A DNA stretch of 64,000 nucleotides from Felis catus (lineage: Eukaryota): positions 93,558,001 to 93,622,000 of the forward strand of contig NC_058375.1 in the NCBI RefSeq assembly GCF_018350175.1, given 5' to 3'. Below the pieces are notes generated by a model, which did no database searches, was not told the DNA's origin, and saw only the letters and a program-made list of their open reading frames with translations. Shown in pieces: positions 1 to 64,000 of this stretch; positions within the stretch are counted from its first letter, which is position 1; every line of letters begins with the position of its first letter. The position numbers and the translations under genes were made by a program.

Positions 1-2534
1 GGCTGAGACCTCTTCTCTGTGCAAAGCCAGCTGTCTTGGGCACGGACCTAGGCTGAGACTAGGGCCTCCCCAATGGGAACCATCGGCTGTCTCCAGGTCA
101 GGGCTGCAGTGGCCTAGAGAGGCCTTCTCCAACCCACTCTCTCCCCAGGTCATCTGCCTTCTCTTCCTGCTGCAGCCTTTGCAAAGGTGGTAACTGTGAG
201 CAGGGTGGGGAACGATCCTTCCACTTCCAGGTGCGGACCTCAGATGGGTGCCCAAGAGAAGCCAGTGTGAAGTCCTCAGGCTCGGGCATGGGGCAAACCT
301 GGCTTCATCCTGCTCACATTTACCTGATGGTTGCGTGGATAAATAGACCAGGTGCCTTGAGATGGCTCTGGGCTCTGAGACTAGAAGGGAAGCCAAGCTG
401 CCTCCCTCTTCTCCCTTCCCCTCCCCGCTCCGCCCCTGGGATGAGGAGGACAGGGACCCACTTGGGCTGCACCTGTGTGGGGCTGGCCTGGCTGGGTGGG
501 ACGAACAGAGCCTAGAACTTGGAGTGAGGAGACCTGGCCTCGTCCTCCTCCTCCCAGGTATTTCTCTCTCTTTACCCCAGACTTCCCCTCTAAGCCAAGG
601 GATTAGATACGTTTTGATATGTGAAAGCCCTTTGTAAACGCCTAACTGCTTTATAAATCCAAGTTTCCTCAGAGAGAGGCAGCAAGGCCTAAGCTGCTAA
701 ATCCAACCCTCTGGGTCTGCACCTCGGACCCATTCATCCCCTCTGGCTGAGACTCTGTTCCTACAGTAGCAAAACAGGGGTTAAAAAACCCACTCATGTC
801 AGGGCTGTTGCCTTACTTAAAGAGACACTGCCCGGGAAAGGCAGTCCTCGGAAGGGCAGAGCCCTGCACCCGTGGAACCTGCCGGGGACAGGCCCCTGCT
901 TCCCTGAACTCAGGTGGGGCCACTGGCATTGGCACCAGGATCCTCGGGAGGTTTCGGAAAGGAAACCAGTTGAAGGGGTCACAGACTGGCAGCTCTGGCC
1001 TGCACAAGCCCGACACACGTTTCTTCCCGGCAACACTAGAACATTAAACAAACATCGCAAGTACCTCAGGCGGGAGAGAAGGGGCTCCAGGTCTAACACT
1101 TCAGCAGAACCCACCCCTCTTTGCGCCTACTCGGGGCTGCTTAAGGCTCTTGTAACCTCCCAGGGTACAGCTGGCCAATGAACTGGCCTCCAGAGAAGCC
1201 CGCCCGGAGGGTTTGGATGTCTCGGGGTGGGGTGGGGGGGCAGGGTAGACGGTCCTCTCACCCCCAGCCCCTCCCAGGTCTCAGCAGAACCCGAGTGGGT
1301 GTGTTATGACGGGGAGTGCTGAACTGATCTGGACCCCACAGCTCTCTCTCACCCCCCATCCATTGCTCTGAGACAAGAGCTCCACGCCCAACTCCCTCTG
1401 GGTCTGCTGCCTCCTTTCCTCTGTCCGGGGGAACCCCAGACCCCACTGTCCCCAGAGAGGGTCAGGGCAGAGGGAGGCACTGTTTCTGCTGGGCCTGTGG
1501 AGGAGGCTGAGGGCTGGGTGTACCCTGGCCGGCAGCCCAGGAAGCCTGAGCATGTAATTAAAAGATTGTATCTTCTCGGGTCTGTCTTTTGGGACAAGAG
1601 CTCCCAGTGTTGTCTTCGCCCTGTGACCTCTGTTTGGGCACTGCGTCCCCTGCTGCCTGGCTCTGCTCTGTCCCTTTAGTCAGGGTTGGCAGCTCAATTT
1701 CAACTGGTTCTGAGCACGGAGAGGACAGACTCCCCTTCTTCCCTTTCAGGTCTCCTAACAGCAGAGCTACAGGCCGATGGCTATGCCTCCTTGCTGCTGG
1801 TAGAGCATGGTGGCATCCATCCTGGAGGGGCTTTTAGAGAGACCATCCAGCTAGCGAGTGGACAGCTGAGACTCAGGTACCACTCTGCTGAGGATTGCAC
1901 CACATGGGTGGTGGGGATGGGCTGGATATGTAGGGGGAAAGCCCCCAACCCCCAGCACTAGACAATGGCCTTTAGGAACCCAGATGGTCAAGGAACACTT
2001 TGGCCTTTGCAAGACCACGAGACCCCAAGTCGTCATGGCCTTGGCAGCCCCACCCCACCCCATGGGCCCAAGTTCACCAACAGGGAGGTAAATCAGGCAA
2101 GTGTGCTCAGCAGGGGAAAAACAAAACAGCTCCTGGGAATGCCACGGGGAGGGAGGACAGGGCAAGACAGAGGGGGGACGTCAAGGGCTAGGATCCTGGG
2201 GTTCCTGGGGTACCTGGGAAGTGAGGAGAGTGTTTAAGGGCTGAACCAGTGGGCTGACTGTGTGGCCCTTACTGTCTTTCGTCTTCTCTGGGGCTGGTCA
2301 GGAGCTGGGGGTGAGCATGTGATTTCTGGCCCTGGGAGCCTGGGCACAGAGGCTATGTGTGTTCGTGGAGACACCTCCCGCCCGTGAACCCACTGATTCT
2401 GCCACAGACCCTGAGATGTGTGGGCCTGTCCTTCTTGTATAGCCAAGATGGCTGCAGCCTGAAGAAGGGGAGGGGCCTGCCCACAGTCTCTCAGGGAGGA
2501 GGCTGCCATCCACCATCTCTACGCTGAGCGCTTT

Positions 2535-2660
2535 GCAGGCACCGTTGTGAGCCCATTCTACAGATGAGGAGAGCAGGGCTCAGGGAGAAGGTCTCACCCA
2601 CAGCCAGGAACAGAAGCTGCATCAGGTATTAAACTCCAGAGTCCCGTTTCTTAGCATAAC
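2535..2660 (-). mobile_element. MIR SINE fragment
   Basis: Core motif cccattctacagatgaggagagcagggctcagggagaag resembles MIR cccattttacagatgaggaaactgaggctcagagagg. Confidence 0.6.
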
Positions 2661-3329
2661 TGGCCTCCCTACCTTCCCCCCTCCCACCAGACATTTTTGT
2701 GTGGTCTTTCTCCTTCTTGGCCTTGGGGTCATCAGACTACTTTTCCTGCCCTCAATCCCCAAGGCCCCTCAGGGGGTCACAAGCCTCAAACCATGGGGAT
2801 CCAGGGAATTCTCCCTTTATGTTCAGCTGGGACTCCTTCCTGCCCTTGAAAGAAGGACAGGGGAAGGAGTTTGGGAAAGTCTTGAAGGTGGGCACAGAGG
2901 AGGTCTCCACCCTCCGCCTGCAGGTAGGAGGCTAGGAGCCTCCGGGTTGTTGCCTGCATAGTGACCCCAGCCGGGGTGGGGATGGGGAGGACAGAAGTGT
3001 TGGTTAGGGGTATAGCTAATGAGGGTGACCCCCAGACACTATCCAGAGGCTTCTTGTTCTTTTCTTGGAAGGTTAAATGCTTAGGGCATCCAGGTCATGT
3101 GGCCACTCAGCCATCAGGCTTCATGACTTCCCTTAGCCTTATCTCTACCGCCTTACAACCAGCCTGGTGATGGGCTGTGGTGGGCTCCTGGAATCTAGCA
3201 ATCTGTACAAAAGGCCTGCAGAGTCTCGGAACTGAGTCGGGACACGGTTTCTGCCTGCCTAAGAGTAGCGCCCGTCCTGTGAGGGATGGCAGGAAATGTC
3301 TCGCCTTGCAGGAAGGTCAGGAAAGGCCT

Positions 3330-3645
3330 GGAGGGCAGATCCCTTAAGGATGAAAGAGCCAGACCAGAAATGAAGGGAAAGGCACTCTCGGAGGTGGGAA
3401 TAGCATGGGCGAAGGTGTGGTGCCAGAGCGGAACCTTTTCAGGGAATTGTGAATACTCTGAGTGGATGGAGCAGAGGAAGAGCGGGAGGGGAGGCATGAG
3501 GAGTGGATCGCGTCCTGGCCACCTGACCTGGAGGCCCTGAACACCCGGCTGCAGGGCACAGCCTTTATGCCAGAGCAACGGGAAGTCATTGAAGGCTCGA
3601 AGCAGGAGTGGGATGTGGTCATTTGCTTTTGGAAAAGCCCCTTCT
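3330..3645 (-). mobile_element. L2 LINE 3' fragment
   Basis: Purine-rich L2 antisense pattern ending gggaagtcattgaaggctcgaagcaggagtgggatgtggtcatttgcttttggaaaagccccttctggctgc. Confidence 0.6.
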
Positions 3646-5149
3646 GGCTGCGAGAGCGGCACAGGGAGGGCGGTCGGGAGGTGCCAGCCAGGACCCAGTA
3701 TCCACATGCTTTCATGGAAGAATTCTGTGATGAATGCCCCGAGCAGTTGGCTCAGTGGTGCAATAGTCCTGGCCCGGGCCACACAGGTCATCTTCCCCTC
3801 GGCTGGAGCGGGGCCGGCTTGGCTGGATAGATGAGCAGGCTCGAGGAGAAACAGATGTGGCTGGAGTGAGTGTGGCTGAGCAGGCTGTGGTTTGTACGGA
3901 TGACTCAGTTGCCCGTGCCCCGTGCCAGTACTGGCAGCTTCTGGGATTGGGACAAAGATTCAAGGAAGAGGGGTGTGAGGGAGCGGGTGAGGGGCTGCCC
4001 CCGGGAGGCTGTGGCTTGAGAAGCCCCAGGCCAGCCTTGGTCCCCGCCTCTGCTTCCACCCAGAAGGCACTCCAGACCCTCTTTCTGTGGGAGGCTGGGC
4101 GGCCCAGGTTAACCCCTGCAGTGCCAACTGTCATGCCCGGCCCCCTCCCCGGAGCCCTAGCACCCAGGGGTGCCCCAAGGCAGGGCCGGGAGGGCAAGCT
4201 TTCATTTCCTTTCTGTCTCAGGTGGACGTATTGGCCTCCAGCTCTCCCAGCCTGGGAATCCCGGGGCCACTGCTCTTGGTCCTGATGCCATGCCCAGGGG
4301 CCAGTGCCCTCCTTGAGACTTGCCCTTTCCAGTAGGCTCCGTCTCTGCCACCGGCTCCTCGGAGAGCTGGAAATAACCCAGCAAGATCAGCTGGCCTTCC
4401 CAGAAAGGCAGCTGAAGGCTTGGGCTTCCTCAGAGGAATGGATTCTAATGGTAAAATATCAATATCCCCAGGGGTGCGAGGGTGGGGAGCACAGTCGTGT
4501 AGGTGGAGGCTGTCAGAGGCTACCCCGACCATGGCTCTGACACCGGCAGGTCTGGATAACAAGCTGGGATAGCCTTCCCTCAGGGCTCCCTGGAACTCTG
4601 TTCCGAGGGTCCCACATGGGAATGGGCTGGCTCTACGGGAGGCAGGGCTAGATTGTCGGTCCTTGGCTCAAGGCAGGGAGGGCAGGAGGAAGGGAGGCGC
4701 CATTGTCCTCACCAAACTCAGGTCAGAGTGAGTCATTGATCCAGGCTTGGCTGCTCCCTTGGCTCCATCTGAGGAGGGGAGGGAGGCCTGAGGGAGAACC
4801 CAAGATGGCTTCTCTGGGGGCAGGGGACAGGGGCGGCAGTGAGGGGAAAGGTGGCTCTAGGCAGATTCCATGGACAGTGGAAAAAAAGGACGGAAGCAGG
4901 AAAGATGACTCCATAAGCTGTCGCTTCTTTGAGTAAAGCAACAAGGAGTGGGTGGAGCTGAGGGGTTATTGAGTAATGTCCTCACGGGGGAGGCTAAAAT
5001 GAGGAGGGCATGTGACCCTCGGGTGGCTCAAGGGCCAGTGAAGTCATTCTTTCTCCTGGCCTCAGCGTCTCCAGCTTCTCAAGATGACAGGCTGCCCTCT
5101 TGATGCAAGCTCCTTCTTAATGACACAAGACCTGTCTCTCTGGCCAGAC

Positions 5150-5195
5150 TCCTTCCTTCCTTCCTTCCTTCCTTCCTTCCTTCCTTCCTTCCTTC
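5150..5195 (+). repeat. (TTCC)n microsatellite
   Basis: About 11 tandem TTCC units. Confidence 0.95.
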
Positions 5196-5629
5196 CTCCC
5201 ACAAACAGCCACTGAGGACAAAGAGGAATTCTGGTGGGCAGAGTGGAGGGCACACATGTACAAAATGGTTAATTCCTGTTTAGGGGGTCCATATCCAAGC
5301 ATGAGGGCAGAGAGATGTGGGGGCCCAGAGTGAGGGGTTGGCCCTGCTGGGTCATACAGGGAGGCTTCACAGAGGAGGTGGCCTCGCTTGAAGGAAGAGT
5401 AGTGACCGGCTGCAAAGAGAGAAGAAGAAGGGGACTTCTGGACAAAGAGTAGGTAGCACGCCGGGGCTATGGGGTACCTGAAGGAGGCACAAGGGAAGAG
5501 ATACCTGCGGGTGTGGAGGGCGCTAGGACTGAAGAAACAGGGGGATTGCCTTAGATGGGGCAGCAGTCATCAGCCCGTCGCCTAGACTTGATGTTGGGCA
5601 AAGAGTGGGAGAGAACCTTGGTCTGATGT

Positions 5630-5815
5630 AAGGAGTGTAGGGCTTGCAATCAGCCAGGCCTGGGTTCAAGTCCAGGTTCTATATCACCTAACAGCTGGTG
5701 AGCTGGAGCTGGCCACTGAACACGCTGTTTCCTCGTCTGTACAGTGGGATCACTGTGGCTCTGGGGTTTCTGTAAGGATCAGATGTCACAGTGCCTCGCA
5801 GGCCGTAAATAACTG
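5630..5815 (+). mobile_element. MIR SINE
   Basis: cctgggttcaagtccaggttct...tgtttcctcgtctgtacagtgggat...gtaaggatcagatg. Confidence 0.65.
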
Positions 5816-7569
5816 CAAATGCGAGGCGTCCTTGGGCTAGCACCTCGGCAGCAGCCCACTTCTGCCGTGACCTTTTGGGGTGCCATTTCCTGGGGCAGGG
5901 CCACAGAAGGCTGCTCTCATCAGGCCAGCGTTCATGCAGAGGATGAGGTTTTTGACCTTTACTATACCCTCTGTGGGGTCACTTTGTTTGGGGTCAGCGG
6001 CTGCCCACCCCGAATCTAGAGCTGCGGGATGCTCTAATGCTAGTGAGGCCGGAGCGGGCACCAGTGTTCCCAGTGCACCCTGTGCAGCGGGACAGGAACC
6101 CTGCAGCAAAATAGGATAATGGACAGCAGGCGGGTGAGGCCAGGAGTGGGCGGACATGAGAGGATGTGGGGAGAGGACGGGGTGAGAAACAGCTGAGTGG
6201 GGCAGGCAGGGCCTCCCGCACCTCCGTCACCCCCCTCGTGCACCCCACACCCCCTGGTCTCAGCGTCCTCGGCTTTGGGCCTGGCTGAGGAGGGGAGGCT
6301 GGAGAGGGGAAGGACTGGGACTTGTTAGCTCTGAGTGGCCACATTGTGGTAGCAACTCAGTTCCCCTGACCCCCAGGGCCACCCTAGCTTAGCCTGGGCA
6401 GTGTCCTGAGTGTTCTGTGACTCAGCAGTTCTTTGCCAGGGGGCAGGGCCCCCGTGGATCCGCTGAGCTCGGGTCCCCGCAGGGCTGGGCTGTCTCTTGG
6501 GGCCAGGTGGTCCTTGGCGCCGGACCAGGCTCCCGCACCCTCTCTCAGCCCCTCATCTGCTCCAGGGACCCTCGAAGTCCCTCTGGCAGCGAGGCCGTAG
6601 TGCCGGGACAGGGCCGTGCCCGGTGACTCAGCCTGGCCCTCTCATTTGCACTGAGTAGGTGCCATAAATATTTGTTGAGTGGAGTTCTTGCCTCCGGTTG
6701 GGATTTTCCACGGCAAGTAGTGGCTCCAGGCCCTGCCACGGGCCGGCCTCACACATACGCGATTCCTCTTCTTCCCTACCCCACCCTGCTCCTCCCCAGA
6801 CGCCCCTTCAGATTGCTCCTCCCAACCTCCGTCCCCTGGGAGTCTCCTGCTTCCCCAGGAATCCCCGAGACTCCCCGCGGGACCCCGCCCGCCCGAGAGC
6901 CCTGGCAGGTGTGTGCCCGGCGGCGTGTCAGCTGAGGAAAACGGGCCCGAGGCAGGATCTAGCGTGGAGTCCTGTTTGTGGGGGCCCGCGTGGACAGCGG
7001 CTGCCTCCTGTCAGCAGGGCAGGGGGCCGGGGCCGGGCTGAGCCGCATGACACCAAGACTTCAGTGTGGGGAGAAGGAGGACCTCTCATAGACCAGGTGG
7101 CCACGCGTGCTGGTTGCTCAGTGCAGGTCTGGACTGATTATCAAAGAGCAGCGTGAGTTATGTGGCCACTCTGATCAGAGGGCTTCGACGGCTCCCCAGG
7201 GCACGGGGACCTGAGCTCGTGCCATGCCTCCGGGGTCCACATGGTGACTCATTCAGGTCCTCACCTCTCCCCGCTCTGGAAGCTGGTGCTGAGGCTTCAT
7301 CTCACGCACACAGTGGAGCATCACGCTGACTGGACCTGGGTTTCAAGCTTGAGGCAGATGCATGAGGGGCACAGCCCCGGGGGAGCCCACGGTTTAACTG
7401 CGGCGCGAACTTCAAAGGGATGTGTGACACGTGTGCGGGTATCAAAGAAGGTCAGGTAAGAAAGGGAGAGAGAGCTTTGCAAGCCGTGAAGTTCCTAGAT
7501 ACTCATGGTAGCAGCTCATCTTTGTAGGGTACTGAGCCTGTTTGCTGAGAAACCCCAAGACGGGGGTCA

Positions 7570-7690
7570 TATTATTGCCCCCATTTTAGAGACGCAGAAA
7601 GTGGGGTGCAGAGAGGTTAAGTGACTTACCAAAGGTCACGCAGCTAGTAAGCCAGGTTTCAAACTCCAGAGCCATGTTCTTAAACACAGT
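7570..7690 (-). mobile_element. MIR SINE
   Basis: ccccattttagagacgcagaaagtggggtgcagagaggttaagtgacttaccaaaggtcacgcagctagtaag. Confidence 0.75.
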
Positions 7691-8041
7691 ATCATGCCTC
7701 ATATCCGACGTTTCAGTAATAGCTACCATAGGGATTTTGTGGAGACAAAAATAAGGCCAAATGTGGAAGTTTGCTTTGTGAACGAAAACCAAACATGAAC
7801 AAATTGTGAAGTATTTTGGAACTGGCTTCCTCAACAGCCCATGGAGATACAGTAGAAAATGAAAGTATTTGTAAACTTTTCCCAAATCCATTGCCTCAGA
7901 ACTAATCATCAGGTGAGATTATGAATTTTCCCCTTCTTTCTCTCTTTTTCGGATGAATACATTTATCATAGAATTCAATTGATGGTCAGTTTTAGCCATT
8001 TCTTTTTACCATCAGCGTCACCACCAACTTCTGTCAATTCT

Positions 8042-8478
8042 TTCTTTCTTTCTTTTTTTTTTAATTTTTTTTAACGTTTATTTATTTTTGAGACAGAGGG
8101 AGACAGAGCATGAACGGGGAGGGTCAGAAAGAGGGAGACACAGAATCTGATACAGGCTCCAGGCTCTGAGCTGTCAGCACAGAGTCCGACACGGGGCTCG
8201 AACTCACGGACCGCAAGATCATGACCTGAGGCGAAGTCGGCCGCTTAACCGACTGAGCCACCCAGGCGCCCCTCTTTCTTTTTTTTTTAATGTTTATTTT
8301 ATTTTTGAGAGAAAGTGAGCCGGGGTGGGGGGTACAGAGAGAGGAGGGGACAGAAGATCCAAGGAGGGCTTCTCACTGTCAGCACAGAGCCTGACACGGG
8401 GCTCGAAGCCACGAACCATGAGATCATGACCTGAGCCGAAGTCCGATGCCGAATGGACTGAGCCACCCACACACCCTG
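8042..8478 (-). mobile_element. Two nested SINEC_Fc: younger copy (~8050-8272) inserted in the A-tail of an older copy (~8273-8477)
   Basis: Two antisense Can-SINE bodies; outer TSD acttctgtcaa(t/c)tc at 8027-8040 and 8479-8492. Confidence 0.9.
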
Positions 8479-9849
8479 ACTTCTGTCAACTCTTGCTCCA
8501 AGGCGACTCTTAGCTGGAGCCCCTTCTCGCCGTTTCCTAGGATTTTATCCACAGCCACGCCATCTTTACACCACAGCTAAATTGCTACCACGGTGTCCCA
8601 GCCACTGCTCTGTGGCTAGCCACTCTCGTCTCACTCACATCCATCCTTCCTGGAGCTGCTTGAAAACTCAACGTAGTTTTCGCCCCTCCCAAGAAGGGCC
8701 TACGTGGTGATAACCTATGAGATAAGGCAGGAAGTAGAAATAGAAAATTGGGTAATGGAAAAAGAACTGGCCAGTACTTCATTAGTCACTAATGACACAC
8801 AAAAAAACAAAAAACATGGGAGGATTCACTGAAGAGCAAATGGTTTAGGTGGATGAAAAAATAACAGCTGATACCTGTGTAGAACATTCCCTGTGCCAGG
8901 CCCTGTCCCCAGTGCTGTCCACACATTGCCTGGGAGCAGGGCCTCTTGTCCTCATTTTGCAGACAAAGAAACTAACGCAGGGAAGTTCAGTGGCTTGCCC
9001 CAAATCAAAGCAGCTTGGTTCCTGTGTCTGCTTAGCTCCTTTGCTACCAACAGCTTTCCCGTATGTCAGCAGTTACTTCCTACAAAATAAGTCAGGAGGA
9101 CAAGATACGCTCATAATAGCCATCAGAGGTATGCGATTTCCCAACATGCTGGCTCATTTTGTCACCTGTGTCCCACAGCAGCTGTGCCCGCCCATGCCCA
9201 GAGTCTCATGCCGCCTCTCACAAAATAGTCATCGGCTTCTGGCCCTTAGGCCGCTAACAGCAGGCCCCCATCCTGTGCCTAGGGATCGAATGGAGAAGAA
9301 GGCTTCCATAGCCCTTTATCGGCCTTGTCCCTCCCTCAGTGAGAAGCAGCCTGGTCTGCAGAGGTGCAGCCCTGCCTTCAACAGACACAGCCAGAATCTT
9401 CTTAAAAGTACAGCCCCATTTCAGGAGAGGACCTTTGGTAGTTTCTAGATCCATCTGGGGAGTTCCTCCTCAACAGGAGGACTGAGGGCCCTGAATGAGT
9501 ATTGCAGCCTCCACTTTCTTATCAGAAGGTAACTCCTTGTAGCCATGCCAGCCAGGGCCCCCTGACAGCAGTGGGGGCCTCCCAGTGTCTGCAGGACCCA
9601 GGGGAGGCATTGGCGACACCATCTTGGTTTGCTAGTAGAGTCCATGTATTATGGTTTCCCTCACCCTCACCCATCTGGGCATCTTTCCGGGGCTGAGAAA
9701 ATTCATCCTTCCCCCTCTAATCATTTCTGGGGCACCAAACAACCCTCTGAAAGGAACAGGATGCTAATTGGCTGACCAACTGGGCTATGGCCTATGACGG
9801 TCCCTCCAGAAGAGGTGCCAGGAAGCAACACGTATCAAGCGTCTTTTAT

Positions 9850-10060
9850 ACGTACCCAGTATGTTCGGTGCTTTCCCATGTCATCTTATTTATGCCCCCA
9901 CAATAACCTTACAGAGTAAGTGGTGTGATATAGTCACTATAGATGTGAGTAAACCGAGGTTTCAAGAGGTTGAAGAACTTTCAGTAAATATTGTGGCTGG
10001 AAATTGAACACAAGCCTTTGGCTGCAAAGCCTACGGTTTCCGACTGTGTCACACTACCTC
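9850..10060 (-). mobile_element. MIR SINE
   Basis: ccacaataaccttacagagtaag...tagatgtgagtaaaccgaggtttcaagaggttgaagaactt. Confidence 0.65.
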
Positions 10061-11322
10061 CGTGGGAAGATCACTTCGTCGTCTTGCTGAAGACACCTGG
10101 GTCGGATGGGGTGTGGGTTAAGGTATCTCCCCAAGAATGACAGTGAGGCAGCCCGCTCTCAGTATAAGGCAGCCCCTATAATGAGAAAATTCCAAGGCAG
10201 GAGGGGCTTTAGGTAGGATAGGGTGTGGAAAGGGGCAGGATTTCCAAGGAGCACTGACTTTCTCTGGATGTCACTCGCAGCACTAGCAGGAAGGGGCTCG
10301 ATACCCCATCAGACTGAGCTTGTGCAGAACACTCCTTGGGTAGCGTGAGCCCAGCAAGGCCCGCCCCTGGCCTGCCAGCTCTGGGTCTTTCTTCTGCGTT
10401 CTGAGCCCATCTGCAGAATGGGACAGCCCCTCTGGGAGATTTGGACCGGTGGCTCTCCCAGTCCAGGGCCTTTGCCACCACTAAGGACTGAGGCTGAACC
10501 CACGGCTCAGCTTGGGCCAAGCTGAATGCCAGGATGCTGGTGGAGTAAACAGGAAGGAGGGAGTTTGGGTTTAGTCCCTGACGCCAGGCCTGAGGGGTCA
10601 GCCTCGTGGAGGAGAGGGAGGTGGTGGAGACTCTCTGTTGCTGCCTCGCTCCTCTCCCGTCCCAGCTGTCCCCCCGGGGCTCATGCAATTCCCTGCAGCT
10701 TTTTCGAGGGTGGAGGTGTGGCTGGAGCGGGACCGGGTGAGAAAGGGGGATTGGAAGGGGGCTGCCGTGGGACTGGAGGTAGGGGTCCGTGAAGGGACGG
10801 ACTGGCACAGCCCTCGCAGCAGCAGCATTTCCCGAGCTGTTACCATGCACCAGGAGTGGTGTGGAGCACTTCGCGTCCAGCATTTCTCTGAATCCTGACA
10901 ACCACCGAGGGCTGGGCACTCTGATTCTCCTCACTGTACTGATCCAGAGGCCGAGGCTTATGGAGACTTGAGTCCAGATCTCCAGCCGGTGATCTGGCTG
11001 CTACACCAGAGAGAGGGTCTAGGAGAGAGACAGAGAGGGCCCAGCAATCTCAGGCCTAGAGCTGAGGCCACTGTGGTCCTGGGCTCTCCGTTCCTCTGGG
11101 CCCTCATCTTGCCAGCCCCGGCTATGCACCCCTCCGCTAGGCAGGCCTGCCTCTTTTGGGTCCCCTCCTGCCACGCTCCTTGCCCGGGACAGCTTGCTGC
11201 CTGCAAGGGGCCGGGTGGTTCACACTGAGGCAAAAATGACTCAAGTGGCAGCTGAGGTGCTCTGGGAAAAGCACCGCATGCGGAAGCCTTGGCTCTGTGT
11301 CGTTCCTGGACCACTTACTAAT

Positions 11323-11540
11323 TGGGGCGCCTGGGTGGCTCAGTCGGTGAAGCGTCCAACTTTGGCTCGGGTCATGTTCTCATGGTTCCTGTGCTGACAG
11401 CTCAGAGCCTGGAGCCTGCTTCAGGTTCTGTGTCTCCCTCTGTCTCTGCCCCTCCCCCGCTCATGCTCTGTCTCTCTCAAAAATAAATACACTTAAAAAA
11501 ATCTTAATAAATTAAATAAATAAATAGATAGATAGATAGG
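11323..11540 (+). mobile_element. SINEC_Fc with internal deletion and A/GATA tail
   Basis: ggggcgcctgggtggctcagtcgg head, CT-rich linker, aataaa tail; the gagttcgagccc B-box segment is missing. Confidence 0.9.
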
Positions 11541-12364
11541 GAAAGCTAATCTGGGAGAGAGAGCCTAGAACAGTGCCTGACATATAGTAGGTGCTCATTA
11601 AAACTTTCGTTTGTAAAAGCAGAGATTATGATCCCACCGCACAGGGCTAAGGTCAGATGAATATTCTGTGTATGAAAATACTTAGGAAACTGTGACATTA
11701 TTTAGTTGTGAAGAGTATTGGTACGATCTCAGGAATGTGTTTTATGAGGGCAAAGCCTTAAGCCAAGGGATGAGGCCTTGACTGCCTGGGGAGTTTTCTT
11801 GGGTACAGAAAGTCCCCACTGTTGCTCTTGGAACACACCTAAAACCCCACAGTTTGTCTCTGGCTGCCTCCTGTGAGGCGGGAAGCCAGGCTGAGCTGGT
11901 CAAAGACTCTCACAAGGAACCCCAAGGCTGGATGTTTCGGAGCTTCAGAGAATTTTCCAAGGAGCAGAGATCTTGTTTTCAGAGGGGGTAACTCAGACTT
12001 TGGTGGCTGGGGGGGCTGTCCCCAGGGAGGGGCTCCCTGTGACTGCACATGCACGACCCCACAGTTCTTTCAAGCGGCTCCCCCCGACCAGACAGCTATG
12101 GGAAGGGGCTGTGGGCTGCACACGCACGTGGGAGGCACAGTCCTTTGTCTTTCCCTGCATTTCTGGCAGGCACTTCACTCCCAGCTGACGCACCTGTTGG
12201 CACTAAGAACTAGCTGTTTCACTGCTGAAAGCACTCAGGGGTCAAGGGTTGATCGCCCTCGCCCAACTCAGCTCTGAAGAGGATTTAAAGCCAGTTTTGT
12301 CGGATCCAACACCCAAGCTCTGTCTGCTAAGCGATGTGGTTTCCAGGTAGCATAGTCTTTAAAA

Positions 12365-12603
12365 AATTTTTTTATTTTATTTTATTCATTTATTTATTTT
12401 AAATGCTTATTCATTTTTGAGAGACAGGGAGAGCCAGAGCGAGAGCAGGGGAGGGGCAGAGAGAGGAAGACACAGAATCCGAAGCAGGCTCCAGGCTCCG
12501 AGCTGTCAGCACAGAGCCCGACGCGGGGCTCAAACTCACAAACCGCGAGATCATGACCTGAGCTGAAGTCAGTCGCTTAACCGACTGAGCCACCCAGGCG
12601 CCC
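12365..12603 (-). mobile_element. SINEC_Fc
   Basis: Full antisense body ending ccgactgagccacccaggcgcccc with T-rich tail. Confidence 0.95.
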
Positions 12604-12611
12604 TCCTCCCA

Positions 12612-13040
12612 AATGTTATTTTAAATTGTGGCAAAAAATACAGAGCATAAAGTTTATCATCCTTGTCTTAAATGTACGGTACAGCAGTACTATTTTCACG
12701 TCGTTGTGTAAAGCTCTCTAGCACTTTTTCATCTTGCCAGACTAAGACTCTGCACCCACTGAGTACCAACTCCCCATTTCCCCTCTCCCAGCCCCCGGCC
12801 CCCACCATTCCACTTCCTGTCTCTTGCGAATTTGACTACCCTTGGTAGCTCACGTAAGTGGAACCATACAGTCTTTGTCCTTTTGTGACTGCCTTATTTC
12901 ACATAATGTAATGTCTTCGAGGTTCATCCATGTTGTAGCATATGGCAGGATTTCCCTATTTTTTTAAGGTTGAGTAACATTCTACGGTGCGTGTGTCGCA
13001 TTTTTTTCACCTACCCATCTTTCAACGGACCGCTTAGTTC
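12612..13040 (-). mobile_element. L1 3' end fragment (L1MA/L1MB-like)
   Basis: aaattgtggcaaaaaatac...gtaagtggaaccatacagtctttgtccttttgtgactgccttatttcac...aggttcatccatgttgtagca. Confidence 0.8.
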
Positions 13041-13298
13041 TTTAGTCTTTTAAACTTTTCACTGAGTTCAACAGAGTGGGTCTATTTTATTAATTCAATC
13101 GCTTTGGGAATTAAACCCTTTTTGGTTGGCTTCATATTTCGAAGCTGCCTGTCAGATCTTCTCAGGGATTCGGCAGTGACACCACCATGGCATGTGTTTG
13201 GAAGGACAGAGACCCTTTTCAAGGATGGTCCGTTCCACTCTCCAGGAAGGCGAATGTTGGGGAGGTTTTCAAATAGTACGAAGTACAAATACATTTTA

Positions 13299-13516
13299 TT
13301 TATTTTTGAAAATGTTTTTTTTATTTTAGAGGAGAGAGAGACAGACAGAGCATGAGTGGGGGAGGGGCAGAGAGAGAAGGAGACGCAGAATCCGAAGCAG
13401 CTCCAGGCTCTGAGCTGTCGGCACAGAGCCTGACGCGGGGCTCGAACCCAAGAACTATGAGATCGTGACCTGAGCTGAAGTCGGACACTCAACCGACTGA
13501 GCCACCCAGGCACCCC
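13299..13516 (-). mobile_element. SINEC_Fc
   Basis: Antisense body; TSD caaatacatttta at 13286-13298 and 13519-13531. Confidence 0.95.
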
Positions 13517-13724
13517 TGCAAATACATTTTAGATCTCAGTCCTGGACCCATAAATGCATGTATGTATGTAATTGACACAACAGTTCTCTGAAGCAACACT
13601 TAACCTCACTCTGTGAGATGTGCTCACATTTTCCAGTCAAGGGCTCCTTGCAGTGCAGTCTGTGAGCCGCTTATCACCAGCCAGGGAGGAGATAGGTGCA
13701 GAAATTAAGAGTAAGTGCTGAGTA

Positions 13725-13889
13725 GGAAAAGATGCTCGACGTCTATCAGAGAAATGCAAGCACAAACCACAAAAAGAGATATCACTTCATGCCACGAGGA
13801 TGGCTATAGAAGTGTTGATGAGGATGTGGAGAAATTACTTGAGAATGTAAAATGGTGTCGCTTCTCAGGAAAAGATATGGTGGTTCTTC

Positions 13890-13920
<31 letters not shown>

Positions 13921-14745
13921 AAAGCACGGAGTTACATGACCCAGCAATTTTGCTTCTAGGTGTAGGTACTCAAGAGAAAAGAAAACGTATGTCCCACCCA
14001 GAAACTTGTATATGAATGTTCATGGCAGCATCATTCATGACAGCCAAAAGGTGGACACAGCCCAAATGTGCACCGATTGATGAAGGAGGAAGCAAAGGTC
14101 CTGTGTCTACTCCATGGAATATTGTTTGGTCATAAAAGGAATAGTGGCCCTGATTCGTGCTATAACATGGACATACCTTGAAAACATTATGTGAAAAAAA
14201 AAAGCAGCCAATCACAAAAGATCACATAGTGTCTGATTCCATTTATATGTCATGTCCAGAATAAGCAAATCTATCAAGTTAGAAAGTAGATTAGGGCACC
14301 TGGGTGTCTCAGTCGGTTAAGCGTCCGACTTCAGCTCAGGTCATGATCTCGCAGTTTGTGAGTTCGAGTCCTGCGTCGGGCTCTGTGCTGACAGCTCAGA
14401 GCCTAGAGCCTGCTTCGGATTTTGTGTCTCCCTCTCTCTCTGCCCCTTCCCCACTTGTACTCTCTGTCTCTCAAAAATAAATAAATAAACATTAAAAAAA
14501 AAGAAAAGAAAGTAGATTAGTGATTGCCTAGAGCTGTGGGAGATAGGCTGGAGGGAAATGAGGACTAACTAATTGCTCATGGTAGGAGCTTTCTTTCAGG
14601 CTTGCTGCAAATGTCCCCAAATAGGCTGCAGGGATGGTTGCACAACTCTGTGAATATGCTAAAAACCACTGAACTGTGCACTTCAAATGGTGGGTTGAAT
14701 GCTGTGTAAGTTATATCTCAATGAAGCTACTAAAGAGTAAGTGTT
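13725..14745 (+). mobile_element. L1MB-like 3' fragment, interrupted by a SINE
   Basis: gaaatgcaagcacaaaccac...catgacccagcaattt...gctaaaaaccactgaactgtgcacttcaaatgg...ttatatctcaatgaagct. Confidence 0.85.
14294..14506 (+). mobile_element. SINEC_Fc
   Basis: Full body; TSD agaaagtagattag at 14281-14294 and 14507-14520. Confidence 0.95.
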
Positions 14746-14759
14746 AAAAAAAAAAAACT

Positions 14760-15280
14760 TTTATAGCAATTTGACATCGCTGTGACATCCAAGAGGATGG
14801 TCCCTTTTCTAGTAATTGATTTTTATTTGTCTTATTTTATTTTACAAAAGAATCAGTCCGTGACAGATTGGAATTTAAAAAAAAAAAACAACAACCAAAA
14901 AATGAAAACAGAACAGGTTGTCTATGACAGATCATGCGAAAGGCACTGTTCTGGTCTATTTCATTATTATTTTTTAAAAATTATAGGGGTGCCTGGGTGG
15001 CGCAGTCGGTTAAGCGTCCGACTTCAGCCAGGTCACGATCTCGCGGTCCGGGAGTTCGAGCCCCGCGTCAGGCTCTGGGCTGATTGCTCAGAGCCCGGAG
15101 CCTGTTTCCGATTCTGTGTCTCCCTCTCTCTCTGCCCCTCCCCCGTTCATGCTCTGTCTCTGTCCCAAAAATAAATAAAAAACGTTGAAAAAAAATTAAA
15201 AAAAAAATTATAGTTTAAAAGCATGAAGTTGCTTTCATTATCTACTAACGGCTTATGACCTATAGTTTGAAAAGTGCTGC
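14760..15280. mobile_element. hAT-Charlie (MER119-like) DNA transposon fragment, interrupted by a SINE
   Basis: Terminus ctaacggcttatgacctatagtttgaaaagtgctg resembles ...gacccgcagtttgaaaaacactg. Confidence 0.45.
14986..15205 (+). mobile_element. SINEC_Fc, young CpG-rich subfamily
   Basis: Diagnostic tggcgcagtcgg / cttcagccaggtcacgatctcgcggtccg; TSD aaaaattatag. Confidence 0.95.
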
Positions 15281-15379
15281 AAAGTCCTGCTCCAGGGGCC
15301 CATGGCACGCAGGCGGGTAAAGTCCGCTCTGGTCAAGGTTCTTAGCAATCCATCCAAGGTGGGGGGGGCACCTGCAGGC

Positions 15380-15800
15380 TAAACTCAAGGCCATATCTGT
15401 GACCTGACTCCTGGCCACCCCTCCCACCTCATCTATCACGATGTTCCCACACAGACCCTCCTCTCCAGTCACGTCCAACAATGTGCTTTTCAGAGCAGGC
15501 CAAACACTCTCAGATCCCAGGGTCTTTGCAGATGCAGCGTCCTCTGCTAGGACGACAACCCTCCCGTGCCACCCACCTGGAAATCACCACGTTGTTCTCC
15601 AAGCTGCAGCCCGGACATCATCTGGGGACTGGCTTTCTCTTTGCACCTCTTTCCCCGAGTCCATAAAAGCAATCATCACACAGCATGGCATCACACGCCT
15701 GCCGGTCTGTCCCACCCTGTGGACGGTAAACTTCCTGAGGGTGGGTGTGATGGTTGCTTCATCTTTACATCCTGGCATAACCCAAGGGGCATAACCCAAA
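15380..15800 (+). mobile_element. L2 LINE 3' fragment
   Basis: cagggtctttgcagatgc...ggacggtaaacttcctgagggtggg. Confidence 0.6.
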
Positions 15801-16302
15801 GCATGAGTGTGGGAGAGTTCACCCCCACTTATATGAAAACTGGGGTGCTCCTGTCTCTGACACCAGGGCAAAGAGATGGGCAGAGCCCCCTTCCAGTAAA
15901 TGCTACCCACCACCCCCATCCCTGGCCTGGGCTCTCCCTTCCCATGTGGTTCTGGGCACATCTCCCAGTACCGTGGGTTTCCGAGGCGATGCTTATCTAT
16001 CTTTTCTTCCTTACATCCTCTACCTTGGTACCAACTACCTCAGACATCTCTTTCTGTTTCACACTGATCATGGTGTATCTGGGGCTACAGTCTACCATTC
16101 CCAGGCTTCTTTGATGTGGAAAATTCTTTTTTTTGCACTGTGCCTTTCAGAGGCAAAGTCTCAGTTTCTAAACATGTTACTCAAAAAAGGATCCCACCCC
16201 CCACCCCCGCCCCATTTGGCCCAAGTTTTTATGTCCAACTGGACTCAGGCTACTATTTATGATACATGGTATTATGTTAATCTTGTTTCTCCCTCCCTCC
16301 CT

Positions 16303-16306
<4 letters not shown>

Positions 16307-16353
<47 letters not shown>
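16307..16353 (+). repeat. (CT)n microsatellite
   Basis: About 23 CT units. Confidence 0.95.
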
Positions 16354-16354
<1 letters not shown>

Positions 16355-16614
16355 AGCATGTGACCACTTAGCACTATTAAAGTGTAAAAGGTCAAATTAC
16401 TCTCGATGAGGTGAGCGGCACACACCAATTGAGGCAGACAAGCAGATTAAAACACATTGTTGTGATGATTTAAAAAGGCAGCGAAAAGCAGGTGGAACTA
16501 AGCTCCAGTTGGTCCAGGTCTGGCGCAAATCAGAAGTAACCTTCGTTTCATTACCATTAGCCACTTTCAAGCTGAGTTGGGACTGAATGTGTGTCTTTAC
16601 CACACTAACAAGGC

Positions 16615-16830
16615 AGCTCGGCGCAGCATTCAGAAGCAGGGGCTCTGGGAATGGAATGTGTGGATTCGTACCCCGGCTCTACAGTGGACCAGCTGTGCGG
16701 TGCTGGCCGAGTTCCTTAACTTCTCTGTGCTCTTGTTTCCTTTCGGTAAAAGGGGGATAGCAATTGTGTGGATCGCGTAGGACTAATGTGAGAATGAAAT
16801 GAATTAGCCCAAAAGGGCACAGAGCACACC
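16615..16830 (+). mobile_element. MIR SINE
   Basis: agctgtgcggtgctggccgagttccttaacttctctgtgctcttgtttcctttcggtaaaaggggg. Confidence 0.7.
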
Positions 16831-17629
16831 CTAGGGCGGAGAATGCGAGCAAGACAGGAGGGGGGCAGACAGGCTTCGGATGCAAAGCCTGTGCCAGTCC
16901 TGCCTTAGCGCTAGACATTTGGAGAAGTAGACACTTGATACCTTGTTTAATTCTTACGATTATCCTGTGAGGTACATTGTGTTACCCTCGTTTGCAGCAC
17001 AGTTTGCCTTAGAGACATTAGGACGGGGGAAAAAAAAAGGAGCAAAGAAATTACGGTTTAAAGTAGGGCAAAACAACGAATGATTTCAGGTCATGTCAAC
17101 AGTTTCTCTCACTCAAGATCAAAGCGAAAACTAGTAGGAGGTGATGCTTGCTTGCCCATCTAAGGCTGTGAAAATGCTGGCAGGGCTGGTTCCCGAAACA
17201 CATCCCTGTTCTAGTCGCACAGCCTGACCGCTGAGCCACTCCGTTTCGCCGTTAAACCTCTGAAGAATCCTGGTGAGAAGGGAGTTGTAACGTCCCCAGT
17301 TTATGGCTGGGGAAGTGAGCCACCTCAGGCAGCCAGCGAGCAACAGAGAAGTGCCTGGAACCCAGGTCCTTTGGTGACCGTGAGCACTGACCGTTGACCA
17401 CAGACGGTCCCCTGCCCCACCCTTCGCGGATATAATGGCATCAACAGTTCAGACCTTTGCACAGGCCGTGGTGGTTTTCCAAGGCGGAATGCTCCCATAC
17501 TCTCAGTGTCAAGCTCAGGAAAACGCCACAGATGGGCTCCCACACACAGGTCACCCTGCTAGGGCACTTGGGTTGGGACGGGACAGTCAAGTCACCTCTT
17601 CGCAGTCCCCTTTCCTCCTGGTGGCGGCT

Positions 17630-17852
17630 CTTTTTTTTTTTTTTTTTTTAATTTTTTTAATGTTTATTTGAGAGACAGAGACAGAGTGTGAGCGGGGGAG
17701 GGACAGAGAGGGGGAGACACAGAATCCGAAGTGGGCTCCAGGCTCCGAGCCTGTCAGCACAGAGCCCGATGTGGGGCTCGAACCCACGAACCGTGAGATC
17801 ATGCCTTGAGCCGAAGTCGGACGCTTAACCGACTGAGCCACGCAGGTGCCCC
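17630..17852 (-). mobile_element. SINEC_Fc
   Basis: Poly-T tail plus full antisense body. Confidence 0.95.
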
Positions 17853-19299
17853 TCGGTGGCATCTTTTGGTGGCCTTTCCCACCAGTAGTCCTCAGGGGGG
17901 AACCATGTAAACGCATCAGAGACTCATAATCTTGAGTCTGAAAAGGGGGTATTGAGGTATTGGGGTGCTGATCCCCTTTCCTCTCAATTACATATTTAGT
18001 AAGTAAATGGGATTCCATTGACTCTGATTCTAATCCCAAGGATTTCTCATGAGTCACACAAAACCTGAACCCGCCTGTGGAAATTCAAGCAACTTTTGCT
18101 TATTCCTTACAGATGACTTTGAATCATTTGTAGCAATTGCTCAATTGGGAAGCTTTAAATGAAAACATAAACTTTCTCAGCTTAAGTCTGTGTTTCATCC
18201 AGTGACAGTTTCGTTGTTTTGTTACCTCTTTCCCCCCACCCTTCCTTGAGAGCAGGAAAGATTTTCTCCCCCATTATCACATGCACAGTGTCCAACACAG
18301 AACTGGCACATAATAGAAGTTAAACAAATGTTGGCTGGATGGATGAAGGCATAAATGGATGGCTGGAGGGACAGATGACAGATGGATGAATGGCAAGACA
18401 GACCCATAGATCTGTGGCCAGCTAGGTGGACAAGGCCACAGCATTGACAGTGCTGAACTGTGATACAGTTGTTAGCTACTTTCTCATGAGGACGTTGGTG
18501 GACTGAATGTTTGCTGAGCTAACCCGGCAGAAAATCTTAGCTATTGACTGGTTTTGAAAAAGACATGTAAGTAAGATCTTTACTTATGCATCAGCTAGTT
18601 GCTTTTCCCTGCTGCCATTTTGTTGGCTTAATTTTTCAGCAATGATACGCATGTCAAATAGATATGATTAACATCCTTTGAAGGACTCCTGGCCCGGAAG
18701 CCACAGAACTGTCCAGACTAGAGTCTGTGCCATGGAGCTGGCACCTTTTCGGCCTCCAGCATGCCTCAACACCCTGTAAGAGGTGTCCCTGTGCTTCCGC
18801 ACCAACTCAGAGTTCCCAGACCAAAGAACACAATTTCTGCCCCTCCAGGGACACCCTCCCCATCAGGAGGGGCAGAGAGCTTGCAAGAGTGAGCAGACTG
18901 GACAGACAGTCCACCGGGAGGGCTGTGGGTAATGCTTCACGTTCCTGTTAATAGTGGACTGGGACAGCAAACCTGTTAGAAGAAGCGCCCTCTGTTCCTG
19001 CTGTTGTCCCGCTAACCTCCATTAGACCTGCCAGTCAAGCCTTTGTCTGCTCTGCTCTCCACCCTGAGTCTGACATCCCTCTGGCAGGAGGGCACTGGCC
19101 AGCTGCCCTATGGTTATTCCTGCTCTGCCACCGCCCCCACTCCCCGACCTGGCTTCTTGTTACTCAGGTCTATCTCCGGCCCACATCCTGCTCAGTTCTG
19201 CCTAAGGCCCAGCGTAGGATTGGTCGGTTCTGATAGAATGTTCTGCATAGTAGCAGGCTGAAGTGTTCCTGATGATAATTCCATCTCTTGATTCCGTTT

Positions 19300-22200
19300 C
19301 CATCCCCTGGGGCAATACTGAAGACTCCCATCTTCTGCATGAGGCTCCTTCAGGGTTTTGAAGACAACTAACGTGTCCCCTTAAGACTTCCCTCAAAGCT
19401 GACAGCTCCAGTTCTGGCAACAGTTGCCCCGAGTTTCGCTTTCCAGACCTTCAGCATTCTAGACATTTTGTGGCATGACCAATGTACTCTGGAGAAGTCT
19501 TTTAGAAGACTGACCAACTGTCCCAGATTGGAGAAGACTAAGGAGATACGACAGGTAAGTGCGGTGGGGGAGCCCGGATTGGGTTCTGGGCCAGAGAAGG
19601 GAGTGTAGTGGGACACTGACTTAATTGACCTAATTGGATCTCTAAATTAGCTGGGGCTGGGGCGGGGAGGAGCGGCGCACAGGAGACATTTGCAAGAGAT
19701 CCAAGGCAGAAATGGGAGTGCTGGGGAGGGGTCTGGGCAGGTCAAGACACTGCTTGCTGCTCACACCTTGTTGTTCATCTGCTGGTTTATTTGCTGAGGC
19801 AGCACAGTGCCAGGCCTACAGCCCCTGCCTGATCTGCTTCAGCGTCTGTGACTGCTCGGCCTAGAAGGGCATCCTTGGGAAAGAACGCTCTGGGATCTCA
19901 AGGCTGCTCATTTTATATTTCATATATGCCGAGCGTTTTCCTTGGAAACCCTTCTTCTCCTGGCCGGTTCTCGGACCTCGTTCCTTCTGTGTCTCAATGC
20001 CGGCCGTCAATTATCTGGTTTTCCCAGCAGACGCTTGGATGACTTATATGAAAATCATTTTGGTCATTGGGAAGGAACTTGATTACTGAGTGAGTTATTA
20101 CTGGTACATCCATATCTACGTGGTCTAAAATTGTGCGAACTTTTTGAGTAACCAGGTCATAGCGCTGTCTCCTTTTAAGCCGGGATCAGCTGTAAATCTC
20201 CAGAAATTTTCCCATATGGGTTGTTCTCAATCCAGGTCTCCTACAGTTTATTCCTGCACAGTGGATTTTGGAACCTTAGCTTTACATTTTTCCCCATAAA
20301 ATATCATCTTGGGACTTTCCACTCATCGTTCATGGCTAACATGATTAATTTGGAATGTGGGATCTGACATCTGTCATGTTATCCCCTGCTGACCTCGTGT
20401 CACTTACATCTTTGATAAGAACACATCCAAAGTCCTGTCCAAGTGACAATACAGGCCGGAAGCATGCAATCTTCAGTGGGTCAGCATCAATCAATCGGTT
20501 GAACTGAGTGTTAAGCGGGCTAAAACCCCTTATGCTTGTAGTACCATCCAGCTCACATCTCTCTCGTTTCTACGCAAAAATATTCTAAGGTGCTGTCAGT
20601 TCCGCATCTTAGCAGGTAAGACAGCTGCTTGATAACCTGTAACTAGTATAACTTGCTTTACCAGACTGGAACTCACGTAAGATTCCCCTCGTTTATTTTC
20701 CAGGTTAATCTCTGGAATCCCCACGTGCCCAAATCAATTTGTTTCTGGGACTACCATAACAAAGCACCACAAACTTGGTGGCTTCGAACAATAAAAAGGT
20801 ATCCTCTCACAGTTCAGGAGGCCAGAAGTCTGAAATCAAGGTGTGGGCAGGATTGGTTCCTCCTGGGGGCTCTGTGGGAAGATCTGTTCGAACGCTCCCA
20901 GTTTCTGGTGTTTCCCAGCAATCCTTGCCGTTCCTTGGCTTGTAGCTGTCTTACTACAGTTTCTGCCTCTGCGGTTGCCTGGCCTTCTTCGCTGGGTGTC
21001 TCTGTGCGTCCTTCTCTCGTCCTAGAAGAATACCAGTTGTGTTAGATTTAGGGCCTACCCTAATCCAGTATGACCTCACGTTAGTTACATCTACATGGAC
21101 CTTATTTCCAAACAAGTTCACGTTCTGAGGTTTCAGACAGATGGAGGTTCAGGGGATGAGGGAGTGGGGTGGGAAACACCGTTCAACCCAGTGTACCAAC
21201 TAAACAAAAATCTCTCTCTCCCTGCGGCCTGTGCGCGGTTGTGCCGTCAGTGCAGTGCTCGGCGGAGGGAACCAGGCTCTCTCTCTGCCGCTATCACCTG
21301 TATCGCTGTTAAAAACAGAAGGCCCCACCCAGCCCCTGCTGCACGAACGATGACAGTCTAGCCCTCGGCACAGGCCATCATGAGTCTTCCCCAGCGTCAC
21401 GCTTACACAAGAACGCGCCACACTGGGCTCCTCCTCCAAATCCTCTCTGCTGGGGCAGCTGGGCCAGGAGGGTGCGTCAGCCACAGCTATGCTCTATGCT
21501 GGAAAACAATCAAGTCAACATTTGACACTTTCCCTCCCTCCCTGGTTAGTCGTCTCCTGGGTGGTGGACAGCTCTGGGCCTTCTGGTCAGGTATGACCAT
21601 TTCAGCACATTAGAGAACATCCAGTAGTACTTAGCCTCAAACCCAAAGGCATCAGTCCTGATCCTCTTTCTCCCAGGCTCCTTGCACCCATATAAATTTG
21701 TCCAATTGCGTCTGGCCACCAGCTATTCATACCAAGGAACATGGAAGAGAATGGCCTCCGTCAAGCCATACAACCGGGGAAAGCGTTCAATTATATCCTG
21801 TTCTCAGGATAATGGTGCTGGCTGCCTACGTTTATACAACTGAAGGGTCCCATTCTTGAGATTGTTCTAGGAACAAAGACTTCCTCCAAGGTGACTTGCT
21901 GCCTCCACCCTCCTGGCTGGTGACTTTGAAATGGTGGCTTATCGAGGTAGAAGGATCTAAACTTCCACTTTCTAGACACCCTATCACACATCCAGTACAT
22001 ATTTGTGCCATGAATCAACGTAAAGTTTGGAAATCAGAAGTAATTAAACTTACCCGAATGCACATGTTTTTCCTTTTTTGAAAACTGAGAAACATCTCAT
22101 GTTTCCCTGGCTATTGGCTCCTTTCCCAAATTTCTCAGAATTCATGGACAGCGGCTCTGTAATCTTATCTCCAAGCTCTGATGGGATTCATCCAAAGCCG

Positions 22201-22570
22201 GCGCTCATGTAATGTGGCCAGATGTTCCCACACCTCTTCTCTGATCTTGGGCTTGATAGTCTTCTCCTGGAATTTGCCTTTTATACTTTCTGGTTTGAGC
22301 GTTACTCTTCTGCAGGGAGAAAAACATTATGCATTAAAAATTATGCCCTTTCCGCTAAGTGTGGGGCCTGGCTCTTCCTTGCCATTTTTCTTGTTCCAAA
22401 TAATTTTCTAAAACAGTCTTTCTGTGGCCTCAGCCATTGGTTTAAGGCTCAGCTCGTGTTACGCATTAGTATTCCTGACACTAGTCTTGCAGGTTTGTGC
22501 TTTTTGGCATTTGTATTTGGCCCTCTGCCCCCTCCCACTGTTATACACTCTCTTTGAAACGCTGGACTCG
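19300..22570 (-). mobile_element. CR1/L3 LINE ORF2 relic (RT region), interrupted by MLT1
   Basis: Minus-strand decayed CR1 motifs: ELGDKITEPLSMNSEK...VFKKG (~22075-22190), AQTCKTSVRNTNA*HELSL (~22445-22505) and an IKFADDTKL-like region (~20390-20445). Confidence 0.7.
20735..21195 (-). mobile_element. MLT1 (B/C-like) MaLR solo LTR
   Basis: ccataacaaagcaccacaaacttggtggct...ctcacagttcaggaggccagaagtctgaaatcaaggtgt...ccttatttccaaacaagttcacgttctgaggt. Confidence 0.85.
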
Positions 22571-22639
22571 CTCTGTACTCTCCGTTGTTTCTTTAGATGA
22601 TCCCTCCTCCTCTCCACCTTTCTCCGTGATGTCATCGGT

Positions 22640-22940
22640 CTATTCCTCACTCCACAAATATTTGCGCAGTACCTGCCATGCGTTAGGCACAGCGCTGGGC
22701 ACTACTGTTAAACCAGGCAACAAAGCCAGACACGGCGCCTGCTCTTACAGATTCAGGGAAACAGAGAGTATTCAAATAATCGAGCAAATAGTATAAAATT
22801 GCAACCGTGATAACCGCGAAGAAAAAGAGGTACATAGGATTTTGAGGTTTTTTTAAATCTAGTCTGAGATACGAAAAGGGATCATTCAGTTAAGATCTAA
22901 AAGACGAGGAGGAAGTGTTTATTGAGGTCAAAAAGGGAGA
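22640..22940 (-). mobile_element. L2 3' end (left part; resumes at ~31765)
   Basis: cacaaatatttgcgcagtacctgccatgcgttaggcac...; continues past the L1/ERV insertion. Confidence 0.7.
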
Positions 22941-22944
22941 AGAA

Positions 22945-23509
22945 AACAATCCAATTAAAAAAGGCGCAAACGATCTGAACAGACATAGATATACAAAGTA
23001 GGTATACAGATGGTAAATAACATATGAAATGATGTTCAACATCATAGTCATTAGGAAATTGCAATGTAAAACAACAATGACATACCACTACACACCCATT
23101 AGAATGGCCAAATCCAAAACACTGATAACGCCAAACGCTGATGAAGATATGGAGCAGGAGGAGCTCTCCTTCACCACTAGTGGGAATGCAAAATGGTACC
23201 ACCACTTGAGAAGAAAGTTGGGCAGTTTCTTAAAGAACTACAAATACTCTTACCACAGGATCCAACAGTTATTTGGTATTTGCCCNNNNNNNNNNNNNNN
23301 NNNNNNNNNNNNNNNNNNNNNNNNNNNNNNNNNNNNNNNNNNNNNNNNNNNNNNNNNNNNNNNNNNNNNNNNNNNNNNNNNNNNNNNNNNNNNNNNNNNN
23401 NNNNNNNNNNNNNNNNNNNNNNNNNNNNNNNNNNNNNNNNNNNNNNNNNNNNNNNNNNNNNAAGGCATGGAAGGGGGAACCTTACAAAAGCATATTGCTA
23501 AGTGAAAGA
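22945..23509 (+). mobile_element. L1MC-like 3' region, left part (ERV target)
   Basis: aacaatccaattaaaaaaggcgcaaacgatctgaacagaca...gctaagtgaaaga; ORF2 C-terminal remnant ending GNAKWY. Confidence 0.85.
23286..23461. other. Assembly gap
   Basis: Run of N. Confidence 1.
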
Positions 23510-24334
23510 TGTCGTAGACTCTGGGTCTAAAGTTCTCTCTTGTCTAGCAAAAGAACGGGACGCAAGATTGAAAGCAAGAGAGGCTAATGTCTGGGAAAAG
23601 ACAAGAGCCCCGAATAAGGGTCCTTGCCTGGTATTTATTCAAATCAGAAGGCTTACAAATGTGATGGGTGTGTACAAAGGGACAAAGAAGCTGGGAACAT
23701 TAACTTGGGGACGTGAGGGAAAAGGGGGTTTTGAAGATATACAGTGTTTGGGGTTTGGGTCAATATAAAACAAAATCCGGGCGCCAGGCAGATGGGTGGA
23801 TGGCTGTTAATGGCAGATAGGAGGTTCTGGGCCTGTTTCCCTTAGCCTAGGGGATGAGACAGGTAGGGGGAATAACCTCAGGGTTGACAAGGCACCTTTT
23901 CTTTTGTTAACCCTCTCTGCTCTGGGCTGCTTTGCCTGCAGCAAAGCGGTCCATAGTCCAATTCACCGAGTTACCTAACCTGGCCCTATCCTCCTGTGAA
24001 AGCAGCTTTTCTGCCATGGTACTAAATTGGGGGTGCTTTCACCCTGAACATCTAAAATCTTGTTTATTTCCTATTCCTGTGTACTGGGCACCTTTGCACC
24101 GTTCCTAGTTTAGGCCTTTGCCTCTGCCTCTCTATTCTGGGAGCTCTGCACCCCCTCCCTATCTTGGGGTGCCTTTGCACCTCTCTATTCTTGGCATCTT
24201 TGCGCCTCCCTATTCTTGGGGTGTCAATCTGGTTTACCCAAACTCAGGTGTAAGCATTTTACGGCTTTGTATTTCTTTATGCCTTGTTAACTCATTGGTG
24301 TAAACTCGGGGGATTATTAAGCTTATCTCCCACA
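23510..24334 (-). mobile_element. 3' LTR (825 bp)
   Basis: Minus strand TGTGGGAG...CGACA; AATAAA at ~23634-23639; about 17 differences from the other LTR by eye. Confidence 0.97.
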
Positions 24335-24347
24335 GTTCCCCCTTTTT
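24335..24347 (-). promoter_or_regulatory. Polypurine tract
   Basis: Minus strand AAAAAGGGGGAAC directly before the 3' LTR TG. Confidence 0.9.
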
Positions 24348-26264
24348 GTTTTGTTTTGTTTGTTTGTTTGTTTTTTGTTTTTAGCTTCGTGTTCAAGGAC
24401 CCTCATGATGAGTTCCTGGTCCTTCTTTTGCTTTTGGATGGCTTGGAGGGTGATTCTGCAAAGACCTAAAAAGAGACACAGTAATGGCATTTTGCTTCCC
24501 AAAGTTATCCAGAATTTGAGATGGGTGCTAGCTGTAAGTGAGAAAGGATTTTAGGTCATGCCACATTTCCCAGGAATCAGTCCATTCATTTTTTAAGCCG
24601 ATCCTCTGCATATTGTAGCTGTTGGTGCAATGTCACATCTAAATCTTCTATATCTTCAGAGAGGTGGGAAGAGAAGACACTGTGAAGGTGTGTCTGGACA
24701 GCATCCCAAGCTTGGGAGTGATTATAAGGAATTCCATTCATGCAGATATGCTGGTAGTTAGGGTCACAGGGCAGTTTAGAGGGGAGGAACAAGGCCTGCT
24801 GTTTCTTTCCAAAAGTTTCACTGCAGCCTCAAGAGCTTTGAGGCGGGCCAAAACTTGTCTATCAATAGAAGTTTGGGTTATAAATTTTTTGGTAGTGTTG
24901 ACCATAAATTTATTAAGGACGTGGGCTGTCTGGATAGTATGATGCAGGCTGATTTCAGCTACAGTAGCAGAGGCGATAACACTGACTGCTGCAAGGATGC
25001 CCATGATTAACGGGCTAACAAATCTTTTTTGCCTTGCAGCAGAGTACCAGTGCTGAACAAGCTTGGAAAGCGAGCCTAGTCCTGATGGATGTCTATAGGG
25101 TTCAGAGCTATTAATAGGAACCCAGGTTGAGATGCACTAAGTACTAACAAGGAGGAGATGTTTAATTGGGTGATGTTATTATTACTTACGCAGGACATAA
25201 ACCAACCCTGAGTGATAGAGATATTATAATTATTTCCTAGTTGTCGGATCTGTAAGGTGGAGGTAGCAAAGAGAACGTAGGGAGAAGGGATGCAAATAGT
25301 GGTCCATGTGAATTAGTTATTGTACAGGGAGGTCCCAGTTAGGTTAGCATGTTGCTTTACATGAATCTCACTGTGGCTAATACTAGGAGGGAAGAAGGGA
25401 AGACTTAGCTTCCAAAGATTAACAAGCCAAGGTCCTTTTAATTTCCCTTTATGTGCAGAAATTATAGGGCCAGACAAACCTCCATCTTTCCAAAAAATAT
25501 TCTCCCTACTAGGCTGGCCAAAGGATATGGTCTTACTAGAATATTTTGTTTCAAGATGTCCTCAAGGACCCCTGTCAGTAATAGTCCAATTTCCCCAGTG
25601 AAGATGATGCTCAGTCTCTCCATAACAGGTTGTCCAGGAAATTTATTACAGGGGTGGCCTGACTTTTGAGACCAGAGCAAGCTATAACATTAGCAGTGTG
25701 AGATATGTTTGTTTTTTGAGGTATATCAAAGCATGTGGCTGAGAAAAAGGTAAAATTGACTGGCCTCGTAGAGGTTTTGGGTTGATTTTTAGTTGGAGAC
25801 CAGCAGATAAGTTGCTAAGTTTAGAAACACACATAGGAGGTGCTTGAGTAAGCCATCATTGAGCTCTTGGCATGTAAAGCCAATGCTCTTGTTCAGTTTG
25901 GAAGGGCGGGTTAAGACTGGCTCCTCCCATGAACTCTGTCATTACTGCTAATAGGAAAATCCCAGGCTAGGAGTGTTAAGCTATCAAATATAGATGGGTT
26001 CAGGAGATGAGCCCAATATGAATATTGAGCTTGGCCTGGACAAATGAAGCCAAGAAGAATCAGGGTTACACATAGAGAATTTTTGTTAATGGCAGACATC
26101 ATGGCTATCAGATGTGAATTGGGGGTACATGCAATATCATTGTATTGTAAGAGGATGCCGGCCTGGTTAGACAGGCATTGAAGGCTTCCCCATGTTCTAT
26201 CAGGGGCAAGGACTTGCGATTGTGGAGTGGCCTCAGGATGAGGAGTCCATGAAGAGGCTTCCAT
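24340..26264 (-). pseudogene. env: Decayed beta-type env (signal peptide, SU, TM)
   Basis: TWGSLQCL...YSYWAHLLNP at the N-terminus; furin site RQKR (25023-25034) followed by fusion peptide FVSPLIMGILAAVSVIASATVA; heptad SIDRQVLARLKALE; CX7C loop CDPNYQHIC; multiple frameshifts and stops. Confidence 0.92.
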
Positions 26265-26290
26265 CTTGTAAAAAGGGGGCTGGTAGCCAC

Positions 26291-26740
26291 TCACTCAGAG
26301 TCATTCTCTGGAAGTTCTGGTTCATTGGAAGATATCCTGGGGGTCTCCATTATGCCATGGTAAGGCTTCACCAAACGAGAAGGAATACACAGAAGCCCAG
26401 AATCTGAAAAGACACAAGCAAATCCTCAACCCCAGGTGGCAAGTTGAGTGGGCCCAGTCCGGTTGGGCCCCCCTTGGGGGGTTTTGCATAGCACCATAGG
26501 GTGAGAGGGTTTTTGTGATTTTGAAGAATGTCACTCAGCTGCAGTTAGTCCTTGAGGATTAAGATTTAAAAAGTGAAGAGTAATCCTAGCACTATCAAGA
26601 AGGAGCTGAGGTTGTAATGCAGACAGCCAGGGGTATCTCCCCCTTTTTGTTTTTTTAACATGTTTTTGGGCGTAATAGATGCTCATTTTACAATTGCTTG
26701 GCCTTGTGGATTACAAGGAATGGGTAATATCAACCAAGGC
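26291..26740 (-). pseudogene. pol: Integrase C-terminal remnant of pol
   Basis: IPCNPQGQAIV...KKQKGG...ITLHFLN...TAAE*H...WG*GFACVF...IPSRLVKPY match betaretroviral IN motifs (IPYNPQGQAIVER, WGRGFACV). Confidence 0.9.
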
Positions 26741-26769
26741 TTAAGTAAAACAACTTAAAAAGGCGTGTT

Positions 26770-29290
26770 GTCTTGTTGTTTTACCCTTTTTGTTAAAATT
26801 ATATATTTACTTATTTATTTATTATCATTAACAAAAATATATTATTTTTTCTGTGGTTGTTGTAGGATGCTCTAATTTCATTTTTGCTTAGCGGTAACTT
26901 ACACATTGATCATTGGCATTTGAGGGAGGGGGCTGAAGGGCCAAAGTCAAGGTCTATTCCCCTGTCTTTTTTAGTAATGTCCACATAAATATGTTTTAGC
27001 CATGTGGATATCCATTTGAGGCATACAGTGGGCTAAGTTTAGTAAAATGGCTCCCATGTATCTTAGTAAAAGCCCTTTATATATTATCCATCCCTCATAT
27101 GGCAGAGGCATCCATTCTTTTGCCAAACAGGAACAACATAAATGTGGAGGATTTTGAAGGCTGGCACCAAGAGTATTGGCATTAATTTCCCAGTCTTTGG
27201 ATCAAAGGACAAGGAATTTTAATCTTAACCCTGTATACTTTTAAAATCCATTTATTTTCTAAAAAAATTGTTTTTAATGTTTATTTATTTTTGTGACAGA
27301 GTGAGACAGAGCATGAGCAGGGAAGGGGCAGAGAGAGAGGGAGACACAGAATCTGAAGCAGGCTCCAGGCTCTGAGCTGTCAACACAGAGCCCAACTTGA
27401 GGCTCAAACTCATCAATTGCGAGATCATGACCTGAGCCGAGGTCAGACGCTCAACCCACTGAGCCACCCAGATGCCCCTAAAATCCATTTATTTTAACTT
27501 TAGTCCGTCCTGACCACACATAAAATTTCTTTTTAAAGATTTTCCTTTACGAAACTTTTACAACTTTTCTTTGCGTTTAGGTTTTGTCTCAAGCCGTTTT
27601 TCTCCAAACAACCAGTCTCTTTTAAGACAAAGTTACTTTCTTTTACCTTTAACAAAAATATATTTCCATTTTTTATCTTTTTTTTCTCTTCATATCTCCT
27701 ACTTTCCTACGTACAGAGTTGCTTTTGTTATTTTTATCAGTTTTAATTACATTTAACCAGTTGTGAATTGTCTGTTACATCAGAGAATTTTTTAGGTGGT
27801 AGACTTAAGAATCCATTAAGCATAAAGCATGGATTTAAATATTCTGTTTTTGTTGCCATAAGAAGTTAAAAGCATAAACCGATGTCTAATAAGCAATGCT
27901 TCAGCTTTCCATTTGATTCGGAAGAGGTCTAAATGTCTGAAGAACTTAATTCAATTGCTCATTTAAGCAAAGCGTTGAAGTTTTAGGTTACCAAGGATGC
28001 TGAAAGCTATCTTAACAATTACCCATGGAAACTATGAGGCAAACGAAGTTAACCATTACTTTAAGTCATCCTTTTGCTAACAAACTGGAACAGAGATAAC
28101 ATGAACTTATTTGACCGTTAGCAAACCTTAGTAGAATAAAATTTTATATTTAATGCTGATAACTTTAAAGACAGAGCCAACAAACTTGAATTAGTTTAAA
28201 CACCGAATATGCTTCATTTACCATTTAAATCCTGGGAAGTTTGTGAAAACCTTAGGAAGTTATCATAAAGCACATCCTAAATAGGATTACAGATCGTTAC
28301 AAATCTTGAAACTTTATTTATTTAACCAACGTGGCAATAAAAGATCCTAAAGGTGAACGTACAGCATTATATAGTTGTTAGCAAAACCTAGTTCCTTTAA
28401 CATTGAGAAGTTTTACCTAAGCAATCAAAGACCTGATAAAGATGAAACCTAAAGCTTTGGTTTTTTGGCAAAGAGAAAAAAACCTTCGCTTACAGTGTCT
28501 TATCAAGAGCAGAACAGTCCAAGAAAGCCTTGTTTTTTGAACAGAGAGAAAAGCAGAATTTCAACCTTATATCAGTGTCCTTTTAAAATTCCATTCATCT
28601 CGACCTTAGCAGAATAAAGTCTTATAATTTAAAAGACATGCCTATCTTAATAGTATTTTATCTGTGCCCCCTTAAAAGTTTACCACTGTTAATTTCCCCC
28701 GTGGAACCACTGAAGAAATTTAAAGTTTAAGGGGGTGTTTTTTGCCTTTTGACAGCCTGGGGAGGAGGAGTGCTGTCTGAGGCATTGATGAGTCAGATAT
28801 GCAGGCCGCACTCCAGGAGGTTCAGAAACCAGAAGGGGGGGGGGGGGTAGAGAAGAGAAGGCAGAAAAGGTGAGGAACCGCCTGGAGGCCTGAAGGCAGA
28901 CCGAAGAACGGAGGGCAGAGAAAAAAGTTCACATGGTCCTAAAGCCTGTCAGCTCAGATAGATGAGCAGATATCGACTTTTGCTTTGTTTTGTATTTGTT
29001 TTGTTTTGGTTTTGTTTTCCACTAGCGGAATTAGGCAGTCCATGTCCGGCCAGAAGACAGCGAAGTTCCCCGAAACAAAAGGAGTTTTGGCAGCTGCTTG
29101 GGAATATTCCTTAACATCTTTGTCCCGAGGTAGACTAACCAGAGAGAGTTGGCTCTAATCATCATAGTTATTAATCCAGGAAATGAGTGCGGGAGAAGCC
29201 CTCACATATAGTCAGAGTAACCAGAGTGTATTAGGAGAAACAGTGAGAGAGAGAGAGTTAGAGTCCCCTGTATTAGAGATGGCCTCTGTA
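26770..29290 (-). mobile_element. AT-rich non-coding internal segment replacing CA-CTD/NC/pro/RT/RH; MER4-group (ERV1) internal-like
   Basis: No retroviral enzyme motifs found; minus strand aggtctttgattgcttaggtaaaacttctcaatgttaaaggaactaggttttgctaacaactat...gatctgtaatcctattt resembles recalled MER4-group internal consensus. Confidence 0.6.
27259..27478 (-). mobile_element. SINEC_Fc inside the provirus
   Basis: Full body; 17-bp TSD taaaatccatttatttt at 27242-27258 and 27479-27495. Confidence 0.95.
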
Positions 29291-30198
29291 AAATACACCG
29301 CACTATTTCAGTGCATTGATTTACTGACAATGATTGGAAGCTGGGCTCGCTGCCTTGGTTGGAAATACTGCCCTACATCAGTTGTTTAAAAGACACCGGA
29401 ATAGCAGCAGCAAAGTTCTGCACAGCACTAGTCACGTAAGCAGCATGAAACTCTTGGGCACAGACAGCATACTGGGCTGGGGTCCGAATGATGTTCTGAA
29501 GAGAGCCCAGTCCCAGGCACACATGGAATGAGTGCCATGAATATTTTCTAAAATACCGATTGTAAAAAGGCTGGGATGGACATACAGCCTAACTGATTTT
29601 TGCAATTCTTGTAGTGTTGGAAAGAGCAGGCCTTCATGGCCACATTGCTCATTTTTTCTGACAACAGGAAACAGCTGGAAATTACTGGCCTTATGGACTT
29701 TTTCAATATACTTGTGCATTGGGGTGAGGACTTTATCAGAGTAGGTCAGTGAGGTTTTCAGAGGCTCCATACCGTCCCACCCTTTTGGGGGAGGGGGAGT
29801 ATCTTCTGGCTGTAAAGGAGCCAGAGGCACAATCTGAGTATAGGGGGAGTGAGATCTTTCCTCCTTTTTAGATAACTTTACGTCTTCTGTCTTCCTGTCT
29901 TCTTCTTCGTATGCATTGTCCAAGCTCAAGGGGGGAAGGGCAGTGCGGACAACGGACCAGGTGAGGATTACTTTAGGGGGGACATTAGCCCCTTTAGAAT
30001 GCCTGGCCTGCATTATTTTTTCTACTCCTTCCCACACTTCAAGATCATAAGTTCCTTGTTCTGGGGACCAAGGGCAATTTTATTGGATAGCCAATAATCT
30101 AAGGAGAGCCATATAATTTACGGCAGTCCCTGTTGCCTCTCCTAGGGACTGAAGAATTCAAATATAGCGCTTTTATTCAGGGGGAGGGAGTTTCCCAT
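29290..30198 (-). pseudogene. gag: Truncated beta-type gag (MA, proline-rich spacer, CA N-terminal domain)
   Basis: ATG at 30198 gives MGNS...; CPWSPEQGTYDLEVW...VPPKVILTWSVVRTAL (Gag_p10-like); FPVV...LQELQKSVRLY...FTIGILE...WDW (CA); early stops and frameshifts. Confidence 0.92.
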
Positions 30199-30413
30199 GA
30201 TAGATCTCTCAAAAAGTTCCGCAGCAGCGAATCCTAATATAGTTTCGCTTTGTCCCTTACCTGGTCAGGTAGAGACTGTACCTGGTGCATTTTTTTCTTT
30301 TATTCTTTCTTGGAGCTCCTTGATCGTTGCGCAGCATCCTGCAGTCCTTGTGTCGCACTGCCTGGCCACATAGGCTCCTTGTCCACGTTGGCCCATAGTC
30401 CCCCTTTCTTTCT

Positions 30414-30431
30414 ATCACGTCAGGGTCACCA
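30414..30431 (-). promoter_or_regulatory. Primer-binding site, tRNA-Trp
   Basis: TGGTGACCCTGACGTGAT, 2 nt after the 5' LTR; 17/18 to the tRNA-Trp PBS TGGTGACCCCGACGTGAT, with the difference at a CpG. Confidence 0.9.
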
Positions 30432-30433
30432 TC

Positions 30434-31256
30434 TGTCGTAGACTCTGGGTCTAAAGTTCTCCCTTGTCTAGCAAAAGAACGGGACACAAGATTGAAAGCA
30501 AGAGAGGCTAATGTCTGGGAAAAGACAAGAGCCCCGAATAAGCTTCCTTGCCCGGTATTTATTCAAATCAGAAGGCTTACAAACGTAATGGGCGTGTACA
30601 AAGGGACAAAGAAACTGGGAACATTAACTTGGGGACGTGAGGGAAAAGGGGGTTTTGAAGATATACAGTGTTTGGGGTTTGGGTCAATATAAAACAAAAT
30701 CCGGGCGCCAGGCAGATGGGTGGATGGCTGTTAATGGCAGATAGGAGGTTCTGGACCTGTTTCCCTTAGCCTAGGGGATGAGACAGGTAGGGGGAATAAC
30801 CTCAGGGTTGACAAGGCACCTTTTCTTTTGTTAACCCTCTCTGCTCTGGGCTGCTTTGCCTGCAGCAAAGCGGTCCATAGTCCAATTCACCGAGTTACCT
30901 AACCTGGCCCTATCCTCCTGTGAAAGCAGCTTTTCTGCCATGGTACTAAATTGGGGGTGCTTTCACCCTGAACATCTTAATCTCGTTTATTTCCTATTCC
31001 TGTGTACTGGGACCTTTGCACCGTTCCTAGTTTAGGCCTTTGCCTCTGCCTCTCTATTCTGGGAGCTCTGCACCCCCTCCCTATTTGGGGGTGCCTTTGC
31101 ACCTCTCTATTCTTGGCATCTTTGCGCCTCCCTATTCTTGGGGTGTCAATCTGGTTTACCCAAACTCAGGTGTAAGCATTTTACGACTTTGTATTTCTTT
31201 ATGCCTTGTTAACTCATTGGTGTAAACTCGGGGGATTATTAAGCTTATCTCCCACA
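30434..31256 (-). mobile_element. 5' LTR (823 bp)
   Basis: Near-identical copy of 23510-24334, followed on the minus strand by the PBS. Confidence 0.97.
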
Positions 31257-31619
31257 GGAAGATGCCAACCTGAAAAAGTCGTATACTATGTTCTATGAAC
31301 CCAACTGTATGACATTCTGGAAAAGGTAAAACTATGGAAGCAGCAAAAAATATGTATCAATGGTTGCTAAGCATTTAGGGAGAAGGAAGGATGANNNNNN
31401 NNNNNNNNNNNNNNNNNNNNNNNNNNNNNNNNNNNNNNNNNNNNNNNNNNNNNNNNNNNNNNNNNNNNNNNNNNNNNNNNNNNNNNNNNNNNNNNNNNNN
31501 NNNNNNNNNNNNNNNNNNNNNNNNNNNNNNNNNNNNNNNTTGGTAATGGTGTGTCAATGTTGATTCATGGCTTGTAACAAATGTACCACACTTGGGATGT
31601 TGGTAGTAGAGGCAGCTGT

Positions 31620-31664
<45 letters not shown>

Positions 31665-31752
31665 GTGGGGAGGGACAGAATATATGGGCATTCTCTGTAC
31701 TTGCTGCTCAGTTTTGCTGTGAGACTTGAACTTCTCTAAAAAATAAAGTTGG
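31257..31752 (+). mobile_element. L1MC-like 3' end, right part, with (TG)n at ~31617-31663
   Basis: gccaacctgaaaaag...gacattctggaaaaggtaaaactatgg...cttctctaaaaaataaagt; collinear with 22945-23509. Confidence 0.85.
31395..31539. other. Assembly gap
   Basis: Run of N. Confidence 1.
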
Positions 31753-31764
31753 TTATTTTTTTAA

Positions 31765-32090
31765 AGGCAAGGAGGGGGAGTATTCCAGGAAGAAACTAGC
31801 ACATACAAAGGCCCTGTGGCACAGGGAAGTTTGAGGATTGTGTGGGCCTGAAGGAAGGCCATCGTGGGTAGAGAGAATGAGACAGAGCTGGTGGACCCGC
31901 TGGAGCTGGAGAAACAGGTGATGGCCCAACTTCGCAGGGCCTCATGGGCTATTAAAGCTGTTTTTCTTTATTCTGAAAACACTGGGGAGCCATTGAGTGG
32001 TGTGGGTGGAGGTGGGGTAGGGACAGCAAGAACATGATCAGATTTGTATTTCAAAACAATCACTCTGGCTACAGTGTAGAGAGTACAGAA
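31765..32090 (-). mobile_element. L2, continuation of 22640-22940
   Basis: attccaggaagaaactagcacatacaaaggccctgtggc...catgatcagatttgtatttcaaaacaatcactctggct. Confidence 0.75.
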
Positions 32091-32294
32091 CGCATTGGAA
32101 CTCTGGCAGGGGCAGAGTTGTCATGAGGAGGCCCGTGGGCAAACTGAAACTTCAGTCCAGCTGAAAAATAAAGGTAGCCCAAGCAAGAATGGGTGATGTG
32201 GTGTTGGGAAGAAAGGCCAAAGCAAATTTAGGATGTCATATGGACAGTCCTTGGAAGGGGATGAAACATACGAAGGAGGGGGGAGAGGGGCCAA

Positions 32295-32620
32295 GCATGC
32301 TTCCTTGATTAATCCATGATTGTATAATGGGAATTTTACTCGTGGGGATTTATGTGCCTCTTTAGCCATACTCTCCTTTGAACTTTCTGACTCATGAAAA
32401 TTTCCCAACTGGTTGAAATCTGCTTTCCTTAAGTGAAGTGAACATCATGAAATATGTCCTATGAGCCCAAGTCCCTGTTGTACCATAAAGGGCTCCCTGA
32501 TATCCCTTCTCCATTGTAAACCAGTATTGATACATGTTTTAGAATTAGGTCCAACCACGCATCTCACCCTGTCTCTTCTACTTTCAGAGGATTGAGTTCA
32601 TAAAGCAAATTAAACATTTT
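32295..32620 (-). mobile_element. CR1/L3 endonuclease-region relic
   Basis: Minus strand LKVEETG*DAWLDLIL (CR1 QKVEEPTRGDAILDLIL) and LRKADF. Confidence 0.65.
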
Positions 32621-32739
32621 TGGGTCATCCACAGGAAGCGTGGTCACCTACAAATACAGTACTTGCCCCAAACCAGGAGCTCTTCTGAGTGGATCATTAG
32701 CTCACTGACTCCCCACCCCCAGCAGCTCAGCGCAGAAGT

Positions 32740-32875
32740 TACAATTATCATCTTCATTTTACAGTTGGGAAGACTGAGACACAGAGATGTTAAATAATTT
32801 GCTGTGTTCGCACAGGCAGGATTTGAACTCTGGCTGTGGGGTCCTTGCTCTTAACCATTACTTGAATTGTCTCTC
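32740..32875 (-). mobile_element. MIR SINE
   Basis: cttcattttacagttgggaagactgagacacagagatgttaaataatttgc. Confidence 0.75.
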
Positions 32876-33109
32876 AAACGAGGTTCTTTCTTTTGAATTT
32901 TTCAAACTAGTCCTAGAGAGAGAAATCTTTTTGTCTGTTGGGTCTCAGAAGTGGAGGATGGAACGCTGCAGGGGCCTATTCCGTGGGGAAAAGAACAAAG
33001 CTGACCTGCAGGGTAATCTGAAATGAGGGATGAGGAGGGACAGAAAGATAAAAAGAGAGAGCTAGGCAAAGATTGGCCAAAAAAAGAGAGATCTAAAATG
33101 TCGGCAGGA

Positions 33110-33352
33110 GGGTGCCTGGGTGGCTCAGTAGGTTAAATGTCCAACTCTTGATTTCCGCTCAGGTCATGACCTCAGGGTCATGAGATAGAGCCCTGAGTTG
33201 GGTTCCTCTCGGGGTGTGGGGCCTGCTTGAGATTCTCTCTCCCTCTGCCCCTCCCCTACTTACGTGTGTGTGTCTATGTGTGTATGTGGGTGTGCGCTTA
33301 TGCTCGTTCTCTCTCTCTCAAAAATAAATAAATAAATAAATAAATAAATAAA
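33110..33352 (+). mobile_element. Older Can-SINE with (TAAA)n tail
   Basis: Head containing actcttgatttccgctcaggtcatgacctcagggtcatgagat. Confidence 0.9.
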
Positions 33353-33601
33353 GTCTGCAGGAAACCACTGTGGCCAAAATATGCAAAGCGGCCAACACCA
33401 GCATCTCTCAAGGACAGTTGGCCCTTTTCCTGATAGTCAGAAGGTGAATGTCAATTTGCTGCAAGGCATGAGGAAAACAAAAGATACACATCTGTTTCCT
33501 GAGACAGAGGGCTAAAAGCCAGGTAACTGGGGAGCTGGAGTCGCCTTGAAGAGTTTGGTGAAGACAGACAGGCAGGAGTCATAGCTAGACGTTGTCTGAC
33601 A

Positions 33602-33755
33602 CGATGGTTCTTAACCAAGAGTGCATAGCTGGCCTCCAGGGGGAATGCTTTAAAAGTCTTGCACCAGCCCTACAGAATCTCTTGGAATGGGGTTGGTCCC
33701 AGGCAACCCCAGCTTCTCAGATGATTCTGGCAAGAGACCTTGGTTAAGACCTATT
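33602..33755. mobile_element. MER5-like hAT MITE
   Basis: tggttcttaacc...cagaatctcttgga...cagatgattct...ggttaagacc with inverted termini. Confidence 0.55.
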
Positions 33756-34548
33756 TATCTGAAGACATATAGCTGATGCTCATAAGAGTCTCCGTGTGAA
33801 ATATTTACCAAGTGCTTAGGAGATAAAAGGGAAATCCTTGAACATGGAAGTCAACAGCGGGGAGTCGGGGGGTGGGGGTGCTGGAATTAATTTGACCCGA
33901 AGAAACTTGGGCTATTGGCCTTCAACTTTTCCATCTGATTCCACGTGGGTCAACTGTGTTTCATGAGGCAGAAATGGCCTGGTACCATCTTGGCACGGAC
34001 TGAAGAATAAGACCAGGGAAAGTGGGTCTCCCCACAAGAAAGGCTTGGGTCCCACATTCTTCAACACCTACCTTCACCAGGAGCATGGGAATTGACCACC
34101 ACACACTCAGGTGTTGAACTGCAGCTTCTGAACCCAGCATGACTATTATTGGAATGATTACAGATGGTCTGAAGAATAAACAGTTAAAATGGTGTTTTGT
34201 CAGTTACCATTCTATCAACACTCCCTGCTCGAGTGTAGAATTCTTTTTGTCTAAGACTAAAAACACTCCTCTCAAGACTAGCTCAGGCAAAAATGAAAGG
34301 AAAGGACTTTGCAAAGGGAGTTGGCAGTCCTGTCCCACAATAGATGCACTAAAACTATATAAAAAGGGAAATATGGGATTTGATTTTAGTTATCTTGAAT
34401 AAGGAGAGTTGCAGAGAGGGTGTGTTGAAGGGGTGGGTATGCTTAGGGTTGCTTTTGTTTTGAGCATTAGGTTTGGGGGCACTTATTCCATTATTAAAAT
34501 AACCAGCAAACAGACCAAATAAATGAATAAATAGAAGTGGCCATGTCT

Positions 34549-34767
34549 GGGGCGCCTGGGTGGCTCAGTCGGTTAAACGGCCGACTTCAGCTCAGGTCAT
34601 GATCTCTCGGTCTGTGAGTTCGAGCCCCGCGTCGGGCTCTGTGCTGACAGCTCAGAGCCTGGAGCCTGTTTCAGATTCTGTGTCTCCCTCTCTCTGACCC
34701 TCCCCTGTTCATGCTCTGTCTCTCCCTGTCTCAAAAATAAATAAAACGTTAAAAAAAAATTAAAAAA
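34549..34767 (+). mobile_element. SINEC_Fc
   Basis: TSD agaagtggccatgtctg at 34533-34549 and 34768-34784. Confidence 0.97.
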
Positions 34768-34944
34768 AGAAGTGGCCATGTCTGTGGGATTATGACCAAC
34801 CACACTGTGTGCACTTAAGGGGCAATTTTAAAAGAAACAAAAAGCTAGATATACAGGGAAAACTCATCTGCAGATAATCCCACTATCCATAGGGTAACAA
34901 CCACCGTTAACTCTTTCTTTCCCAGGCCTTTTTGTACATCTCGG

Positions 34945-35223
34945 TTTTTTATTTATTTAATTTAATTTTATTTTTTTAATGTTTATTTGTTTTCGAGAGA
35001 GGCAGGGAGAGATAGAGCATGAGCAGGGGAGGGGCAGAGAGAGAGAGAGGGAGACACAGAATCCGAAGCAGGCTCCAGGCCCTGAACTGTCAGCACAGAG
35101 CCGGACGTGCGGCTCAAACCCACAAACTTTGAGGTCAGGACCTGACTCCTTTTTTTAAATTAATAGACTTTATCTTTTTAAGTTTATTTTTTTAGAGAGA
35201 GAAAGAACATGAGCAGAACAAGG

Positions 35224-35254
<31 letters not shown>

Positions 35255-36884
35255 ATCCCAAGCAGGCTCTGCACTGTCAGCACAGAGCATGACGCGAGGC
35301 TTGAACCCATGAACCGTGACATCATGACTGGAACTGAAATCAAGAGTCGGACTCTTTTTTTTAAATTTTTTTTTTTAATTTATATTTGAGAGAGTGACAG
35401 AGCACGAGCGGGGAAGAGGCAGAGAGAGACAGAGACAGAGTCTGAAGTAGGCTCCAGGCTCCGAGCTGTCAGCACAGATCCCAATGCAGGGCTCAAACCC
35501 ACGAACTGCAAGATCATGACCTGAGCCCAAGTCTGACGCTTAACTAACTGAGCCACCCAGGTGCCCCTACGAGGTTTCCGAATTTTAAAGACTGATATAC
35601 TTAAGATTAAGCTTAAAGATTGCCAAGAAGCTTTATAACATATAAGCTTAATGCATATTCAAAATATATTTTTATTATTTTTTTTTAAGTTTATTTATTT
35701 ATTTTGAGAGAGAGAGAGTGTGTGAGTGCGTGCGCCGGTGATAATGGGAGAGGGGCAGAGAGAGAGGGAGAGAGAGAGAATCCCAAGCAGGCTCTATGCT
35801 GTCAACACAGAGCCTGTGTTGGGGCTGAAACCCATGAAACATGAAGTCATAACCTGAGCTGAAATCAAGAGTCGGTCGCTTAACCGACTGAGCCACCCAG
35901 GTACCCCTAGACTTTTTTTTTTTAATGTTTTATTTATTTTTGAGACAGAGAGCATAAGCAGGGGAGGGGCAGAGAGAGAGGGAGACACTGAATCCGAAGC
36001 AGGCTCCAGGCTCTGAGCTGTCAGCACAGAGCCCGATGCAGGGCTCGAACTCACAGACTGTGAGATCATGACCTGAGCTGAAGTCGGACGCTTAACCGAC
36101 TGAGCCACCCAGACGCCCCTCTAGACATTTTTTTTAAGGAGCCTACTTTATTGATTTATTTTTAACGATTTTATTTTTTTTAATTTTTTTTATTTTTTTA
36201 ATTTTTTTTTTCAACGTTTATTTATTTTTGGGACAGAGAGAGACAGAGCATGAACGGGGGAGGGGCAGAGAGAGAGGGAGACACAGAATCGGAAACAGGC
36301 TCCAGGCTCCGAGCCATCAGCCCAGAGCACGACGAGGGGCTCGAACTCACGGACCGCGAGATCGTGACCTGGCTGAAGTCGGACGCTTAACCGACTGCGC
36401 CGCCCAGGCGCCCCAACGATTTTATTTTTAAGTAATCTCTGCACCCAACATGAAGCTTGAACCCACAACCCTGAGATCAAGAGTCGCACACTCCACCAAC
36501 TGAGCCAGCCAGGCGCCCCACTTTATTTTTTTTTTTAGGGCAGTTTTAGGTTTACAGCAAAACTGAGCAGAGTACAGACATCCTCCTCTTTTGACTTAAC
36601 ATCAGGGCATACAAATATTTTCATTTCATTCAAAGCTTCTCAGAAACAAACTTTTTACTGTCAACAAAATGTTTCCTTATATGGATATAATATGGTTTAC
36701 TTAGCCTTACCACCACTGGACATTAGAGTTGTTTCCAATTTTTTGGTGGTATAAGTGACAATGAACATTTTCGTGTATAAATTCCACCCCCACACATATT
36801 TAGCATTATTTCTTTGGGACAGATTATTAGAATCATTGAATGAACCAATATTAGAATATTATTAGAATCATTGAATGAACTCTT

Positions 36885-36929
<45 letters not shown>

Positions 36930-37068
36930 AGGAGAGGGGGACAGAGGAAGAGAGAGAAAGAATCCCAAGCCGGTTCCACACTCTGTGGAGATCCCACAAC
37001 CCCGGGATCATGACCTGAACTGAAACCAAGAGTCAGTCGCTCAGCTGACTGAGCCACCCAGGTGCCCC
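34945..37068 (-). mobile_element. Cluster of about 8 same-orientation Can-SINEs
   Basis: Bodies at ~34945-35146, 35170-35355, 35355-35567, 35675-35907, 35912-36119, 36160-36414, 36417-36518 (short form) and 36882-37068. Confidence 0.9.
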
Positions 37069-37180
37069 CAATATGAACATTTTAAGGCCTATTTTATCAA
37101 ACCACCAACTTACTTTCCAGAAGTTTTATGCAAATGTACACCTTTACCAGAAGAATTTGAGAGGATCTACTCTTACCAGC

Positions 37181-37677
37181 TGTGGCAGGCAGAAAAATAC
37201 CATCTCCCAACCCTTGTGCCAAGATGTCCCCCTCTAATCCCTGGGGCCTGATTAAGTTATCTTATATGGTCCATATAAGGGGCATTAAGGTTGCTAATCA
37301 GCTGATTTTGAGATGGGGCAATTATCCTGGATTATCTAGATGGGTGCAGTGTAATCACAAGTGTCCTTAGAAGTGAAGGAAGGAGGCAGAAGGGAACCAG
37401 AAAGATGGCTGTGTGAGAATGACTCAGTCCCATGTTGCTATTTGAAGAAGGAAGGGGCCACCAGCCAAGGAATGTGGGAGAGGTCTGGAAGCTGGAAAAG
37501 GCAAGGAAATGGATTCTCCCCTAGAGCCTCCAGAAGGAACACGGCCCTGCCAATAAGGTGATCTTAGCCAGCAAGATGTGTGGGACTTCTGACTGCAGAA
37601 ATATAAGAGAATACATTAGGTGATTCTAAGCCACTAAATTTGTAGTAATTTGTTGCCCCAGCAATAGAAAACTGCAT
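37181..37677 (+). mobile_element. MLT1D-like MaLR solo LTR
   Basis: tgtggcaggcaga...gctggaaaaggcaaggaaatggattctcccctagagcctccagaaggaac...agcaatagaaaac. Confidence 0.88.
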
Positions 37678-37769
37678 TGGGTATTTTCATTTCATTTCAT
37701 TTCATTTCATTTCATTCCAGTGGTATTTAATGTCATTTCAATTCATATGTGTTTGATTTTCTGGGCAGA

Positions 37770-38200
37770 GCACGCCTATTGTTCTGTCTACCTAGAAAAG
37801 ACTCTTCTGGGAAGCGCACCTTCTCCTCCTTATAAACACAGGATCCAAAATCAAGCTTGATCCTCAGGCAGGCCAAGCCATTCGGAGCCTTTCTTTGTCA
37901 TTAAAAAATTTTAGGATTAGAGAATATAAGTCCCGTCCTTCTATATTGGTGTAGAGAGAGGTGAGTCACAGCAGCTGCCAGGGCCTCGTTTCTGCGGTTG
38001 GCACAAAACCTGTCGGAGAGAATGACGCTGCCCTGCAGAGGAAAGCAGGGCAGAAGGGCAGCGAGAAAGTCTCCTGGCGTTGGTCACTGATGTCAGCTGC
38101 ATCCCTGCCCTTCTGGCTGTGGGACCTTCCAGTAAAAGTCTCTGTCATAGAAATTAGTTGGAGTTGTGTTTCTGTCCCTTACCACCACAAGAATCTTAAT
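37770..38200 (+). mobile_element. Old MLT1 (J/K-like) LTR fragment
   Basis: Ends ttagttggagttgtgtttctgtcccttaccaccacaagaatcttaatac. Confidence 0.5.
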
Positions 38201-38509
38201 ACGGAACTTGGAACCTGAACTGGGGTGTGGAAATTGGCGAGCCCCCAAATGGCTGAATGAAGATTGGTTAAGGAAGTGGCGTATGTGGGGGAGTGGGGGT
38301 GCAGGCATCTGTAGATCCCAGGCCGGGAACATTGCCTTCCCTATTTTTATGTTATCGAGGCAGTTGGTTAGACTATTTTCCAGTGGCACTTGGGACTCAG
38401 ACCATGTGTCATTCAGACTTCTACTTTGGGAGACTTGATACAAAAATACCAGGAGAAGAGAAGTGTCGGTGATTTCTCATAGTCTTTGGGAAGGTGCTAT
38501 GAGAGAGTT

Positions 38510-38696
38510 AAATCATAGGGAGAGCATGCAAGCCAGGGAGGGGCAGAGAGAGAGGGTGAGAGAGAAAATCCTAAGCAGGCTCCATGCTGTCAGCGCAGAG
38601 CACGATGTGGGCCTCGATCTCCCAAACCACGAGACCATGGCCTGAGCTGAAATCAAGAGTCGTATGCTTAACTGACTGAGCCAACCCAGGCCCCCC
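38510..38696 (-). mobile_element. Can-SINE
   Basis: Antisense body with gctgaaatcaagagtcg. Confidence 0.88.
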
Positions 38697-40009
38697 AAGA
38701 GAGGCCTTTTTGTTGGTAGCCAGTGGTCCCAAATGGCCAAGGCCATAGAGTCATGCCCTTTGCTCAACGGCGAAAGCCTAGCCCTCTGAGTCGCACTGGA
38801 GGTTCTGCTCTGGGGAAGAAGCTTAGAATCCTGGAAATTGGGAGGGTGGTACCTGGGGAGGACAAACCAGCCAAACACCTCGTGTGGTACACTCCCTGCA
38901 TGATGAGGAATTGGCAATCTCTCCCCCACCCCACCCTAGTGTGATGTGAAAAATCTCAGAGCAAGGTCAACGTGGAGGGCGGGCCGGGCCGGGCCATGCC
39001 TTCCCTCTGTGCTTCCTGCTGAGCCCCAGGGGAAGGGCAGAGCTTCCAGAGCTGCTCTAAGAAGCTGGAACCACATGGGTGGGATCCAATACACTCTTCT
39101 CATGCCTCATAACTTTCTGGGGTTGGTTATTGGCCAACAGGGACCCCCCCCCCCCCCCCCCCGCCAAAATGAAACTCGCAGTCACGTGATTAAAGTTTTC
39201 AGGGCTGAAGTGCTGGAAAAGCCCAAGTTTGCCAAACTGAGGTGTGTAACCGCTCAACCACCAAGGTAGTTATTTTTCTAATTTTCATGATGATAAGAAA
39301 CACCTGGTATAATTGTTAAGCACCTCCCCCTGGAGACTCAGGAGATGCGGGGTGTGATTTAGAATCAGTTTTTGTTTTTGTTTTGTTTTGTTTTCCCACC
39401 AAATTCCCCAGGAGATTTCTATCATCCTGGAAAACTGGAAAACTCTGTCATGAGGTGTTTCCCAGGTAACTGGACCAGCGGGAAATAGTTTGTGAGGCAG
39501 GAGAGCCCTGAGGTGAGGAATCCTCTCCAACACCCTGCTTAGAAGGCATCTTGTGAATGTGGGCAAGGGAAATTTTACCAACAGGCAAAACCTGCGAGTC
39601 AGACTGGTGACCAGAGAACTCACTCTTTGCCAAGATGCAGTGATATTCACCAACCACAGCTCTGACCTCATCATCCCTGTCCAGCTGGATGTGGTTAAAT
39701 GCTGGACTAGTGACCGCTGTATGTCACCTCCTTTTCACGCATTTTAAATGGTAGCGTTTATAACGGTGACCCTGCTTCCACCAGCATCGTACATGGTGTG
39801 TTGGAGGTGGCTGGTGGTTATAAGAATCACACACCCAAAGAGAGCAAGATCATGACGAGCCATGAGACTTGACCAAGAGGAGCAAACGCACTCAGGAATC
39901 CTGGACTTGGACGTGCCGTCAGAGGGTCCTCAAGTTAATGCTTCGAGCCCCGCTCCTATCCACACCCAGACTCGCCCATTTTCTCCAAACATGCAGAGGT
40001 GACATCTAA

Positions 40010-40200
40010 TGTGTAGTAAGCACTCACTGTGTTCTAGGCATCGTTTAAGAGTTTTCTACACACCAGCTCATTCAATCCTCCCAACTGGTACGATTAGTAT
40101 CGCTCAGATACAGGTAGGGAAAACTAGGGCTCGGAGTGCTGAAGAAACCTGCCTGAGGTCATGCAGCCACTCAGTCATGGAGCCCAGACCTGCACGCAGG
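40010..40200 (-). mobile_element. MIR SINE
   Basis: gcactcactgtgttctaggca...acaggtagggaaaactagggctcggag...cctgaggtcatgcagc. Confidence 0.65.
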
Positions 40201-40239
40201 CCGTCTCCAGAACCTGAGCTCTCACCCCGGACTCCACGC

Positions 40240-40960
40240 TGCCTCTCCAGGAAACGAGAGACACGTGAAAAGAGGAAAACAAAAGGACGCAGCCACATTT
40301 CAAAAGAAGATAAACATCTCCATGGATGGAGAACAGAAAAGAAACAGGAAACAAATGTGAAGAAAGACTGCCAACAAAAGCGATCCACAGGAGATAAACT
40401 CCCTCCAGATGAAAAGAAAATAGTAGAGCAAGATGAAAATGATTGTAAAGCGAGCGTGTTTAGGATCCTCAAAAGATGAGGGAAGAAGTGAATTAGAGTA
40501 AGTGGATATGGAAGAGGAAATATTAGAAACCCCGGGAATGAAAATATCCTGTACTTGAAATAAAAACAACAGATAAGGGGAAGCTCTGGACCAAGCACAG
40601 TTGAATAAATAATTAGTGCTTTGGAAGATGGAGCTGAGGAATTCACCCAGAACTCAGCACAGGAGATAAAAAAAAGAAAAATTGAAAATTCTGAAAAGGT
40701 ACTTACCAGACATGGCAAAGAGTGAGTTTGAGAGGCTCCATCCAAGAAAAGGTTCCAAACAAGGAGCGAATGGTGGAAAAGACTGAAGAGATAATAAGGA
40801 AAAATTCTCCAGAATCCTTGGACAGAAGGACCCCACTGAACGCTGAGTGGAGTAAATAATAAATGCTCACCTATCCATGCTGTTCTAAATCTGCAGAACG
40901 TCAAGAATACACAAGAAAATCTTAAAAACTACCAGAGGAAAAAAGAGATTTTCCATCTGG
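40240..40960 (+). mobile_element. Ancient L1 ORF1-region relic (L1M/HAL1-like)
   Basis: A-rich decayed coding pattern: ttggaagatggagctgaggaattcacccagaactcagcacaggagataaa...gaagagataataaggaaaattctccagaat. Confidence 0.65.
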
Positions 40961-42132
40961 TAGGCTCCGGACTTGGAGCGCGATGTGGAGGCAGGATGAA
41001 TTTAAGCTACATCCTGTTGGGAAGGGGATGGTTGCACACGGTAAGAGAGGACAATTTGCAGACATTATTTGTATGGAACGTGGATATGCTGGGAATCCAG
41101 TGACTTTCCATTATTTTGCATCTTCCTTCTTCTGAGCAGAGTTCTTTCCCGACTGACCACGTGGTTCATGTGCATGCTTCATTCTCCTCCAAATCCTGCT
41201 CCTAGTTTATTAGCCCAACGAAGGGTACCCAATCTAGGGTGCCCAGTCACAATAGCTCACCCTTGGCTTCAGTGAATGGACCGCGTTGGGTGAGTAAGAG
41301 CCCTTCCTTGGGATCTTTGACCTCCCGATGGGAGAGAGCAGGTCCTAGTAGTTCTCTGGAGGCAAAGCTGTGACAGGTGAGCTGTGGGCGTTCTTGAAAG
41401 CCATGCTTCCTGCCACGGGGACAATGCCAGTCCGAGAGGGAAGAAGGTTGACCTGTAGAGAAAGAGATCGAGTGAATCTTGTCAATGTGTGCGGATCCGG
41501 TGCTAGCTATATCCCTGCTCTTTCAGTCTTTTGTGAATCTTCCCTAAACTCTCCTCTTTAAACTTGTAAAACTTACCTCTCTATTATTTTCAACCATATG
41601 AATCTTAGTTAATGGAATGATGAGGTTGACACTTTGTTATTCTTTAGCCATTTGCATGTTTTCCTTTGAGGAAATGTTTTCGCTTGTTTATCTTCTGGGT
41701 CTTGCGCGGTTTTTGTTTGTTTCTTTTAACTATGCAATATTCCCAAACCGAATTTCTATTCTGCGGATCCCAATCCTCCTCCTTTGTACCCTTTCTCTGC
41801 CGAAGGCTTTCCCATGTTTACGTGCATCAGAGATGAGAACCTCAATGTCATCTACTCCACCTTCTCTTGATTTATGCCCCCATGCTCCAGCCACCATCAA
41901 ATCCCATCAATTCCACCTTTGGAAATAGTTCTCAGATCTCCCGACTCACTTGAACAATGACTAAGCCACCCACGGACAGGGCTGCAAGCAACACTCATTG
42001 TTGCTGAGTGTAACTTGGAAAAACTTTTCTGGAGGTAAATTTGGGAATACGTTTCAATACTCTTAAAAATATTTATATCTTTGGACCTGGCAATTGCACC
42101 CTATGAATAAGGGGGGGGGAGTCAAACTAAAA

Positions 42133-42346
42133 CTTTTTTTTGATGCTTATTTTTGAGAGACAGAGACAGACAGACAGAACATGAGGGGGGAGGGGCAGAG
42201 AGAGAGGGAGACACAGAATCCGAAGCAGACTCCAGGCTCTGAGCTGTCAGCACAGAGCCCGATGCGGGGCTCAAACTCATGAACCTCGAGATTGTGACCT
42301 GAGCCGAAGTGGGACGCTTAACTGATTGAACCACCCAGGTGCCCCC
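42133..42346 (-). mobile_element. SINEC_Fc
   Basis: Full antisense body. Confidence 0.93.
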
Positions 42347-44089
42347 AAAGATAAGACTTCCTGAAAAATAAGAGCATTTACAATAATGGCCAGGTTAAAA
42401 ATAATAGTTCATAAGATGGAGTGTTGCTTAAGACAGAATGTTAAATAAGAAAGGATATGGAACACATATTTATATACAGTATGATTCTCATTTCATTAAA
42501 AAATACATGTCACATTCCGTGAGTGTGCAAAACTGGATGCGATCAGTAGGTTTCCTTTCTCCCTGGCCTCAGTCTCAAACTGGCCGCCCACTGCTCCTCC
42601 CTTCTGAGGATGAGGTGTGTGAGGTTAGGAAGTGACTGCTTCAAGGTCATTTGGGGCTTTTCTCAGTTCGGTGTAGAGTGCCGAGTGCAGTATAGTTTTT
42701 AACATCTTCGTATTGTGCCTTTTGTGATAATATAGACTCCCCCCGATTATTGTTTTCCATAACGCAACCCCACACTTAACACCATTTAATTTTTATCCCC
42801 GCACATATCACGTTTGGTAAGATTTTACCGTGTTTGTGTATCTACGTAGAAAAAAAAGAGGTAAAGGAAACACGCTAAAATGTGAATAGTGGTTCGTCTG
42901 CAGGATGGAAGTTTGTTCATTCTGATATTCTCCCCTACCTTTAAATATTTTCCGATATGTAATTGCCAATGGCTGCTTAGCTATATGGAATCCCTACTCT
43001 TGATCAAATCCCTATTCTTAAATATTTAGATAACTTGCCATTTTCCACTCTCGTAAGCAACACTGTGGTGAACATCTTGGTATCTACATCTCTGCGCCAG
43101 CTGGGTCCTGCAGAATTATACAGACGTGACCCAGAAAGGCTCCTGCCTTCCAGAGCATTTCCTCCTTAGAGAAGAGCAGACATTTAGAGAAACGACTATA
43201 CTGTGAGACATAAAGTGGTGAGCGCCTTATCAGGCACTTCCAATCCAGGCAGGGAGCAGGCTGCCTGGAAGAGGGGGGCATTTGAACCAAGCTTCTCAGA
43301 CAGACAGCTGGGAAGAGGGAACTCATCTTCCCGGGGGCCACAGAAAGTTGACCTTAGTGAGTTACCTGAGAGCTGGAAAAACAGGCCTTTGCACCAGAGC
43401 CCAAGAATCGGAACCCAGTCTGTGGGTTTCCCCATCCTCCTTCCAGCCCCACCAAAGTCCACTCTACCATGGTGCCCTTGTGTGTGGAGAGGGAGGGGTG
43501 TTTCTATAGCCCCTCCTGCCCCCAAGGAAGCAGGCCAGAGGGGCTATTCCCTGACAGTCCTGAGCCATATGGCAAGCCCACAGGCTCTGGGTCCCTAGCT
43601 TCCAGCACCTCCTGCCAAACCCCAGCTCCTGGGGTCAAAGGAATGTTGAGCAATCTTTGGAATTTTTCAGCGAGAAACAAGCACTTTTGAATTCCGTTCA
43701 GGCCTCCTGAGCTGGGCATGTTGCCCATAGCCTGGAGCCCTGAGTCTTCCTGAGCAGACATCTGGGAGCGCTGGGGGACTTTTCAGTGTTTGTTTTCTCC
43801 TCCTGCTGGCGGGGCCCGTAGGACACCATTACAGTGAGGTCATGGAGCCCTGCCCCGCTGCGTCCATGGGTGGCTAAGCAGCCAGGATCTCGCAGTCCCC
43901 ACTGGTTCGTGTGTGCTGGGGGATGGGTGGGGTCTGGAAGGACCGTGGGGCAGAGCCCCGTCTGCACCCCTGAAGACCTCCCCACCGCACCACTGCCGGA
44001 TCTCATCCCCGACCCCAGGGCCCGGCCTCTGCCAAGGGCCTCCCAGCCACACTCTCTGCCCAGCTTCCCGGAGGCCACAGGAACATGTG

Positions 44090-44420
44090 GCGAGCCCGGT
44101 TTTGACTTGCTGAAAATCACTGAACAGTATCTTGCCACTAGTTCTCAGCTCAAACGGCACTTCAGGGCGGCCTTCCTGACACCCACACCCCATCCCTTGA
44201 ATGAAGTCAGGTTCCCTATTATGCATTTTCATGGCACCCCGTGCCTCTCCTTCTAAGCTCTTGCCTCTGTGGTTAATAATGATTAATTACTGTGCATTCG
44301 TTCAGTGTCTGTGTCACCGAGAGGAGGTTCTGTGAGGGCAAAAGTCCTGTCTACCTTGCTCACTGCTGCATCCCCAATACTGAGCACAGCATCTGACACA
44401 TAGTAGGTACTCTATGAATT
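44090..44420 (+). mobile_element. L2 3' end
   Basis: ctgtgagggcaaaagtcctgtctaccttgctcactgctgcatccccaatactgagcacagcatctgacacatagtaggtactc. Confidence 0.75.
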
Positions 44421-44544
44421 TCATTACGCCAAGCAAAGCATGACCCCACTTTGAGCCTTGTGTCCCTGTCTTCCAGCTCCCCACTCTCAGCCTCATCTAC
44501 AACCAGTTAGTCAGGAGACCAAAGGGTCTTTGTTTAATTAAAAG

Positions 44545-44595
44545 TACGCTGTATGTTAACCAACTGGAATTTAAATAAAAACCTTAAAAAAAAAA
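44545..44595 (+). mobile_element. Very short 5'-truncated carnivore L1 3' terminus
   Basis: ctgtatgttaaccaactggaatttaaataaaaaccttaaaaaaaaaa. Confidence 0.6.
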
Positions 44596-45489
44596 TTCTT
44601 TTGAGTGTGATCGGATTGCAAGTCCCCCAGCAAGGGTGACCTGACCTGGCAAAGGTGACCTTTGCAGATACCAGCTGTGTCAACAGCACCCTCTGCCCCC
44701 TGTTTTGGGTCCCTTTGTCATTCTGCCTCTAGGGCAGGCAGGGCCTGACTCCACCTGCACGCGTCCCATTTATTTTAGGTTCGTTTAAAGTTTGTAAGCC
44801 CATCGCACTGATATTTCTACTGCACCTCCCAACAGGATTCAAAGGCCAAGGCATCACCCTTCCCCTTTTACAGAAGACAGAGCTGTCCCCCCAAATTGGC
44901 CTTCACTAGGTCATGGCTGGGAAATCTTGGGGTTCAGTGTCGAGCTCCAGGGGCAGGAGGGCTAAGGAGGAGAGCGGGTAGAGAGTGGGAGTTTGGCAGC
45001 CAGGAAAGAGGGGACCCAGGACAGGCGCCTGAGGCAAGGATGTAGACCTCACAGAAGGTACTGGAAACAAGATACAACCTTCATGCTCTGAAGACTAGAC
45101 CAGAATCCCTACACTTTGTAAACCAGAACGTCTTTGTGTTTCTTGTGTTTTCTCTATTAATTTCCCTAATTTCCTCCCATAGTAGGAAGTAGTAAAAACT
45201 CAGGAAAGTTCCAGTTGGCTCTAGCTGTGCAGAGGGGAACCAAAGGACTATGGCTTGGCACCTGTGCTTGTGCGAGAATGTCGCAAGGGGCAGCAGCCCA
45301 GGGCAGGAGAATCAAAAAGGAGAGTGTGTTGAGGGGATAGGGAAGCCATTATTTTCACCCCATGGCACCCCACCATGACGCCAGGCACCTGGAAATGATC
45401 CTAACTTAACTATAAAAAACCTGGGGTTTTCTGTCATTAAAAGAAATCGCTTGCCTTTACCACGTCACAGGGTTGTTACGAGATCCATC

Positions 45490-46110
45490 ACTCACGCGAC
45501 GGGTATTTATTGAGTTCTAGGTGCCTGGGCCACCAAAATGAAAACCTCTGCCCTTGTGTACCTTCGTTCTAGTGAGAGTAGACAGACCACAGACATTAAA
45601 CAGAAGAAATCAGTAGATCACGTGGTATGCTAGAAGGTGCTAAGCAGTGTAGGAGCAGGGCGAGGGCGTGAAGGGGTTCTGGGCTTGGGTGGGTGCCGTG
45701 TTACCTGCAGTGATCGAGATGGGCCTCAGAGGGAAGGGGACACCCAGCTGCAGGTGTCAGGGACCATGCCTCCCAGGCAGGGGGAGCCCATGCCCTGCAC
45801 GCTGAGGAATGGGGGCGGTCAGTGAGGCCGGGGCAGGGGCGGGGGCCGTGACAGGGAGAGTGGTGGGAGCAGAGGCCAGAGAGGTGAGGGCAGGCAGGTC
45901 ATGAGCGGCCTTGGGGCCATTGCACAAACTGGGAGCCACGAGGGTGTTTTCCTGCTAACGACTGTGCTGAGGAAAGACTGAGGAGGTGGGATGGTGGCTA
46001 CAGGGAGAGACAAAAGGACTTGCTGATGGTTTTTGTGGGGCGGAGGTGAGAGAACAAGGACTCAGGGCTGGCTCCACGGCGTTTGGCCTGAGCTCCTGGA
46101 AGGGGGAGTG
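45490..46110 (-). mobile_element. L2 fragment
   Basis: tatttattgagttctaggtgcctggg...ggctccacggcgtttggcctgagctcctggaaggggg. Confidence 0.65.
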
Positions 46111-46817
46111 GCCATGAACTGAGGTCATTTGCGTTATTAGAGCTGCTGACCACCTACTCCGGGCCAGGCCCTGGGTCATCCGCTTTGCACCCCGATCCCA
46201 TTCCATCCTTACAACCTCAGGAGGTAGGGACTGCAGCCCAGAGAGAGTAACATAGTGACCACAGGCACTTGGCACGCAAGTGGCAGAGCCCGGCTGCCTC
46301 TGGCTGGTCTGACCCACGAGGCAGATGGGCACATCTTGTCCCCAGGATTCAGGACAGCAGCTCCCTCACCCCACCTGACTTTGGCCTTGTGCTTCACCCC
46401 TTCCTTCCTTCAAGGCTAGAGGGCTCCTGAGGCCTGGTGTTTTATACGTGCTGGGACTTCTTTTGGATACATGTCAAGACTCCTTATCTGGGTGTCCAAA
46501 ATTAAGTAGGGAGTGGCCAGGACTAGGATGTTTGGGGACTTCCTCAGAGGCCCTGGGCAGACAGGTGGGCTGAGTCAGGGAGGTGACAGGTGGGGGAGAA
46601 GGCAGGGAGGCTCGGTGGCTGCCGCAGCGAAAATCTGGGATTCCTGGGAATGCCGTCAGCTCTGAAACACCCTTCCCACCATCGCTGTGCCCACCCTGGG
46701 GTGCTGCCTTCCCACCCTCAGGATTGCTTTTGCCCTTCCAGACCACTGTATTCACGGCGTACAAGCAAAACACGTGGACTCAGAGACCTGACCCTGACCT
46801 CACTCCCATATGGGGCA

Positions 46818-46819
<2 letters not shown>

Positions 46820-46853
<34 letters not shown>
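46820..46853 (+). repeat. (TG)n microsatellite
   Basis: About 17 units. Confidence 0.95.
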
Positions 46854-46855
<2 letters not shown>

Positions 46856-46949
46856 AGAGAGGGGGGAGTGAGAGAGTGGAAATCCACAAGCACTGCACTA
46901 CTTCAGGGGTCAGAACACTGCCACCTCAGCCTGGTGATGCCCTCAACCT

Positions 46950-47354
46950 CCTTTTTATTTATTTATTTTTAATGTTTATTTTTGAGACAGAGAAAGACAG
47001 AGCATGAATGGGGGAGGGTTAGAGAGAGAGGGAGACACAGAATCTGAAGCAGGCTCCAGGCTCTGAGCTGTCAGGGGCTCGAACTCACAGACCGTGAGAT
47101 CATGACCTGAGCCAAAGTCGGATGCTCAACCGACTGAGGTGCCCACAACCTCCTTTTTAAAAAATGTTTATTTTTGAGAGACAGAGAGTGTGTGTAAGAA
47201 GGGAAAGAGAGAGAGGGAGACACAGAATCCAAAGCACGTTCTAGGCTCCAAGCTGTCAGCACAGTGCCCGACGTGGGGCTTGAACCCACAAACTGCGAGA
47301 TCATGACCTGAGCCGAAGTCGGACGCTTAACCGACTAAGCCCCCCAGGCTCCCC
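46950..47354 (-). mobile_element. Two adjacent SINEC_Fc
   Basis: Bodies at ~46950-47143 (TSD caacctcctttt) and ~47150-47354. Confidence 0.92.
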
Positions 47355-47644
47355 TTCCTGGATCGCCTTTTAAGGGTGACTTCAAATAAGACACAGAGGT
47401 GCTTCCTCTGTGTATCCGTGCAGAGCTGTGCCCACCCAGGGCTGAGTCCTGTGCAAAAGTCCCAGCCCAAGGCTGTGAGCCCAGGCTAGGAGTTCCTGGA
47501 TGGATCCTGAGCTCCTTGCTGAAGTTGGGCTGAGGAGTCAGCCATAGAACCCTGCTGCCTGCCTGAGTCACAAGGGAGGTTTTAAACATGTACAAACACC
47601 TATTCTGTGGTAGGCACTTTCTCACACACACGTGCACATGTGCG

Positions 47645-47647
<3 letters not shown>

Positions 47648-47679
<32 letters not shown>
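47648..47679 (+). repeat. (CA)n microsatellite
   Basis: About 16 units. Confidence 0.95.
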
Positions 47680-47683
<4 letters not shown>

Positions 47684-48040
47684 CTTTCTCATAGGGATTA
47701 TCCCCAGTTAAATGAAACTGAAGTTCAGAGAGGTCAAGAGAGGTTCAGAGGCCACACAGCTGGGGCTCCTGATTGTACCCTCAGCTGCCCGACTTCAAGG
47801 CTCCCGAGGCCCAAGGTCTTTGACACCTCCAGCACCCATTCCTCAACCCCCACTACACCTCCTTCCTTGACTGGGCCCACAGGTCTGCTGAGGAGGGCTT
47901 CTGGGTCAACCTGGCTTTCTCACCAGAGGCCAAGCCCTCTCTGGATCCTCCCAGCCAGTCCTGGGATGGGGGCAAACCTGCAGAGATGGCTTAAGCCCCG
48001 GGAATAGGAAAGGGGTGTTGCTCTGACATAGCTTTGGGAT

Positions 48041-48243
48041 TTTTTTAATGTTTAATTATTTTTGAGAGAGAGATAGAGTGTGAGCCAGGGAGGGGCAGAG
48101 AGACACACACACAGAATCCGAAGCAGGCTCCGGGCTCCAAGCTGTCAGCACTGAGCCCGACACGGGGCTTGAACCCACAGACTGTGAGATCATGACCTGA
48201 GCTGAAGTCGGATGCTTAACCGCCTGAGCCACCCAAGTGCCCC
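48041..48243 (-). mobile_element. SINEC_Fc
   Basis: TSD agctttgggat on both sides. Confidence 0.95.
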
Positions 48244-51200
48244 AGCTTTGGGATGTTTTTGATGTCCCTGTCCTTTGGGGCAGAGAGCAGACAAGGACTG
48301 GGCATGGGGCAAGAAAGAGTACCTCTCTCCTTTGGAGGTGGTCCCTGGAGCTGACAGGGGCAGCCTCTATCCCCTCTGACATCCTTAGACCAGTTCTCTC
48401 CCTCTCCCACCCCTAAGCCTCCACTCCAAAGCCAGGGCACCCATCCCCCAGGGCTCCCTTTCACCAAGGGGGAGCCTGGACATTCCTATCAGGCCTCCTG
48501 CTGAGCCTCCACCTCCTTTCCCCCTCTTTTTGAGCGTCTCCCCTCTGCCCAGGCCCCTGGACCCTATCCACTTTCTTCTGTGGTTGTTGGGCCTGATGTG
48601 CTGTGCCCCTCCCAAGGCTAGTTGCCTGCCCGATGAGGCCCTGTACAGAAAGTACTTACCCCAAAGGACAGAATTGCTAGAAAGGGGATTGTCTGACCTC
48701 ACAGAGGGACACTTCACAGGGCAGAGTCTGGTCCTGACTTTGCCAAAACTTCAGGGAGGTTTGATCTCCTGGGTTCAGGGCTTTAGGACCTCAGGAGGCC
48801 AATTCAGAGGGGCTTAGAGCCCTAGATTCCCGGCACTGATGGATCACGGCCCTGCGGATTTGGGGTGGCGGTGGGGAGATGTTGAGCATGACCAGAGTCA
48901 GGCATCTGGGCTGTGACAGGACACACACTTTGACTGCTTAACGTGCTGTTGACTCTCCTCGAAGTCCTCCCTTCTAAACTGCCTCCTGAATTGCCACTGC
49001 CCAGTCCGAGGCTCAGATTCCACGGGTGGGGAGCTGCTACAAAGAGCTGGGGGATTTGTGCCTGGGGTAGGCCCTGGTGGAGGCCAGAGACAGAGCCCGG
49101 GGCGGAGGGGGTGGGGCAGGCACACAGACAAGCCTCTGTTGGCCGGGGCGGCAGGAGAACACTAGCTGGCCCAAACGCTGTTGTTTGCAAATAAACAACA
49201 GCAGGCTGGGGGGAACAGCTCATCTTTGTTTGTACTGCTTGCTGCCCATGTGGCTACTGCAGCCCCCCCCACCCCCTTCCCAGCTAGGGCTCTTTCTTTG
49301 CCTCCCTGCCTACTGCCGCTGCGGAAGGGGGGGTCCGGGGACAGTGGTGAGGTGAAGCCCAGGACTGGGCACCTGGTCTCCAGCCTGGAGGATGCGGTTC
49401 TAGCCCCGATGGCCTCTCGGGTTGACCCTCTGCACCTACTGATCATGGGAAGTTGACTTAGGATCCCAGGCCCCACGCCCATCCCTGGTGACCTGGACCT
49501 CTGCCCCCACCTCAGTGAGCACTCAAAGACCTTCTGTCTAGCAGCTGGGCTGCAGCTCTGTGCCATGCACTGTCAGAGTCCTACATCAGGGAGCCTTGGT
49601 GTGTGGAGAAACAACCCGAATCCAGAGAGGTTAGGTGACTTGTCCAGCGTCACACAGCTGGGTGAGTAGCTTGAACTGGTTGGCTCTCCATGCTCTTGGA
49701 AGAATCCTCTTCCCATTTTGTTTATATGGGTCCCTCCCAGACCCCAGCCCACCCAGGAAAGCCCGGGCGGGGCTGGGACGAGTGCTCTCTGCACACATGT
49801 GGTGCTTATCAAGCAAGCAAGCGTCGTCTCGCAGAGTTTCGCAATGTGTTCTGGTCACCCTGGTGAACTTGGAGCTTCAGGAGGGCAGGGGCCCTCCTTG
49901 CTGTGCTCTTACCGCTACCCAGGTCACTGCCACACCCACGGCCAGAGTCGGGGCGCAGCAAATACGGCTCAGTGAGGGGGGCGGGTGCGTGAGGGCCTGG
50001 AGAAGAAACAGGCTGATGCCTCAGGCTTTCTCCTCTGAGGGATGGAGGGAGCGGAGGCATGAGCTGTGCAGGAAGGCAAGGTGGGAGCTGTTTGTAGGAA
50101 CGGGGCTTGTAAAACTGGGAGTGGCCAAATTCATTCAGATGGGCCTTGGAGCGGCCAGTTCACAGAACCAGCTGACATGCTCAGAACTGGAGGCCAGAGA
50201 CATCTCCCAGGAGAGGCCAGAGGAGGAAGGACAGCCAGAGCCAGCAGAGGCAGGATCAGGCACCAGAGGCACTGAGCTGGCGGAGGGTGCCACGCAGAGT
50301 TTTGTGGGCCCTCGGGGAGCAGGCAGCTGGGACTTTTCTAGGAGGCCTTCCTTCTAGGATTAATTAACCCCTGCTACCCTCCACCCGGCCCGCCAGTCAG
50401 CCCAGCAACTGGCACGGCTCCAGGCTTCCCATGAGCCCAGCGTGGTGCTAGGAGCCGGGCTGGGGTGGAGGAGACAGACACCAGAAATAGAAGCCAGTGT
50501 CTGCCTTCCAGGGGCCTGCAAACTAGGAGGGGAGAGCGAACAAGCACACACAAATCAGACCACAGTGAGAGTGGTTAAATAGCAAACCATGGGTGACCAA
50601 ATACAATAGGAGGCGGTGGGGGAGGGTCCTATCCGCGGCGCATAGACACCAGGCATCTGGTCTTTTATTTCCATTCTTTCCTTCTACCAGCCCAACCCCC
50701 CCCCCCCCCAACACATACAGCGCCTCTACACAACAAGGCCAGCGTAGGGGCTGGAGAATATCTTCTCTATAAATCAGCACTCTGTGAGGCTGACATCTCA
50801 GCTCCATCCCTGAACTGACAGCTCTCAGGGCACACTGCTGGCCACCAACCCCAGGGCACCACCAACATCTTCGGTTTATCAGCTAACTAACGGACTGATG
50901 ATCAGCAGGGGGCAGGGGGACAGACACATGGTTTGGGGTAAGACGGTGCTCAGGCAGGAGAAAATGGAGAGCAGCTTGGCAAAGTGCAAGTGGTCTCATG
51001 GATGAAAAAGAATACGGACTAGAATTGTTCCCTATTAAGATTTCCCTAGAAGATTCTATGATTCCTACTTCTGAACCTTCACACTTTCCGCACAGCTGGA
51101 ACTTCCCCACCTCCTCTCACCGGATGGGTCCGCCCCTATTTTGAAACTGACTTCTAGGGAAAGGCCTCAAGTCTGACTAAACCCACGGGTCTACCTCCCC

Positions 51201-51586
51201 CCACCGCTCCGTGCATTCAGCTCAGACAGCCAACTGTCAGTCCGCATGGGCCAGGATCTGTCTGGTCTTTCCTGTGTAGAAACAGGTTTTCCACTCAGCA
51301 AACTCTTCTGAGCTCTGGGCCTACCTCGTCACAAGAAACAAAGTGGTGCCAGTGAGCCTTGCCCCCCAGAAGCTCACAGTCTCATTAGGGAGAGAACACA
51401 GAAACCATCCAGAATGAACTTCCCCTGACAAGGCAGCCTGGGGTTAATGTCAAAGGAGCAGAAAAGTCATTACCTTTTTTAGGGTTTGTTTGTTTATTAT
51501 TTACAGCGGCTCTATTTGCCATGTCCAGAAACTAAAAACAAACCAAATGTCCTTTAACACTCGTTACCTTTAAAGAGCGCAGACAT

Positions 51587-51804
51587 GGGGCACCTGGGTG
51601 GCTCAGTCGGTTAAGCGTCCGACTTCGGCTCAGGTCATGATCTCACAGTTTGTGGGTTTGAGCCCCGCGTCGGGCTCTGTGCTGACACCTCAGAGCCTGG
51701 AGCCTGTTTCAGATTCTGTGTCTCCCTCTCTCTCTCTGCCCCTCCCCCACTTGCACTCTGTCTCTCTCTGTCTCAAAAATAAATAAACATTAAAAAAAAA
51801 AAAA
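51587..51804 (+). mobile_element. SINEC_Fc
   Basis: Full body; TSD agcgcagac. Confidence 0.95.
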
Positions 51805-51867
51805 GCGCAGACGGGAAAGAGGCTTCTGAGGGCTGGAAGATAGCCCTGCTTCTTTTTTATTAAGCAA

Positions 51868-52080
51868 TTTTTTTAAAGTTTATTCATTCATTTTGAGAGA
51901 GAAAGAGACCGAGAACGAGCAGGGGGAGGGGCAGAGAGGGAGGGAGAGAGACAGAATCCCAAGTAGGCTCCACACTCAGTGCAGAGCCCAATGCAGGGCT
52001 TGAATTCATGAACCCGCGAGATCATGACCTGAGCCAACATCGAGATCGGATACTTAACCGACTGGGCCCCCTAGGTGCCC
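51868..52080 (-). mobile_element. Can-SINE
   Basis: Antisense body; TSD-like tagccctgct. Confidence 0.9.
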
Positions 52081-52749
52081 AAGTAGCCCTGCTGCTTGAA
52101 GACTCTGGGTCTTGACAGAATTTGGACAAGTAGAGAAGAAGGGAGGGGCTCCCAGGAAACGGGGGTCGCTTGAGTCCAAGGGTGGGGGGCCGAGAGAGCA
52201 TAGATCGAGTTTGGCCAATGCGTGGCACACGTGACCCCACTCCCGCCTCCCTTGCTAATTGACGGTAGCACCGTTTCCCACAGCCTCTGATTGCAGACTC
52301 CTTCTCCATGTAGCCCTCAGCAACTGGTTAAAGCTGGCGAATGAGAAGGAGCCTATTGGCCCTTTCTGGCCTAGAGAGTTCAGACACCTAAGAAAATGGG
52401 TGAGGCCGGAGCGGAAGCCATCCGGAGTTGGCCACACAGAAGCCCAAGGCAGCTCATTCCTTACTCCAGCACACCTGTCCTCCTCGCCCAAACTCATCCC
52501 TTGTGTGCTGCAGGTCCAGTGTTGGGCAGGGGACGTGCCCAGGGTCAGTGGGGCCTCTGGAGCAGAGAAATCTGTGGACTCTCTCACTGCCGTCCTCCCA
52601 GAGGAAGGTGCTTTCTTCCCCCAGAGCCTGGCCTGAAGGAGTGAAAGCACTGGCGAAAGATTTCCCACTCAGATCCCAGGCCAGAGGGAGCCGTTGGAAG
52701 TTTCTGGCACTGTTATGATAAAGGCATTAATTATAAGATATTAGTATGA

Positions 52750-52970
52750 GGGGCACCTGAGTGGCTCAGTCGGTTGGGCATCCAACTCTTGGTTTCAGCT
52801 CAGGTCATGATCTCATGGTTTGTGGGTTCAAGCCCTGCATCGAGCTTTGTGCTAACGGCACAGAGGAGCCTGCCTGGGATTCTCCCTCTCTCCCTCTGTC
52901 TCCGTCCTTCCCCCTGCTTGTAGGCATGCACACTCGACAGATAGGATAGATAGATAGATAGATAGATAGA
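52750..52970 (+). mobile_element. Can-SINE with (GATA)n tail
   Basis: ggggcacctgagtggctcagtcgg head. Confidence 0.9.
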
Positions 52971-54659
52971 CATTCGTATGAAAGATTAATCTGTCCTGTC
53001 TTCTCCTAAGAGAAAATGCCTCCCATTGGGACATTCTTAAATAAGTCTGAGGCTCTGTAGAATGGGGGTCCCTTAGACCCAAAGGCTTCAGTACCCACTG
53101 AAGGGAGGGTACTGGTAGGGAGGGTGGGCTGGGAAGCGAGGTCTGCATATCTGAACTGGGGTGGAGAGGAGAAGGAGGTCTTACCCTCAGGAACAAAGCC
53201 ATGAGGTCAAGGCCCATGGAAGCTCCCAGGAGGGACCGGGAGCAGACACTAGGAACCACACACAGCTGTAAGAGTTGTCAGACCTTGTATCGCCCAACCC
53301 AGGCTGGACTGGTTGCTTGTTTTGCTCTGTTTCCCTGAAGTAGATGTAAGTAGAGGAGTATATTGTAGGCTTGTCCTGGGGGGGGGGGGGTAGAATAACG
53401 TGGAGAACTGGGGGGCCTGTGGCCCTTTGTGCAGGCAGGTTCTGGGGCTCTGAGAAGGGGGGAGATAGAAGGCAAACTTCAGGCAAAAGAGTGGGTGGTG
53501 GCAAGGAGACACGCAGAAAAGGATGCAGCCTGTAGGAACCTTCTCAAGTAAAGGGGACGGTCCAGGAAGCCCCCTGGCCTGAGAAGGGGCAGAGCTGGAC
53601 ACCTCCACTAGACCGTCAGCCTCTGAAAGGTGAGGACCATACCACCACCTTCCTCAGCACAGCCACAGGCTCTGGAGACGACACAGAAGCAGTGAGCTTA
53701 CTTGACTGGGATCGACTCTCTCCTTCTTCCCGCCCACTCCCCAAATCATAAACGGTTTTCCCACTTAAAGAAATGGACAGGAGGGGAAAGCACTCAGAGC
53801 GAAGGGAGAAGGGGCTGGGACCAGAGAGAGAAGCTAACATCTGTCTTCAAAGGTCACCACTGACGTCCCGTGTTCCAACCCGTTTCCACTTCTCAGAGCT
53901 AACTCTCCCTAGAGCAGTTGACTATTGCTCAACCTTTGCTTCTTCAAATGTTATCTCCTGGGCTCCCAGCCTTTGCACCTTCATGATTCTCTACTGCTTC
54001 AATTCCTCTTTTTTGACTTCTTCTATAGTTTACTCTCTTGAACCCGTTAAGCCAGATGTCCCCAATTCTGCCATTGGTCTCGTCCCCTTGGACATGCCCG
54101 TGGTCTCCCTGGAGGAGTCTCACCACTCGTGCAGCTTTGATGGTCACTTGCTTACTGGTGACTCTATAGCCTTGATTGCTTCTTCAATTCTAGTCCCTCA
54201 ATTGCAAGAGTCTGCGGGATGGGTGCCATTGGGAGCCCTCCGCAATCCCCAAGCTCAATACAGCCTTTGTCGGGGGGCTTCCACTGGACTTTGGTCACCG
54301 TGCTGGAGGCCGCACTTCAGGAGCCAGGCCTGGAGACAAGGCTGCCCTGGTGGCTGGGTCTTTGCCTCAGTTTACCAGCATTGGGCCTGCCATCATCCTG
54401 CAGGAGGCTACCTGCTATTATTTATCTCTGGCCACTCTGCCTTCTGCTTTCTTCTGTTGACACGCAGTATTGAGAAAACTCTGGCAGGTTCTCTATTGCT
54501 GATGTTGAACCTGAAGGACTGAGATGCCCCCCTGGGGGATGTAGTGGTGGGTACACTCTAAACCCATCTGGAACCCATTCCAGTCCTGGGGAGTGCTCTG
54601 GGCTGAGAGCTCACAGGAAGATAAGAGGAGACCTCCCAGGCTGAATGGGGAGAAAGGTT

Positions 54660-57020
54660 ACTCTCTCATTCATCCCTGAAATGTTAATTGAATTCCTTCT
54701 CTGGGCTAGGGACTGTGTTAGGGGCTCCGGATACATTGTAGAAGACAGACAATGTCCTGCTCTCGGGGAGCTCAGTCTTACAGAAGACCAGGCGTGAGCA
54801 GGTGAGGAGACAGTGCTGAGTGCCCCCTCAAAAAAGAGAAACACAAGATTGAGTACAGGGAGCCAAGGGCGGGGGCTGAGACCTACAGGATTATTAAGAG
54901 CTAAGAGGAAAAAGAGGGAGAGAAGATTGTTCCAGGCAGGGAGATAGCATGTGGGAAGGCTCAAGTCAAGAGTGGGCTCAACACTTCCAAGGAATTGAAT
55001 GAAGCTCAGAGTGGCTATGGAGTGTAAAGAAAGTGGTCCCTATAGAGGAGGGACAGTGAGCAAAGGCTGAGTCACACAGGGCATGTGGGTGGTGATGGTG
55101 GTGGCAGTAAGGATTTCAAACTTTAGGATTTAAACCAGGAGGGCCATGTAAAAATGTGCATGTAAATGAGATATTTTGGCTTGCTCTGTGACAATCACAC
55201 ATTAGGGACTGGAGAGGACATTGTGGTGAGTGGAAGATGATGGTGGCCTCATCAGGGTGATGGCTGTCACTGGAGAGGAGTGGTCAGATTTTAGGGATAC
55301 TTAGAAGGATTCCGGATCTAAAGAGGGGCGACGGAGTCAGGGACAACGTTGCTTTTCTCGCTTGTGTGACACAATGCACGGTCAAGTGTGTCCCACGGAA
55401 ATTCGGTTGTGGACACGTGGAGTGGAGGTTTTTGTGGGGCCTCGATAAAGATGCCAAGTCATTCAGCCTTGCCAAATAGAATAAGGAATGAATGCGAATC
55501 TCAGAAAAATGACAAATGTTTAGGATAAATCTGTCCTAAATATTACATGGGACACACTCATAATAAAACATTTTTTCATTGTTATAGCTGAAATTCAAAT
55601 TTCACTGGTCATCTTATATTTTTATACTTGCTAAAGGTGACAAGCCTGCAGGCCATTGTATACATGATCCAAGGCTCAGAAGAGAGGTCTAGACAGAGGC
55701 ATATGTTTGACAATTGCCAGCACCAAGGACTTGAAGCATTGGAAATGTAGAGGTGTTTAGAGTCAATACATAGAGGAGACGAGTCTAGGACAGGGTCCAA
55801 TTAACTCCAGAATTTAGGGTTTGGGTAGAGGAGCAAAATGAAGGAAAAAGAGGAGAATGTCAGGGAGCTGAGAGTGGTAGAAATGACTCACGGCAGAAAA
55901 ATCAAACACACAAGGGCTAAAAGCGTTCATCGAATATACAGACAGGTTGTTGGTAGTCTTGGTGAGAGCCGTCTATAGGAAGATTTGAGATGTTCTCCTT
56001 TTCTTATTAAGGAGAAGGTGATGGTGGGAGAAAGAGGTGGGGTCAAAGGAGGGCTTAATTTGATATAAGAGACTTGAAAAAATATATATCGGAGACTTAA
56101 ACTTGTTCAAATATTGATGAGAAGACATGAGTAGAGAGGGAGAAGCTGAAGATGAGGGGAAAGAGGGGACAGGAAAGATCCCGGGGATGGCAGAAAGGAA
56201 GGGTTGAGATCCAGTGAATCAGGGGCAGGATTACATAGAAGGACATGCACCTTCCCTTATACCAGGAGGCAAATGGAGAGTACGGGCAGGTTGATAGAAG
56301 GGATGGCAAGATGTTGAAAGATTTCCTGCTTTGAGGTTCCTGTTTTGTCTTTGAAGGGAGAGGTGATATCATCCACTGAGAAATAAGATGGAGGTAAATA
56401 TGTGCAAGGTTTGAGAAGTTTGAGAACAGGGGATAAGGTTTAAAAAGGCGGGTGTACAAGGAGTTGAATAGATGTTGCCCATGGAAAACATAGCGGGCAG
56501 TGCTGAGGACCCGGTCAAGCTTGGTGACCACCAGTGATGTGGATCCAGTCAGCTTGCTGGTGTGGACTTCCGCAGCAGAAATCACCCCCAACATAGGTAC
56601 AGTTAAGAGGAAAGGGAGAGCTGGCTGATTCACAGTTGGGTTTTTGCGGGGTGGTGCAACAAAGGGGAATTTACATTACAGGGAAGAATGAATGAAATTC
56701 TGAGCTGCACAGTCCAAGCCATGAGAGAGGAAGGTGAAGAAAGAGGAAGGATATGGAGGAAGAGGGGGCCATGGACAAGTGCTTCTGATGGGGTCAGAGG
56801 ACAGATATTAGAAAGCAGAGAGGATAGAAGGATGTCAGAGTTACTAATTGCAGAGGTAGGGGAGTTCTGGGTGCTGACTAAGTCTGGGCAGTGGTTATAG
56901 GAGTGGGTGGCCATGATACAGTGGGACTGAAGGTTGTCAGAGATAGAGACACCAAGCAACTAAGAAGCTAGGGTGTGGGCTGGGGTGCATCATGGGCTCT
57001 GACATCATCCACAGTGATGG
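54660..57020 (-). mobile_element. Long L2 relic (ORF2 fragments to 3' end)
   Basis: L2 3' end cattcatccctgaaatgttaattgaa; minus ORF 56630-56959 THSYNHCPDLV...SNSDILLS resembles the L2 endonuclease THxxGHTLDL...SDH region. Confidence 0.75.
55464..55650. mobile_element. MER53 hAT MITE
   Basis: Quasi-palindromic cagccttgccaaatagaata...ctgaaattcaaatttcactgg...ttgctaaaggtgacaagcctg. Confidence 0.75.
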
Positions 57021-57329
57021 CAGGGCCTCCTAGGTCCTTCACACGTCTTGCTTCTTGGCAACACATCCCTGTTTGTTGGGCCACGTGGGTTGTCATGGTG
57101 GTGGGTGGGAAGAGGGGAGGCGGTGGTGGCTAAAACTAGGAGGGGACTGTGAAACGTTGCCATAGTAGAAAGAGATTTTTGTGTGAGCTTTGAACAAAAT
57201 GGATTCCTCTGTGTCCTTCTAGGCTGAAGGAGTGCATAGGCTGCTGTCAATATGCAGCAGAACTGAGAAAATCTTCTATGAGTCCTTCTCAATGTTACTT
57301 AAGGAGCCCAAGGAGTCAGTAACGAGCCA

Positions 57330-58060
57330 GAATGCCTCATCTTCCTCCCCCAATCCCCAGAGCCTGCGCTTTCTCTTGTGTTCTTTCCATTACTCTGACT
57401 AGAAAATTCAGTCTCACTTCCCATATCCAATTGGTCACTAATTCTGCCTCTTCTACTGCCAGTGCCCCTGTTCTGATTCATATCGTTGTCATCTGTCTCC
57501 CAACATTACAATGGCTTCCTAAATGATTTCTCTGCACATACCCCCCACCCTGACTTTCCCTAGCTTCTCCCCCTTCTCAAGGGGCCAAGGCCAAAGAGAA
57601 GACGCTCCTAGCAGTGCTTTCTCCACATAGACCCTTTACAGTCATCCATAAAATCTTCCTAAAACACTGCTTGGTCTCCATGACTCCTGTCCTTAATATT
57701 TCCCAGAGGATCTCTGTGTCTACAGAACAAAGATCAAACTCCTTAGCATGGTATTCAGGATTCCTCTTGACCTTGCCCTGTGTTCCTTGCCACCCACATC
57801 TTTCGCTCCTCCTTCCAAGCACCATGTGCCAGTACCGCTAGGCTATCTTACATTTGCTGTCATAAGTCATATTCCTTCCTGACTCTGGGACTTTGCATCT
57901 GCTGTCCCCTCAGCCTGGGATGTCCTTCCCATTCTCCTCCTCCATCCATGTAGGGCTTTGCTACGGTCACACCTTGTCCCTGATGCCTTCTCTGCTCCCC
58001 ACTGTTTAGAATTAATCCCTTCCTCTACAACAAAGGCAGGAAATTGCCCAAATCTCTATT
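57330..58060 (+). mobile_element. L2 fragment
   Basis: tctacagaacaaagatcaaactccttagcatggtattcagg...actttgcatctgctgtcccctcagcctgggatg. Confidence 0.7.
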
Positions 58061-58175
58061 TAGCTTGTATATTCAGTCTTGTAATACAGTGAGCTGTTTA
58101 GAAGCCGTTTGTGTAGCTTATCTTGCAAATATGTTTAGTTGTGTGAGACACTGAAGATACAAAGAGGCAAGTCTA

Positions 58176-58383
58176 GGGGGGCCTGGGTGGCTCAGTCAGT
58201 TAAGCATCCGACTTTGGCTCAGGTCATGATCTCAGGTTGTGCGTTCAAGCCCTGAGTTGGGCTCTGTGCTGACAGCTCGGAGCCTGGAACCTGCTTTGGA
58301 TTCTGTGTCTCCCTCTCTCTCTGTCCCTCTCCTGCTCATGCTCTGTCTCTCTCTCAAAAATAAATAAACATTAAAAAAAAAAA
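58176..58383 (+). mobile_element. SINEC_Fc
   Basis: TSD aaagaggcaagtctag at 58161-58176 and 58383-58398. Confidence 0.96.
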
Positions 58384-58570
58384 AAGAGGCAAGTCTAGCC
58401 CCTGCCTTCCAGGTGTTCATGTCATGGTGGGGGCGCTGGCTAGCTGACAGGCAATGACAAAACCTTGAGGTGCAGGCTGAGTTGGGCAAAGGACCACCAC
58501 TGTAGTGGAGTGACCAGTGTATATACCTGTCACCCCAGGTAGGACCTAATTTCCTTGAGCTCAGAAAGAT

Positions 58571-58807
58571 CTTTTCTTTTCTTTTCTTTTCTTTTTAATG
58601 TTTATTTATTTTTGAGAGAGTCAGAGACAGAGACAGAGCACTAGTAGGGGAGGGAAAGAGTGAGAGAGTGAGACACAGAATCTGAAGCAGGCTCCAGGCT
58701 TCGAGCTGTCAGCACAGAATCTGACATGGGGCTTGAACCCACAAATCACGCGATCATGACCTGAGCCGAAGTCGGATGCTTAAACGACTGAGCCACCCAG
58801 GCGCCCC
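58571..58807 (-). mobile_element. SINEC_Fc
   Basis: Full antisense body; TSD cagaaagat. Confidence 0.95.
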
Positions 58808-60257
58808 AGAAAGATGTTTTCTTTATCTGAGTCCCCACGCCCCCGCCCAACCCTGGCATGTCATAAAAACACCCTATGTGATTTGTTAGCATGAACCTCA
58901 GGCTCCCTGAAGGTAGGAGCTGTGTCTTCCTCAATCTTTTGTTCTTCTTTCCCCTGGTGCCTTGTACGAGGCCTGGCAGGGTCAACATTCACTGAAATGA
59001 TCTAAGAGAAAGAGTTGCGCAGAAGTAGCAGGTGCTCTGGGGACCTGTGAGTAAACAGTTGGCTTGGGAAATGTCTCAGACCAGACGAGTGCTCACGATT
59101 CATGTGACTGCTGTCTAGACCCAGACACCAGTGGGTCACAGTTTGTCCTGGAGGGCCTTCTGAGGCTGGCTCACTGACGAAACTCCCAGCCCACCCGGTA
59201 GCCACTCTTTCCTGCATATGGCCACGCACAGGGAAGGGATGCTTCCAGCAGGCAGCGGCAGGGTCAGGAACTACAGGGACCCGGCTAGAGTGACTCATTG
59301 GGAAAGTGGAGCTCTGAGGTGCACCAGCAGAAGACTCCTCCTTCAGCTGGGATTGGGCCCCATCTTGGTTTTGGAGGCCGCGTGTTTGCAACTGTGCCCT
59401 GAGCCACTGGGTCGCCTGAAGGAGAGGACAAGGTGGGACTGTTCCCTAAGTCTGGGGAGGTGTGAGGAGAAAGGGTCTGTTCCTGGAGCAGGTGCAGAGG
59501 TCTCCATGTGACTCTGTCCTCTCCCTTCAACCCCCACCCCTCTCCAAATGTATCCGCGGGGAAGTGGGGGGAGAAGTTGTTATGCAGAGTGTGAAGAAGT
59601 TGTGATAAAAGCTGGACAGTGCCCCAAATTCCCAGGCTGAGGAAAATCCCCCCAAGGTTCTACAGTTCCTACCAGGAAGTGGGGAATTCCCAGCAGCTTT
59701 GCCGGGAGGGATGGAGGGAAGAAGGCTCCACTAGGTCAGCCCTTCATCAGCAGACGCATACCTTCCTGAGGCAAGTCCCTCTTTATCCCCTGGCGGTAGA
59801 AGTAGGCTGTGGGAACCCAAGGTTTCCCTTCAGCGCTGCGGGGTGCAAGGTTCTCACAGTCCCACGGTTCCCATGGGAGGGGGGCTGCCTCACCCTCAAC
59901 CCCTCCCTGGCATTCCCTGCCCTCCCGGGCTCCTCCTGGGTTCCTCCTTCTCCTGTTCCCCCAGCACTTCTCCCTGGCCCTTCTTATTCCCCTCACAGCC
60001 TTCCTCCCATCTCCCCACCTAAACCAGGAGAAAGCGGGGGAGGCTGGGCGTGTTGGGTCCACAGGGCAGCGTGAGAAGAGCCGCATGTGGGGCCGTGCTC
60101 ACCTTTTGCTCTCACCTGCCGGGGCTCCGGCTCAGTCTGGGCAAGTCACCCAATTGCTCGTAGCCTAGGCTTTTTTCTTTGCACGAGGAGAATGTCCCTT
60201 TTGCAAAGCTGCTATGAGGAGACCCGGCACATAGGACTCATTGCAGATTTGCTTTAG

Positions 60258-60890
60258 ACATTCAGTTATTCATTTATTCAAACATCCATTCCACACAGCA
60301 TTTTTCTTGGCCTGCTACGTGCCAGGCACTCTTCTGTGTGCTAAGGAGGTAGCAGTGAACAAAACAGACAAAAATCCCTGTCCTCCTGGAGCTTACACTT
60401 TAGCAGGGAAGGTGAACAAGAAACTGACCAACACGTATTTAAAATACAGGAGATATAACGCTCTGCCATGCAGAAAGATACAGCAGCGTCAGACAACAGA
60501 AGACGGGAAAGCTCCATCTAAGATGCTCAAGAGAAGCCTCTCGGAGGAAGTGACATTTGGACAGAGACCTGACTGTAGGGAAAAAGAGGGTCAGGAGACC
60601 CTCTGGGAGAGAGAGTTCCAGACAGAGGGAATAGCAGTGCCAACGCCCTGAGGCAGGGAGGTGCTTGGCCCAAGGACCGGCATGGAGCCCGTGTGGCTGG
60701 AGTGGAGTGAGCAGGGCTTGTGTGGGGGGATGAGGTCAGAGGACAAGGCAGGGCCAGGGCCCGAAGGGCCTTGTTTATCACATTAGGGAGTTTGGGTTTT
60801 ATTCTCAGTAATGTTTTTGAGCGGGGGCCGGTGGCGGGGAGGGGGGGGGACACATGATCTGATTTATGCTTTTGAGATTATTCTGCGTGG
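60258..60890 (-). mobile_element. L2a-like 3' end
   Basis: cattcagttattcatttattc...tgccaggcact...gtgaacaaaacagacaaaaatccctgtcctcctggagcttaca. Confidence 0.85.
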
Positions 60891-62530
60891 GGAGTTCACT
60901 CCCACAGCGGGGCCAGGAAAACAGTTAGGGGGCCGTGATCATCATTCATCACAGCTGGTGCCCCTCACCTCCATCCCCACCCCCAGTTTCCATCCCAGAG
61001 GCTGGCACAGCTTCCAGAACCTCTCCCAGCTCTCCTCCTCTGCCCTCCCCGGCTCCCGGCTCACTCCTCCTGTGTCTGGGGCCCGGCCCCACTCTCCACA
61101 GCAGCTGCTACCAGTGGCCTTCTCCCAGGGGCTTTTCCAGGCTGGAGCTCCCTGAGGCCTTCTGTGTTCTGGGTCCCCTCTTCCTGCGGGGACTCTCCAC
61201 TCCCAGGCCATCTTGGCACCGCAGGTACTACCCGGGTACCCGTGGCTCCTCCCCACCCCCACCCCCCCCCCCACCCCCACTGCCTGAGGTCTCAGGTTCC
61301 ACCCCAGCCCCTTCTCCCACCCTGATGGTGATCAATTGATACCCTTCTGCCACTGCTCCCCGATGAGCCATTCAGTCACCTGTGTTCACCAGTTGCTTGC
61401 ACTGAACACCCCTCAGGTAAGGGTGAGCCAGACAGACTGCACCCCTGCCCTGAGAGAAGTCAAGTTCCAGGGGTAGAGACAGAAAAACATGTGAACAGTT
61501 CATGACAGAATGTTGGGTAGGGAGTGATCCATGCCATGGTGAAAATGGAAACAAGTAGCAGACCCCAAGTGATGGGGAAAGGGGCTATTCCAGAGGCACC
61601 TGAATGATCTGCATGTAATATCTGCCACATATCTGCTATGTGAATGTCTGAGGAGACAGTGTTTGGGGCTAAGGAAAGAGCAAGTGCAAAGGCCCTGAGG
61701 TAGGTGAGAAATGAGCTTGTAAAGAAGGCCAGTGTGGCTGGAACAGGGAGAGGGATGGATGAGGCTGCTTCATGTAGAACTCCACATTCCCCTCTTGGCC
61801 TCAGACTCCAGTGCCCTGTGACATCTGGACTTCTACAGCTGGAGACTCCTTCTGCAGGCATCATCACAAACTCAGTGGGTCCTATACTGAACCTGTTTTC
61901 CTCCTCCTGAAACCTGTCCTTCTTTCTGTCGTCTAAACTATCCCCTGTGCCAGTAAGCTGAGGGTAGCTGGGACTCCTCTTTCTCCCTCACCCCATGCAC
62001 CCAGCTAGTCATGAGGCCCACTAAAACCCTTTTAAAAATATTTCCTGTATCTGTCCACTCTTTCTGGGTTCAGACTCTCATCCCTGTTATGAGGACCTGG
62101 CAAGGGTCTCCTAACTGGCTGACCTCTGATCATTCTCTGATCAGGAAGATGGTACATACTTGGAGAATAGCTAAATACCACAAAGCAGCACGTACGACGT
62201 CAGGGGAGGGCTAGGGCTGGGGGCCGTAAGCTGGAGGGAGAGGGCGGGCTTCACAGAAGAGGGACATCTCATCATCCCCCAGTTCAATGACCATATACAG
62301 CCAGGGCCTCCGAGTCTATCCGTCCACACAGACCTCTCTCCAGATATCTAGCTTTGCCCACCCCTATGGCACCTGCTTGCCCTCAACTGCCCCTAGAGGA
62401 GCCCATACTGTTCAAGTTTGCGCTCATCGTCTCCCTACCCGCAGACTGCCCCTCTCAGTCACAGTCTCTCCCCCCCCCCGCCACCTCCGGCTTTATTAGA
62501 AAGCTGGGAGCCATGCTGGTTCCTCTCCAA

Positions 62531-62536
62531 CCCCCC

Positions 62537-62581
<45 letters not shown>
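62531..62581 (+). repeat. Poly-C tract (~50 nt)
   Basis: C run with one T interruption. Confidence 0.9.
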
Positions 62582-62582
<1 letters not shown>

Positions 62583-62639
62583 CTAAGCCATCACCAAGTC
62601 CTGTCGGCTGGAAGGAGCTCTGAACACTCAGAGCTGAAC

Positions 62640-63470
62640 ACTCACACCCCATGCCTCAGATCCCCAGCTATCAGTTGGTTCCAGTCACCATGCCTCCAGC
62701 CCAGACCCCATACATCGCCTCCTGACCGGTGTCCGAGGCCTGCTGCTTGCCCTCATCCCATCTGTGGCCTTCGCTGCAGTGACTCCGGGCCATCTAAAGT
62801 GCAAGTCTGCTCATTGTGAGCCTCTGCTATAAACCCTACATCGGCTTCTCATGGCTCTCAGGATAATGTCCAAACCGTGCAGAGCCACTGGGTAGCTCTG
62901 AACCTCTTCTGCCGCTATGCCCCCGGCACCCTCTAGTCCAGACTTTATGACCAACTTTCAGTTCCTAGAATGCACCGTCCCTTGCCTTGGGCCTTCCTAC
63001 TTTTCTCTTCTGCCGGTCCCAACATCCTCGCTGCCCCCTTCTCTCCCTGGTCCCCTTGCTTACCTAACTCCTCCTCACTCTCCAAGAAATCAGCAATGTC
63101 GGGGCACCTGGCTGGCACAGTCGGAAGAGCATGTGACTCTTGATCTTGGGGTTGTGAGTTCGAGCTCCACATTGGGTGTAGGGACTACCAAAAAAAAAAA
63201 AAAAACTTTAAAGAAATCAGCAGTGTCACCTCCTCCAGCAAGCCCTCTGTGATCTTCTCAAGGCGAGGCCAGGTGCTCCTCCAAGGTGTTTCCTTAACAC
63301 CCTGAGCTCACCTCACTACATTACAGGTGGCTGTTTATGTCTCTGTACCCTCCACAAGTCTGGCATGTCTGTGAATGCTTACCTTGTCCAGCTTGTTGGT
63401 GATAGAATCCTCAGCTCTTGGCACATAAAGTTGTTCGACAAATATTTTTTGAATGGATGGATGGATGATG
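62640..63470 (+). mobile_element. L2 3' fragment, interrupted by a SINE
   Basis: ggctctcaggataatgtccaaacc...ggcacataaagttgttcgacaaatattttttgaatggatggatgg. Confidence 0.7.
63101..63206 (+). mobile_element. Short tRNA-derived Can-SINE
   Basis: ggggcacctggctggcacagtcggaagagcatgtgactcttgatcttggggttgtgagttcgagc plus poly-A; TSD aagaaatcagca. Confidence 0.9.
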
Positions 63471-63507
63471 TGAGAGTAGAAGTGGGGTTTAAAGTACGGA
63501 CACATCT

Positions 63508-63738
63508 GGGGGCGCCTGGGTGGCTCAGTCGGTTAAGCGTCCAACTTCGGCTCAGGTCACGATCTCGCGGTCCGTGAGTTCGAGCCCCACGTCGGGCTCT
63601 GTGCTGATGGCTCAGAGCCTGGATCCTGCTTTGGATTCTGTGTCTCCTTCTCTCTCTGTCCCTCCCATGCTCACACACTGTCTCTGTCTCTCTCAAAAAT
63701 AAGTAAACACTAAAAAAATATTTTTGAAATAATAAAAT
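63508..63738 (+). mobile_element. SINEC_Fc
   Basis: TSD aaagta(c/t)ggacacatctgg on both sides. Confidence 0.96.
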
Positions 63739-64000
63739 AAAGTATGGACACATCTGGAAAGGAAAAGACATTTGGCACAGCAGGGGTGTGCCAAAGATAA
63801 AGGTGTGGAGGTGGCCGTGGGCACCGCCACATTCAGGAGTGAATGAGGCCGCTTCGATTGGAGCCGAGGGCGTGAGGGGAGTGAAGGGCGATAAGGTCAA
63901 AAAGGGAGGTTGGGGCCAACCTAAGGCCTTTGGACTTTATTCTAGAGGAAGTGAAGAGCCTCCAAAGATTATAAGCAAGCTTGACCTGGTCAAAGCCATG

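Follow-up and report, generated by a model that had tools for sequence, protein, structure and literature searches.

A provirus of Felis catus, lying on the minus strand at positions 23510 to 31256 of the window (the whole 64,000-nucleotide stretch of DNA analysed here), combines closely similar LTRs with an interior in which noncoding DNA stands in place of the 3′ part of gag, pro, and most of pol. This raises the questions of where the filler came from, how the element multiplied, and when it was inserted. The anatomy described in a first-pass annotation of the sequence (two LTRs, primer-binding site, polypurine tract, 5′ half of gag, integrase tail, and env) was confirmed (Table 1), and its count of about 17 LTR differences resolved into exactly 15 substitutions and 2 one-base indels. 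The two copies of the target-site duplication differ at one of six positions. A Pfam scan of pieces of the window matched 3 of 12 stretches at an E value of <0.001. Positions 29435 to 30079 of gag matched Gag_p10 (E = 4e-8) and the N-terminal part of Gag_p24 (E = 4e-4), and no longer homologues of the gag stretch were found. GP41 was found in two env pieces, with no TLV_coat; a CX7C loop, a motif diagnostic of beta-type transmembrane proteins, is also visible in env. The integrase tail gave no direct Pfam match in the pieces searched. As the annotation had stated, RT is lacking: database RT yielded 0 HSPs by tblastn against the window, and when gag 3′-pro-pol of a pol-bearing relative was compared with the window by tblastx, a SINE was the sole match.

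Table 1. Features of the provirus and its target site, in window coordinates
Feature	Positions	Strand	Basis or remark
5′ target-site duplication copy, 6 bp, TCTTCC	31257..31262	(-)	
5′ LTR, 823 nt, TG...CA	30434..31256	(-)	
Primer-binding site, complementary to tRNA-Trp(CCA)	30414..30431	(-)	17/18 matches with the genome's own tRNA-Trp gene
Class II gag 5′ half (matrix and capsid start), broken, ends at junction 1	29290..30198	(-)	Pfam; collinear with pol-bearing L051 up to the junction
Junction 1, gag/filler	29287..29290	(-)	Same base in 10/10 aligned chimeric copies
Filler, noncoding patchwork	26722..29288	(-)	Common to class I ERV families, same polarity
Filler piece exclusive to longest subfamily	28212..28609	(-)	84-89% like a class I family (L068, L069, L097, L099)
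Class I family L068, L069, L097, L099			LTRs of 300 nt
Carnivore SINE, private to window copy	27259..27478	(-)	17-bp target duplication, 27479-27495 and 27242-27258
Filler piece of medium and long subfamilies	26854..27258	(-)	83-87% like another ERV group (L089-L093, L096, L102)
Junction 2, filler/integrase tail	26720..26730	(-)	Same place in 11/11 aligned chimeric copies
Integrase C-terminal tail, broken	26293..26721	(-)	Collinear with L051, whose counterpart matches IN_DBD_C
Env remnant with beta-type transmembrane part and 12 breaks	24400..26310	(-)	Start approximate; Pfam GP41, E = 6e-9 and 3e-6
Polypurine tract	24336..24346	(-)	
3′ LTR, 825 nt	23510..24334	(-)	
3′ target-site duplication copy, TCTTTC	23504..23509	(-)	

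The filler is about 2.57 kb long. Its junctions had been placed at ~29290 and ~26770; the first estimate was accurate, while the second junction lies at about 26725. The description of the filler as AT-rich suits its 3′ part (GC content of 0.32 to 0.34) but not its first 590 nt, which are 47.5% GC. Its description as unrelated DNA had to be abandoned, since it matches other ERV families at 70 to 89%. These relatives carry Gag_MA/Gag_p30, MLVIN_C, or TLV_coat, and they share the polarity of the filler wherever a primer site or gene sets the orientation. The filler is a patchwork common to class I (gamma-like) ERVs, and none of its six ORFs had a Pfam match. It may be homologous to MER4I/MER57I. 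Donor primer sites carry the labels "Glu" and "Ser," which we treat as assumptions; comparison of one donor primer site with tRNA-Glu gave no match. The filler may have been gained in nested steps, short, then medium, then long, and the filler-length classes are only partly clades in the gag tree. The SINE, which the annotation had overlooked along with its target duplication, is lacking at the same site in all other copies covering that position. Several class I backbones with differing primer sites hold the filler in the polarity seen in the class II backbone, and in L069 it again lies between a truncated gag and an env tail. A bolder idea, which we regard as doubtful and which also draws on the excess of chimeric copies over their pol-bearing parent (about 7 to 1), would make the filler a selfish cassette of RNA, carried by template switches from one retrovirus family to another, unrelated one, replacing pol and conferring an advantage in cis through packaging or export.

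The structure might have been unique to this locus, an objection foreseen in the annotation. Genome searches, each scoring the best 40 candidates, showed otherwise: junction 1 was spanned by 34 of 40 scored matches (74 to 87% identity), corresponding to 29 loci after near-identical duplicates were collapsed. The chimeric family has at least 29 copies, and its junctions, common to many loci, bear out the proposal of a non-autonomous class II family. A junction 1 pattern gave 24 matches versus 1 for the control; two of the 24, L126 and L127, were rejected as non-family loci. Helper and donor sequences have 2 to 3 nt in common at junction 1; for microhomology at junction 2, the closest donor type lay outside the alignment, which held 11 chimeric copies. 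Because each copy carries its own target duplication, the copies represent separate integrations, and despite base-exact common junctions (~29 loci) they are 8 to 25% apart. Judged from these common junctions, the family, now extinct, would have been mobilised in trans.

The claim that the element was dead as a coding unit before it integrated holds for the family-wide loss of gag 3′-pro-pol and for two inherited env frameshifts, which the window copy shares with 7 of 13 chimeric copies and 14 of 20 copies, but it does not extend to most lesions. Eight of the 12 env breaks are private to the window copy, and dN/dS for private changes in the chimeric group was 0.93 in env and 1.05 in gag (near-identical duplicates L013, L029, and L057 were dropped before counting, as were copies below 75% coverage for env and 70% for gag); most stops and frameshifts are private and accumulated neutrally. 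The dN/dS of 0.42 for shared variants, a figure inflated by recurrent CpG changes, was left uninterpreted. An apparent stop in 19 of 22 gag copies was disregarded, as it stems from a frame artefact close to the junction.

Four distinct pol-bearing loci with the same LTRs emerged among 16 of 16 candidates. They supply the candidate helpers for which the annotation had recommended a search, but RT is broken in all four. At least 29 chimeric copies stand against these 4, a ratio of about 7 to 1, and helpers and chimeras are not set apart in the env tree. One of the four, L051, whose LTRs nest inside the family LTR tree, encodes a capsid C-terminal part (Gag_p24_C), a zinc finger (zf-CCHC_5), dUTPase (E = 4e-12), RT, thumb, RNase H, and integrase; the window copy lacks the dUTPase region. 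Gag matrix and capsid, the dUTPase of L051, and a GP41-type env make the backbone class II and beta-like. The best PDB match of RT was 7sr6, "Polymerase" (E = 1e-60), which we take to be the HERV-K RT, and the best full-length database matches reached 50 to 53%. The primer site matches tRNA-Trp rather than tRNA-Lys (17/18 in the window, 18/18 in L034; 16 copies compared), whereas betaretroviruses use tRNA-Lys according to the part of PMC3621094 consulted, and in this the family departs from the genus betaretrovirus. Priming by tRNA-Trp would be in keeping with a lineage intermediate between alpha and beta. The four loci may belong to one of the felid class II groups FcERV-beta1 to beta4 or to the "alphabeta" clade, which the available parts of PMC4133949 and PMC4373062 define from pro-pol.

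The annotation had dated the integration to a few million years ago. At the adopted substitution rate of 1.8e-9, taken from the portion of PMC4643047 consulted, the element looks about 4 Myr old by its LTRs, which differ by 1.3% outside CpG sites; 20 to 35 Myr is likely. The closest copy is 8.9% away in gag, 11.3% in the filler, and 8.1% in env. The env tree is star-like, with a window tip of 0.067. In the LTR tree, the window pair is joined by a private stem 0.076 long, from which tips of 0.014 and 0.007 arise; solo LTRs in the same clade have tips of 0.05 to 0.09. Both window LTRs share 65 derived changes, versus 9 and 6 found in one alone. The private SINE has a non-CpG distance of 6.5% from its column majority and has lost 10 of 12 CpGs, keeping 2. 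Elsewhere in the family, LTR pairs differ by 0.3% to 16% despite similar internal age. Conversion tracts were found in 4 of 10 sister LTR pairs and no significant tract in the other 6, with over-long identical runs in L015, L049, L016, and L030 (P = 0.0002 to 0.004). The four most similar pairs (0.3 to 3.3%) have 3 mismatches in 24 target-duplication positions (P = 0.007) and 10 in 68 primer-site positions; target duplications of L025, L026, L028, L031, and L050, whose LTR ends could not be fixed, were excluded from the counts. PMC4643047 reports that LTRs of cat and bat ERVs have undergone conversion. The best reading of these comparisons is that the element was probably inserted about 20 to 35 Myr ago and that its LTRs were homogenised later, which the annotation itself had listed among the outcomes that would refute it; the younger date is not supported.

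We consider it probable that class I DNA replaced gag 3′-pro-pol by template switching, that the recombinant spread by means of a helper about 20 to 35 Myr ago, and that the LTRs were converted afterwards. Class II and class I RNAs would have been packaged together, a template switch would have exchanged gag 3′-pro-pol for filler, the product would have multiplied with proteins of a pol-bearing helper, and gene conversion would later have made the window LTRs alike. The last step could be dispensed with if a decayed, SINE-carrying provirus had been copied into this site about 3 to 6 Myr ago with the help of another class II virus and its donor then lost or left unassembled. Such a late re-insertion would suit the low LTR divergence, the nearly intact primer site, and the dispersed LTR differences: the 15 substitutions are unclustered (longest run, 222 nt; P = 0.13) and not enriched at the ends (P = 0.75), so that at this locus one has to suppose conversion of the entire LTR and fresh mutations thereafter. 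It would also suit the CpG content, since the window LTRs keep 13 and 12 of 29 CpGs versus 2 to 11 of 29 in 20 relatives, an excess that otherwise needs GC-biased conversion or some other cause. We nevertheless think it unlikely. No close donor or sister appeared among the best 40 candidates of each genome search, where the best matches were 87, 92 (half the query), 86, 89 (partial), and 90%; the env search, with 40 of 41 candidates scored, was nearly exhaustive (best, 90%), and the best other LTR among the best 40 of 1450 candidates reached 86%. Every pol-bearing locus has a broken RT. The same singleton pattern accompanies conversion tracts and decayed primer sites in L015, L049, and L016, and the target duplications of L015 and of the window element are mismatched, although the single window mismatch (P = 0.10) and the lone primer mismatch, at a CpG site, do not discriminate between the datings.

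It is more doubtful still that the LTR likeness is partly an artefact of assembly or polishing. The LTRs of L015, with 704 identical bases and differences confined to the last 5, show a pattern that polishing could yield; the window LTRs nonetheless differ at 17 places, and the flanks and target duplication are coherent. Words of the internal region were found in 19 of 24 sequencing runs (18 from one organism and 1 from a second; 3 runs were unindexed); these 19, from 7 studies, contain 0.60 to 0.69 of the words, which bears on the internal part and not on the LTRs. Two small runs from a third organism contained 0.00 and 0.04, a result that does not show absence. The least probable account has the chimera spreading as DNA, by ectopic gene conversion or segmental duplication, with neither RNA nor helper. 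Conversion was active within the family and segmental duplicates exist (L012/L013, L024/L029, and a triple on C43), but this account is largely refuted by the separate contigs, distinct flanks, and own target duplications of most copies, and about 29 loci with base-exact junctions are yet 8 to 25% divergent.

Template switching followed by helper-borne spread invites comparison with known systems. The annotation likened the architecture to mouse ETn; the likeness to a non-autonomous partner stands, but recKoRV and Harlequin are closer analogues because class I relatives of the filler can be identified. As the available part of PMC6466679 describes them, ETn elements are coding-dead class II partners that share LTRs with a coding relative, MusD, and outnumber it (about 240 versus 100 copies); they are env-less and still active, and their trans-mobilisation has been demonstrated. 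The cat family likewise pairs noncoding copies with a coding relative through common LTRs, but it keeps env remnants, is extinct, with no young copies among the best 40 candidates per search, and has a filler with identifiable relatives. The koala recKoRVs, recombinants of KoRV and PhER, retain viral LTRs, the 5′ part, and the env end around a middle from another endogenous retroelement, have breakpoints fixed across several loci with target duplications, and need their parent's enzymes (PMC6112702, in the part consulted). A retroelement-derived middle and identical breakpoints at independent sites with target duplications also characterise the cat family. According to the same source, recKoRVs are polymorphic, date back <50,000 years, and have a gammaretrovirus backbone, whereas the cat family has a class II backbone, a stepwise class I-related filler, most of env, copies 8 to 25% apart, and an age of probably tens of millions of years. 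HARLEQUIN, a human ERV1 mosaic (LTR2-HERVE-MER57I-LTR8-MER4I-HERVI-HERVE-LTR2), is similarly non-autonomous, is ascribed to co-packaging and polymerase jumps, and was amplified after recombination, but consists of class I families only (consulted parts of PMC5753468 and PMC4724089). The latter assigns most recombinants to a single class, with env captures as its interclass examples; the interclass piece in the cat family is instead a noncoding pol replacement. No description of the chimera was found in the literature searched, Repbase and Dfam being outside that scope; the portions of PMC13568524 and PMC12584738 consulted do not cover felids, and those of PMC4133949 and PMC4373062 describe no chimera for felid class II ERVs.

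Those felid surveys take pro-pol as their starting point. The chimeric majority has none, and pol-less majorities such as this one are invisible to them. The cat family represents exchange across ERV classes, repeatedly and with no env capture. It also urges caution in LTR dating, the window element having an apparent age of about 4 Myr against a likely 20 to 35 Myr; decay of primer sites, target duplications, and SINEs provides independent clocks that expose the error. If the proposed history is true, the family would be a fossil, completed counterpart of the process now under way in koalas, in which recombination with resident elements cripples an incoming retrovirus and yields a recombinant that goes on to outnumber its parent.

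A target duplication of 6 bp, mismatched at one position, borders the provirus. Between the LTRs, 823 and 825 nt long, there are 15 substitutions and 2 single-base indels. In Pfam searches, the gag remnant matched Gag_p10 and the N-terminal capsid domain, and env matched GP41. No RT was present in the window copy, and a relative's gag 3'-pro-pol stretch found no match in it apart from a SINE. The 17 LTR differences and the absence of RT reported in the first-pass annotation are reproduced here. Compared with a tRNA-Trp gene from the same genome, the primer-binding site matches the gene's 3' end at 17/18 bases. The proteins of the lineage are beta-like, but it lacks the Lys primer that betaretroviruses use according to PMC3621094.

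Coordinates of the provirus and its surroundings in the window
Feature	Position	Strand
Chimeric provirus	23510-31256	minus
LTR	23510-24334	
LTR	30434-31256	
Filler/integrase junction	about 26725	
Filler piece of the medium and long classes	near 26854-27258	
SINE private to the window copy	27259-27478	
Composite filler also found in non-beta elements	27942-29165	
Additional filler piece of the long class	28212-28609	
Enclosing sequence, presumably old L1-like (from its look and an ORF)	23017-23509 and 31257-31390	

The first-pass annotation had suggested looking for other loci with the same junctions and for a same-LTR helper. Among the best 40 of 113 candidates for a 301-nt query across the gag/filler boundary, 34 spanned the junction (29 once near-identical duplicates were merged) and 6 covered the filler side only. 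This junction was base-identical in 10/10 aligned copies; in the alignment, the pol-bearing relative L051 runs on in gag at that point and four donor loci join there. The filler/integrase junction was the same in 11/11 copies, and copies with two clear ends had their own target duplications. A pro-pol query, with 16 of 16 candidates scored, turned up four distinct pol-bearing loci of the same family, one of which (L051) retains capsid C-terminal, zinc finger, dUTPase, RT, thumb, RNase H, and integrase domains. The RT of all four is broken across several frames, with stops. The internal region of the window copy was present in 19 runs from 7 studies under two organism labels. Some family copies lie in near-identical, often inverted segmental duplications (L012/L013, L024/L029, the L041 pair, and a triple on contig C43). 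One locus (L047:2620-8876) holds two filler blocks separated by an inverted piece; one of the blocks adjoins the integrase tail.

We compared env across 20 copies, 13 of them chimeric. Of the 12 breaks in the window copy, 8 are private and 2 recur in just one or two of the others; a frameshift is common to 7/13 chimeric copies, and a second frameshift occurs in 14/20 copies, including 2/4 pol-bearing ones. The dN/dS of private changes in the chimeric group was 0.93 for env and 1.05 for gag. From these break counts and ratios, pol and probably also a functional env were already gone from the lineage when the window copy inserted, as the first-pass annotation held for the coding unit as a whole, but the bulk of the copy's coding damage is later neutral decay.

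With 1.8e-9 taken from PMC4643047 as the felid rate, non-CpG LTR divergence gives 3.6 Myr for the window copy. Corresponding arithmetic yields 20 Myr for L051 and 27 Myr for the sister copy L030, and a lineage divergence of 6.3% gives about 35 Myr, an upper figure. No relative was nearer to the window copy than 8.9% in gag, 11.3% in the filler, or 8.1% in env; the closest other LTR was 86% identical (best 40 of 1450 candidates) and the closest other env 90% (best 40 of 41). Env sequences form a star-shaped tree in which the window tip measures 0.067. In the LTR tree, the window pair sits on a private stem of 0.076 with tips of 0.014 and 0.007, and solo LTRs in its clade have tips of 0.05-0.09. 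The window LTRs have 65 derived changes in common and 9 and 6 individual ones; those of L030 have 24 in common and 55 and 40 individual. The private SINE has lost 10/12 CpGs; felid SINE subtypes are dated in the accessible part of PMC4084570.

LTR pairs in the family are 0.3% to 16% apart despite similar internal ages. Over-long identical runs occur in 4/10 sister pairs (L015, 704 nt; L049, 541; L016, 221; L030, 114; p<=0.004), with differences concentrated at the LTR ends in L049 and L016. In the four most similar pairs, target duplications mismatch at 3/24 positions (p=0.007), and the primer site, which reverse transcription tends to restore, mismatches at 10/68, 9 of these in the three sisters among the pairs. 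Some observations at the window locus itself speak against conversion there: no clustering of LTR differences was found (p=0.13), target-duplication and primer-site mismatches do not discriminate, and its LTRs keep 12-13/29 CpG-type sites versus 2-11 in 20 relatives. Low methylation or GC-biased conversion might account for these retained sites. On the strength of the SINE clock, the sisters' behavior, and the failure to find a donor, we infer conversion at this locus, and the integration date of a few Myr first suggested is most likely wrong. The same under-dating is described for cat and bat ERVs in the portion of PMC4643047 available. The L015 LTRs (L015:1108-1816 and 8207-8915), identical across 704 nt, mismatch at 2 of the last 5 LTR bases, 2/6 target-duplication bases, and 3/17 primer-site bases; either the pair was fully converted very recently or its likeness is a polishing artefact. 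The L025, L026, and L050 pairs, 15-16% apart and with LTR ends that could not be placed, may be the oldest insertions or hybrids between loci.

The filler matches other ERV loci at 70-89%. Markers of class I occur in several of these loci (Gag_MA, Gag_p30, and TLV_coat in L069; MLVIN_C in L044), with domain matches in 13/51 donor stretches versus 0/6 window filler stretches. Wherever readable, filler orientation follows donor transcription polarity, as template switching at the RNA level would predict. Chimeric copies fall into short, medium, and long classes: the medium class has a piece resembling L089-L093, and the long class, which includes the window copy, adds one resembling the 300-nt-LTR family L068/L069/L097/L099. 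In the gag tree, the window copy lies in a supported clade of 7 containing all 4 long copies analyzed; medium copies do not form a single clade. The nesting of these classes suggests repeated capture while replication continued.

The 300-nt-LTR family (L069:1234-8030; also L068, L097, and L099) is class I and combines a truncated gag and an env tail with the filler of the window element; it is a Harlequin-like carnivore family with the same pol-replacement layout. Other non-beta elements (L063-L067 and L101; L064, some 3.4 kb long, has LTRs of 220 nt) carry composite filler at about 85%, including the long-subfamily piece, which suggests that families have exchanged filler. At L059:5739-7023, a locus present three times on contig C47, a filler-bearing class I element lies within pol of a pol-bearing copy; this is a secondary antisense insertion, whereas window-type chimeras carry filler in sense.

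With over a thousand LTR candidates, the family probably has a Repbase or Dfam entry under some name. No description of the chimera was found in the literature searched. The kind of mechanism is already known from recKoRV (PMC6112702), HARLEQUIN (PMC5753468 and PMC4724089), and ETn/MusD (PMC6466679). Unlike these systems, as far as the accessible text of those sources describes them, this family has a class II, Trp-primed backbone and a non-env, class I-related replacement gained stepwise, and its chimeras exceed the parent about 7 to 1. The chimeric element is real.

Follow-up and report, generated by a model that had tools for sequence, protein, structure and literature searches.

The window, that is, the whole 64,000-nucleotide stretch of Felis catus DNA analysed here, carries on its minus strand a 7.7-kb class II (beta-like) provirus that is probably a defective, non-autonomous recombinant with a class I ERV, formed by template switching. 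Everything from late gag to mid-integrase has been lost, and the interval between capsid and integrase is filled by a 2.2-kb block without open reading frames and by a SINE that arrived later (Table 1). The backbone is class II and encodes nothing usable, every gene of the provirus being broken.

Table 1. Features of the provirus, by position in the window.
Feature	Positions	Strand	Remarks
3' LTR	23510..24335	-	826 bp
Polypurine tract	24336..24350	-	Read from sequence, directly before the 3' LTR
env remnant, beta-type	24400..26200	-	Many stops and frameshifts; Pfam GP41 (E 3e-6, 6e-9)
Integrase, beta-type, core end and C-terminal domain	26360..26792	-	Broken; Pfam IN_DBD_C (E 3e-4)
3' join zone, A/T low-complexity tract	26792..26845		About 50 bases
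Class I-linked segment (minus SINE)	26845..27573	-	Relatives continue into HERVW9-type gag; putative donor pre-gag, sense
SINE, carnivore, tRNA-derived	27259..27478	-	220 bp; 17-bp perfect target duplication (27242-27258 / 27479-27495)
AT-rich multicopy core	27573..28720	-	GC 32%, no ORF; possibly class I, judged solely from continuity and depth
GC-normal segment, short microsatellite and proline-reading patch	28720..29050	-	Weakly HEPSI/PRIMA4-like (class I matrix-proline)
5' join zone, decayed beta capsid C-domain or start of foreign block	29050..29310	-	From ends and crossings of related contigs
gag remnant, beta-type (matrix, capsid N-domain)	29310..30170	-	Stops and frameshifts; Pfam/PDB matches
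Primer-binding site (PBS)	30414..30431	-	Presumably not the lysine type usual in betaretroviruses
5' LTR	30434..31257	-	824 bp, TG...CA

The class II backbone

The assignment to the beta class is based on matrix, capsid, integrase and a GP41-type TM, all of which are found in the backbone. A frame at 26614-26402 matches PDB entry 3jca (E 3e-6), which we take to be the MMTV integrase. The gag remnant includes a 215-aa frame (30079-29432) that matches Pfam Gag_p10 (E 4e-8) and Gag_p24 (E 4e-4) and, in the PDB, the 666-aa Gag of 8c9m (E 5e-6) and the M-PMV matrix; below 29432, a likeness to HML5 gag was judged by eye against the accessible part of the PMC4724089 supplements. Two env frames match GP41, and by eye the TM is like that of HML5, with ISD-like strings, as given in part of supplement 2 of the same paper. 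Protease, RT, RNase H and the N-terminal part of integrase are unrecognisable in the provirus, whereas the 5' part of gag and the 3' part of integrase can be recognised; the RT and dUTPase-in-pro regions are absent. An initial reading made from the letters of the window (the sequence-only reading) had the block standing in place of pro-pol. This holds for protease, RT and RNase H, but the end of gag is missing as well, and the C-terminal part of integrase has been kept.

The two LTRs are about 98% alike (809 matches, 15 mismatches and two single-base gaps), and the six bases outside them (23504-23509 and 31258-31263) agree at five positions, which is likely a target duplication. There are N gaps directly outside both LTRs. 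The window is mammalian DNA with many carnivore-type SINEs, which we take to be feliform, and the flanks at 22950-23509 and 31258-31395 read like an old L1 3' end, inside which the provirus presumably lies. The PBS looks tRNA-Trp-like, and we assume that it is not of the tRNA-Lys type. In the accessible supplements of PMC4724089, a look-up of the PBS found only a different, Arg-type PBS that shares the first nine letters; supplement 2 gives the HML5 PBS as Ile type, and the PBS is described as a weak marker of ERV class in the available part of PMC6995185. A felid class II clade intermediate between alpha and beta, described in the available part of PMC4373062, could be the parent of the provirus.

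How old is the provirus? Ten of the LTR differences lie outside CpG, which corresponds to about 3.5 My at the felid rate of 1.8e-9 per year taken from the accessible part of PMC4643047. The LTRs are only 1.8% apart, yet gag, env and the SINE look much older, and the LTR age fits badly with the heavy decay of the interior. The decay of gag and env and the divergence of the SINE point to older sequence, with either conversion between the LTRs or late re-copying of an already decayed RNA. The same part of PMC4643047 describes LTR dates in cats as too young and proposes conversion as the cause. Four of six variants tested against the family majority are common to both LTRs.

Composition of the internal block

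The sequence-only reading described an AT-rich block without open reading frames, and the longest stop-free stretch in the six frames of 26770-29290 is indeed only 80 aa. The description as AT-rich applies to 26770-28720 (GC 32-35%, with 32% at 27495-28720 and 35% at 26770-27243) but not to 28720-29290, where a GC content of 47.5% is like that of gag. The observed/expected CpG ratio is 0.54 in the AT-rich core (27495-28720) compared to 0.16-0.17 in env and integrase. In the scanned frames of the block, there were no matches to retroviral Pfam families or PDB entries, and the Pfam matches inside it were non-retroviral and at chance level. Against the rest of the window, including the L1-like flanks, the block has no match beyond the SINE and short low-complexity sequence, and Rfam returned two SINE-derived tRNA matches and nothing else. 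The two ends of the block have no likeness to each other and no flanking direct repeat past two chance-level 7-mers. Neither a class I LTR, an LTR remnant nor a target duplication was found at either end, in agreement with the initial description of a block with no LTRs or target duplication of its own.

The initial description did not mention the SINE or its target duplication. This SINE inserted only once the block was established in its family. The SINE-less join (27241>27479) occurs in three contigs each in public runs X1, X11 and X15 and in two reads in X24, and one of the relatives described below (P0012) spans the site without the SINE. The SINE is 10% (5.8% outside CpG) off the majority of 17 copies in the window, which are of mixed subfamilies. 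For the core at 27573-28720, a likeness to translated MER50 internal text was seen by eye, uncomputed.

Upstream of the core, the pyrimidine- and proline-rich patch that was noted at first is present: near 28700-28900, the minus strand is C-rich (38.5% C) and reads as proline, with poly-proline at 28853. HEPSI/PRIMA4-like motifs are found in the right order at 29090, 29042 and 28853, but they are weak and were chosen post hoc, one of them arising in 18 of 100 window shuffles and another being no better than shuffles. No Pfam or PDB match was found in the 5' two-thirds of the block, and a word search with the 28700-29330 frame found no relatives among shorter proteins.

Probable class I identity of the 3' part

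The block was proposed to be class I sequence in the same direction as the provirus. For 27573-26845, this proposal is supported, since relatives of this segment lead into what appears to be a HERVW9-type gag (the chain runs from the window via P0006 and P0004 to P0016), placing it as probable class I pre-gag sequence in the sense direction; the chain passes through ORFs in spurious frames and spans about 0.5 kb of the 2.2 kb. The initial suggestion of a chimera thus appears largely right. For the 5' two-thirds, there are the weak motifs mentioned above and, for the core, continuity and depth.

The relatives were collected with phmmer, using the frame at 27239-26860 against 1.84 billion proteins. 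Nine matches were obtained, of which five short ENA ORFs were retained. The other four (P0001, P0002, P0005 and P0007) were rejected as long repetitive proteins; two were named oomycete proteins, and Tectonin domains were found in two. A profile of the five ORFs yielded 14 proteins among 5705 candidates, from ENA/Logan records. No retroviral Pfam family was recognised in any of the 14, which are translations of related DNA in chance frames. Window positions 27573-26840 were matched at E under 1e-6 by 11 of them and weakly by the remaining three. Eight extend past 26845, seven of these with a common continuation, and none of the continuations matches the integrase region of the provirus. However, the absence of integrase-type continuations is biased, because the profile was built from donor-type sequences and the search covered only proteins of 38-312 aa. 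The closest relative (P0018, 84% identity over 82 aa) has the small deletion that the window has near 27022, and its continuation is donor-type.

The step into gag is made by P0016, which is 100% identical to P0006 over 79 aa and 60% identical to P0004 over 47 aa; both of these are strong matches to the window, while the match of P0016 itself is weak (E 0.12). In a shifted frame, starting about 95 residues past the point where it diverges from the window, P0016 is compatible with 10 of 11 positions of the HERV9/HERV30/HERVW matrix-start motif (the best of 150 shuffles reached 8), and a shorter matrix-start motif was equalled in 1 of 2000 shuffles. Three HERV-W capsid motifs are also found in frame, at offsets of 0, 26 and 37, which is the spacing in printed HERV-W gag; 0, 11 and 1 of 5000 shuffles, respectively, were as good. 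These motifs were picked after the likeness had been noticed, and neither Pfam nor PDB recognises P0016 as a Gag, but a chance match is unlikely, because both order and spacing agree. The donor-type relative thus appears to be a class I ERV whose HERVW9-type gag has lost internal sequence. The gag of P0016 has a large internal deletion, from the start of matrix to mid-capsid, and a short triplet repeat, so the donor itself had probably ceased to be autonomous.

According to the available part of PMC6995185, class I elements characteristically have long pre-gag regions, and part of supplement 2 of PMC4724089 places MER41, called MER4I-group, in the HERVW9 supergroup. The MER4-group label originally given to 27500-28650 is compatible with this placement. 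The idea that 27130-26930 is the C-terminal end of a class I integrase was rejected, having no Pfam or PDB support, and the relatives place the segment upstream of gag.

The two joins

The 3' join does not lie at 26770, where the boundary was first drawn, but at about 26792-26845. Donor-type relatives cease matching at 26840-26853, and contigs from the integrase side reach 26792 at most. The alignment tool also cuts reads at 26796-26826, within the A/T tract. None of the listed contigs crosses this join, and the depth there is near zero in X15.

For the 5' join, the previously drawn boundary of 29290 becomes a bracket (29050-29310). By eye, beta capsid can be traced to about 29310, and 29300-29050 is readable as a decayed beta capsid C-domain. 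No retroviral Pfam or PDB match was found in 29050-29310, and shuffled sequence scored as well as 28750-29330 for beta capsid C-domain motifs. In X1, the depth is 1602 and 998 at 29146-29190 versus 229-657 at 29377-29611, a step that fits a join near 29290. This position is crossed by five of the 24 listed pieces, 84-88% alike, two of which cease to align at 29052, leaving unaligned letters. With a join near 29290, the five crossing contigs would make it a family trait; with one near 29052, they would represent the parent type, and the chimera may be confined to a single locus. At least one of the listed public contigs spans each position from about 28760 to 29580, and the 5' join therefore exists outside this assembly. 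In each of three runs, one related contig lacks a 134-base stretch at 29114-29249 or has other sequence in its place; the family is variable in the 5' join zone.

Read depth in public runs

Four of the 24 listed public runs were aligned to 24336-31257 at 80% likeness. The ratio of block to backbone mean depth was 3.1 in X1, 3.0 in X11 and 1.9 in X15, based on six block and 14 backbone bins; by the tool's own warning, depth is not equivalent to copy number, and its tables were dominated by the SINE. Seven of the 30 bins were left out (two SINE, one microsatellite, one proline-patch and three join bins). The block is repeated, multicopy DNA, and depth is similar in the AT-rich core and the class I-linked 3' segment. 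The proline-patch bin (28725-28955), on the other hand, is the shallowest of all in both X1 and X11 (278 in X1, versus 1193-2218 in the core), and the block may therefore not be one unit. The three LTR bins have 17.6 (X1), 16.1 (X11) and 8.1 (X15) times the backbone depth; an LTR depth of 8-18 times that of the interior suggests a large solo-LTR family. In an RNA run (X24), low, one-sided depth was seen on env (24800-25700) and on the block (27800-28500), with paralogues as the likely source.

Proposed origin of the recombinant

How did class I sequence come to be enclosed in a class II shell? We infer two template switches, a mechanism with a somewhat better than even chance of being correct, which would yield this anatomy in a single round while preserving every beta cis signal. 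Reverse transcriptase would have left the beta RNA within integrase for a class I RNA packaged alongside it and then returned to the beta RNA in capsid, so that about 3.5-4 kb of beta sequence, going by the general size of beta genomes, would have been replaced by 2.2 kb. Because the beta LTRs, PBS, leader and polypurine tract were retained, the product would have integrated as a normal beta provirus, using the enzymes of a helper. It would work, if at all, as a cargo RNA, by analogy with recKoRV or ETn.

The strongest competitor, though itself unlikely, is an origin at the DNA level, whereby a class I ERV integrated in the sense direction into a beta provirus, and deletions then removed both of its LTRs along with adjoining beta genes. 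Variants of this scenario, in which the block is ERV cDNA used as repair filler or the product of ectopic conversion, would give the same anatomy without co-packaging. Secondary insertions of one ERV into another are common (available part of PMC4724089), and a VL30 with an ERV-beta4 inside it is known (available part of PMC6466679). The location of the 3' join in an A/T low-complexity tract also suits such an origin, as would a single-locus chimera if beta gag runs to about 29052 and the five contigs across 29290 are parent-type. However, two separate deletions would be needed, each taking a whole LTR and beta sequence, and neither end of the block has an LTR remnant or a duplication.

It is distinctly improbable that the block is composite, with class I sequence only in the 3' 0.5 kb and with the core and proline patch taken from another non-autonomous element, which would make the provirus an ETn-like patchwork built in several steps. 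Such an arrangement would agree with the uneven depth within the block (the patch versus the core in X1) and with the 5' part being weakly like a HEPSI/PRIMA4 matrix, unlike the HERVW9-type matrix found downstream in the relatives. The accessible part of supplement 2 of PMC4724089 also blames recombination for the trouble in classifying MER4I, some members of which it places in class III. Against this, one relative (P0012) runs from the tail of the AT-rich core into the class I-linked segment, and these two parts have similar depth.

Finally, an assembly chimera of two repeats, or captured single-copy host DNA or L1, can be given very little credence: the scaffold is of short-read style, with N gaps just outside both LTRs and a 3' join spanned by none of the listed contigs, but there is no gap within the element, the LTRs match, the target duplication agrees at 5/6 bases, and a 364-nt public-run contig covers 28726-29091 with one letter differing, while the block is deeper than the backbone, is unmatched elsewhere in the window (L1-like flanks included, SINE and low-complexity sequence aside) and has relatives that lead to gag, not L1. 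Host single-copy DNA and an intact nested insertion, two of the outcomes that the sequence-only reading itself had set against a recombinant, are thus disfavoured by the depth of the block and by the lack of LTRs or duplication at its ends.

Returning to template switching, a more speculative and rather doubtful extension is that the provirus belongs to a whole felid family of cross-class non-autonomous ERVs with an HML5-like shell and a Trp-type PBS, which would have amplified with class I pre-gag sequence in mid-genome. Members would have been re-copied in trans long after the decay of their genes, SINE included, and the captured leader might have given access to beta or gamma particles.

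Wider searches and significance

Pattern scans with the block DNA produced chance matches only (1 + 5 viral loci, 56 in metagenomes and 4 in prokaryote genomes), and 1 of 62 loci gave a 23-base match. One locus (L001) is a chance match in a phage contig with what look like portal- and terminase-like genes, unrelated to the provirus. BLAST against phages and plasmids gave no match, protein-seeded locus scans of viral contigs confirmed nothing, and a word search with the gag ORF among longer proteins found nothing. The ESM Atlas gave no usable match for gag and, for P0004, nothing beyond leads that were unnamed or of low grade. The element was not found described in the literature covered; Repbase, Dfam and subscription papers were outside its scope, and the element may be a named repeat.

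With no coding potential and no known host function, the provirus matters for evolution and for the annotation of repeats. It offers a fairly clear case, outside env, of apparent class I sequence within a class II shell, in a lineage surveyed via pro-pol. If other loci have both joins, class I and class II RNAs would have come together in the same particle within the carnivore germ line, and the product would have spread. Such spread would bear on the degradation of ERV lineages, as modelled for recKoRV, beyond koalas.

Relationship to known systems

The following comparisons draw on the accessible parts of the cited papers. The backbone likely comes from the pool of felid class II ERVs, comprising FcERV-beta1-4 and three clades, one of them alpha-beta-like (PMC4133949, PMC4373062). 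Those ERVs were defined on pro-pol, which is absent here, and pro-pol-based felid screens would therefore miss this provirus. Harlequin is likewise a mosaic, whose MER4I/MER57I-type internal pieces have been attributed to co-packaging and jumps of the polymerase (PMC5753468, PMC4724089), but it is class I throughout, while the cat provirus crosses classes. ETn/MusD resembles it in being non-coding and beta-derived, having LTRs in common with a coding helper and moving in trans (PMC6466679, PMC1331978). However, ETn is active and its helper known, whereas any helper or activity of the cat provirus would be hypothetical, and it retains an env remnant.

In recKoRV1, a recombinant of KoRV and PhER (PMC6112702), the ends of one retrovirus are similarly kept around an interior of dissimilar, mostly non-coding ERV sequence, with a target duplication, and co-packaging was proposed. 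In that case, the shell is a gammaretrovirus of which only short ends remain; here, it is a class II element that keeps most of the 5' part of gag, the 3' part of integrase and all of env. The breakpoints of recKoRV1 have been mapped, some with microhomology, while those of the cat provirus are only bracketed, to about 50 bases at the 3' join and to 29050-29310 at the 5' join.

The sequence-only reading held that known inter-class chimeras usually swap env, and its implication of novelty was too strong: human mosaics of HML1 with a HERV-W-like element and of HML5 with HERV9 are listed in supplement 2, part 6, of PMC4724089. Like the cat provirus, they have, outside env, class I sequence of HERVW9 type in a class II backbone, and four HML5 chains have one pattern. 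These mosaics carry coding pieces of class I gag, pro and pol, are found in primates and are merely listed there, whereas the cargo here is non-coding, putative pre-gag and AT-rich sequence, in a carnivore. Class I/II mosaics are thus already known, though uncommon, in humans, and the cat provirus is a further variant.
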